Positions 1-64,000 of a stretch of DNA of 64,000 nt are shown here, piece after piece (within the stretch, counting starts at the first letter, position 1; every line of letters begins with the position of its first letter). A model generated the notes under the pieces. It saw only the letters and a list, made by a program, of their open reading frames with translations, ran no database searches and had not been told where the DNA came from. Source of the DNA: Mizuhopecten yessoensis (Eukaryota). The position numbers were made by a program, and so were the translations under genes. The stretch lies in contig NW_018408821.1 of assembly GCF_002113885.1 (NCBI RefSeq), forward strand, positions 827,511 through 891,510, written 5' to 3'.

Positions 1-362
1 CTATCCGTTCTCCCTTGGGGAGGGGGTAAAGTTTACTATAGTTTATATAGGGAAACAACACTTTTGGGTATATTTTGACAATTTTCTGTTGGAAATTATT
101 TTTACTTGGTCAGAATCATCTTTGGTGGATGACGGTATCAAATTGTAAACTTGGAATTCCTGCCCCATCCCCAGGGGTTAGAGCGGGGCCCCAAAGGGAA
201 CATTTACAAATATTTTAAAATTCTTATCCTTTGATGACATGACAAGTATTGTATTTCACTTAGTTTACATGCTGATTTCCATATCACATCTAAACAATAA
301 AAATAGCTACCAGTACCTATGATATAACTCAGGTGACCGCTGAGGCCCTTGGGCCTCTTGTT
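1..362 (+). mobile_element. 3' part of a non-autonomous Helentron/Helitron-derived (HINE/pearl-like) interspersed repeat
   Basis: Ends in CAGGTGACCGCT-GAGGCCCTTGGGCCTC (short hairpin)-TTGTT. Clearly homologous to 11855-12438 in this window. Confidence 0.65.
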
Positions 363-899
363 AACAGCACCAGTACATGTAAGCTGCTATTGTCAATATA
401 TTTGTCCTTTAGTTTGTTTGGGTGGAAGACGAACACATTGTACTGGGACAAAGGACCTTCATGATCCCTCTAATTGGTGCAGGTTCATAAACAATGTTGA
501 AAATGAGAAAGAAATTAGGTTAGCAGCTTGTGCCCTTGAGCCCCTTATGTACAGTGTACCATTTCAAACACTAATTGTAAGCGTTTAAAAAAAGTACATT
601 CCGTATCTGAATATTTTATCGTTTGTACTTGAGATAGATTTGTTTCTTAATTGGTGTAAGTTATCATGTCCAAAAAGTTGTAGGGTCAATTTAGAAAAGT
701 CAGTGAAAATGACCTATATTCTGGATCTGTGCACGTTTTGTAGACGAAAGTACAGGAGAACCTAGATATAAAGTATGTTGAGAGATCCTTGGATNGGCAA
801 TGGTACCGACGTTTTACAACGAAATACGGTGAATAAAGGCAAACAATATATATAAACAATAGCAGGGAAACTGGTATAATATATGAAGTATGAAAACAA

Positions 900-1139
900 A
901 CAATGACACAGGTTACCGCCCTCAGAAAACTTGAACGAAGTCCAGGGTAGAAATAACCGCCATGTGCTTCTTTCGAGTTGAAGAAAGAGGAAGTTGGAGG
1001 TGCGCGCGCATCCTACACCCGTATGTCCGGTTTGGACAGGGAGTAGTTTCGCATTTGCGCGGGGCATTTGAAACTTTACTTTGGGAGTTAAAGAACTGGT
1101 AGTTGGAGATCATTTGCATAATAATTGGACGTGGTAAGT
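900..1139. promoter_or_regulatory. CpG-rich putative (bidirectional) promoter with a first non-coding exon
   Basis: Local CpG enrichment, YY1-like CCGCCATGT (~957) and TGCGCGCGCA (1001). Strong + donor GTG|GTAAGT at 1133/1134 and a possible - strand donor GCG|GTAACC near 916. Downstream sequence is CpG-depleted. Confidence 0.4.
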
Positions 1140-1409
1140 ATTGTTTTTGATATAAAAAGAAAAAATATTACCAGCTTAGACAATTAAATTAGACAATGTG
1201 TTAGACAGTCTAATTGTATGTGCTGACTTGTGTTACCTGGTATTAATCTCATCAAAACGGGGGTTCCAAAGAAAATATTGCCAAGCTAATGGTATCTAGA
1301 CAAGTAGAAGGAGAATAAAGCAGTGATTGCTCTCCCTTTAAATGTGATTTATATATTTTGAAACTATCTTGATGCCAAAACAGAATTACTACCAATTGTG
1401 ACATAATGT

Positions 1410-1575
1410 CATCCTCGAAATCCATGGGCTCTTGATAAACATACCTTCCCTGTACCCCTGGAATATGTCGTAACAAAATTGAATGTACATGTAAAATCAA
1501 CAGGATTTGAAGTTGAGTAAAGCTGTCCTTCGTAGTTTTCAAAGGACAGGTATTTACCTAGAGATTGGTCAGGTT
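1410..1575 (-). mobile_element. truncated copy of the 360-bp CATCCTCG MITE family
   Basis: Starts CATCCTCGAAATCCATGGG. Internal sequence matches the reverse complement of 19900-19980. Confidence 0.6.
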
Positions 1576-1619
1576 CACCTAAGTGGGATAAGCAATGCAA
1601 AAAAGTTTTGTCCCCAGGC

Positions 1620-1975
1620 TGGAACATAGCAAAGTCCTTGAAAATGATGGTTGTTCATTCCCTGCTTAGCATTCAGTTTTTAGGGGAATCCAGACAAACG
1701 GCTGACTCATAATGTCAGTAAATTTTTACCAGATGGAATACTTTGCTAAGTGCCATTGGTATGGTATTTCATTGAGGTACTGGGTATGTCTAAGCTATCC
1801 AAAATTGTCATTAGATCTGCACTATGGCAAGGAGGAATATACACCAACATACCCTGCCTCCAGCACTCATACAATGGTACACATACATGTATGAATCAGG
1901 TATATGCGTACATTACATGCATACATGGAGTCATGTCTTGAGTGACCTTAGCTGCTAATAGGACGTTAAAACCTT
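1620..1975 (+). mobile_element. degenerate mollusc SINE (MetaSINE-like body and tail)
   Basis: AAAGTCCTTGAAAATGATGGTTGTTCATTCCCTGCTTAGCATTCAG body and GACCTTAGCTGCTAATAGGACGTTAAAC tail. The same tail recurs inverted at ~2060-2115 and direct at ~35675-35740. Confidence 0.45.
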
Positions 1976-3535
1976 ATAATTAAACTTTGGTACAGCAATG
2001 TATACATAGTGAGTTTAGAAATAAGATATTTCTATTTAGGTCATTATACTAGGGTAGATTTGGTTTGGTTTAATTTTGTTTAAAGTCCTATTAACAGCTA
2101 AGGTCATTTAAGGAGGTGCCTCCACGTGTGTAGTGTATGTGTGCTGGCATGTGTGTATGCAGGTGACAGGGTATGTTGGTACATTATACTAGGGTAGACG
2201 AGGAGGTTATACCTTTTGTATTGTCTGGATTTTTTTTATAAAAGGGATTTGCAAATTAAATGAATTCTTGTATTAATTTAGTTATTTTAAATACACATTA
2301 TGGATGTGCATGGGCCTCTCGCTGTAATATTTATTATCATTTATTACATATGAGCATATTAATAACAAAGAAATTGAGATTTGTCTACCTGGTTTTTATG
2401 AATGAAATCCAGACTTACTCTCTGGCACTAGGAATCAGGTGTTTGCTTGCATATTATTGAGCTGTTATAATCCTTACTAATATAAGCCGAGTTGATACTG
2501 TTCACTTGAACATTAAGCTTCAGACAAGCAATGCCCAGGTATACTAAGCCATCTGTTAATATTCTTAACCTGGTCAGCTTCCTTCCATAAGCTTTCTTCC
2601 ACAATCGTTTCACAAGACAGAAGGATGAAATCTCTATCATGAATTTATTAATTAGTATATAGAATTTAAGATCGAGTTGTTGTGAATATTTTTAAAGCAT
2701 AACAATAGTATATCTCGTGAAGTAGTGCATGGTCATATCATCATCAGTAAAATCATGTTTTCAATCTTCGGTTTCTGGCCCATAAGATTCTGCGTATACA
2801 TGAACCTGCATGTACTGTGCTTAACCTTGATTGGTGGAATTTAATGAAATTTTGGGATTATCATATATAATAACTTTCAGCGTCTGAAACTGATGGTAGG
2901 AAGAGTTACTTACAATGTTTAGAATTTATGACTGAATATATTCATAAAAGGACATTTATTATTCTTTGTATCATATTCTGCTACATTCTTGTAGACATAA
3001 TTACAATTTCATGGTAAACATTTGCGTATTATTGACTAGAGGGTACTCGGGCTAACATCTGCCCTACCACAACACGCAGCAGACATGGGGAAAAGTTCCC
3101 AGACTGGAGTATTGCGTAAACAAACTGTTCAAGTCTTTGAAAGCATCTCTAATCTAAAGTTTACCTCGTCACTTCAACAACTGGCAGTACGGTTAATTTG
3201 ATTAAATTTTGATGGCATTAAAAATCTTAAGTAAAAAAATCTTATCCAAATATTTTAATTAATCTGTATGTTTTGCATCAATTCTCCCTGTTCGTTGGTT
3301 TCTATGAGGTTCAATGCATGTGTCGTAAGAGCCAGGGTTATAAGATGGCTGCCAATGGAGATACTGCTGAAAAGAAGGTGTAATATAAAGGAAGCCAGCT
3401 GATAATTATATAAAGATCCAAAAGTATTGCAATGGTGCAGCAGATACATTCTGTTTTCTTCCATTGTCTCCTTTCAATTGTCTCCTAAACAAAGGACAAA
3501 GGAGAAATCCCTTGATTCTGCAGGGCCTCCATTAC

Positions 3536-3910
3536 GAGGCACGGTAGTCTAGTGGTAGGACGCCAGGCTCGTGACCAAAGGGCATTGTGTTGTATCTTTG
3601 AGCAAGATACTTTACTGCGCTTGTTCTGCAAGTTACTTTACTCCGCTTGTTCCAGTCTGCTCAGCTGTAAATGTGTATATGGTTGGGTTGTGCTGTAAAT
3701 GTATAGTGGTTGGGTAGTGCTATAAATGTAGAATGCTAGCTGTGAGCGCCGAAATGGCAGCACCAGCTGTACATGTATGCTCCCCAGGGAGTTGAGAAAG
3801 ATATTGGCTGATTGCAAAGGCCTTATAACCACGGATAATAATTTGTGAACTGCTTTGAGACGACCTACGAAAAGCAGTATATAAGAACCTCAAATTATTA
3901 TTATTATCAT
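3536..3910 (+). mobile_element. tRNA-derived SINE with an L2/CR1-type 3' tail
   Basis: A-box TAGTCTAGTGG with the B-box deleted, TCTTTGAGCAAGATACTTTAC core, TGTGAACTGCTTTGAGACG...GAAAAGCAGTATATAAG tail and (TTA)n end. The head matches 43153-43200. Confidence 0.7.
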
Positions 3911-4904
3911 TAGTTAGCCCTTACAATAACATGCAGTGACATAGAGCAAGCCTAATTCTCTCCCTGTAGGTAGATTGGACATTTTCTATTTTGTTGAAAT
4001 TAATACAATTTCTTCTAATTAAATTGATGTAATTATAAGTAACTGGACAATTTGGTCTCCACAGGAAAAATGCTTCTTTTGATTCTGTTCTTAGAAATCA
4101 AAGACTAGGAACAATTGTTATAAGCCATCTCTTACTTCTTGTTCCCTGACTTTGAACTATATATCTCAAGTGAGAAAGATAAGGTCACTATTGTACCAGC
4201 TGCTGTAGTCAAGATGGAAATATGCTGATTAGCCAGTGATCGGTTGCTGTGCTGGTCAAATATTACCCTGTTGTCTCATCTTCTTGTCAAAAAGAGACCA
4301 TGTTACCTCAACTTCTTGTCACATACCTGTATCATGATAACTCTCTCAGTGGTAAACAGTTATTAGTATTCTGACATTGAAAAGAGGGAGGTTGTTCATT
4401 TACTTTCCACATTTGTTATATTAGATCCCTTGACATAAGTAATGAAATAGCCTGTACTTTGTCACACTGTGACAGAGGGACCTGGGAACTGTGTACAATC
4501 TCCTATCTACATTCACCTTAAGCTTGATATCATTTGTGATATTCAGGAGATTCGAAGGTGTGCTTTTTTCATGAGGATAGAGGAGAGTGTGCCACATTGG
4601 GAACATGCATCTAAATTGCCGGATTCTAAATGGCTGGTGGAGGATAATCCTTTTTTGGGCTAGTCAGTGGACAACTGGAATTTGAATTTTACCTCCTTAG
4701 TGGAGACGAGACACATAGAAAAGGGGCAAAATAGCCTCAGGTGCTGGTCGAATTAAGCCACGTCTGCTTGTACACATGCTCTATTAATATTGGGGCTACT
4801 GCATGTACATGTATGTGTACAGTTGTGTGCAGTATGAGATAGTTTACCTTTTCCTTCAACACCCTATGCTTGGCGACACATCAGCTGCTGGTTATGCAGG
4901 ACTT

Positions 4905-5377
4905 CATAAGAGGTCTAATGAGATCGCATAACTGATCAATATTCAAGGTCACAGGGGTCAAATATGTTTAAAACGTTAAATAACTTCTTCTGAATAACCG
5001 AAATGTAAAGTGTGTTGATATTTGGCCAGTTGCATGCTCAGATGAAGAGCTATCAGGTTTAATTTGTTCATGTTAATGACCTTGACCCACTTTCAATGTC
5101 ACATATTTTCAAAATTGTATAAATGACCTAATCTCAATACAAAAAAATGTCTTCGGTGATGATATTTGGCCAGCTGCATTCTGGGTTCAAGCTCTATGAA
5201 GTTAAATGATCTTGTTTGACTTTTACGGTCACAGGTGTAGAATGTGTTTAAATGTTTGAACAGGTTCTAAATGACTTGGAGTCATAGGTACTGATATTTT
5301 ACCTGTACCTTTACCTAAAGACTACAAATGTGAGATATGTACCAGGGGAGCAATGCAGGCCCGATGGGCCTCTTGTT
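4905..5377 (+). mobile_element. HINE/pearl-like element with ~143-bp internal tandem repeats
   Basis: GATATTTGGCCAG recurs at 5018 and 5161. Ends CAGGGGAGCAATGC-AGGCCCGATGGGCCT-CTTGTT. Confidence 0.6.
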
Positions 5378-8300
5378 TAAGTTACATCCAAAAAAATGTT
5401 TGTAACATTTTAATAGTCTGGGTACATGGAGTGACAAAATTGATTTATCTGTTAGTTTAAAATATTGCGGATCACATTATATCTAAAATATATATATTGT
5501 TAATTTTGGTCGTTACACTTGAACTATCACAAGAAAATGCATTGATACCAAAATACCATTATTTTCTAATTAACGCAAAGATGCAAATGTGCAACAGAGG
5601 TACAAAACATTATAACTTCACCATTCTGATTTGACAGCAAGTCCAGAGCAAGACCTGATGGGGCTGTGAGAACTTAAGTAGTACAAACTCCAGGCTGATA
5701 ATTGGCATAGCAAATCTCATTGACATTTACCAGAAGCAATATTTTCATGAATGGAAGATGGGGGTTTGTGTGTGTAATCCATTTAACATGCCAGCATCTG
5801 TGTTCCTGCTTACACAATATTGTGCTTACACCTTCCTTGAGATAAAGCTGTGGGGTTCCCAACAGGGCATTTCTTGAAATTAGATATGTTCTCATATCAG
5901 ATCTTGTATCATGTTTTTTAACAACAATGAAGGGCTCTCAACGGGTCGAATGGGAGGTCACAGGAATCGTTAGCTAACACAAGAGGATCCAGACATGCTT
6001 GGGATTACTAAGGGACAGGATGGTCAAAGGGATTGGGAAATCACTATAGCCAGAGGACATTTGAACTTTTTAATTTAAATTCAGGGTACACTGGAATTGA
6101 AAACTCAGGGCTGGGGATACTGGAATCGCTTGATATTTCTATGCCGACACTTTTAAGTCATATATTCTAGCTGTAGGTGACATTGGGAATCCCTTCGTAA
6201 CTAGAAGGACATAATTAGTATCTTTTTGCAAACTATGGAGGGGTATTTGAATTGTATGATAACTGTAGGGGGACCAAAATCAATTCCTTATTCGAATGAT
6301 TCTGACAACGGCTAACCTGCCTGATACACCCTTAGACAGAAAAGAAGAGATATAGAGGGAAGCATAATTAGCGCAGGCAGTGGCTAGGGAAAGGGATGGC
6401 ATTGAAATCACTTAATATACTTGTAGTGGGACATATTGGAGTCATTTGATAATTAAATAGGGAATTGGAATAATTTTCTAACTTACTTGAGGGGAATAAA
6501 TCCTTAAGCTTGAGAATCTCTTCCTATATAAAGGGGATTATTGGAATCGGCCAGAGTCACAAGGGAATGTGGATATTTGTGAGTTCTGCAAGCCGACCAG
6601 GGGCTTAAGAATCACTTGCTTAATATAAGGGATATGGAAATCACTAAACCTAGGGGATACAAGAATCATCCGCAGGGAATATAATCGCAGGAATCGCCAT
6701 GTCGGGGTCTACAGAACACTGGTTTCACGTGTTTACTGATGTGTCAATAGTTTCACCTGAATAATTGCATGTAACTTTAAAAGTGTACTGAATGTTTTTG
6801 ACATGTTGTTCATGGGAAGTAAAATCAGAGGTGACATAATTTGAGGATCGTTTGTACTTTTTCGTGTTTGCTTCGAATTCTTGCACATGCCCACACAGCC
6901 TGATTCACTGAACATGGCAGTGTGCTGTAAGTAAGGCATTTGTGTTGAGACAAATTACCACCATGTCACTGTTAATTAACATGAATGTCAAAGTTTACAC
7001 AAACATGTTCTCCATTCAAGGTTGTTCATCAGTCTACTTTGAGTTAGATAATGTAATTGGCACTAATTGTTTCCATTCCTCTCTGTTTACTGTGGCCTCC
7101 TCTGATTATTGATAGGTTTCATGTCTGGTGTTTTCTATTCACCAATTGTTCGAAATATTTTAAGATATTATTCCTTGGTACAAGCTTTAGTATTCAGAGG
7201 TCAAAATTGTTTTTGTATCAAAAATGTTCTTTGTTCGAAAATTGTTTTGATCTGGAAGTTTGTACTGTAACATGTACAAATTCTATGGGGGAACTTGACT
7301 GATACATTGGACTCTCACTTTGACTTGTATTTGTTACAGCTAGGACAAGCATATTGATTTATGAATTCTCTATTTCACTTTTGGGGACAGATTTGACATG
7401 CCAAATCTTCTATTCAACTTTGGAAGGTTATTCAGGTATAAGGGGGGCCGTGGTGGACTGTTATGCAAGCTTAAATGAACTCAAATCAGATTATCACTGT
7501 ACAATTGGGTAGTCAATGTAAAAAAACAATTAAATTTCAGTTTATATATACACAGTAGGTGATTCTTGATAACATAGGTACATACACATTTGATTTTCTT
7601 TCGATTTAAGTCACTGGTGGATGACGACGCTTGGGATCAGTGTTTTCAAACGGTTTATCTGTATTTTGAGGTTTAACCCTTAAATGATGACACTCAAAAT
7701 ACTTTGCACAACACAATTTGTGATTCGGGTGCACAGCAAAATTTAACCCCCGCGAAGATTATGTACTAGTACTACATGAACACGAAATATTGACCCCCCC
7801 CCCCCCCAAATTTAAAGCACTATGGGTAGTCGATTCATGATATAAATTCCAGTTTGACTCCTAGGTGTATGACAGGTATTCCACTGATACATATTTTCTG
7901 TTTGACATTGAAGGGAGGGTATTTGTTTGACTCATACACTTTCTTTGCTTTACTGAGGGTTAATCAATTTCGTACAATTTCTCTGTCAGGGTAACAGAGG
8001 GGTATTACACTAATAACCCAGGTTCAACTGTACTTGACCTGATCTACAAGGTACTATAAACAGTATTGCAATGGAAGTTCAACGTAATGGGTTAGAGAGG
8101 AAGTGCTCCAATCTCAAGCTTCATTCATCAAGATCAGACTGTAGATACCTCGAGATATTCTACCATTGTTGGAATTAGGTAAGCTTGGATCAGCGGTGTA
8201 ATGGGTCTTGGTAATTTGCTCAGCTAGTATTTTACTGATAAATGTGAAGACTGGTGGTGTTGTGTCAGGTATGCGAGGATTGCTGGTACTGCCAACAGTG

Positions 8301-9383
8301 TGTCAGATGGGTAGTCTCTATGGGAAAGGCTTCAAATATTTGATAAGATATGTATACGTTATGTTGCATCACTGCAAAGGAAGGCATACTCTAGAATCCA
8401 TTTTGATGAGTTCTCGTAGATGTTTTGCAAAGTTGTTTCAGTGCAGTATACCTAAGCATTGTCTGATTCCTGTTGGCATTCATATTACCTATAAATGCCA
8501 ACTGAAATCAGATCTATATACTTATATTTTTAGCTCACCTGCCCTTTGAACCTTTGTAAGATTTGTAAATAAATGCAATGCCAATGTCAGTATTTCATTT
8601 CCTGATAGCTATAGGCCTGTGCACTCTCTATCTGATATGTAAGTACTAGGTTTCTAGGAAATGAGGCATTTTATTGACAATGTTTGAATCGCTGCATATA
8701 AGATCGGGTATATTGGGTCATCAGCCAGGATTTGATTGACACAAATAGCTTTCTTTATCTTTATTATCAGCAATTGATCTGTACATATAGGTCATTTATG
8801 TAGCAAAATTGGTTTTTAGATCGAAACTCAAAAAGATCTGTATGGCATTTTGCCTAGTTCAACTTTAGAAATGACAGTGTGTGTGTGTGATTAATTCTGA
8901 GATATCTTGTTATTATTGATGAAATGTCTTTTACTTACGGTGCCAGCTGCTGAAACCCACACTTTACATGCTAGTTTGTGCCAATATAAAGTCATATATG
9001 GTTCTAATACATGTTGTATACAGAATCTTAAACCTGGTGTCCAAGTATACATGGGTTTTTTCCCTGGAAAGAATTAATGGTACATATGATGAACTGTCCA
9101 TGCTTGCACACTGATGATATTATACATTTGTATGTAACAGGCACAGCGTGATATAACACCAACACTTTTGAGCCGACCTCAAACTTAATTAACACTCAAA
9201 CTGTATTTGCCTCAGGCTTGAAATAGCAACTAAAAGACACTCAAGCTCAGCTTCAGCTTGAAGCAGATTTGTACACATGCATGTTAATGTTGGTGATGCA
9301 TGTTTAATTGGGGCCTGAGGTTGACGACTTCATTGTTAAAGAACTTAGTATTGCAATGAATAGTACCATACATGTATCATTAA

Positions 9384-9891
9384 AGCTGACAGTGCAAGTT
9401 TAAAAGCTTTTAATTGAGATTAAAAAATCAATAAAAAAAATCTGGTTTTGAGATCTTCCCCATCTATTCTGACTCGCTTCTAAGGAAATGCCAACACTTT
9501 AGTTTGTTCTTTGCTTGGTAACGAGTATGGGTCTCGCTGGGTATAAAAAGCGCATTACCTGTCAAACCAGTTATCATTCTACAACTCTCCGTCTTGTGGT
9601 TCAATGCACCGGGCCCCCTGATCAGCAACCGATATCAAAAATCAAAAGCACTCGCCCGACGACTTTGAAACACAGTCACAAATGATAACCGGTTTGACGG
9701 GTAATGCGCTTTTTATACCCAGCGAGACCCATACTCGTTACCATGCAAGAAAGCACAAACTAACATGTCGGCACTTGACCTTAGAAATGATAGTCGGAAG
9801 AGACGGGGAAGATCTTGAAACAAGAAAAGAAAATCATACTTTTTAAAAAAAATCTCAATTGAAAGCTTTTTACCTTGCACTACTGTCATCT
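9384..9891. mobile_element. TTAA-flanked foldback MITE (Kolobok-like termini AG...CT)
   Basis: TTAA at 9380-9383 and 9892-9895. ~200-bp inverted arms whose inner ~75 bp are nearly perfect (9515-9590 vs 9681-9750), around a ~90-bp spacer. Confidence 0.75.
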
Positions 9892-10903
9892 TTAAGTATA
9901 ACCTACGTACAGTATATCACACTTTACTACCGGTACACGTACTTAACTGTTAGTTACCATTACAAGTACACAACATTGTACACACTGCCCTTAATTGTTG
10001 AATGCTTAATTAAAGTGGAAATTTTCACATTCCTGTTATGACTCTTTACACAGATCGCTGTGTGGAAATTGCATTGGCAAAAGTTCACAAATATATATAG
10101 TCTATATATCTAATCCATATAACCTATATATATGCACATATGGATAGTTCCACACTAATTTACTCAAAATGATAAATGTGAAAATATTCGACTCATGAAC
10201 ATTTCCGCTTTAAACTTGTATCATAAAGTTTTGAAACTTTCTGCAAGTAGAGGATTTGAAGCCTCTTTTATTTCATTACCCAATTTTCCAAACCTTTAAT
10301 TACTTTTACTAGATACGGCATACTGGGAAATTTCGCTACTGTAAACCTTTCGCCTGCTGCAATGAGGGCACGTTTATCCTCATAATAAATTTAAGTACAC
10401 AAAATATATATATTACATTTGTAATTACTATTGATTGTGAAAAGATTCATGTAGCACAACCAATAAGTGTTTATATGTGACGATATGTACTCCATCACCT
10501 TCATCAGACAAATGACCAGTGGAGCGTATGTACAAAAAGATATAAAAGATGTACGAGTTGTCCATACAAATCGATGTCTATTCGGCTACACTGTAATTAA
10601 AGCATACGGACAATTAGTTGTTTATATATGTACCGAAATGACTCGATTAGGCTATCTGTTTAATACTTGGTTATAGATATGCAAGAGTCTTGTGAGCATT
10701 TCTCTTTGATCTATTTATGACAATTATTTACAATAACAATGTTATTAGCCCTAGGTCTATGTTTTATGTATCTTATAAGACTCTTTCATGCCCAGGGATG
10801 TAGTAACAATTATTGCAATGGGAACCATCATTTTACGACACATAAGTAGTCCCGACAAAAAACGTGTTAATGGAAATATGACAATTGTATTATTTATTTG
10901 CAG

Positions 10904-11028
10904 CTGACATATATGACATTGTTGAGACCGCGATTGAAGAAAAAGGACTTGATTGTGAGTGTGTGGGTGGTGGAAGGATAGATCATGATCCTGGCAACAA
11001 AAGAATCAAGATTTACGGATACTCAAAG
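10904..11028 (+). CDS. PHPT1: 14-kDa phosphohistidine phosphatase (Janus/Ocnus family), penultimate coding exon
   Basis: AG|...|GT-bounded 125-nt exon reading (A)DIYDIVETAIEEKGLDCECVGGGRIDHDPGNKRIKIYGYSK. Matches the family motifs ADIYD, CECxGGGRI and IxxYGYS. Confidence 0.93.
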
Positions 11029-11090
11029 GTACGTGTAGTGTAACTGATCTAAAACACTATCAGGACACTAGATAATTTAAGGCATCAACT

Positions 11091-11545
11091 AAGTTCCAAA
11101 TTTGATCTGGGTATTCACCAGGCCCAAAGTTCCAAATTTGATCTGGGTATTCACCAGGCCCAAAGTTCCAAATTTGATCTTGGTAATCACCAGGCCCAAA
11201 GTTCCAAATTTGATCTTGGTATTCACCAGGCCCAAAGTTCCAAATTTGATCTGGGTAATCACCAGGCCCAAAGTTTCAAATTTGATCTTTGTAATCACTA
11301 GGCCCAAAGTTCCAAATTTGATCTGGGTATTCCCCATGCAGGCCCTCAGTTCCTAATTTTGATCTGGGTATTCCCCATGCAGGCCCTCAGTTCCTAATTT
11401 TGATCTGGTTATTCCCTAGGCCCAAAGTTCCAAATTTGTTATCTGGGTATTCCCACTAGGCCTTAAGTCCCAAATTTGATCTAGCTAGGTATTCCCCTGG
11501 CCCAGAGTTCAAAATTTGATATCTGGGTATACCCCAGGCCCAATC
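11091..11545. repeat. 36-bp minisatellite (AAGTTCCAAATTTGATCTGGGTATTCACCAGGCCCA), ~12 copies
   Basis: Direct tandem repeats that decay towards the 3' end. Explains the 12-aa-periodic ORFs. Confidence 0.95.
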
Positions 11546-11689
11546 TCTTGGACTTGGCCCCTATCTGGCCAGTATGCCCACTGCTCATTCCTATTTTAAA
11601 ATTAGATGTTTTGCTTTTCTTCACAAAAGTTGAATGTTAACATTTTGTAAAGCAATGGGTCAAGTGTATGTCCTGCTGGCAGTGACAGT

Positions 11690-12438
11690 GTAATGGTCAC
11701 TTTTTGGTATCACACTCCACACACTAAGGGAAAATTAACCAATATTTTTAAAATGTTCTTCTTCAGACTTTTTTGTACTACTATCAAATTCTGTGCATTG
11801 ATGAAAATTCCATCAGCGGCTTTATCAATTTTTCGATTTCGTTACCCCCGGGCCATCCATTCTCGCTTGGGGAGGGGGTAAAGTTGACTCTAGTTTATAT
11901 AGGGAAATAACAATTTTTGGTATAAAATTTGTCCATTTTTAGCAGGAATGATTATGGTGCCAGTTGGCAATTAGACGGTATGAGTAAATAAGATCCTGCC
12001 CCATCCCCAGGGGCTGGATGGGTGGAGCCCAAATGGGGAAAATCAAATGTTAAAAAAACTTCTTCATCAGACTCAGATGTTTTACAAACAAACTATATCA
12101 TGTCCATTTTCAGCAAGAAATAATTCAAACTTGATTGGAATAGTTATAATGAAATTGAAATCGAATAGTATCAGAAAGTAAGATCCTGACCTAGCTATCC
12201 CAGGGGTTGGCCAGGAAGGACAATTGGTTAATTGAGAGTAGATATTATATTTCTCAAAAGCAAAATTATTTATTTGAATAGTTTTTAAAGTTCTAAACCT
12301 TTGGTGACATAACAAGTATTGTATTTCACTCTGTTTACATGTTGATTTCCTCATCACATCTCAACAATAAAATTGAGTACCAGTATCTATAATATACATG
12401 TAACTGAGGTTACCGCTAAGGGCCTTGGGCCTCTTGTT
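11690..12438 (+). mobile_element. HINE/pearl-like interspersed repeat (same family as 1-362)
   Basis: Homologous to 1-362. Ends GAGGTTACCGCTAAGGGCCTTGGGCCTCTTGTT. The 5' boundary is approximate. Confidence 0.6.
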
Positions 12439-12978
12439 AGTTTTTTTGTCAGCGGTGTCGTCATCGGTAGTATCGTCCGAAACAAGGTTTCTTGTGATAA
12501 CTTGAGTTCCCTTAGGTTGATTGAACTCACACCTGGTACACATATTGCATACTAATATAGCTCAGACGAGTTCACATTTCAGAAGTTTTCATGCATTTTT
12601 GGTGGAGTTATGCCCCTTTTATTGCCAAATAAGGGCATTGTGTATTAAATGGAAGAACTACTTTTTTTAATCAATTCCTATCAAATTTTGTATGGTAATG
12701 CTAGAAGCAATAATGTTCAACATATATATATCAGGTTTTTCTGTCAAGTTTCAACTTTCCGTGTTTTTGCATATCACACTTGCCATAGCAACGCTGTTCA
12801 TCGTTTTTGCTGTTAAATTTTGCTTGTTTACACGATAACTCAAGCCAAAACACTTTTCTCAGTAAAAGCGCTGAGCAGGCGACACATCCACTCCTGTGGA
12901 ATTGTTGTGTTAAAAATTCCTCAAAATATTCTTGGCAGTTAATTTGGTCAATATTCAAAGTTAACTGATACATCTAAA

Positions 12979-13994
12979 GGACCTGTTACAGGAACAAAAG
13001 AATTTTGCCCACAAAGCAATTTAACCATTACTGGTTTATATTTGTAGCTCCCTAAGACACGACCCATGAGATATTTCTAAAAAAAATAAAAGGTCCCCAG
13101 GGCCTGTGCTATGAACTATTTAGTGCCGCCTTCCAAAGGTGTACGACAGGGTTCACATTTTGTCCAAAAAACTATCAAAACAATGTTTTACGCTATCAAA
13201 TAATATTATATTATTTACAGTAGGATCTGCTGCAAATTATGAACTCAAATATGTAACAAAAAATTACATAATAAAAAAGTTATAAAATCTTAAAGTCTAA
13301 AAATTTTGGTATTTTCATACACTTTTTTGCTACATCAATTGTTTTACGGAAGTAACACACCAATTTCCGGTTCTTGTACACCAAAAATCTTTTAATATTA
13401 TTTGGTACATTATGTTGAGATACTATAGTGAAAATTTCAGAAAATTTGAGAACCGGTAAATTTGTCATATAAATGTCAAATTGTAGCAACGTCTATTTCC
13501 AAATATAATGCAATAACCTTATGACTATAGTCATGTTTGATCCTTTAACAATATGTCGCACCAATTTATTATCGCAACTGATCAAAGTTTCATCAATAAG
13601 GTCTGCTGCTTATGATGAGCCCAACTATAAAACTATTTGTTGCCAAATAAAAAAGTTATGCAGTCTCTCACACATAAAAGTTTATTATGTTATGTACATT
13701 TTTAGTTGTTTCGCATCTTTACGGAAGTGATAGACACAATTTCGATTTTTGTACACCAACGAATTTTGGATATTATTTGGCACATTATGTTGACTGACGA
13801 TAGTAGAAATTTCGAAAAAATCGGTATTCGGTAAATGTGTCATCTTAAGGTTAATATGGTGTATGACCAATGTCAAAATAAATCTTCAATAACTACAGGT
13901 CAATGCAAGTATTTCATAATTAACCCAAAATCATTCCAATATACTATCAAGGTGGATGATATGGTTTATAGTAGAGTATGACTGTTTAACTAAA
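12979..13994 (+). repeat. left terminal inverted repeat (~1,016 bp)
   Basis: Reverse complement of 16600-17621 with scattered mismatches. The identical 69-aa ORFs at 13280-13489(-) and 17111-17320(+) confirm the symmetry. Confidence 0.95.
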
Positions 13995-14256
13995 CTAGGT
14001 AGTTAAAGGGGGGCATACAGCAAACGTTAGGCAATTTGTCAGAACATTTGGTGTACCAGTATAATATGTTGAAGCTATGTTAATGCATAACATTGGTTCT
14101 TTTTAGGAGAGTTATAGTTTCCAATTCATGGATTGTTGTATTTACTGGTTTTTTTTTAGTTTCACAACACATAGTCAAAATTGGTTATTAAAAACATTTT
14201 TATGAATTTCTACTTTCTAAGTCAATCTTAGGTCATGCTTCTCCTTTTGAATGCAT

Positions 14257-16161
14257 TCACAATATGCAGTCTCTGAATTTGCGAGCTGAAGGCTGGAGCG
14301 TTTTAGCATCTGTTAAATGTGCATAGTATCCTAGATAATACAGTATTGATGCGACATGAGCACACATACCCGATGTTCTCTTTCCTGCAGGACACACACA
14401 ATAGTATGCCTTTACAGGATCCTCTGATGCGTGTTGGTCAAACTCGATCCAGACATTGTATTTTGCTTGCGACCTGTGGCGAGAGTGTATTTGGCCTCGG
14501 AGAAGGTCATCAGCATGTTGGTACACCCATATCTCATAATCGCCCCCATCTGTCTGATGTTCGGTGATATAGCCAGGTGCCAGTTTCAGCTGATATGTAC
14601 CACAAGCCAAAGTCTCCAGGTATTCCAAATCTAGCTTTGGAAACGGGATTTGCGAGGCTTCCAGCTTCTTCCATTCACTCTTTGCTCTGCGGGTCATATT
14701 TGGATCATCAGCTACACGCTTGGCCAACGCATTGTCACTGTCCAAGAGAGACAACATGCGTTTTGCCATTTGTGTATCACGCTGCTCACGAAGTGGATCA
14801 GAACAATATATTGGTCCTCGGAACGCATTCAGACATGCAGTCACAATGCGAACGAGTTTGTCAATAACCGGAACCAGAACGTTTGAAGGAAGTTTTTCTC
14901 TGAACAGAATCCACTTCTTCAAACGCCCATGGTAGGCTTCGACAACCCAACGGGTTTTGGTACATTGGCGATCTTCATTCGCCTGGGAAGCATCTACTTG
15001 TGATTTCCCAGGGGGAAGGAAGGATGGCATTTTTGAATCGTACCCCAACTCGGCTAAAACATCGAGGACATCCCTAAAACCACGATCGACAATAACATTG
15101 TCATGTTCATCAAGCCAAGACTTCAGGAGGTCAAAGTTTTCAATGATAAGTTTAGTTATTGATGCATCATTAACACTTCCATAATACGGTCCGATTGTGT
15201 CCAACACATATCCATCTGGCAACACAATTGACATAAACTTCAGATAATTCGTTTTCTTTTGTCCGCAATATGATGATCTCTGGAATGCATGATGCGAACT
15301 TTTGTTTAGATAGATGTAAGTGCCATCAAGTATGAGACTTGCTTTGTCCCCAAAAAATGCTTTGGTAAACACTGTGTTGTGTGATAAGGCTTCTTTGCGT
15401 GACATATGGTTTGTTCCAAGGTATTGGGGCACAACGGTTACATTCAAAACTTCGATAATCTTGTGGAAATATCTGGACAGTGAGGCTGTTGATAATTTGG
15501 TCAGAACTGACAACTGGTTCCAAGACAGATCAGTTTTTAATTTTGCACAGAAAAAAAGGAGCAAGTCTTCGGAGCACACACCATCAGTAAAAGCTGAAAG
15601 GATGTCGGGTTTGCACATCTCATGCATTTCCATAAACTGCTTTAGAGTCCATTCTGTCCATGCATGGCAATCTGAATCCGACAATGTTTTCAATTGTAGT
15701 TTTGGAGAATTTCCATATTTAGACACGTTATGTATGATCTCAAGAAGATCAGTTATGACCTCGGAACCAATAGCGTTATCAAGTTTCGTTTGCAAGGATG
15801 CCCTATCGACCATAGCTACTTCAGTATCTGGGTGTAAAATGCTTCCGATGATGTGTTTAGGACAAATACACGCATCACGAGGGAACCAAAGCCTGTGATT
15901 TACCATTAGAGAATGTTGCACTTGTTTCGGAATGGTAGCACATGTGTCATTATACTGGAGACATACAGAACATTTGCGATAAGAAGAGGATGCATATTTC
16001 AGATCTGTGATATTCAAGAGGGGCACTGACGGAATAATGGGGATGGCATCAATAACATCTTCCTCATCTTGCAAATCACGACCGGTTTGTTCTTCTCCCT
16101 GAGAATAGTGACTCTCCACAGATGTGCTTGAATGAAGTCTCTTCCTGACACATTTGTCCAT
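14257..16161 (-). CDS. DDE transposase (DDE_Tnp_4/IS5-like) with N-terminal C2CH finger, HTH and C-terminal SWIM finger
   Basis: 634-aa open ORF. Motifs: CSVC...CPKH; HTH-like KLKTDLSWNQLSVLTKLSTASLSRYF; catalytic LILDGT, NDASI, VDRGF and RWVVE; SWIM motif CVCPAGKRTSGMCAH. Confidence 0.92.
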   Translation of the reverse strand: MDKCVRKRLHSSTSVESHYSQGEEQTGRDLQDEEDVIDAIPIIPSVPLLNITDLKYASSSYRKCSVCLQYNDTCATIPKQVQHSLMVNHRLWFPRDACICPKHIIGSILHPDTEVAMVDRASLQTKLDNAIGSEVITDLLEIIHNVSKYGNSPKLQLKTLSDSDCHAWTEWTLKQFMEMHEMCKPDILSAFTDGVCSEDLLLFFCAKLKTDLSWNQLSVLTKLSTASLSRYFHKIIEVLNVTVVPQYLGTNHMSRKEALSHNTVFTKAFFGDKASLILDGTYIYLNKSSHHAFQRSSYCGQKKTNYLKFMSIVLPDGYVLDTIGPYYGSVNDASITKLIIENFDLLKSWLDEHDNVIVDRGFRDVLDVLAELGYDSKMPSFLPPGKSQVDASQANEDRQCTKTRWVVEAYHGRLKKWILFREKLPSNVLVPVIDKLVRIVTACLNAFRGPIYCSDPLREQRDTQMAKRMLSLLDSDNALAKRVADDPNMTRRAKSEWKKLEASQIPFPKLDLEYLETLACGTYQLKLAPGYITEHQTDGGDYEIWVYQHADDLLRGQIHSRHRSQAKYNVWIEFDQHASEDPVKAYYCVCPAGKRTSGMCAHVASILYYLGYYAHLTDAKTLQPSARKFRDCIL

Positions 16162-16599
16162 AACATCTCATGCATATCTTACTGCCATCTTCTACAATCA
16201 GATCTTGGTTTATAAGCATATGTTTCAACCAAGTATTATGCGGGGAGTCCAGCAATCTGGCTGTTTTACCGTCCTTTTTATATCCTTAAATCTTTTCCTA
16301 CATTCTGGCATGATACAGGCATCACCCATGATGAAAGAATAATTTGAAGACTACTAGTATAGCTAGCTATGAATTACAAGATGTGAGTATGTGTGATCAT
16401 GTGTACCTTGAAAACTGAAGTGATCCTATCACCACATCCCTATACCTTGGTATATTTTTCCTAAACTGCATTTCACATAAAAACAATATGATATAAACGG
16501 GGGTTTTATCCAAGGAGGTCAATTACCACAACCTATTTATTTAGGCCATTGTACATATCCTAACTGCAATTCTACCATTAGGATTCCATTTGTAGTCCA

Positions 16600-17621
16600 T
16601 TTAGTTAAACAGTTGATCAAGACTCTGCTATAAACCATATCATCCACCTTGATAGCATATTGGAATGATTTTGGGTTAATTATGAAATACTTGCATTGAC
16701 CTGTAGTTATTGAAGATTTATTTTGACATTGGTCATACACCATATTAACCTTAAGATGACACATTTACACGAATACCGATTTTTTCGAAATTTCTATTAT
16801 CGTCAGTCAACATAATGTGCCAAATCATATCCAAAATATGTTGGTGTACAAAATCCGAAATTGTGTCTATCACTTCCGTAAAGATGCGAAACAACTAAAA
16901 ATGTACATAAAATACTAAACTTTTATGTGTGAGAGATTGCATAACTTTTTTATTTGGCAACATCTAGCTTTATAGTTGGGCTCATCATAAGCAGCAGACC
17001 TTATTAATGAAACTTTGATCAGTTGCGATAATAAATTGGTTCGACATATTGTTAAAGGATCAAACATGACTATAGTCATAAGGTTATTGCATTATATTTG
17101 GAAATAGACGTTGCTACAATTTGACATTTATATGACAAATTTACCGGTTCTCAAATTTTCTGAAATTTTCACTATAGTATCTCAACATAATGTACCAAAT
17201 AATATTAAAAGATTTTTGGTGTACAAGAACCGGAAATTGGTGTGTTACTTCCGTAAAACAATTGATGTAGCAAAAAAGTGTATGAAAATACCAAAATTTT
17301 TAGACTTTAAGATTTTATAACTTTTTTATTATGTAATTTTTTGTTACATATTTGAGTTCATAATTTGCAACAGATCCTACTGTAAATAATATAATATTAT
17401 TTGATAGCGTAAAACATTGTTTTGATAGTTTTTTGGACAAAATGTGAACCCTGTCGTACACCTTTGGAAGGCGGCACTAAATAGTTCGTAGCACAGGCCC
17501 TGGGGACCTTTTTATTTTTTTAAAAATATCTCATAGGTCGTGTCTTAGGGAGCTACAAATATAAACCAGTAATGGTTAAATTGCTTCGTGGGCAAAATTC
17601 TTTTGTTCCTGTAACAGGTCC
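16600..17621 (-). repeat. right terminal inverted repeat (~1,022 bp)
   Basis: Reverse complement of 12979-13994. Confidence 0.95.
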
Positions 17622-18546
17622 TTTTAGATATTGTTCAAAATGGTTTTTTTTTATTAACTCTAAATCTGAGGTTACGTTTCTGTTTTGTTATAGTATGATT
17701 TCACAGACATTAATATTATTCATAGACATGATTTTAAGGACACACTATGTGCAGTTTCACATATATCATATTCACTTTATGTTTTGCGTTGTGTATGTTG
17801 TAGAAGTCAAAATTAAAACAAAATTTGTATATATTGTTGACTGGTCTACACAACACTAAAACAAATTCAGAAATCTGAAGTTGCAATGAAGAATGGATTA
17901 GGATTGATATTGTATGTAATACAGGATTACTGATGTAAGCTCTATGCACAGGTGTGACAGCTGATTACCTTTTAGAAGTATAGTTTTAGATAGTTGTACC
18001 GGATATCGTGGAATGTGGATGACTGAGTGACGTAGATAAACATAAACTACAAGTTCCATTCAAAAATATCTCAATTACATCTCAAGTACAGATTGCATAA
18101 TAGTATGCTCAGCTAGTGCCAAATTCCTGCTGTATTCTCAGCTGGAATAACATTTGTCTTATCATAATGTGTTGTATTAGGCAGATTACTTAACACAATG
18201 CATTAACATAACTCCTGGCAACACAGATTCTTAATATGAATCTAATTTAGGACGGCATTGATAATTAAATAACATCCTGATACTTGGCACATGGGTATTT
18301 TTAAGGTAGAGAAATGATTAATCTACTAGTTTTATTGTTGGGAATAGATCTGTCCAGTATATATATATTTAGAAAAACCTTAGATGTTTTGTTTGTACAT
18401 ATACTATTAGTGACTCATGAATGGATGTATAGCAATGTGAAGTCTAGAGAAGTAATTGGCATTGAAATGTTACAAAATACGACACGGGAATGATGCATAT
18501 AATAACTAGTTTGTTGATGCAGAAAGCCAAACAAAGTAAATATTAA

Positions 18547-18629
18547 CTCATTCACCCCTGAAACTTCATAATGAACTATTCCAACCTTTGAATTGCAAGA
18601 GTTCAAATGTTTCTTCAGGGGTGAATGAG
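18547..18629. mobile_element. 83-bp piggyBac-like MITE
   Basis: TTAA|CTCATTCACCCCTGAA...TTCAGGGGTGAATGAG|TTAA: perfect 16-bp TIRs with TTAA flanks. Confidence 0.75.
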
Positions 18630-19382
18630 TTAATAACCATACCTTATGGCTATTTCGACCATTTAGGACTCATCAGTGATGATCAGTTGTAATACAGGAA
18701 GAAAACTCCTGTCAAAAGTATTCCGAAATATACGTAGAAAGGTACAAAAAAAGGTACCTATAAAACACTTCATAACATTATGGATTCACGGCTACAGCAG
18801 ATAATTTATTCTTAAAATCAGTATTTCATGTAAACCACACCTGAATAAAATCCAGACAATTGACGTTATTGGGGGACTGATAAGCCACCAGCAAAGTCAA
18901 CCCATCTTGCGACACTAAATTATCATGAGAAATACAAAGTAACTAAATTAAATAAATTGTTTGGTTGCATTAAACTATATGTTCAAGACAGAAACACCAA
19001 AGTTTTTTGTTGCTATAACAGATCCTCAGGCGTCGGAAATGACTGTTTCAGCCACTTTAAAAGTTTTAATCGAATGAAACTGAGAACAGATAGGCTTATT
19101 TTCTAGACAATGTTTTGGTGAATATCAGTATTATATTTTATCAAAGAAGCATTAAAAAATAATTGTGAGTGAGGAACATTTTAAGTAACATATTCTTAAA
19201 ATAAATGTACATTCTGCTTGTAGAAAAGCGTTAATTCGAACCGTCGGGTTCTAAAAGTCAGTTTTTGGTAAAGTTAGTTTTCACTGTATAAAAGTATTGT
19301 GAATATAGAGGCAGTTTAATTCTTCTTCTATTAGCATGTAAAGTTATATGTAGATTATGCAAATTAAAAGAATTTTCCCCTA

Positions 19383-20240
19383 CTCCCTAGGGAGTGACAA
19401 AGAAATCATACCCTAGGGAGTGACAGAGAAATCATACCCTAGGCAGTGACAAAGATATCATACCCTAGGGGGCGACAGAAAAATCATACCCTAGGGAGTG
19501 ACAGAGAAATCATACCCTAGGCAGTGACAAAGATATCATACTCGAGGGGTTGACAGAGAAATCATACCCTAGGGAGTGACAGAAAAATGATACCCTTGTG
19601 GCTGACAGGGAAATCATATCCTAGGGGTGACAAAGAAATCATACCCTAGGGGGGTGACAGATAATTCATATTCTAGGGGTTGACTGAAAAATGTAACCCT
19701 CCTGGAACTGACAGAAAAAAATGATACTCTAGGGGGGGTGATAGAGGTATCCTACTCCAGTGGTGACAGAGAAATCATACCCTAAGGCATCCTCGATATC
19801 CAGGGGTTATGCTCACTTTCACTCTCTACACCCCTAGAATATGTCGTAGCAAAATTGAAGGCACAAAGATAGCTGTTTGATTGGTCTCAGGTAAAAAAAG
19901 ACCTGACCAATCGCTAGGCTGATACCTGTCCTTTGAAGATTATAAAGGAGAGACACCCGACTTCAAAGCTTGTCAATTTTTACCGTTAGGTGACCACTGA
20001 CAAGATTTTTTTTATGTATATCAAAAGATCGAACTAGTCTTCTTGTCTCATCAACAAGGTGGCGCACACCGAGCCTTCAATTTCGCTATGACATATGCCA
20101 TGGGTGTAGAGAGCAAACGTGAGCGTAACCCCTGGATATCGAGGATGACCCTAAGGGTGACAGGGAAATCATACCCTAGGGGGTGATATAGGAATTATAC
20201 ACAAGGGAGTGACAGAGAAATCATACCCTAGGGGGTTGAC
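19383..20240. repeat. ~26-bp minisatellite (CCCTAGGGAGTGACAGAGAAATCATA) interrupted by a MITE
   Basis: Tandem units on both sides of the 19788-20147 insertion. Confidence 0.9.
19788..20147. mobile_element. 360-bp MITE with a 9-bp TSD (MULE-like TSD length)
   Basis: ~75-bp TIRs CATCCTCGATATCCAGGGGTTA.../...TAACCCCTGGATATCGAGGATG. TSD ACCCTAAGG at 19779-19787 and 20148-20156. Confidence 0.85.
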
Positions 20241-20719
20241 AAAAACACTCTGGAACAGGTAAAAGCCGAGATAATTCTGTGAGTGGTGATAGGATAACAC
20301 ATCCCTTCACAGATCCTGAAATGAATCTTTTCTATTTCAAAGGTCACAAAAGTTGAAATGGAAGTAAATTTATTGTCTGTCAACATGTATTTAAAACCTC
20401 TTAAAAACATAGAAATAGGAGGCTTGCAAAATTATATATTTATAAACAAAACTGCTTAGAAACGTTATTATAAAAAGAACTTCTTCTGATTAAAAGCCTT
20501 AATAAGTTACAGAACTTTCCCTTATCATTGATGCCAGGAATGAAAGTAAGAAAGACAACTGTGCATTGAACATGAATTGATGTGAAAAGATCTCTTGCTG
20601 ACAGTTTTCAAAAGGAAGTACAGTGTAGTACCTTAAACAAACTCATTCAATAGTTTTGAAGGTTTATGAAATAACATTCACAGAACACATGCATTTAACA
20701 AAACCTTTTTGTTTTGCAG

Positions 20720-20815
20720 GGTTACGGAAGAGCTGACCACTCTGTCACCTTCTTAGTACTTCAGAAGAAGTTTGGGAGTAACTACAACATCACATTCAGC
20801 AATGAGGGCTACTAG
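20720..20815 (+). CDS. PHPT1: phosphohistidine phosphatase, last coding exon
   Basis: Acceptor TTTTGCAG|, then GYGRADHSVTFLVLQKKFGSNYNITFSNEGY*. In phase with the exon ending at 11028, and carries the family GxADH and terminal (S)NEGY motifs. AATAAA near 21933. Confidence 0.93.
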   Translation, partial: GYGRADHSVTFLVLQKKFGSNYNITFSNEGY

Positions 20816-21099
20816 ACGCTACACTTATTCCTCATATATTTACTGACACATAGAAGGAGTAAAAGGAGTATGTTCAGTATAACACTGATACTAGAGGCGA
20901 CGAACTTTAAAAACCACACAGCATTTTGACTCAGCATCATCGTACCTAGAGGAGAAGAGGTTGGAATATCAGTCAGCACCTTGACAGACTTTGAAGGAGG
21001 TTGACTACAGGAACGTTACTTTTATTTTACTAGAACTAGTGTCTATAAAACATTAAGTTTACATTTAAGTTGTTGCCCAAGTCAAAAAGAAGAGAATGA

Positions 21100-21530
21100 A
21101 TCAACTGGATACCATATGTAACCACGGTTACATGTATGTACTTAAACTGGAGTCAACATGGTTACCTCATATGACCATGGATTCCTGCACCCGAGTCAAC
21201 ATGGTTACCTCATGTGACCATGGTTTCCTACACTTTAGTCAACATGGTTACCTCATGTGACCATGGTTTCCTACACTTTAGTCAAAAAGGTTACCTCATG
21301 TGACCATGACTTCCTGCACCCGAGTCAACGTAGTTACATCATGTGACCATGGTTTCCTACACTTTAGTCAAATGGTTACCTCATGTGACCACAGTTTCCT
21401 AAACTTAAGTCAACATGGTTACCTCATGTGATGGTGGTTTCCTTCACTTTAGTCAACATGGTTGCCTCATGTGACCATAACTCCCTACACTTGAGTCACC
21501 ATGGTTACATCATGTGACTGTAACAACCTA
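21100..21530. repeat. 43-bp minisatellite (~9-10 copies) in the presumptive PHPT1 3' UTR
   Basis: Unit GTCAACATGGTTACCTCATGTGACCATGGTTTCCTACACTTTA, with starts at 21152, 21195, 21238 and onward. Confidence 0.9.
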
Positions 21531-23584
21531 CACAGGTTTGAGAAGGATGGGGATGGTTCTAATATTTGATGTCATAAAGGATTTTTGGAAAAATGAATCT
21601 GTTGGAACTCTGATGACAATCATTTAATGTAACTTTATTTTGTTGATGTAATGATATAAGTAAGTTACTTTCAGTATTTTAAAGATTTTCTGTCCTCTTC
21701 ACTTGCCAAAATAGTGATATTTAGCATTAACATTAACACCAAGCAAAAGACCTCTACATGACATTTCAAATTTGTTTATGCATGTTCTTAAAAAAAATGG
21801 GGAACATGTACATGTGTTATGGTATATTGTATAGATCTAGCTATTTAATGTGTGTTTAATGAAATCATTTAAAATTAAAATTTATTTTCATTCAAATCTA
21901 CCTTCTGTACTAGGTTAGTTCTATTTACCAAAAATAAATGATTTTTGCCTATGAGTAAAGTTTGTCTCTATTTATTGTTGTGAATTAAGATTGGTTGTTT
22001 ATGATACACAAATGTTGTCATTCATATAGGATCTTACATGAGTTTCCATTTCATATGATATTTATGAAACGAGTAAGAATTTTTCAATTTAGCGAGCTAA
22101 AATGAAAAATTTGTGATGAGTTTCATAAATTTCATATGAAATGAAAACGAGTGTAACATCCTTATTTTTACGTAATCAAGATTTGTGGCATTTATTCGTG
22201 TTAAACGACAATTTTCATGCAACCTTGACATGTAAAAAGCCGCCATTTTGACTCCAGTGCGTAAGTCTGTGACGCCGTGTTCTTGTCCTAGTGTGATGTC
22301 ACAATTGAAATCATTGAAACTTACAACCAATCACAGGACTGATAGGTCATATGACATGGGTTAACATTCACTGGATAACACAGTACATTATGTAATAAAT
22401 GGTTTTATCATGTAAAATGGTGGTGATGAACATTTGCTGAAGTTATATCATGATTTTTAGTTGATATGAAATGCTGACTTTTGTTGATAAGTATTTTAAT
22501 GTATTTAATATTTACAGTTTAAAAATAATCTTAATTAATTAAAGTGGTTATAGTAACCATTTCATTTGAATGTGTTGAATGAATCTTTGGTAAAAATGTG
22601 CCTTCATTCTTGTTTTCAAGTTTCCATGATTATGACTGATTTAGTCGGTTTTATCGGGCCAATGTCTAGGTTTTGAGATTACATGTAAGCTCGGTTGTAG
22701 TCATTTTCAAGAAGACTGTGTCTTGAAACATTAACTTGGTGATTGTAAAATTGATCTTAAACAAGGTCACACATCTGCACATGCACTTATGTATTCCATA
22801 ACTTGTGAAATATTTTGGAACCTAATCAGTGTGGCCACAATGAACCTTCGAAAATACTGTACATGTCTAAATAGGAGGAATTCCGTCCCAAATTTGGATG
22901 TCTGAAAAACATTTTATTGTACATGTTACTTATTTATCATTTTGTTTTTTATTGAACTTTTACATAGCGAAAGATGCAACATTTTGGCCAACCTTTTTTT
23001 TTAAATGCTCATCTTTAGGGAAATGGCCATCTATTTTGTGGAAATTTGAAAACAACAACATACTATTTTCATTGTATGTGTTGAAAAAATAAAATATGTT
23101 GTATCTAGTGTTCTGTTTCATTTTCATTGTATGATCATACAATTGTCAAGTCCCAAACATACATAAGCTTAAGTCATATAATGAAATAGTATGTCTTTTT
23201 TGACAGTTTAAAATATCTTAATGTCCCAAACAAAATGGAGGAGTATCAAGAATGGAGTACTGAGTTCACCGTACTGAACCGTATGTACACAACAGCGAAA
23301 GTATTGCCTAGTCAAACATGCATGACTGCTGCACATGTACAGGTCGATATGCAAAATCCACACTAAAATAACGGTTGAAACATCGAACCTGTTCTAAGTA
23401 AAACAAAGATATACATGCTAAAAGCAGCGTTGCAACACAGGACATATCAAACAGTAAAAAGACAAAAGGAACTGATCATGAGGAAATACCAAACTAAATG
23501 AAAACATAGACATGAAAACCCCCAGAAGTGAGACTAGGTAGTCTGTCAAGTGTTTTTCTGTACTACATAATGTCTCGTGATAAA

Positions 23585-23930
23585 TTCACCGGACTATCCC
23601 CTTGCAAGGAAAATTCAAGGGGATAGTCATAATAGGGCTCAGCCCGTACGTACCTTTTGTATGAATGAATGTAAGTTAAACTCTTTGTCATCGGTCTAGC
23701 GACTTCATTTCTCAACAGAATTTCATGAATTTTCCAATAAGTGTTTGGTATGTCAATGCCTTTAACAAGGTCATCTTTCAGATTCCTACGTTGAAGGTCA
23801 AGGTCACTGTTACTATTTTTAGAGAGAAAAAAATTGTCATTGCTCTTACATTGTACAACTTCATTCATCAACGGAATTTCATGAAACTTGATACAAGAGT
23901 TTGGTATGACAATACCTTGAAACCAAATGT
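23585..23930 (+). mobile_element. HINE/pearl-like repeat fragment
   Basis: Hairpin ACTATCCCCTTG...CAAGGGGATAGT followed by a degenerate tetranucleotide tract, then GAAGGTCAAGGTCAC and TTCATGAAACTTG core motifs. Confidence 0.5.
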
Positions 23931-24549
23931 GATTGGCCGGTAATATTGTTCTTGTAAAAAATAAGTATATAACACGTTTACATGACTGATATTGATCAAT
24001 GTAGGTATTTTTGCGATGTTCTTCGATAAAAAGTGATTACATATGTAAGTACCAAGTAACCGAAATTATCTCTTAACTGCTCATTATGATTCACATACAC
24101 GCATATATATGACATTAAATCATATTACCCAGCGCTGCCACACAAAAATAATCACTGGAGATACGAAATAGTTAAAGGAAGCGTATTTTAAAACACTGCA
24201 CGTTTGCCCAACAGTCAGCTTTTACAGCACCTTATGACTATTTCATTCGTTTAAGACTCATCATTGGTACTAAAGGACCGCAAAATGGAAAGTCATGTCT
24301 ACAGTACTAGGATACATGCATGAATACAGCAAAAAGAGAAATATTCCTATAAGATAAAATTTGAAAATGAACCAAATCTGTTTGATAAACATGATAAACA
24401 ACCAACACTCGCTGCGAAAGCTCTGTGTGTAGCGACTAGATCGCATATACATGTAAATCACCAAAACATAGCTTTTCCTTGTAACAAGCACGTGATTTTG
24501 CATCTCCGATGATGATAATAGTTGATAGATATGACGCCAAAACGTAAAC

Positions 24550-26260
24550 ACAAGTTCATAGGAGTGTTACAATGGCCCATATTTTATATGAATGCAAAGA
24601 TGCTTTATAGCAAGGGCGATACCAGTGGAGACACGACTAGGTACTTCGGAGATTAGCCAACGCTCTCGAGAGGGGGTGAAGAAAAGATAAGCAAACAACG
24701 GGTTCCAAGCAAACGGGAAACTAGTTTGTTTGTGTGGGAAATACATACTGACCATTATCTCATCAAACCAGCAACTTGCTAGATAGTTCATCATGACAGA
24801 TGTCAGTATACCTAGATAGTTCATCATGACAGATGTCAGTAGACCTAGATAGTTCATCATGACAGATGCCAGTAGACCTAGATAGTTCATCATGACCGAT
24901 GTCAGTAGACCTAGATAGTCCATCATGACAGATGCCAGTAGACCTAGATAGTTCATCATGACAGATGTCAGTAGACCTAGATAGTTCATCATGACAGATG
25001 TCAGTAGACCTAGATAGTTCATCATGACAGATGTCAGTAGACCTAGATAGTTCATCATGACAGATGTCAGTAGACCTAGATAGTTCATCATGACAGATGT
25101 CAGTAGACCTAGATAGTTCATCATGACAGATGTCAGTAGACCTAGATAGTTCATCATGACAGATGTCAGTAGACCTAGATAGTTCATCATGACAGATGTC
25201 AGTAGACCTAGATAGTTCATCATGACAGATGTCAGTAGACCTACATAGTTCATCATGACAGATGCCAGTAGACCTAGATGGTTCAGCATGACAGATGTCA
25301 GTAGACCTAGATAGTTCATCAAGACAGATGTCAANATGTAAATCACCAAAACATAGCTTTTCCTTGTAACAAGCACGTGATTTTGCATCTCCGATGATGA
25401 TAATAGTTGATAGATATGACGCCAAAACGTAAACACAAGTTTATAGGAGTGTTACAATGGCCCATATTTTATATGAATGCAAAGATGCTTTATAGCAAGG
25501 GCGATACCAGTGGAGACACGACTAGGTACTTCGGAGATTAGCCAACGCTCTCGAGAGGGGGTGAAGAAAAGATAAGCAAACAACGGGTTCCAAGCAAACG
25601 GGAAACTAGTTTGTTTGTGTGGGAAATACATACTGACCATTATCTCATCAAACCAGCAACTTGCTAGATAGTTCATCATGACAGATGTCAGTAGACCTAC
25701 ATAGTTCATCATGACAGATGCCAGTAGACCTAGATAGTTCATCATGGCAGATGCCAGTAGACATTGGCAAGCAGTTAAACTTCCCAAATGTAGTCCAGAC
25801 ACTTTGCGACCAGATGTGGTACTATAGCTAGTCAGCTTAGACAAGAGAATCATCATGATACAAATTTAGTGTGCCTTGGGAAGACAGATTCGACAAGAGA
25901 ATAAACTCTTAAGTATATATATATATATATTGGGAGTTGAAGAAAACCTGCAAGTCAACAGGATGGAATTCCTGGCTATTCCCGATAGAAGTGGTTTACG
26001 CTGGATTCCAAGCCAATTTATGTGGAACGTCTTCCACGCGTTAGAGGTGCACGGTAAAGATCGACGACATGTATTCAGTGTCTTGGGAGAGCAAGCCGAA
26101 AGAGCATCATGCTGGATATGGCACCGGCGAATGCCAATGAGTGGAAGTCGCACATGACAGGTAGTGAGAACATCACCATTATGGACCCACCGACTGTTGG
26201 ATGTCATGGTTTTGAAGGATCGAAACATCAAGCGACGGTTTGTAATCATCTGATGATGTT
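24550..26260 (+). pseudogene. 5'-truncated, decayed HERO-like (RLE-clade) non-LTR retrotransposon; 24451-24810 is repeated at 25336-25695
   Basis: Translation with stops and frameshifts gives TMAHILYECKDAL*QGRYQWRHD*VL (zinc-knuckle region), WQMPVDIGKQLNFPNVVQ-TLRPDVVL, SVPWEDRF, GWNSWLFPIEV..GF and AERASCWIWHRR. These are the C-terminal restriction-like endonuclease motifs, followed by a 3' UTR ending CTGATGATGT. Confidence 0.85.
24778..25334. repeat. 33-bp minisatellite (CTAGATAGTTCATCATGACAGATGTCAGTAGAC), ~17 copies; ~3 more at 25663-25762
   Basis: Near-perfect tandem array. Confidence 0.95.
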
Positions 26261-27905
26261 GAATTGGCTACCTACACACCTTCATCAGATGATGTTGAAT
26301 TGGCTACTACACACCTTCACCAGATGATATTGAATTGGCTATCTACACACCTTCACCAGATGATGTTGAATTGGCTACTAAACACCTTCACCAGATGATA
26401 TTGAATTGGCTACTACACACCTTCACCAGATGATATTGAATTGGCTATCTACAAACCTTCACCAGATGATGTTGAATTGGCTACCTACACACCTTCATCA
26501 GATGATGTTGAATTGGCTACTACACACCTTTACCAGATGATATTGGATTGGCTACCTACACACCTTCACCAGATGATGTTGAATTGGCTACTAAACACCT
26601 TCACCAGATGATATTGAATTGGCTATCTACACACCTTCACCAGATGATGTTGAATTGGCTACTAAACACCTTCACCAGATGATATTGAATTGGCTACCTA
26701 CACACCTTCACCAGATGATGTTGAATTGGCTGCTACACACCTTCACCAGATGATATTGAATTGGCTACCTACACTCCTTCACCAGGTGATGTTGAATTGG
26801 CTACCTACACACCTTCATCAGATGATGTTGAATTGGCTACTACACACCTTCACCAGATGATATTGAATTGGCTACATACACTCCTTCACCAGGTGATGTT
26901 GAATTGGCTACCTACACACCTTCACCAGATGATGTTGAAATGGCTACCTACACACTTTCACCAGATGCTGTTGAATTGGCTACCTACACACCTTCACCAG
27001 ATGATGTCGAATTGGCTACCTACACACCTTCACCAGATGATATTAAATTGGCTACCTACACACCTTCACCAGATGATATTAAATTGGCTACCTACACACC
27101 TTCACCAGATGATATTGAATTGGCTACCTTCACCAGATGATGTTGAATTGGCTACCTACAAACCTTCACCAGATGATGTTGAATTGGCTACTACACGTCT
27201 TCACCAGATGATGTTGAATTGGCTACCTACACACCTGCACCAGATGATGTTGAATTGGCTACTACACACCTTCACCAGATGATGTTGAATTGGCTACTAC
27301 ACGTCTTCACCAGATGATGTTGAATTGGCTACCTACACACCTTCACCAGATGCTATTGAATTGGCTACCTACACACCTTCACCAGATGATGTCGAATTGG
27401 CTACCTACACACCTTCACCAGATGATATTGAATTGGCTACCTTCACCAGATGATGTTGAATTGGCTACCTACAAACCTTCACCAGATGATGTTGAATTGG
27501 CTACTACACGTCTTCACCAGATGATNCTACACACCTTTACCAGATGATATTGAATTGGCTACCTACACACCTTCACCAGATGATGTTGAATTGGCTACCT
27601 ACACACCTTCACCAGATGATGTTGAATTAGCTACCTACACACCTTCACCAGATGATGTTGAATAGGCTACTTCACACCTTCACCAGATGATGTTGAATTG
27701 GCTCCTACACACCTTTACCAGATGATATTGAATTGGCTACCTACACACCTTCACCAGATGATGTTGAATTGGCTACCTACACACCTTCACCAGATGATGT
27801 TGAATTAGCTACCTACACACCTTCACCAGATGATGTTGAATAGGCTACTTCACACCTTCACCAGATGATGTTGAATTGGCTACTACACACCTTCACCAGT
27901 GATGA
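26250..27905. repeat. 35/36-bp minisatellite (GATGATGTTGAATTGGCTACCTACACACCTTCACCA), ~46 copies
   Basis: Tandem array with an N at 27526. Contains higher-order duplicated blocks (e.g. 27527-27704 vs 27705-27882). Confidence 0.97.
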
Positions 27906-28911
27906 ATAACTGTTAATTTATAATACATATGAAATATACACCGCTTGTAATCTAGTTACACAACGTCTCAACTTGCCAGCGATAATAGCCATTATTTCCT
28001 ACTTAGTTGTTCTGCAGCCGTTACCGTAACTGAGAACGTTCCTCCTCTTGTTACATAATTATATTTATCACACTGTATGTTCTCATCACGAGCACGTGGA
28101 TAAAATCGAGAGGCCACCGCAGGCGCAAGCAGACGTTCTTTTTTGAGAAAAATGTTTCCAAGTGCTGGAAAATGGGAAAAAAGTAGTATAAAGTAGTATA
28201 TAGATGATAATTATAGATTATCAAACTGTATTAGCATATAAGGCCATCGCATGCGCGAGCAGACGTTCTTTTTTGAGAACATACGTTCCCAAGTGCTGGA
28301 AAATGGGAAAATCAGTTCTGAAGTTATTCTCAAGTTGTTCTCAAGTCGTTCTCAACTTCTTTTCATACTGACAACCAATTATAATGAATAAAGTAGTATA
28401 GATGATAATCAATTTTACCGCAGCAGAAGATGCACTCCAAGTTATAAGCATATTGTTCCGTTGATTTCTCTGTGCATGGAAAACGGGAAACTGTCAAAAG
28501 CAGTTTATCTCCAGATACTTATTGCACCTTTCAGAGCTCTGCTATTATACTATGCATTGAAGTTAATTATATAGCTAGAAAATCGATTTTAAAAGGAAGT
28601 TGTTACTCGGGATGAAGCATATATAAGTGCGTTAATAACCATGTTACAATTATCGGTACAGACAGGCTACAGCTATAATACTTGTGTTTAAACGAGCGAT
28701 TCAGGTCTAGTAGCAGTATACAGTATTACAGAGCATGATGTCAATTACTTGACCGTACATAAACGTTGACAAATCAATCACTTGACCGTACATAAACGTT
28801 GACAAATCAATCACTTTTATCATGTTCCCTAAATCAAATCATGTTCCCTACTTAATGAATTTTGAATAAAAACGTTTTAATCAACTAGACAGAGGCTGAA
28901 ATAATTCCATA

Positions 28912-30153
28912 CAGGGGGGACCAAGGAATTAATTTTGGGTGTTGCCCAAAATTTTAAACTCAGAAAAAGACATTTTTTGCACTTATCTAGAACTAATAAA
29001 TTAGAATTGTCATGTCGGTTGTATATGTATATTACCTTCTGGCACCAAAAAATATATATAGAACTTCATTTTTTCTGAGATTGTGACAATTATTTCCCAG
29101 TCGAGCGGAGCGAGATGTACATGTACTACTAAACTATTTCAAGCACTGCCGAGCGTAGATAGCAAAGAATGATCGGACATTATTTCCATTGTCAAACAGA
29201 TCGAGTGAGCAGGGACGTATAGTGTCCCTGGAGTGAGCAGGGACGTATAGTGTCCCTGGAGTGAGGCGTAGAACAGTTTTCGGAGTTTCAAGGTTATATT
29301 TTATAACGTAGAGTATTCATATTTTATGATGGCCGTACGGAGCGATTGTTAACAAATTTTGTAAAATAAATGGTAAAAATGAAGGTTTTTGGTTAAAATG
29401 TTGATGCCCTTCATGTGCATTTAGTTTATGCGAGCATTTTGGCAATTTAATATTGATTGATTTTGTCATAAATATGAATTATGATTTAACTTTTTGTCTT
29501 TTATTGTGAATTATTCGTATACATATGTACAAGGGCAACACCTAATGAAAAGGATGTATACTCCAGGCTTTTATGCTAACATTGGTTATTATTCACCTGA
29601 TAAATTGATGCTAAATGATTTCATTGTCTTTGAAATTTATATTTTTTAATTGATATTAAATATCACTCCTGGTGATCATGTGTACATGAAACCACAGGTG
29701 AAAATAAAGGTTTATCTAGCATGAAATGGACTCTACCTTTGATATAACACTTAACCTATATACCTAATTCCAATATGGTATAGTCCTCTCCCAACTGACA
29801 GGGTGATCACACCGTGACATTAGAACAATAAGATTAGGTAGAGTCAGTCCGGTGAGCCTTGACCACTGACCTGACTGGAGACCCTACTAATATATAGACA
29901 ATAGAGGATTAACCCCCTATTGTTTAGAATATAAGTATGGGTAGTGGACTCCTTGTTTGGGCAACCCCCTTAGGCATATATAGATATTCAAACTGCTGGC
30001 AAGGGGAAGCCATAGAAAATCATAGTTCAAGGGATGGTTGATATTAGAAGGGAAACCAACATGAAATGGAGGAGAATCTTAGGAGATTATTTTTTGACAC
30101 AGAAAAAGGGTGTTGCCCGGGCAACTAGGGCAACACCCCTGGATCCGCCACTG
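28912..30153. mobile_element. old non-autonomous hAT-like element
   Basis: Right end CCCCTGGATCCGCCACTG; degenerate left end CAGGGGGGACCAAGG; repeated subterminal GGGTGTTGCCC/GGGCAACACC. No clear TSD remains. Confidence 0.5.
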
Positions 30154-31343
30154 CCACATAAGACTATTGTGCGGTTTCCAACGTTGCAGAACCTGATGCT
30201 ATTATTAGGTGCATCTATTTATATGGTTAAGAAAATGTAAGTGTGATTAATGCTTTGTTTATGTCATTTTAAAGAAATTGATAGCCTGTCTTAAATTTTC
30301 TTTTCTTGTCATTGTTTCGGGGTTACTTCAATATTATCAAAGTACGTTTAAACTTGAAAACTGTTTTATGATTAATCATTGAGAAATATAACATTCAAAT
30401 ATGATATACATGTATATTAAACGTGGATATTAATTACGATACTTTATTCCAAAGGTCGTTGTAGTTAGATACAGCTGTATATACTCATTGTAGTAGGTAT
30501 ACCAGAAATGCTATGAAACGCTGTCTTTAGGACGAAGGGTAGTAACTCCCATAAAATAACGACATTCACAGATGAATACTTTTGTGATTATACCGAAACT
30601 AATTTTACTTTTTTTTCTTAACGTTACCATCTATGTCGCGTTAAGCAGATTACGTCCATACTGGCCGATCCCATGGACTCGGAACCCTAATATATCTCGA
30701 AGGTTAACTAATCCTGACATGATAAGAAGCGGGACAGACTACGGCCACTAAGCTGACCAGTAATAACCAGATAACACCTGTACAAGATCGCTTACCGAAC
30801 GTCTTCTCGCAAGCAATATTTCAAACAACAATATTTGGTAAGATTATTGGTTTTCTAGTATGCATATGAACCATTTTTTATAATACATGTAGTTATGTCA
30901 TAAATGGTATCATCGGAAATCTAATGTTAGAAATTATTCAGACAATGTTTAGTGAACACGATGTGCGTGTCATATTGACATTATAAAACAGTTACGTATA
31001 ACCCCTCATGGTGTCAGATAAAAGTAAGACACACACGTGTGTTTGTAGCTATCACAGTTGCCTATAGATGCAGTATGCAAAAAAATGAATTACACTGAAT
31101 CATAGAGCTGTAAGTCAAAACAATGCATAGCCTGCTCTCAGTTCATTAAATGCACTTGTATTTATTGTAGCTGTCAACATCCGGGTATTTGTTCACCGAG
31201 CCAGAGGAAAGCAGAACTTGAGGAGGACATGGAAAGACGTATGCCCGACTTGTAATTGAAGTATAGTATGCTGTGAAATTCGTCTCTGGATATAGAACCG
31301 AAGAGTCTTCCTAGCTTTATTAAGCCTTAGAATCAAAAGCGAC

Positions 31344-34300
31344 ATGGCGACATTTACCACATTCGACTATTGCCTCTTTGTGGCAGTGCTTCTTGTTTCC
31401 TTTTTCATCGGGCTGTATTACATGCTGAAAGAAAAATTCGCAAAACAGGAATCTACTTCCGACGATATTTTAATGGGCGGACGAGATATGCCAGTATTTC
31501 CGGTAGCTATGTCTCTAGTTGCTAGCTACATGTCTGCTATTACCGTTTTGGGAGTCCCGACAGAGATGTACGTTTTCGGTACAGAATACTACTTGGTGGC
31601 ATTTTCAGGACTATTGACGTATCCTATCACCTGTTTTGTGTTCCTGCCATTTTTTCATAACTTGGGACTATCAAGTGCATACCAGGTAAATTGTTCGCTC
31701 CTATGGTTTTTTTGCAATGTTATTCACTTTCGTTCTTCATGCTTAATGTTAGATAACTTTTAAGCATCAGTTATCGGACGGGTGAAGCTGAGTCTAAAAT
31801 GGCTTCAGTTGTCGATGGGATGTAAAACAATGCAAAACAAAAATACATGTAATTTAATACTAAATATATCTGTTAAGTTGTCAAATTTATCTTTTTAGTC
31901 GTACACTATTTCGACGCTCTGCAGTTTTTATCACCATATAAATGACCATATTAATTGTACCCGTAATTAGTCAAGTGCCGATTAATGTCCATAGGCCTCT
32001 TGTTTTTCGAGTACATATAAATATAGGGGTATTTTGCAACACAATGGGATAATCTCTCATGTGTTATATAGTCAGAGCACACGGGCACGCAACTACTATC
32101 AATATTGATCTTGTATTAGGTTTTCAGTCGCTAACGTACCCAGCGACTGAAAGCCTAAAACAAGATCAGTATTGATAGTAGTTGCATGTCCCTGTGGTCA
32201 GAGATAACTTAATATCAACACTAATACATTGCAGTACCTTGAACTCCGATTCAACAGTTGGACACGATATCTTGCAGCATTGATCTTTGCCATTGAAATG
32301 GTAAGTTGATACTTTCTTCGAATGTTATAGTTTTGCACGGTAAAACGCAATAATGCTGCATCTAGTAATGATACTAAAGCGGGCCAGACGTCATGTTTGC
32401 CTTTTCTTGGTACCGCTGGTCGTAACGTTTTAACGGACTCTTCAGTTTAGCCCCTCTCAAGATTTGTAACAGGACCAAAGAGAAGCAAAAATATTGGAAA
32501 CGATACCCATCCACACCATTAAGCTGTATAATTTTAAATTAATAGAATCGTATGGATTAAGAGGACGTCCTCACTGAATACACACTGTTAAAGCACAAGA
32601 ACGCTTTTATGGATAACGATTTAGTTGGTATCGCTTTTGTTTACTTGGGGGCTTCATAAAACTGTTTAGTTTGTTTTTCGTATCCATGGTTCACGTTATT
32701 TTTCATATCTGCGTTTGAGCTTCACCGTTGACACCTTGGTATATACCATTCTCCTATGTGTTGACACCGTGGTATAAACCATGTTTCTGTGTTGACACCG
32801 TGAGGTGTTATATACCATGTTCCTGTGTGTTGACACCGTGGTATATATCTTGTTCCTGCCTGTGTGTTGACACCGTGGTATATATCATGTTCCAGTGTGT
32901 TGACATCGTGGTATATATCCTGTTACTGTGTGTTGATACCATGGAATATACCATGTTCCTGTGTGTTGACACCGTGGTATATACAATGTTTCATGTTCCA
33001 GTGTGTTGACATCGTGGTATATATCATGTTTCTTTAAGTGCCATTGTTTTTACCAAACAGGTTGGCTAGGTATCGATACTAACACTTTATGTCTAAATCA
33101 TAATATTGTATATACTTGTTTCAGGTGCTGTATATGGCTGTTGTGTTATATGCTCCAGCGCTTGCTTTAAATCAAGGTGAGACATATGTTTAGGTTTAGG
33201 TTTCATTCCTTTTTGTTGAATATATTTTTATTGATAAATTATCTGTAAAATAGTTTTCCGAGTTTAAAAAGGAAAGGGAGATCTCCTATCGTTATCTGTC
33301 GGTAAAACCATCAAATTATTATCAAACAGTCCAGATTTTTAGGACTACACAATTATTAAAGGCGAGATTATAACGAATGTCCTTAATGCTAGGGTCGATA
33401 GAATCAGGTTCAAATGTATCATTTATATTATCTAGCATTTGATGTCAGTTTTATCTGTTCCAGTGACTGGCCTTTCACTATCGGGGTCTATATTAAGTGT
33501 CGGTGCTGTAGTAACATTTTATACGTCTATGGTAAGTCTAACGTCAACTGTGAGGAGAGGAGGTGTAAGTTTTGGATATCAATAAATAATATGTTTACAA
33601 AGTGAGGAAACCTGTTTATATATATAGCAAGTCAATGTAAAAAGCAAAGCACATTTTATTTTTAATGAACCACATGCAAGACCATTTCGTCAATTTGGGA
33701 CTTATTAGTTGTAACAATGGTCAAAAGAATGAATATATTGTTTAAAATGTTTAGAAATTAGCATGTATGCAGAAACACAGCAAAAGCGGAAAGCCTTTAA
33801 TCCCTTAGAGAAAAACAAAGCATTAATCATAAAGTGCAATAGTTATCATCCAAATTGAAGAACTTTGTATAGCCCACTTAATATTATTGCTTTTGTATCG
33901 CCCTTGAATGGTCATGACATGCTTAGAAAATCTGCTAATAAGAGTAACGTTATAGGGAGGATTACGTGCCGTGCTGTGGACGGACACGTTCCAAACATTT
34001 GTCGTTGTTGGCGGTCTCGTTGGTATCATTGCTATCGGCTGCACGAAGTTCGGTGGAATTGGGGAGGTGTGGAACATCGCACAGCAAGGAGGCAGAATAC
34101 AGTTCTTCAAGTACGTATAGTGTGTAAAACATTACACAAACAATTCAGTTATTTGCTAGCAATTCATTGATACTCGTAATTGTTGACTCGGACTACGATT
34201 CTGACGTTCCTGATTAATTAGAAATGAAACTACATTAACCTTTGCGTATGTACACTGTCTAGATACCTTACACGTTCGTCTTCAGACTATTTTATACTGG

Positions 34301-37300
34301 TACACTGTCTAAAAAATTTATACTGGTACACTGTCTAGATACCTTACACGTTCGTCTTCAGACTATTTTATACTGGTACACTGTCTAGATACCTTACACG
34401 TTCGTCTTCAGACTATTTTATACTGATAGCACTGTTGTGTACAGAATAGGTTTATCTAAATGAGAATTAAGATGGGACACTTGAAATGACTTACTGGATG
34501 CTTTTTGCTGCAGCTTCGACCCTAGCCCCTTCACAAGGTGCACGTTCTGGGGACTTATTGTCGGTAGTTTTATTGGTCAGCTGACGATCTACGGAGCCAA
34601 TCAGACTATGTTACAACGATATATGAGTATCAGCAACGTCAAAAACGCACAGATGTAAGTATAATCATGTTCTGGTGAAACACACACGGCTACAGCACTG
34701 ACCGCATGTACGATTATATTCGGATTATACATTTGTTTGTTTCAATTCTAGGCCCTGCGTTTACTACAGTAGTTCACTTCTGTGACAAAATAATATCTTG
34801 TTTCATCCTTTTCTGGTAAAATGGATTGGGGAAATGTTAATCCCTTGGATTTAGATTTGTTAGTACCGACCCGGCAGGACGCGTTCTGAACTTTGATTAT
34901 TTATCATGATTCGGTGTAACTACAATGTACTGGATAAACATTTTTTCTGAAATCTGCACACAACATGGCATTCAAAGCACATTTACTTATAAAACGTTTA
35001 TGTGCAAGTTTTGATTAAATAACAAAGATTATCACAACACCAATATAATATTATCGCCATTACTTTCATGCTATTTATTCCTTTTGTACGTTGGTTGTTC
35101 TTCGAACGACTGACTCGCTAAGGTTATTACTTAAAGAATTAATAACTATAAACACGTTGAGTTGTTGTGTTTGAACCGATTTTGGCGTAATATTTGAATT
35201 CGTGATCGTTTCACCTCGAGAACTAAAATTAAAATACCTCTCTCACATAATCGTATAGACTTAGAGCAGTATATTCAGGTGGTAACTTACAAATACGATT
35301 GGCTACATGTAGGGGGTGCTATTTGTGTTACAGAGCCTTATTCGTCAGCTTACCAGCAACCATCTTGCTGATCACTTTAGTGTGTCTGTCCGGACTGGTC
35401 ATCTACGCCGAGTACCATGACTGTGACCCTCTACTGGACGGTAAACTCATATCCAGGGACCAGGTATGGCATTAACGACGAAGTGCCCTTATCATAAACT
35501 TGAAAGAAAACGTTCTTTTTTCGGACTGTTCAGTTATTTTGGTCCATTGCAAAATAATGCATCGCAATACCGTATGTTGTACATGTATATTATTTGTGCT
35601 GTGTTTCTTTTAATATACAAATTGTACTAAGGTACTTGTATTCACACATGTAAGCATACACAACACACATGGAAGCACGTCCTTAAATGACATTAGTTTT
35701 TAATAGGACGCTAAGCCCTATACAACAAACCAACCAACCAACTTATATTTTCATCAATGGTAGCTCTGGACTATATAATATAAAGCTATGAGGCGGTACT
35801 TTAACTGGGGCAGCATCCATGGAATGCCACCTTCATTGCCATGGAAACAACGACACATTAACCTAGTGTATCTGACAAGTGATGACTACATTGCTCCCTA
35901 TATTGTAGCTACTGCCGTACTACGTCATGGAGAGCCTGGGCGGTGTACCCGGCATACCCGGACTGTTCGTGGCATGCATATTCAGTGCTGCACTGAGGTA
36001 ATCCGTCTTAGACAAGGGATGGGAGATAACTTGCGTTGTACTGTCTATATTTTAGTGTAACCATTGGGAAAATTGTGAAAAATGGAATTAAAACTCTGAC
36101 TGAAATATAGTCATGCGCTCGATGTTCAATTATTGTCAGCTTACCGATAATTGAAAGAGATTCATGTAACCATTATTAAAATTATGCGCCCGCTGTTTGA
36201 TCATTTTTTGTTTTATTTCATTTGGTTTTAAATTACTAAACACATACTGAAGAATCTATTGGTTTTCATTTCCGAGGAGAGTCAGATTGCATTACTTATA
36301 AGCCAATTAAAGCTACTTCCTCCTGTCATAATTGTTTTGCAAAAATAAAATACATAATTTGCGTTACCAGCAATGTCTATATTATGTTACACATATTCTG
36401 TTTTGATTGATTGATAATTAACTTCACTCATATACTTGTATTTATTTCAGTTCAATATCGTCATGCTTGAATGCTCTTTCTATCACTCTGTTGGAAGACT
36501 TGCTGAAACCTTTCATGAAATACTGTGGAATAGTGATGAAGCCTTCTGCTGAAGCGAAAACGGCAAATATCCTAGGTATAAATGGAACGTTAAAATTTAG
36601 GGTAATCCGTCGGCCATATATATATTTAATATACCTCGGCTTCATTTCCTCTATATAAAAGAAATTGGTTAAATCGAATATATACCCACTTTTGCCTGAC
36701 TGTGTTTTAGTCCTGTGTGTTAGTCTGGGTACTAAAACACAACTTCTGAACTAACACACACCTACACTCGGGTGTTTCCGCCGAGCCAATCAGGCGAGAG
36801 GTGGGCGGAGCTTGTTACCGAACTCGGAAGCGACGCGCGAGATGGGCAGAGCTTGCTACCGAACTCAGAAGCATTTGGCTCCATTGCCATCAAAAGGGTA
36901 GTTGGGACGTGAAGCTATACAGCATATGGTTTACAAATATTTTCTAGTTAAAACTATCTCTCCAGTGTGTATCGGTATAATGAAACGGTTAAAGTATGGG
37001 GTTGAGGGATATAGCAAGTTTCTGGTGTCCTCGGCTGCCGAGGGAAATAGGCATGGTCTCGGGACACCAGAAACTTGCTATATCCATCAACCCGAAACTT
37101 TAACTGTATAAGATGAATATCGAAGGGTTTCAATAATATGGATATGAAATACTTGACATTCTTCCTTGCTTGTTTTCCTGTTATACATTTTCTTTTGTTT
37201 ATACTGATATGCCCTTATTGTTTTATATATATTGTAAATAAAAACGTATAGTTGGCGCCTATAAAGGAAAATACATAATATAAAAATATACGTAGGTGTA

Positions 37301-40300
37301 ATTGGTGATTGTAAATGTTATTTATATATGATGTCATTTTATACAGGTGCAGTGGGTGGATTGGTAGTCATTGGATTTGCCTTTCTGTCTTCCTTGCTAG
37401 GTTCAACTGTTCTACAGGTACGTTTCAGTTCAAAGACGAAACAATGCTCACATGGTCGACACACATACATTGCAAAATTGAAACATTTCATTTTGTTCTA
37501 CTTGTGTATATTTTGATACTGTTTCCACAAAGTCATCGCTCATCTGCAAAACAATAGTTATCTTATAATGTAGCTAATTTTGGATAAGACGAACCGTTTC
37601 TAATTGCATTCATATTGAACATTTGTAATGAAAGATTTAAAAATGCCTGTTTCCCTTTGATCTGTACCAGATAATGATATCCGTGTTAGGAATGGCTGGA
37701 GGACCACTGCTTGGCTTGTTCCTGATGGGGATGTTCTTTCCCTGTGTAAACGCCAAGGTAAGTTGAAATGCAAAGTGACAATATTTCAAAAAATGATTAT
37801 GGCAAAATTTCTGCGTTTATGAAGAAGACTAAAGTTGATTAAGGACAATTCAGAACATTGAAAACGTCTGGTTAACCATTTTTGTATTTCTTTTTTTCAA
37901 ACAAATCAGCCTGTAAGATAAGTATTCTACCAAATGTATGAAGAAACACATGAACCTTTTTTTTAAATTGTTTTTATTTATATTTGTAGGGGGCCATTAC
38001 TGGCATGATTGTTTGCACTGTTGTGATATTCTGGATCGTGGTTGGTTCTTTCGTATATCAAGTTCCCATGCCAACACTTCCGTTTGAAACAGACGGATGT
38101 GATATAGCTGATGGCGTTACGTATGCCATGAACAAGTTTGTGATGAATACACCAGACATAAGCATACCTCGAGAACAGATTGGCCACAGCCAAGCTGCTC
38201 ACGGAACCGAAACAGATTGGTAAATTTTCAAGATACTTTTTTGTACTTCAGGTCATAGATATAAAACGCTATTATCGACGTAACATATAATGGACAAAGA
38301 CATAATAATAATATCAATTTTGAGAAAGAAGTTATGTCCCAAAGTTGCTATAAATGATGTAATGATACAAAAGGCAGCTAATACAAGACAGCTAAAAATG
38401 GTTACTTGTGTGTTTTAAAGGTTATAGTTTCATGTACTTTTGAATAGATATTACAATATCTCTTCAATGATAATTTATAATCAGTTAATAAGGGATACTG
38501 CTATTTGGATATTGAACATTTTTCGTCAAAAGGCAGTCAGCAAGAGAGTTGCGGAAATAGATTGTCACAATAGAATAAGATATGAAAGGTAAAGCATATT
38601 CACGTTAAAAGATATACAGGCACATTGATAGTACAAGGTAATGCTGGATTGTTCTCCTCGGTACAACAGTGGTACAGCATTGTCATCCCGACGTAGTTCG
38701 TCCATTAGGTTCAATGATGCACACAACCTTACAATGCCATAATCTGCATTCCAAAAAAGTTCCACTCTTTATGAATTGTTTGAATTTCCTTTTATGAAAT
38801 ATCATCATGTACGTTGTAGTACTTTTCTAAATATCTATTCAGAAGAGGCGTACTACTTTCAAGATCTTTATACAGCACATGAATGGTATATCTGTAGTTC
38901 CTATCGTGAATCTAAGACTACCGAGTCAGGTCTAGCATATCATGCTATACACCATGAACTTCAAAACGAAACCTGCAGTACCAAGAAAATACCTAGTTTT
39001 CCACAAAACCGTTATTCGAACTCCAAATCAACAAAACTAAGATAAACTATTGTTTCAATGAAAAACTATGATAAACTATTGTAACAATGAACACTATGAT
39101 AAACTATTGTTACAATGAAAAACAATAGATGGAAACATTTAAAAGAAGATGCAAGGAGTGTAGGAACGTGTGTTCCGGAAGGGTAAACGTATTTTGCTTC
39201 ATCAACGACAACCGCTATATAAATCTAGTACATTAATGCATGCACTGTCTGTCCTCAAAGCCTAACATAATGCTATGATGACATCCTATCTGTAATTCAT
39301 GTAATGTACCAGGCCAAATATGATTTGCGATTCGTTAATTGTGGATCTGTTTGATAACATGATTATGTATTCATTATCAGGTTTAATGATGATTTATTGT
39401 ACGAATCTGTTGTGATATTGATTGACTTTATTAACAGGTCAGGCCCTATGGTAGTGTACAGGTTGTCCTTCCTCTGGTACCCAATAGTAGCGATATGGAT
39501 TGCTCTGGTCGTAGGAATCCTCGTCAGCTGGCTTACTGGTAAAGTTTAACTTACCCTTGACATTGGCTGATAAACAAACTAACAAATAACTTATGTTATA
39601 TCATCAATTTAATATGTGAAGCCAATATTTTATTTACTTGTTTGATTGCAAACACAAACTGTTTACAAGACGACAATAAATTGTCATTTTAGAGAAAACG
39701 CCTTATATGTGCTTGGTTAAAAAATAAAAAAGTGTCTGCTATTACAGAGACTTATACTTTTCGGACAATATTTAAACAAGTTCATGAATAGGTAGACTAC
39801 TAAAAATGTATAGTTGTTTGATGAGGTGTGTCAATAATATAATTTTGTTTCATCATCCAGACAAGGTAAAACACTAAAATAATAAAACATTACATCTTAG
39901 CGTATCGACTCTGACTCTGATTGCGTGCTTGTATGTTGACACAGTGTTGTACTTGTTTATTATATTATTTTTTACTATTTAACTTAATTAAATATGTCTT
40001 TTTGTATTATATTCTAGGATGGCAAAGCGAAAAGATTGATCCTAAGCTTGTGTATCCCGTGTCTGAAAAACTGTGTTGCTTTCTTCCTTATTCTGTACGA
40101 AGGAAATTGAATTGTTTTCGATTATGGAAATATGTGAGTACAAGTCATATATGATCATACGTGCACGTCGAAAGTTTTGTGAATTCTATAACTTTTACTG
40201 GTTTCCAACACTTCAAAACTGATTTAGTTGCCATTTTTTATTTTGGTTCTTGCGGGTCAGGCACACATTATAATTTGAACTTAAATGTCAGATGGCGTCT

Positions 40301-40641
40301 CTAATGAAATCATGAAAAAAATCATACTAAATATCTACGGATGGTTTGATTTTTTTATGAGCTTCCTTTTCAGAATCTTATTGTTTAAATGTCGGTTAGT
40401 TTTTCTGTTTTGACTCAATACTTTAACAGCATTAAAGCTTTGATTTTTTAATAAGTAAACCTTGTTGTGACAGAATGTTCGTGGCATGAGTGATGTATTG
40501 TCGGATGACGAGGAGGAAGAAGAGTTCAGCAAATTAAAAACAGGAAAACTTGAGACGGCCAGACTTCTTCCTCCGATGTCGCGGCGTATGGATAGCTTCG
40601 AAGCTGAAGTAGACGAATCAGGCATTTCCCAAATTACGTAG
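31344..40641 (+). CDS. SLC5 sodium-coupled monocarboxylate/iodide/multivitamin symporter-like (SLC5A8/A12-like), paralog 1, 646 aa
   Basis: 15 phase-consistent GT-AG exons: 31344-31685, 32235-32300, 33125-33176, 33464-33531, 33956-34110, 34514-34654, 35334-35463, 35909-35997, 36451-36575, 37347-37417, 37671-37757, 37990-38219, 39438-39538, 40018-40133, 40474-40641 (1,941 nt). Motifs [59 protein letters not shown] and [14 protein letters not shown] near 40678. Probable 5'-UTR intron 30838-31170. Confidence 0.95.
32078..32196. mobile_element. 119-bp palindromic MITE with a 7-bp TSD (P-element-like CA...TG)
   Basis: ~55-bp arms around a 9-nt loop. GTCAGAG is duplicated at 32071-32077 and 32197-32203. 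Confidence 0.8.
32725..33032. repeat. ~33-bp minisatellite (GTGTTGACACCGTGGTATATACCATGTTCCTGT), ~9 copies
   Basis: Tandem repeats in intron 2 of SLC5 paralog 1. Confidence 0.9.
34251..34425. repeat. 50-bp tandem repeat, three copies
   Basis: TACACTGTCTAGATACCTTACACGTTCGTCTTCAGACTATTTTATACTGG repeated. Confidence 0.9.
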
Positions 40642-43152
40642 ACACGCCAATTTACCTCTTTCCGTTTTTAAAATATAAATAAATTTCAACATACCTACAA
40701 TGTATTTGTCGTTTTTAATTGATTTGCTACCTTTTATTACCAACTTTGTGTTTATCATTGGAAAAGTCCTTTTTGATGGAAAATATTAGAAGGAATTATC
40801 ATGTATAGTACAAACGTAACCGCTGGACATGTTTTTGATTATGCGTGTGATAAGTGTGATTACACAATGAAATTCAGAATGAAAGTCAGGTAACCATTAT
40901 GTATACATCTTTGGGAACCTCTAATTCTAAGTGCGTTTTCAGGTAAAATGTATTAAGTATCATTAATACGATATGCAGAATATTGGAAATGTTCCATTTA
41001 CGCCGGTCGGCATTGATCATGTCTGTATGATTTAACAAAGGAAATCTAATTTACTTGTTAATCGAGAATTTCATAGAAAAATAGCGTATTTAAAATGGAC
41101 ATGTAATACCAAAACTTACATATACATGTATATATAATAACAACATCGTTTAGTCCGCATCAAAACTTTACCCCAACAGCGCCAAACTATCTTGATACAT
41201 ATACATTGAAGTGTAAGGGTTGGCTTAATAATTGATAATAATGTGGCTTTTTTAATTTACTTCGGGGTAGTGGGAAAAACAGTCTCGTATTTCAGGTTGG
41301 CATGGCTTACCAAACCGAATAGTGATGTATGTTTCTGGAAACAACAAGCGATATTTAATTCCATTATGCAGAATGTTGACAGTAATTTATATACTATTTT
41401 TGTTCCGCGTAATATAATTCACTTTCACATAATTATAACTTAACTGTAAAGGTGGGGTCAACATTTGGCCACCACTTCGATTTCTTAATTTTTTTTGGCC
41501 ATATATGTAGATTCATTATTTCTACTTATAACCAGGTTTAGCGACGGGGATATTCTAACAAAATGACAGATAAATGTCACATGCGAAAGTAATTTTGAAA
41601 ATGAATTATGATAGTGGAATAGTGTTTAAGACTACTGTGATATTGATACTTTTGTCATATTTGGTACACATGAAGTAAGCGTAGTGATACTTTTAATTAG
41701 AAAAACATGCAAAATTTTCACAAAATTTAAGATAATATAGTGGTAGTCTATATTTTAAACTTCTTTAAAAACTGTTCATGTACATATTCTGTCTACAGAA
41801 TCATTACAATGTAATATCAAAACCAGTAAAGTACCTTTTTAGCATGCCTAATATGATCAATGCCCAATTTAACATACTCATTGAGATTTGATTATCAATG
41901 TTTATTATGGTAATTACCGATACTTTTTCTGTTTTTGTATTATACCAAAACAAATTATCCTATTACGCATGTTTTAAAGTTATGTGCAGTAGTAATAATT
42001 CATATGTATTCTGCCAAAGTAATATTTCCTCTGGAGAACTCCTTTCTTTAACGTCAAGATATGCAATTATATAAAAACAATAAAATCATCTTAATAGTAA
42101 AACTAATATACCCTTTATTATTATTTCATTTTTCGAGCTTTCCATTCATTAAGCAAAATAGAAGGAATATTTCATTATTCTATAACGTCAACTCTAAACA
42201 AATAAAGCAAGGAAAGATATCCTTGTCTGACTCCTAATACACATTTCGTTTAGCTCAATTGATTTTTGTAACCTTGAACGAAAGTCAAGGTCACCTACGT
42301 TTACAAAATTTAAATCCATTCACATGAACAACCTTGCCTAATATCAAGACCCAAAGACCTTTAGTTTCGAAGAAACACAAGTTAAAGGAAAAGTGGGATA
42401 TGACAAATTTACCGGTTGTCAATGATTGGAAATTCCTTATGTTGAAAGATATTATTAATAACCAATTTCAAGCAAGTATAAAACATAGACTCGTTTTAGG
42501 ACTAGGTAAATTAACGTGGCAAAAATCGGAATTTTCTCATGCGTAATAACATTTCACATACTTTTCTGCTTTAATCTTCAATAAAAAAAAAAACCATTCA
42601 AAATATCAGTTGGAATATGTTGCACACAATGATGATGATATCATTTTATAGTAATTGTGTCATTTAAATGCTCTAGGCGGAATTGTACTACCGCAACTTT
42701 AACACCCATACTGGTGGATGTAAATAAGGTCCCATTTGTCATAGAAGAATTCTTAAACTTACTGTTCCTGATTTAATTCAGCTTCCTATACCCATACTTT
42801 TTGTATTTTTCTTGTTTTGAAATTCCAAGCGGGGGCCGACGTTAATGTTAAATCTCCATAGGCGTTGACGCTACCTTATTAATGGGACGTTTAGATGGAA
42901 TGTAGAGCTAATCGTGTATCTGTTTTCCCCACTTTCATCTAATTAGAACTATTGAGGGGAAGATAATAATGGTAATTAATAATAGATGTAACAATATTGA
43001 TTTTGCTTAAAAAAATGCCGTTCTTTCCAACAATAAAGGACCAACTTACAAAGGAATTAATAGAAATATAAGTAAACTTCTTACACAGTTAAACAGTTCT
43101 AAATTACATATCTTCTTTATCTTGTACATTAAATCGAGTATTTCATAATAAT

Positions 43153-43220
43153 GGAGGCACGGTAGTCTAGTGCTAGGACGTCGGGCTCGTTACCGAAGGG
43201 TTGCGTGTTCGAGTCACGTG
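43153..43220 (+). mobile_element. tRNA-like SINE head
   Basis: A-box TAGTCTAGTG and B-box GTTCGAGTC. Same head as the SINE at 3536; no acceptor-stem closure. Confidence 0.6.
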
Positions 43221-44429
43221 TACCCCAGGTCTGGTATGATAGTCCAAATAACGCTCCATAAGGTCACATGTAACCGATAAGGATCCCTGCACCGCTGCCA
43301 AAAACTATAACTGTGGGTCGGAACGTTTTTCCAGTATGACTACAACGTTAATAAATCGATATAAAAGTTAATGAAGATGTTGTGGGACCAAGCCAGGATT
43401 CGAATCATTGATCTGCGATCATTATACTCTAGACACATGAGCTACCTGGTAAACGGCAGTACTGTAGTCCTGTCGCGTACATAAATCAAAAACGCAATTA
43501 AGGTGAAGTCATTGTATGACGTAGAGCTAGAATGGGATTATGTTGTGGGACATGAATCCTTAAAAGTCTTTTAAATTTTAGCGAGGAAATATTATTGTAA
43601 AGAGTCAATAATTTAACAAAACATCTGTGCTGAAAGATATAAGACGCCGAAAAAACTAAAACTAAAATAGATTCATGTCGTGTAAGGTGGGACTCGGTGA
43701 TCCTCGTACCCATACTATAAGCTACTATGTCTGATATATAGTGATATACTATAAGCTAGTTTATCTTATTTAACCCGGTTTATCGTGGTAGCAACATAAC
43801 GGTCACCTCAACACACATTGACCACTGACGACACAACCTACTGGTCAAGGTAGGAATTATCAGGCCCCGATAACGCCATGTTCGTGTGGACGTCTGCACA
43901 CTGTTTATCATGACATGTCAAGCTTTAAATTTAACTTTGCTAAAATATTTAATAAACCCAAAACTTGCATAATTTTCTTATGATTAGTTAAACAAACAAA
44001 ATCTTATAGTTTCTTGATAAGCAAGAAGATATATATTAAGACTTACGATACAGACATAATTCTGCTTTGATTCGCCTATACATGGTTAAGATAACCATGC
44101 TTCAACCTTTAAGAATTTGTCATTTATCAGGTGAATTAAAGATAACGTTACCAATGAAAAACCACGAGATATCTCGAGTAGTCCGAAAACCAGCTGGTAA
44201 TATACAGGTTTGAGTCAAATGTGGTAGTCTAGGTGAATTTGGAATATTATAATTATACTTTGGAGAATGTGAATTATAGATTATATATTGGAATTGAAGT
44301 GCCGTGAAATATATCCATTGGTGTAATTCAACCTCGATTCAAATTGATCTATTTTGTGACGTTCACGCCCAGGAGTGACCATTGTCCACTTACTGTTGTC
44401 ATATGACATAACACAACCGGACACTAAAC

Positions 44430-47400
44430 ATGGATGTTATTACTGAGGCAAGTTTAAAAACCTGCAAGAAGGTATGTGAACTCTGTGATGGAGAGCAGAT
44501 TGGATCATTTGTTGCGGTAGACTATGTGCTATTTGCAGCAGTCCTAGTCGTTTCGGCTCTTATAGGAGTTTTCTACATGGTCAAGGAATACCGTGCGACG
44601 AAACAAGCCACAGCCGAAGACGTTCTGATGGGTGGAAGGGACATAGGTATATTTCCCATAGCCATGTCGCTGATGGCTAGTTTCATGTCAGCTATCACAG
44701 TGCTGGGGACACCGACGGAGATGTACAATAACAATACCAGTTATTGGATTGCAGGAAACGTCATCATCATTACAACAATACTAACAAATCATGTGTTTCT
44801 TCCTTTTTTCCATAACTTGAACTTAACCAGCGCATACGAGGTAAGCATCAAATATTTGTACTATTAGATTGACCATGCAAACGACTTTCCTCTTATTTAA
44901 TAGGAATTATCCCAAACGACCTTGACCCTTGTTATCAATACATACATAAAACCTTGCTTTGTTTGTTACTTAACCCTTATTCCCCACCTAGTATAACATT
45001 CAATGAAACATAATTTCATCCATCCATGTCATCATGATACATGAAGCAACATAAATGATGCATAATTATGATGTTGAAATTACCACCACGCCCAATTTGA
45101 ATGTACTGTTTTTGACGGTCTTTTTTTTTACCAGTAATGAACACAATATGTATGATGTATGATTAAAGTTATACGGATTTCGTTGATTTTTTGTGTGAAA
45201 TACCACTGTTTCTTAGCATGCGTGCACTTCACGTCCGTTCATTGATTTATATCCACAAGGAAATGTGGTGTACAGATTAAAATTAATGTTAAGTTAGGAA
45301 ACATGATGCAAAAGGTTAAATTGATTTCAGATTTATAGGTTTGGCACATAGACTACAATTCCTTTAAGTTAAAAATAAATAAAGCTAGACAGAGGTGTAT
45401 AGACAACAGGGACACTTTAAGATACCTGTATATCTTTTGTAGCTGAAATGTATACGTCTCTACAACATACTACTGTGTTGTGTTATAGTTTAAATGTATA
45501 CGTCTCTACAACATATTGCTGTGTTGTGTTATAATTTAAATGTATACGTCTCTACGACATATTACTGTGTTGTGTTATAATTTAAATGTATACGTCTCTA
45601 CAACATATTACTGTGTTGTGTTATAATTTAAATTTTACTCGATTAGAGAAGTATGTTTGTAATAATTATAAACCAATTAGGTTTGTGACTTTGTTCATCA
45701 AGAAATATGATCGGAGAATAACAACTGACCAATAAGAACTTCATCTCTAAGTATAAGATTTCTAAATTCAAAAGAAAACGAAAAGTTTCATTGAATTTCC
45801 ATTGAATGCGTACAATTGTCTCCATTTTGTCTCCCTCCACATTGCGGACATTAACGTTTGGATTATTACTAAAACTGATGTGTCATATTCAAGTTTCGAC
45901 ACATTAATTAAGATTATCTCTGGAGTTGCTATCTTATCTATAATAAATACAGTACTTCGGGTCCCTTTGATCCATTTAGCAACGATAGAAATATTTTTTA
46001 AATACATTTTACAGCCCATCAAATTGCTATGGAAAGAATAACGCAAAACATCGCACATTGATTTATTTTAACGTAATTCGTTGGTCTCAGCTGACAATGT
46101 TCGATATTATATTTTTCATCCTTGACCAATTGTTACATATAAAGTATCAATTCTTTATCGCTCTTGATGAATGTAAGATTTTGTATCTATTTGGTATTAA
46201 TTTATTCATACATAAAGTCACCCATTAACATTAAATATCAAAACATTTATAAAACGTCCTTTTGTATTGATTAAGATGTGAGTCTTGAAATCGTCCTTTT
46301 GTGTTGACGGTGTGGCACATTGATTGTGTATATAACTTCAGACAGGAAACTATTTGGATTCACATTTCTCCTATCGGATTTACTTTATTTTGCTTCCATT
46401 TTACTGTTTAAGATCACACAAAACTTTAAGTTTTGTGCAATTGCTATCTGGGTAACCGAGTAGAGTGCTCTTTATAACGCCATCTGTTAACTCGTATCGA
46501 TCTGCTACAGGATGTTTTTGATTAATAGTCAATCCATCAAATGCAAATAGCACTATCACTGTTATTATCAGAGTGTGTTTCGGTGACCAAATACCTTCTT
46601 ATCTACATTACCCTTTTCTTTAATGGAATGAATTCAAATCGTTATTTTCAGTAATATTGGTTAGGTTCGTCTAAGGTTTACTTCTTCACGACAGGTTATT
46701 TTCTATTCAAATTATATCAAATTCAAAATTAAACTGCATGTTTTTGAACAGAAATTTAAAACGATTATCTAAATACCTTGCACACGAAATAAAGTGAAAA
46801 TCTAAAAATAAAGCGAGTTTTAAAAGTTTGATTAATGGTTAGTTCAGGTAAATGACTATGTGTTGACAACCTAGTCTCAGCATGTTTTTGATATCATTAA
46901 CGAATCTATTATGTTGTGAAACATTTTTAGCTTTATTGAAAAACTGGCAACCTTTTTTGTTTGTAAACCAAGTGATTTGTTTTCTGATACGTAAAACCCG
47001 TAAACATCTTCAATATTCTCAGGAATCAAACTTATTATTTAATTGTTATTTCTGTTTAAAGAGACTGTGTCAAAGACAGTGAATGATTCAATGTCTTCAT
47101 GGACTTATATGTCAGTAACTTCAACTATTGATTATCTTATAACCAATGATATCTTCACGAGTGCAAACTCATTTATTACCAGAGGACAACACAGTAGACC
47201 TCTCAACATACTTTGCATGTGCATCAGTTATAAACGATAATGATAGCAACATCAAATGTTCAAGATTTATACCGTAATGTGTTCTACTCTGCCAATGCAT
47301 ATGAACAGCATTGTACATGGAACATTTCTGCATATATAATTGTGTTATTACGAAAGTATTTAAGCATGTGAGTATGTGTGCTAGGCGTGTAGATATCTAT

Positions 47401-50400
47401 CCGATGTTCTTACATAAAACAAGATACACTTTTTTTGTATATGTAAAAACATGTATACAACACTTAAAACCCATTTCTTTTAAGTAAATATATACAAAAA
47501 TGATAATGTAAAGGTCAGTTTAATGTTTACGGCTCGAGTATGGCGGAAAGCTGAAATTGTTTAACGAATACTAAACTAAGCAGTCGAAACTATTGGTATT
47601 GGTATTCTGCCATGCAAGAGATTTTGTTTTTACTTGCAAACAATAAATTAATCGATAAGTAATGATAAAACGTTAATGCTTGGACCAAAGCTTTACTAAA
47701 CGATCACTTATGCTACGGTTGCTCCATATGCGTCTGAACCGGAAGTCTGCGGCTTTGAATGCATTGAAAAGAAAATACCATTCTAATTGGACAACATAGA
47801 TTTGATATCCGAGTAATAAAATTCAATTCGATATCTTTCAATCAGTGAAGGATATAAGTTTAATCATAATGTATTTTGTGTATGTGTAAAACTCTTATGA
47901 GTGGAAAAGTGTAAATCTAGTTCCGTTTTCATACATACATGTACATAGAGATAAACCGACTTGTAAGTGTCAAACACTAGTGAGGAATACTATACCTATA
48001 AACCTATAAGACTGCGTCGAACGTCGATAAGAAGCTTTGTTTGATTATTCATCGAACTGATAACCATTGTTCATGTTATCGGTATATACCGTATACACCT
48101 GTTGGGCATGGGTCCACCCACACCGATAGGAGATATTGGTCGCCCGCCAATTTCTCTATTTATAGATGAAACACAAATACGAAACCATGCATTTTGCTAG
48201 TTTCTTGATAAATGAATACAGTCGTCGGTAAAAAAAAAAAAAAATGAAAATAAAACCAATATTTTTGTTGAAATAGGGAACTTGTGTATATAGTGTAAAT
48301 AAGACAGGTACCATTTGTAGGCGCAAATCATACGGATATTAACTTTCACTGATTGATCATAATTTCTTATCGAAACCATGGTAGTGATGTCAAACCAAGT
48401 GTTATTGGAATTCAATTTATGTATGCCATAAGTCCAATCACTTTATTTCTGGAATATAATATTACATGTATCAACTAAAATATTCGATCATACGCAGATA
48501 TTTAGCTCTGCCCAGTTTGGTGACCGCAATGCGTCTCTGCCAAATACTAGATGTTTGTTTTAATAAGAAATTCTATATAATTTCATAAATACTAGTAAAT
48601 TATATATTTCAATTCTCCAAAAATGCTATCAACAAATTTCAAAGTTCGTTGTTCAGAATTTGGATACGTTTTTCAATGTTGTACCAAACACACCAGTATA
48701 GTTGTTCTTTAAATATTTCATTGTATTGGAGGAGTGATTTAACCTTATAATATATCTTATCAGTACAGTAGTTGTTTCATGTTCTTCAGTACTTGGAGAA
48801 GAGACTGAACGTTATAGCTTTCTCATCAGTATGTTTAATATTTTTCAGTACTTAGAGAAGAGATTTAATGTAGTTGTACGAGTGTGTGCCTCCGCCATAT
48901 TTATGTTAAACATGGTAAGTAAAAACAGAAGAAAATATCATACGCCAAGGCTATTCTTAAGGGAGGTACATCTTAAATATTCTCCTTAGTATTATCCAGC
49001 CATCTACAAATGGGATAATGAAACATACCGCTAACGTAACGACGGGGGAATTCCTCGGTCATAACAATTGTATGACGTTATGAAATCAACGTTTGAAATA
49101 AATGTAATTACCAGAAGTGATGTGGAAGAAAAAATGTTGGGCTTGATATTTAAGAATTTGACCCCTTGTATTGAGATGTTTCTGTCCTATCCCCAAGGTG
49201 GAGAAAGATCATATATAGTTTATCCTAGAAATATTAATCTTCACAATTCAATATATGAGGCCTTATTGAAGGATATTTTACAAATACTTTAATATCGATA
49301 ATACACTAGAACGCGTAAATGAATATATTTGAGGCAATAAGACCAATGCAATTTGATTTTTTAACATTTAAAAGTATGCTGATTAGTCATATTTCATTAA
49401 TTTGGTTGCTTAAAAATATTTTCTTTTTTTTCATTTGCCCGTTCTAAAGAACCATGTGCCTAGTTGTATAATATTTAATAGTAAAAGAAGTTGTTAGTGT
49501 TCATTAAATATGTATACCTATATCTTTATAATCTTTCACAATGCACACAAGTGTTAAAGATAACTTGCAATGATGAAGATATGTTTCCTGTTTTGTAGCT
49601 ATTGTATATGGGTGTTGTTTTGTACGCTCCTGCTTTGGCTTTGAATCAGGGTAAGTTTATTACCAGGTATTATATTTGTTATCGCAGACATTCTACAATG
49701 CCTTGATATGAAAAGTCAAATGTGGAAAAGTGAAAGCAAAATCAGTGGGATGAGGTAATAGTTATCGTTAACCAACTTAACTATAGGTATAGATTACCAT
49801 TGTTAATCATTCGCCCCGCGTAAAGTTGTTTCCCATAAACATAGTAAAACAATATATATTAACTTGCTTGGTATTTGGTTAATGCATGCATACAACTTCT
49901 GTATGTGGACACACTATGGGAGTACACCTTTCTATACTGCGTATATATGCTCACTGTGTCTTTGATCATTGATCTTCGGCATGACAGGAACATGCGTTCT
50001 CCTTGGATATTTAACATGGATGTTCATGATGTACGTCGTTCTGTTTGGCTACCTAATTAGACTCTGTTGTTTGAACGTTTCTTTGTAGTTACCGGCCTGA
50101 GTCTGTCGCTATCCATTGTTTGCATAGGTTTAGTGTGCACATTTTACACAGCACTGGTAAGTTCTATTTATTACAATACCTTTTCTGTATATATTATAAT
50201 TTTTATATCAACCAAATAAAATCTTCCATATGCACTTTGAAACTTGCAATACATAGAATGTCTTCAATGGTATCTTATAACAGATCGATGCTTAATACTG
50301 CGATAACAAACATAAAAACGGTAACTGGTTTTAATAAAGGCTAATTTTGTCCTCTAACAAACGTCATTTCCTACTGACAGGGTGGATTACGAGCTGTCGT

Positions 50401-53400
50401 ATGGACGGATACGTTCCAGACATTTGTGGTGATGGCAGGACTTATCGCCATTATCGTAGTAGGGTCACGTGAGGTCGGTGGGTTAGACAAAGTTTGGAAA
50501 ATAGCTGATCACGGAGGCAGAATACATTTCTTTGAGTATGTCATCTCATCGGTCAGAATAGCCACAAAACCTAATGTTGTACATATACCCATTATCATAA
50601 CACATGCCATTCGATGATATATACTGATTTGAGCTGGAATAATATAATATTAGGTGTTTATAATAAAAGATAATTTATAGATTACACATTACTCCATTAA
50701 GACAGGCCCAACTGGATGATTATACATTAAGATTGTATTTGCAAAGTTTTATTGACGATCATGAAATCTGCACTAGTATACACTGCGATAATTGCCATAG
50801 CATCTCGTAAAAGGAGTGAGTCCTCTTTCAGCTGTTGATTTATTTGAAACCCTAAAACACGCCAGGCAATAATCATGATATCAATAAATAGTTTTCCCTT
50901 CAAATCCTAGAAGAAAAAACCCGCCTAAAATGATTGAGACTTATTAACGTTAAACCTCGATATTTTCAGCTGGAGTGCAGACCCTACTGTTCGTCATTCA
51001 TTTTGGGCACTTGTTATTGGTTCAGTAGTTGGTCAGCTGACAATCTACGCAGCCAACCAGACAATGATCCAGAGATACCTGGCGATTAAAGAAATAACCA
51101 ACTCCAAAAAGTGAGATACGACGCATTTGTATGTGGTTGACATATTAGTCGACGTGTGTATGGCTAGCACTCCATTCTATTTCACATACGAAATTATCCC
51201 AAAGGCAATACTAAGTAATAAATATATATAATATAGTTTAGCTTGGTCATCTCATAAAATCATACGGTTCAAGAATATGTTACGAGGATTGACAATTTTA
51301 AATGGTTAATTTATAAACCATTCTTTCTTTAATTTGATATTATTATTATACATATATAATGAGTTTGTAAGGTATATTCGACTAGTGTAAAATTCTGATA
51401 ACGAAGCGATATAACTGCATATTCAAAGTTGACAGGTTTATAACATTAAAGATAACATATGTATGTTGGATATTTTAAATTACATTATGATCAACCATTG
51501 TGCGTTTATTGTTGATATTTGTAATGTTGGTATCCAATGAGAGTTGATGTAGTAATGATTTACTCCAAGGGCTCTGTATGTTAGTCTCCCACTGACGCTC
51601 ATCCTGTCCACGGTGGTATGTCTGGTGGGTTTAGTCATTTATGCCACCTATCATGACTGTGACCCTAAACTCCTTAACCTCGTCAAGGCCAGAGACCAGG
51701 TAAGCAGGGTTAACATTTTCATTTTGACATTTGTAGATACTTTTAATAATGGTTAACCTTTATTCTCTCATTACTCACGTGTTTGTATGTTATGTCAAAC
51801 ACAACAGACGTTATTATCATCCATTTTATTTACTGTTGTATATTTTCAATGAACATGTATGAAATGAACATTTAGGTTTTCATTATATTGTAATGGGATA
51901 AGAATTCAAAACAAGCTTCAATGGAGCTCCACCAGTGTGTAGTCCATTGTACTTAGCTGGATAACAACTCAAATGATCAACACGAAAATGGCAATGGAAA
52001 TGGAAGTGTCAATCATGTAATTTGATTCAGACCTGCATGTCAAGTAAAGTTACCTTTTGGAGAACATGACTTTTCTTTCAGTGGAAATGTTGATGATGAT
52101 TTTATTTCTGTTGTTGTGTCTCTTTAATTCTCACTGTTATTTATTCGTATCAACTGTGCATTAATAATTTCTCCTGGAATACTGACACTCATCTTTTGCA
52201 GCTATTACCGTTCTTAGTTATGGATAAGCTTACGTTCCTACCCGGTTTACCAGGGTTGTTTGTCGCCAGCCTTTTCAGTGCCTCTCTCAGGTATATAGTA
52301 TTAGTACTCATATTATTACATAATATACAGCGCACATGTGAAGTTTACTTTGACCCAGCCACTTTGACTAATCCGGTTGTTCCTCAATCCAGCCATTGCT
52401 TTTAGGGACTTATTTACCTTTTTTCTAGGCATAATTAAGTTAGTTACTCAGCGGTCCCTACATCCAAGTACTTGTCCTGAGAATAAAGGTGGCTGGGTTG
52501 TCGATGCTCCACTGAAATGCATTAAATTATAAAATGATATAAAACGCATATTTTGAAATAGGTCATATTCTCTATAGTTAAGTTTGCTGTCTTTGAATGA
52601 GAAACACAAGAATATTTCCCTAAGATTACTCAGGTTATACGAGAATAGCACATGATCTTTTCAATCCAATTAGAGAATATCATACTTCTATATTGTTTAC
52701 TATTATTTCCGTCCTAAATATAAATACGCTTATGATTTTATCATTCAAATCGCATCGTGTAGTAAACCTCGACTTAGTGTTAATAGTGTTGGCTTATGAT
52801 TCTAAAATAAATATCTGCTTTCAGTTTGTCGACTTTAAATCATCATTATTGACATTTGTTAAACAATAGCTTGAATGAAGAATTCACCAGTATTACCAAA
52901 TAGTATTTTTATGCAGTTCTATTTCTTCTGGATTGAATGCCCTTGCCATTGTAATATTGGAAGATGTATTCAAGATATATTGGAGGTATCACGGGAAAGA
53001 ACCCTCGCCCATCATACAGGGACGTCTTGCCAAAGTATTGGGTAAGCAGTCTTATAAACGAATCCGTTGGGTTTAATTGTGCACGCAATATGTTGCAATG
53101 TTACACAATAATTCGCTACTTCAGTAACATCATTTGAAAGTGTGGAAATCTGTTAGATTAAGACACAGAACAAACAAAAACATAAAGTGCTACTGTAGAT
53201 TAAAGAACCAATCAATTTCACATCATTTCAGGTTTCGTTTGTGGAGGCATGGTGATTGGAATCGCATTTCTGTCCCAGTTTCTCGGACAAACTGTCCTTC
53301 AGGTAAGAACTATTGTTCTACAGGTCGATACTTATTTTTTCGCAAGTTTCCTTATATTCTGGTTTTATTCGTAATTCGGTCTGTGGTTTACCTGACATCC

Positions 53401-56072
53401 TGATTGCTTGCCGTTCTTTGACAGATCATGTTGAGCATCTTCGGTATGGTAGGAGGCCCCCTGTTAGGACTGTTCCTCAACGGCATTTTCATCCCATGGG
53501 TAAATACTGCGGTAAGTAACGAGAAAGTATCAAATGAAAATAGGAACATCTTGATCTTTTTTAATAGTATTATGGACAATATATATTTAGTAACGTAACA
53601 ACCTTAACACTTATTTGGTGTTTTAGCCATTTTACCAACGATGAAGCGGTAATGTTCCTTCGTGTTTATTTTGTGTACATGCATTATCATTTTCATAAAA
53701 CAGGGCGCACTTTGTGGACTAATATGCAGTGCTTTTCTGACGTTTTGGGTGGCTATCGGAGGTTCCATAATATTACCAGTACCCCCAATAAAGAATGTTT
53801 CGACATCTATATGTCAACACTTCCAGAGAAACTGTACGACGCCAGCGAACAATCAAAATATGTCAGCAATATACAGTACCGTACCATCTATTTCAACAAC
53901 GTATTACAACACGTCATCAATAACCCAGACAGCAACGACCCCAAACGGTCAAGATTTGTAAGTATTCACTTATTCCGATCTACATTTGATGGCAAAGATG
54001 CCATCAATTATTACACTATTGGCACATACGATGCAATACGTTCCTATTATATGCGTTATTCTTCTTTATCAAGCTATAATTTGAATTGCAAAATAACCTT
54101 TATGAAACTATCAAATATTTATATATATATATTAAATGTTATAAAGACAATCTTTTTACATTAAATTAGTCAACATACACCATGTGAATGTTTATCTTTT
54201 GTCGTATCTCATCAGCTACTGGACTATAATTATTTACAGTGATGAATCCCGTACATACCGGTCTTCAAACGAATGCCTTTTGTGAATGTGTCGAAACTAT
54301 TCAGTGATATGCGCCTGTATTTACTGCCATCTTGTCCTGTTTTCACTAGATGGATCTACCATATATCATACTTATGGTATGCCCTATTTGCTGTGCTGAT
54401 ATCCATAGTGGTCGGAATCATCGTTACGTTCGTGTCAACATTTTGTTTTGGTAAGGAGATTCATATTATTTTGCTTATTATTTCTATCAATATATATTGT
54501 TATGCAAATTTTCATTTGTAATTATACATAGTTTTCTGATAATGACGAAATAAATGAGACAACAACCGGTAGAAATATTTAAGCTATATTTCAAATTTCA
54601 AGGAACTCTTGTTTGTTGAATGTATAATATATTCATATATACCACTAAAGAAAACTGAACGTACTTCTATGAAATAAGATATATTCGTGGGGTCAAAATT
54701 ACATGGTTTCCCGACAAAACACCATTTCGTAAGTACATGAATTCGTGGATTACAATTACCCACTCACACGGAGAATTGCCTTATATCAAACTTGTAATTA
54801 CTTTGTGGACCTATGACTTCGTGGATAAAGAATACCCTGGAAATCAACAGTATTACAAAAACAATGAAAATTAATTATTTCACATTGTGTTAAAATATAA
54901 ATACAATAACGAAGTAAGGAAACAATTGCTTAAACATTTATAAAGTCAATATCGAAAGCCAAACAGAGTAAACACTTTTTGCACTATTCTGTCATTGCGT
55001 ATTGCAGAGTTATCTTCTCTTGTGCGCAGGTATTGATTGTTACGTCATTTGTTTATGAGAGTAACGTCATCAATTTTTGAGAAAACGACGTAATTTTCGC
55101 ACACAAACCAATGACGTAACAATCAATACCTGCTCACAAGAGAAGATAACTCTTCATTACGCAAAGACGGAATATGGTCATTTTGTCCACTTAGAAATCA
55201 CGAGTCAAAAGAATGAACGTTCTCTCATAGCGTTTCGAATATATGTAGAAATAAAACATACGGGAAAGGTGCCAATATAGCATTAATCAAGCATAAACGT
55301 GAAAATCTGAAATTGAAATATGATAAATATTGTAGACCTGAACCGTCCAGAAGATATTGAGAAAGAATTGGTACATCCAATTGCTGACAGAGTATGCTGT
55401 TATCCTTCTATATCATGTCAAAAGGTTCACCGTCTTTCTAAAAAGGTGAGTCTTTGCTTTTTTAAATAACGTGTGACTCACTTTCTGCTATAGAAATAAA
55501 CAGTGCTTCCGACAATGACATACATGGTACAGTAGTGTATAGTAATTTTAGGTATTGGCTTTCATCTAACAGGAATCTGTAGTGTGTTTTTCTTATTGTA
55601 GCAGAAAGCTCCACCATCTTATTACTGTTTTTGTAAAATTAAACCTATTTCGGAGAAAGACCATACATTCATTTAGCACTAGTGATTGCAACCCTTATCA
55701 TTAGCTGCATGCTTGCATTCAGTATTCGACCATTTTTTTGAAGGAACATGTCATTTTCCACTACTTTACAGTGAGATGACAGCCTCTAAAATCGTTTTAA
55801 TATCATAGTTATGTGACTGGTGTGTTGCTGTATTTCAGCCTGCAGAATATTATGAAACGTCATTGAAAAAATATAATGGACATGAGAACTTGGACGTAGG
55901 GCATGACGGACCGTATACTGTAACAAACGGGGACCTCGAGCTCAAGTCAAAACTACGAGAGAGGACGCAAAGACGGAATGGCAATACATCCCGCACGTGG
56001 AATGATCCCAATCCCAGCTATTATGAGAACAACTTGATGCCTGATGACGATGACGCCTTAACAAAACTTTAA
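44430..56072 (+). CDS. SLC5 sodium-coupled monocarboxylate/iodide/multivitamin symporter-like (SLC5A8/A12-like), paralog 2, 697 aa
   Basis: 15 phase-consistent exons: 44430-44840, 48849-48914, 49599-49650, 50089-50156, 50381-50535, 50970-51110, 51570-51699, 52202-52290, 52917-53041, 53232-53302, 53425-53511, 53704-53957, 54350-54450, 55336-55445, 55839-56072 (2,094 nt). Exons 2-11 and 13 are the same size as in paralog 1. Ends ...ALTKL*. Confidence 0.95.
45447..45633. repeat. 46-bp tandem repeat, four copies
   Basis: AAATGTATACGTCTCTACAACATATTACTGTGTTGTGTTATAATTT repeated. Confidence 0.9.
54985..55174. mobile_element. ~190-bp palindromic MITE (TA at both ends)
   Basis: GAGTTATCTTCTCTTGTGCGCAGGTATTGATTGTTACGTCATT pairs with AATGACGTAACAATCAATACCTGCTCACAAGAGAAGATAACTC. 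Confidence 0.75.
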
Positions 56073-58073
56073 ATGACGTCGATCTAATTTACGTTGGCCC
56101 TAGTCATTTCATGTGAATTTACAAACTATTCATCGATTGGGGAAAGCCTTTGTGATATTCAGACCTACTATCAATAAACAGTACAATGTAAATATGACAG
56201 TGTACTGATACCTTGTTGGGAAACCATAATATATTTATCATTTCAAGCAAACAGTGCATCAACTTCATTATTATTAAAAAAAATATGTAGTATTTAATAC
56301 GAACTGTATATCCGATATTAAAGATGAAACCACACATTGACGTCTAAAGCAGACGGATTTACTGGTAGAATCATTATTAATTATACAAAGTATTTTTTTC
56401 TCCAAAGAGGAAGTTAACTATAATTTCTTTCCGCTATTTTTAAATTTAGAATGCATTGAACATCCACAAGCTATACTGAATTACTGTAAAATGGTATCAA
56501 ACCACACAATAAACAATAATTGTTATACAAATTGAAGGTAAACGTCAGACATAAATACGTTACTTTGTAAGCAAAAAATGAGTAAAACAATCAAAAATGT
56601 TGGCATATAATTCCTATCAAATACGTTTATTTTGTTTAAAGATCTTGTTACATAGTTCCTATTGATCTTACTACTTACGTGTTGATATTTTTTTCTAGTT
56701 TTAAATTAAAGTTCATTTTAGTAGACTAACAACAATTTCACATAGTTTGAGTATGCACGTTTGCTGGTAACTGTGCGTGTGTGGATGAAAGTGGGTACGA
56801 GTGCTTATTCGCATATTATAATTTTCCCTCTGTTTTAAAGGGAACTGCATGCTAACCTGGTGTGTCAGCATTTATGTCCCTTCCTTGTATTTATATCATA
56901 TTTACACTATTTGAAAAAAAATCCATTGAGGTCAATCCAAATAAACATATGGAAAACCTTTACCAAACATTCCAATTTTATTCTTTTATTAACCGAAACA
57001 GTTGTATGGATTTCTTGATAGAAGGCAGCGATATATGAACATATGAAAACGTTAAGTGTCTGAATCTGTTTTGAGTTGTTTCCCTTTTATCATACAATAT
57101 GTGACTTTTCAGCTGAAAGGGAGAACACTCTCACTGATTACAATCACATTCTTTTTCTAACTGCGTGGGATACTGCGTGCTTTCGGTTAGATAACACTCG
57201 TGAGTGTACAATGTTTGACAGTAGTGCCAATCATGGCAGTTCTCATGGCTGAAGGGATTGCGGATTTGAATGATTCTATTAAAACTGTAAAAATCAATAA
57301 GCCTTCTCGTGCGGCGTATAGGTTCTTAGTTTTATATCATAATTGTACTTTGATATATTTAGCTAGTACTATCTGAAGGCACATTAATGCCATCTGTAGA
57401 TATACGTCTAATGTTCACACAAAGACAGTGTGAACAATTCGACAGTAATACGTATGGAAGGAACGTTAACAAGTCTTTAGAAAACTGAAAGTCACAATAC
57501 ACAGATACATGTCATCCCTATTCAGGAAATTGTCTTGCTAATTTGATTATCTATTCGTGGTAAAAACTTCCGTATAACACAATGTGTGGTAAGCTTTAAC
57601 TGTCAAATGAACATTTTCAACTTTCTTCATCACATATAACAAGCAAAACAATTATGTTTCGTCATCATCTTCTACCCAACCTACAAGCTTAAGGATCCCC
57701 GTACCACTGCCAAAAACGTTACGTAGTGTTTGAAACCGTACCGGCATGACTATAGATTTGACAAATTATTTTTGAAAAGAAAACAATATCATGTTATGAG
57801 AAATAACAAAGGTGAAATAAACAAAATGTAATCAACAACTGTGTTCTGAGTTTTAAAATGAATCAGCCAGGCTAGACCGGAATTCGAATATACTATCCCT
57901 CTAACCGACAGACCATCCTGGTCAACAGAAGTGTCATCAAAACGGAAGTTACGGGGAGGTGACTGCACGAAGAAACAAACTACAATGTAGTAGGACAGAG
58001 ATCCTTAAATTTTCAAGTGAAAGCAAGAGCTAATGTACGTGTTGTTAATAAGATAGATATCTGTAAACGAAGA

Positions 58074-58513
58074 CAATGTTCGGAGGAATGAGCTCCCTCT
58101 TATTACAGGCAATATTCGGAGGAATGAGCTCCCTCTTATTACAGGCAATGCTCGGAGGAATGAACTCCCTCTTATTACAGGCAATGTTCGTAGGAATGAA
58201 CTCCCTCTTATTACAGGCAATGTTCGTAGGAATGAAATCCCTCTTATTACAGGCAATGTTCGGAAGAATGAACTCCCTCTTATTACAGGCAATGTTCGTA
58301 GGAATGAAATCCCTCTTATTACAGGCAATGTTCGGACGAATGAGCTCCCTCTTATTACAGGCAATGTTCGGAGAAATAAACTCCCTCTTATTACAGGCAA
58401 TGCTCGGAGGAATGAACTCCCTCTTATTACAGGCAATGTTCGGAGGAATGAGCTCCCTCTTACTACAGGCAATGTTCGGAGGAATGAGCTCCCTCTTATT
58501 ACAGGCAATGTTC
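58074..58513. repeat. 36-bp minisatellite (CAATGTTCGGAGGAATGAGCTCCCTCTTATTACAGG), ~12 copies
   Basis: Tandem array. Explains three overlapping 12-aa-periodic ORFs. Confidence 0.95.
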
Positions 58514-61500
58514 AAGTTGTTTGTATGCCATTGCTGGTATGAGAATTACAAAGAGAATGTTTTTCTTCCTGTATTATAAACGTATAGTGCGACAACAATT
58601 TCGTTGATTTTACAGGAGCATTATTGCCACAGATTATTGATATGCTATTGAAAACTAAGTGTGACCACTTTTCACTGCTATTTGTGAATTCTTATGAAGC
58701 TGTCCTTACAAAACAAAATATTAGAGAACTTTCGTCTCATTTATCCACTAGAAAATGACATTAACGATTCGCCGACTTATAGTCCAGATAAGATCATATG
58801 CAATGTCTGTACCAAAATTGAGGACCTTATCTACACGGCTGTTGTGTTTCGTTTCGCGAGTGGTCGCATACTAGCTTCTCTCGTGAGTATGGTTACTATA
58901 TCACAGTCGATTGTGTACATGGACGTGTTCCTTTATAACATAGCGTCATTGACCAAACAGATTCCACAAATACAGATTTGTTCACTATCTCTTATATGTG
59001 CGGAGAATGACATGCTCCAACAGATTAGATTACGTTTACTCATCGCAAAGACAACCGAGATTCGATTTCTGGCTCGGACCGGAAAATCTCTAAATATCAC
59101 GGATACTATGTAGGTATTCATGTGTCCTTCCATATTAATCTTTCGTCGTGCTCTTTTACAGCAAACGATGGTTACAACAAATAACTGAATTGTCAAACAA
59201 AAAAGTGTCAGTGTTCTTTTTTTGTATTAACTGTGTTTAAATAAGAAAAAACATAGAATATCTAGTTTCAGGTTTTATAACAATATGCAAACATTGAGGG
59301 CGGCATATGTCGATCACAAACGCCAACAACGAACCTCTTGTACCCGGATGTCATCAAATCATAAGTTACTTAGAAATAATGTTACACAATCTCTTATCCT
59401 TTAACATCAAGCGTTACCGGGATGCAGTTGGACCAATTCGGGGTTTTAAGATCAAGACGATATGATATCTTCAGCGGAAACAAGAATGATAATACAAACA
59501 GGCGATCTAAGATTACTAAACTTTCGATCATGAAACATGAGCACTAGATTGAATCTTTAATATTCATGTAAAAAAAAGTGATGTTGCGTTGAAAAAAAAT
59601 GCAAATTGCATAAAATATCACGACCCAGTCGAACAGCTGTTTTAGTTCCGTTTATAGATTAATTAATCTATAAACATCGTCCAACATAACAACAAGCCAC
59701 AAAGAAGTGAGGGTTAACATAGTGTAATCCCAGAATATATATATAAAACAAAACATAAAACATTCATGAATAAAAAAAATTATTCAATAATATCTTTGAT
59801 AAAATAGTGTACGTATAATTTGACTAATGAAATAGAAATTTTCTAATGTAAATTTATAATGTAAAAATTAACTATATATGATCCTTTCCCTGTTCGTGCT
59901 CTATGCATGTCTTGGACCTCGATACACACGGAGTTTTCATTCTTTAACATTAAATACCACGCATTAGTCATCATTGAACGATCTTGTCACATGGTGCAGT
60001 ACAAGTTTTGAGTTTTTCTGGCTTTCTTCATCAACAATAAAACATTGAAACAAGCGTTTCTGTTCATCGTATGTTTAGAAAGTATATATTACCCTCTAAG
60101 ATAGTGGTTTTGAGTCAAAGTATGTCCAGGTTTTCGTTTACCTTACAATATTATGACGCGAGCTTCGACAAGTGTTGTAAACGTAACTAGTAATTGTAAC
60201 CACATTGACATACATCTTATCCCATTCTTCATTAAAACATGGACAATTACATTTTGTGTGATTGGTGAAACAGTAAAGATAAATCAGAGATACAAACAAT
60301 GTAGTGTTTTTAACGTCATCAGTGTGTAAATTGTCACCATGAATGTTATTAAATTGCCGCCATAACTTTGGTTTGTTTGTGTTCATTTAAGGATGTGCAA
60401 GGTGTAGGTGGTGGAGGCAAGTCGGAGTTCCCGGAGAAAAAACCACCGACCAACGGCCATAAGTTTTATGGTGTAAATGTAATAACATTCGATATGGTGT
60501 AATTAGTATCTCACAGACATGCCTCAGTATAGGATATTCCATACATTATGTATTGAATTTGTACGTATGTGAAGTACATTGTTGAAACTAAGGACTGTGA
60601 TATTACCAACACAATAACAAAATTGATATAATAGCGTGATTGAGATCATTGTTTAAATACGAAAACCCACATATGATTGCAGAACTGCGATGTTCCTTCT
60701 AAAACATGATACAACGTGATTATAAATAAGCCAATGATATGATTGGTTAAGAAGAACTGCACTTTCACCTCATAAAACATCCCTAGAGTTGAGATTCGAT
60801 ACGAGTCTTGCATCAGATGTGACGTGTGACATATCCTCTGTCACATTAGGGTGGTATGTAATCACCAACGGTCTGTGTCATAGTGAACAAGTCCTTTAGC
60901 TGAAAATCAGGTCATGGTGACAACTGTAGTAATGTTATGTTATGTACTATTATCAGTAATTTATATAATATTTATTTTACATCTGCATTATGAAGAAAGG
61001 AAGATTCGCCTTCTGTATAGTTTTCTTCTGTGTCCCTTCCGAAAGGGATATTGAAGTGATCAAAACTGACGTTGTTTCTTGGGATCGTTTCGTCTCTCTT
61101 CTTGTGTCTGTATTCCATTTTTCATGACATGGTGTCAACCTTAATTTGTATCTTTGTATATAAATGTGTTTTGACGACATAAAATCAAACTTACATGTAT
61201 TATTTATACTGTCTGTGTAATCTCTAACAGATGATAGAGATGAAACAACAAGTTAAGCTGAAAACGCTATCATTATTTAGGACTGCAAATTGTAATTGGT
61301 CAGAAACTTATTTTAGCTACAAATGGGTCCGACCTATACGCATAGTATGCGCTCTACATACGATGATTTAATTTTATCTTAATTCTTAATCTGAATCGTC
61401 AACTTTGACTCATTATACGGCGAATGAATATTTCAGCAACGATTATCTACAATAACATGCATTTATTTTTGACATATCGTCTTTAAATATTCCTGTAATG

Positions 61501-64000
61501 TTAACTTTATATAACACTTTGTGCATCTTATTTCATGTAAGGACAAGAGAATATCAGTAATACATAACACATGCATAATAATGGTCAATCCGATCAAGTT
61601 TAAATTGAAGATAAAATTGTAGACGAATACTTTGTGTATGAAATAATTTCGTCAGGTCTCAAATAAGACATGTATTATTTACTGGCATGTAATAAAATGA
61701 TGTGTTATTCAACATTTTTCTTTCTTATTAATCCCTAAATTCGTATGCATGCCAGAAGAAATGAATATGTGCTTCTGTCAGTGTTAAAAGAGACATGCTT
61801 AATTTTCCAATTGTTGAGAAAAAAATGAATAGGGAACATAAATGAAGTTACTATGGGAACAATTTTAAACGACAATTTAAGGCTAATGTAATCAGCCGCA
61901 GAATAGAGACCAATTTTGTGGAGTGAATCTACGTTGATTCCCTCTAATATAAACCGTCTGATTTTCTAATGAACGTTCATTGATAAATTAGACGAGGGAG
62001 ATATCCCCAGCATGTAGCAGATGCGAGGTAATTGTAATTGTATTAGGCTGATTATGGTCTTCAAACTAATAAACACTTTACAACAAGTTCGGTAAATGAA
62101 ATAATAAAAACTCTACTTTATAAGTAGGAAACAGTGGAGTGTAGAATTAGAGGCCATTTTCCTGTGTGGAGGTGAAAGGAAAGGAGTATTCAATACAACT
62201 CTCTTGGTATGTATATTTGCTTAGGGGCAGCAGAAAAGATTTGGCATTTGACAGAAATCGTATCCCTTAGTATTTTGTTACCACCGGTAAATCTAGATTG
62301 CCGTTCAAGCACAAACACTGATAATTACTATCTAAAAGTATAAATAGATCATTAGTTTATTTTATTGTTAAAACAATACATTACGTTCAATGATTTATTC
62401 ATAAGACACTTGGATATAGCATGCACTTTGGCGCTAAAAAGAAAACATCACTGTTCAACCTTTTTAAATTGCAACTAACATCAATACAAGATATAGTGAA
62501 TCTCTGTCATTGAAACGAAGCCATCCTTGAACAGACCAGTCTCCTGGTGATAATTTGACTGCTACCTTGGATACGCCACTATCATTATGATGTTTCTTGT
62601 TTCGACAACGGTTTTCGGGATATTCATGATGTTTTTCCTTTTGTTTTGCCATCTCCTCACTACCTGTTATTGTGTAGAGGTATAGCTAACGACTTCGTGC
62701 AGGCACTGTAGTATATACATGTATATTGCTATCTTGAACTGACTTTAGGCTTTATACATTTCACATTTAATGTTACATATGTCTATATGATTGCATGATT
62801 CCAGTTGGTCATTGTATCATGTAGTATGATGTACACACATTGCGAGTAACGATCACACTATTTTCATGTCATTTTTTTTTAACATAACTGTGAATATTTG
62901 ATAATGCCCCAACCCGATAGATATACTCTCAACGTTGAATTATCATAGTGTGAATGCAGAGAAAAATAGTAGACTAGTGGTGGGTCTTCATCTTAAGTAC
63001 TCAAACACACGAATATCTATACCGTATTTCTATCTTTGCGATTTATTGTTCTAAGCTAAATCCATTAGCTTCGGTGACGTTAAATTAATCATGCAAAATG
63101 AAATCAGTGTCAATTTTTTTATTGATCGCTTCGAAGACATGTTTTCAATGAAATGCCGTTTTTGAGATTTTCATGTCGAGAGAGAGTTCAGCTTTGCAAT
63201 GTTCAATGCCTCTTTGAAATTGTATAGATTCACCTTAAAGAAAAGGGAACGAAAATAACTGCTGCGAAAATTGCGAAACCACTAATGTATATTATGACAT
63301 ATTATCATAGAATATCGTAGAATATGATGTGAAATACATTTATGAGGGCCAGGTTCACTGCCCCATATTCTTAAGTTTGGTATAAAACTATGGAGTCGTT
63401 AACGCATCCACATCAGTATCTATCATAATGTATCTGCCATAATTTGCGGTGAAATGACGTTGGTCATCAATACTTGGTATACCGGGTGATCGACAGTTAC
63501 TACAGGTAGAAAGATTATCTATCAACATGTGTACATGTACATCAAAGTTGTAACAAAAATGGGGTGAGCAAGATAGAATTTTCAATTTTTACTCTTTTGT
63601 TCAAAGTTTTTAAAGAAATGGAGAGACATGAAGTCGAATACAATTTAGTTCGTTGATTTCGTTGTTACTGCCCCGGTCCTTGATTTGAGAACGTTGCAAT
63701 ATTTGGATTATTTGACCTTTATTTTCATGGCAGGTCATCGATGAGACAGGCTGCTAACACTCCGGGTTATTCTTTTGGGGTGTTCGTATTTTACTCTAAT
63801 TTCAACGATATTTGTTAGAATCACGGCTTGGTTTAAACTTTATTATAATATTTTCTTCAATGTCCATATTATACTTTTTAATGTGCTTGTACAAGATAGA
63901 CAGTTTGAAAACAGAAATCATGTCTATGCATAAAAATAATTTCAAGAATATAAGTCACTGGTTAATCTCTTCTTTTGGTTTGTTAAACTTCATTGTTTTT

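Follow-up and report, generated by a model that had tools for sequence, protein, structure and literature searches.

The window analysed here, a 64,000-nt stretch of Mizuhopecten yessoensis DNA, carries a 4,643-bp DNA transposon with long terminal inverted repeats (TIRs), whose edges are GG at 12979 and CC at 17621. The element lies between host AAA and TTT and contains one transposase gene, read from the reverse strand. Its features are as follows:

12976–12978, no strand: host AAA, left half of the AAATTT target, outside the element (empty allele, family flanks, paralogous empty sites)
12979–17621: long-TIR DNA transposon, 4,643 bp
12979–13994, forward: left TIR, 1,016 nt, 5' start GGACCTGTTACAGG, 97% complementary to 16600–17621
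13218–13479, forward: TIR subrepeat copy 1, a direct repeat of ~265 nt, TIR positions 240–501
13594–13854, forward: TIR subrepeat copy 2, TIR positions 616–876
14257–16161, reverse: transposase ORF, 634 aa, with C2CH, HTH, DDE core and SWIM
14615–16692, no strand: segment missing from the abundant 2,937-bp non-autonomous derivatives (read joints, alignment of the C186 copy)
16162–16329, reverse: remnant of the true N-terminus with a CxxxxC...CxxC finger (three-frame translation, tblastn, DNA alignment)
16600–17621, reverse: right TIR, 1,022 nt, 3' end CCTGTAACAGGTCC (BLAST and repeat-finder arms)
17622–17624, no strand: host TTT, right half of the target (empty allele and paralogous empty sites)

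Terminal inverted repeats

BLAST pairs the two TIRs at 97% identity, with 22–25 mismatches and 6–8 gap positions, and they account for 43.9% of the element. The lengths of ~1 kb and the share of ~44% in the original prediction are therefore sound, and its "perfect" terminal symmetry is slightly generous. A repeat finder returned an outer pair of arms (12976–13830/16770–17624, 855 nt, 98%) and an inner pair (13831–13977/16622–16768, 147 nt, 99%), the outer ones running through AAA and TTT because these triplets are mutually reverse-complementary. The two subrepeats are 69% identical to each other with a period of ~375, and the presence of two such diverged ~265-bp units in each TIR is a new observation. 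Genome-wide, more than 314 candidate termini were detected.

Transposase and sister family

A profile search of the 634-aa ORF against Pfam identified DDE_Tnp_4 (7.5e-20), together with HTH_Tnp_4 (0.0042, residues 196–241) and SWIM (0.021), both short of the Pfam cut-offs. The HTH lies N-terminal to the catalytic core, in a region (residues 162–270) that is helical in an AlphaFold2 model of pLDDT 86. The catalytic triad is D279-79-D359-48-E408, that is D(79)D(48)E, the C2CH finger consists of C64, C67, C100 and H103, and the SWIM finger of C588-x-C590-x9-C600-x-H602. Among 36 homologues, the DDE triad is invariant, and the residues of the C2CH and SWIM fingers vary little or not at all; the conservation of both fingers across these proteins is also new. 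DDE_Tnp_4 was matched by 36/36 homologues and HTH_Tnp_4 by 19/36, whereas Pfam THAP was matched by none of the 36 despite the conserved C2CH signature. Foldseek retrieved DDE transposases and integrases only, as generic folds at E ~1e-3, and a sequence search of the PDB with the transposase gave no match. The absence of a second gene had been noted beforehand and holds, since every other ORF of at least 80 aa within the element overlaps the transposase ORF in antisense, and neither a YqaJ nor a Myb/SANT ORF occurs in it.

The same genome harbors a short-TIR Spy family (loci L034–L060), a sister to that of the window, which is 4,078 bp long, encodes an intact 678-aa ORF and has TIRs of ~13 nt with the terminus GGGCCTGT. 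It comprises dozens of copies, 99.7–99.9% identical, flanked by AAA/TTT at 50–51 of 52 ends. The transposases of the two families are 52–53% identical and have the same domain order, HTH_Tnp_4 reaching 3.4e-7 in the sister protein, and the termini of both families are related (GGGCCTGTTTCC against GGACCTGTTACA; 9 of the first 12 bases in common). The window family differs from it in its 1-kb TIRs, in lacking an intact ORF in the assembly and in persisting mostly as 2.9-kb deletion derivatives. In a tree of the 36 homologues, the partner of the window protein is a protein from a marine metagenome, and the clade around this pair includes the sister family. The exact sequence of the sister-family protein has no entry in the protein collection searched. 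One member of the homologue cluster is filed under a bacterial MAG.

By using tblastn with the intact sister-family N-terminus and a DNA alignment to the C770 copy, we located two frameshifts in the window copy: a 1-nt deletion in an A-run at about 16275–16280 and a 1-nt insertion near 16154–16155. The ancestral ATG lies at 16329, and ~55 N-terminal residues upstream of the 634-aa ORF are found in two other frames. A +T variant at 16274 is present in the reads of run X13. The two frameshifts remove the conserved first zinc finger, leaving the coding capacity of this copy damaged. Thus, the earlier description of a near-intact element with a single intronless ORF is right about its C2CH, HTH, DDE and SWIM domains, but not about its intactness.

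Empty sites and target sequence

The orthologous empty allele was found in another individual (run X16) as a 1,051-nt contig that passes from 12978 to 17623 with a single letter between them. This allele, whose haplotype is ~3.7% divergent from the reference, retains AAA..TTT at unchanged total length: the junction reads AAAATTT against AAA+TTTT in the reference, and 7 nt separate CATCT from TAGATA in filled and empty alleles alike. The empty site proposed beforehand, CATCTAAATTTTAGATA, had the AAA..TTT and the length correct and differs from the observed CATCTAAAATTTAGATA by one A/T letter. The window insertion, absent from this individual, segregates in the population. A tandem assembly on C4672 probably holds an empty allele.

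Paralogous empty sites were obtained at two further loci (slashes mark the insertion point). The left and right flanks of the C690 copy abut exactly in five uninterrupted paralogues of its host repeat, three sequences of which read GTCCAAA/TTTGGTAT, and six empty paralogues of the site of the C5167 copy read TATATCAAA/TTT(T)CTG.... Retention of AAA and TTT in the empty sites identifies both triplets as host sequence and the insertion as blunt and duplication-free. No empty site was recovered through the window's own left flank (839 candidates), which belongs to a separate repeat stopping ~70 bp short of the insertion, nor from the flanks of the C5318, C186 and C4030 copies, which gave single-copy or short unrelated repeat matches only. 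At the C2332 copy the host repeat stops at the junction and is hence uninformative, and an all-against-all comparison of masked loci gave no direct empty site. N runs in L012 and L032 were retained unchanged.

The tabulated family flanks agree with these sites. AAA stands directly outside GGACCTG at 31/31 distinct family ends examined, position –4 being variable, and no direct repeat or target-site duplication (TSD) flanks the complete copies (eight paired copies). The AAA/TTT target without TSD, as originally predicted, is thereby borne out.

Copies and recent mobility

The assembly contains three autonomous-type copies, and no intact transposase of the long-TIR family was found in it, so that current autonomy of the family is unproven. 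The family survives mainly in the form of 2.9-kb derivatives, of which there are roughly a hundred or more. Their deletion joint (14614 to 16693) is present in runs X13 and X16 at a depth of 114–360, and the same 14615–16692 deletion appears in the alignment of the C186 copy. Non-autonomous copies at different loci are 99.2–100% identical over 1.8 kb, which indicates very recent mobilisation; together with the insertion that still segregates, it is mainly these derivatives that support the earlier view of the family as young.

Classification and alternative explanations

To our knowledge, no eukaryotic cut-and-paste transposons of the DDE type other than Spy elements insert without a TSD. We assign the element to the Spy group within the PIF/Harbinger-ISL2EU-Spy (PHIS) superfamily, as a long-TIR family inserted between AAA and TTT without TSD, with a probability of about 0.9. 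Clade membership is assigned from insertion signature, DDE spacing and architecture. Duplication-free AAA/TTT insertion is documented by one orthologous empty allele and by paralogues at two further loci; the single ORF has D(79)D(48)E, in line with the Spy signature D(79–80)D(44–62)E (PMC4122938), and an HTH that precedes the DDE core, albeit as a match under the Pfam cut-off. GGA... termini, TIRs of 1,016/1,022 nt and many non-autonomous derivatives are likewise shared with Spy, a group which occurs in bivalves, rotifers and insects and whose published TIRs span 9–1,474 bp. Transposition of cgSpy/cvSpy into AAATTT without TSD has been demonstrated experimentally (Diaby et al., 2024; PMC11304231). 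The element departs from Spy in three respects. The window TIRs each hold two subrepeats, which were not seen in long TIRs in the 2014 paper (PMC4122938); the terminal motif GGACCTGT has its G at position 7, not 8, and does not strictly match the Spy consensus GGANNNNG; and the window clade keeps Cys fingers at the N-terminus (C4 plus C2CH) and a C-terminal SWIM that is invariant, whereas most Spy transposases are without zinc fingers (PMC4122938). The word "SWIM" is absent from the main text of both Spy papers (PMC4122938, PMC11304231).

These conserved C2CH/SWIM fingers are an ISL2EU-like trait that counts against the Spy placement, and the element could be imagined as an ISL2EU (2-bp AT) or PIF/Harbinger (3-bp TWA) transposon whose TSD is hidden in A/T-rich flanks. 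ISL2EU, which published trees place as sister to Spy, shares the DDE_Tnp_4-type transposase and GG termini and carries a zinc finger on the N-terminal side of the HTH (PMC4122938), and oyster Spy elements were originally filed as ISL2EU. PIF/Harbinger shares the DDE_Tnp_4 catalytic domain, HTH_Tnp_4 and A/T-rich targets, and these domains are common to the whole superfamily. However, the hidden-TSD part of this explanation is already contradicted, since filled and empty sites are equal in length and the paralogue flanks abut exactly. In addition, ISL2EU usually has a second ORF for a YqaJ exonuclease, along with THAP, and PIF/Harbinger needs a second Myb/SANT protein, neither ORF being found in the element and THAP in none of the homologues. 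We therefore consider either assignment very improbable. Another reading would count AAA and TTT as the outermost TIR bases of an element AAAGG...CCTTT that enters arbitrary sites without duplication, as their complementarity, the repeat-finder arms that include them and their presence at every family end might suggest. Yet both triplets are retained in empty sites at three independent loci, and two ends in the 99.9%-identical sister family carry non-AAA bases, unexpected for element sequence. The empty sites already refute this reading, which is hardly credible.

With the Spy assignment preferred, one may still ask whether the family is a dead relic, its copy similarity due to segmental duplication or assembly redundancy. 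All three autonomous-type assembly copies are defective, the left and right arms of the window copy are 3% apart, and most family copies are only 94–96% alike. Against this, copies 99.9–100% identical over 1.8 kb lie on different contigs with different flanks, the window insertion is missing in another individual, and reads of another individual vary in length at the 16275–16279 run, the site of one window frameshift. Immobility of the family is thus distinctly unlikely.

Proposed mechanism and source of transposase

Insertion geometry, domain content and DDE spacing are directly observed at this locus, and the following steps build on them. A transposase with zinc fingers at its N-terminus, an HTH, a DDE core of RNase-H-like fold and a SWIM finger at its C-terminus would recognise the GGACCTG... 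ends, and the excised element would be placed precisely at the midpoint of an AAATTT site, with AAA on one side and TTT on the other. Both strands would be joined at directly opposed positions, without stagger, and therefore produce no TSD; blunt cleavage and joining are here inferred from published Spy work.

Near-identical derivatives at different loci imply that a working transposase source existed very recently. It could have been an intact family copy outside the assembly, the truncated window-type protein, or the sister family, which is 53% identical and highly active, a choice that can be made by inference only. A tentative and on balance doubtful model is that the long-TIR family itself encodes no functional transposase and that its near-identical 2.9-kb derivatives are mobilised in trans by the short-TIR sister, the TIR subrepeats being extra putative transposase-binding sites that would make the family a "parasite of a parasite" competing for the enzyme. 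More broadly, and no less tentatively, SWIM could read AAATTT and enforce blunt integration.

Novelty and significance

The element represents a new Spy family, not a new mechanism, and it leaves the known Spy mechanism unchanged. The suggestion of a possibly undescribed family is right for the family itself, but elements of this kind were already on record in 2014 (Han et al., 2014; PMC4122938) and a fragmentary scallop Spy entry, Miye-Spy, was already listed. As for mechanistic and tool interest, Spy activity and tool use had been shown with cgSpy/cvSpy (PMC11304231), and cgSpy is under development as a gene-transfer tool. As kilobase TIRs, which the published length range already covers, Spy activity, tool use and the Miye-Spy entry were all public, novelty and interest had been overrated. 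What the locus provides is a documented segregating insertion together with its empty allele, and a long-TIR Spy family with internal subrepeats. The zinc-finger and SWIM modules are evidently conserved in this Spy branch. In addition, the two scallop families form a natural pair, one intact and the other defective yet recently mobile, which is usable for tests of end recognition and cross-mobilisation.

Structure of the element and its family

The window carries a long inverted repeat with a transposase ORF, with the following features:

12976-13830 and 16770-17624: outer pair of inverted-repeat arms, 855 nt, 98% identity (repeat search)
13831-13977 and 16622-16768: inner pair of inverted-repeat arms, 147 nt, 99% identity (repeat search)
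12979-13994 and 16600-17621: TIRs of the window copy, 1,016 and 1,022 nt, 97% identity (BLAST)
14257-16161, minus strand: transposase ORF, 634 aa, the sole long ORF between the arms

The TIRs account for 43.9% of the 4,643-bp element, as the original prediction of ~1 kb TIRs and ~44% had it. The terminal symmetry described there as perfect holds as kilobase inverted arms, but these are 97% identical by BLAST. Two direct subrepeats lie within each TIR (positions 240-501 and 616-876, period ~375); they have diverged to 69% identity and are a point on which the window family differs from published Spy. The other ORFs of at least 80 aa in the element are antisense overlaps only, so we found no second gene inside it, in agreement with the single-ORF organization first proposed.

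We searched the 988-Mb, 82,659-contig genome, in which the window is C5494:827511-891510, with the 322 nt at the element's start. There were at least 314 candidate matches, and the top 40 have 95-100% identity. Across 31 distinct family ends the element starts with GGACCTGTTACAGG, AAA lies directly outside in 31/31, and position -4 is variable. Eight elements could be paired within contigs (the 4,643-bp window copy, six of 2,869-2,973 bp and one of 1,091 bp), and all eight lack a direct repeat beyond AAA/TTT. The 2,937-bp non-autonomous form is the full element minus window 14615-16692, plus a 372-bp insert just 3' of the ORF stop codon; the joint of 14614 to 16693 is present at high depth in the runs of other individuals. 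The insert (e.g. L005:196-567) is not in the autonomous copy and is 100% identical across at least five loci; an ~89-bp stretch aligns at 93% with L042:4719-4807, in the flank of an unrelated locus, so the insert may be a fragment of some other repeat.

AAA and TTT at the insertion site

Four lines of evidence show that AAA and TTT are host bases and that integration is exact and duplication-free. The evidence at the window locus came from contigs assembled from four public runs on this organism and aligned to window 12400-18200. A 1,051-nt contig from run X16, another individual, joins window 12978 to 17623 by a single A, giving CATCTAAA-A-TTTAGATA for the empty allele, as against CATCTAAA[element]TTTTAGATA for the filled one. 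CATCT and TAGATA are spaced by seven bases in both alleles, therefore no base was duplicated or lost. The empty allele had been predicted as ...CTAAA/TTTTAG... (the slash marks the insertion point); AAA, TTT and the length are kept, but A replaces T at 17622, the one base by which the filled and empty alleles differ. The simplest reading of this base is a standing SNP. A recent excision footprint is unlikely because the X16 haplotype is so divergent, with 27 further differences from the window over ~724 nt.

The other three lines come from other copies. Both flanks of the copy on contig C690 match one host repeat (~3,000 candidates), and these matches adjoin base to base in five uninterrupted copies of the repeat; the sequence at three of these five empty sites is GTCCAAA/TTTGGTAT, the filled site minus the element. 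For the copy on contig C5167, six paralogous sites read TATATCAAA/TTT(T)CTGTTACC. A scaffold, C4672 (L012, 62700-66022), carries a flank and the element start, then 417 N, then a second flank copy at 98.3% that lacks the element and continues directly into TTTCATATG; this order probably reflects a heterozygous insertion whose two alleles, filled and empty, were assembled in tandem. The predicted insertion at AAA/TTT with no TSD is thus borne out by the X16 allele and the paralogous C690 and C5167 sites, which keep both AAA and TTT. Separately, A is depleted at position -4 (6/31 ends in the window family and 5/52 in a short-TIR sister family, versus 32% A in the window), which suggests an enzyme preference for exactly three A's (BAAA/TTTV).

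Transposase, damage and recent mobility

Pfam matches the 634-aa ORF to DDE_Tnp_4 (7.5e-20), DDE_Tnp_1 (5.4e-07), HTH_Tnp_4 (0.0042) and SWIM (0.021). The catalytic triad, D279, D359 and E408, has the spacing D(79)D(48)E, within the D(79-80)D(44-62)E published for Spy (PMC4122938). In an alignment of 36 homologues (27-66% identity), the triad, C100 and the SWIM residues C588, C590, C600 and H602 are invariant, and C64, C67 and H103 are conserved in at least 90%. Pfam THAP matches none of the 36 homologues, so the C2CH finger is a conserved motif rather than a recognised THAP domain. A PDB sequence search gave no match, and the AlphaFold2 model (mean pLDDT 86, pTM 0.73) matched only the folds of DDE transposases and integrases (piggyBac, Mos1, Tn5, ISCth4, retroviral; E ~1e-3).

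The sister-family protein, which is intact, opens with a CxxxxC...CxxC finger, as do most homologues; the window counterpart of this finger lies upstream of the 634-aa ORF, split over two other frames. The ORF begins at an internal Met because of two frame-breaking changes relative to the copy on contig C770, a 1-nt deletion in an A-run near 16275-16280 and a 1-nt insertion near 16154-16155. The element had been called near-intact; it does have its TIRs and DDE ORF, but these frameshifts cut off the first finger. The C770 copy has a stop within the first finger and a truncation; the copy on contig C1128 contains a gap and a duplication, and its end is truncated. With these three autonomous-type copies all defective, the assembly contains no intact window-family transposase. 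A +T variant at 16274 in run X13 indicates that the population includes copies with a different sequence at the first frameshift site. By ORF depth against unique flank we estimate ~3-6 autonomous-type copies per individual, and by TIR depth window-family copies in the hundreds, contig depths being rough.

The non-autonomous copies form at least two subfamilies, ~95% alike, and copies of one subfamily share 99.2-100% identity across 1.8 kb although their loci and flanks differ. Such identity, together with the segregating window insertion, demonstrates very recent mobilisation and agrees with the young age originally proposed. The transposase could have come from an unassembled intact copy, from the truncated 634-aa protein or from the sister family.

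Relatives and relation to published Spy

The sister family is 4,078 bp long, with ~13-nt TIRs (GGGCCTGTTTCC...), an intact 678-aa ORF 52-53% identical to the window protein, and 1,548 first-look candidates in the genome; its copies are 99.7-99.9% identical and 50-51 of 52 ends are flanked by AAA. One copy (L047, G000:C628) has AAATTT before and TTT after it (..CACAAATTT/GGGCC...GGCCC/TTTACATGG) and could be a rare staggered integration with TTT duplicated. Another (L037) has TAA where AAA is expected at the left end.

The closest protein to the window transposase, P0001/P0067 (66% identity), is from a marine metagenome contig. The right end of its element reads ...GGGCAAAATT...AGGTCC/TTT, and the long-TIR design seems to be shared, because the truncated left end already sits within the inverted arm. 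In a quick tree of homologues the two proteins pair at full support, nested in a clade that includes the sister family, with rotifer proteins adjoining. In the P0003 cluster of eukaryotic Spy-like transposases, one 636-aa protein has an NCBI record assigned to a bacterial MAG (Candidatus Thiodiazotropha sp., MEW8544654.1); host DNA was probably binned with the genome of a symbiont.

The 2014 description of Spy (PMC4122938) lists oyster, Hydra, rotifer, insects and mites among the hosts and gives the group an AAA/TTT target without TSD, one ORF, an HTH, TIRs of 9-1,474 bp and the terminal motif GGANNNNG. The PHIS paper takes the TSD as the criterion dividing groups. Blunt AAA/TTT insertion, DDE spacing and single-ORF architecture support the original assignment of the window element to Spy. 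However, G stands at terminal position 7 here and at 8 in published Spy, and zinc and SWIM fingers are conserved in the window clade whereas most Spy transposases lack zinc fingers (PMC4122938). In 2024, cgSpy and the oyster cvSpy were shown to transpose into AAATTT in human cells with no TSD (PMC11304231); the scallop entries in Table S1 of that paper, Miye-Spy and Pema-Spy, are fragmentary and specify neither TIRs nor target. We regard the long-TIR family as a new, well-characterised addition to the already known Spy group.

Other features of the window

The left flank of the element (window 12473-12912) belongs to an abundant repeat of ~440 bp (839 candidates at 84-89% identity); this copy stops ~65-70 bp short of the insertion. 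A short-period tandem array lies at ~11091-11543. Similar plus-strand ORFs at 31344-31763 and 44430-44867 share a 26-residue stretch and, by our reading, resemble the first exons of sodium/solute symporter (SLC5-like) genes duplicated in tandem.
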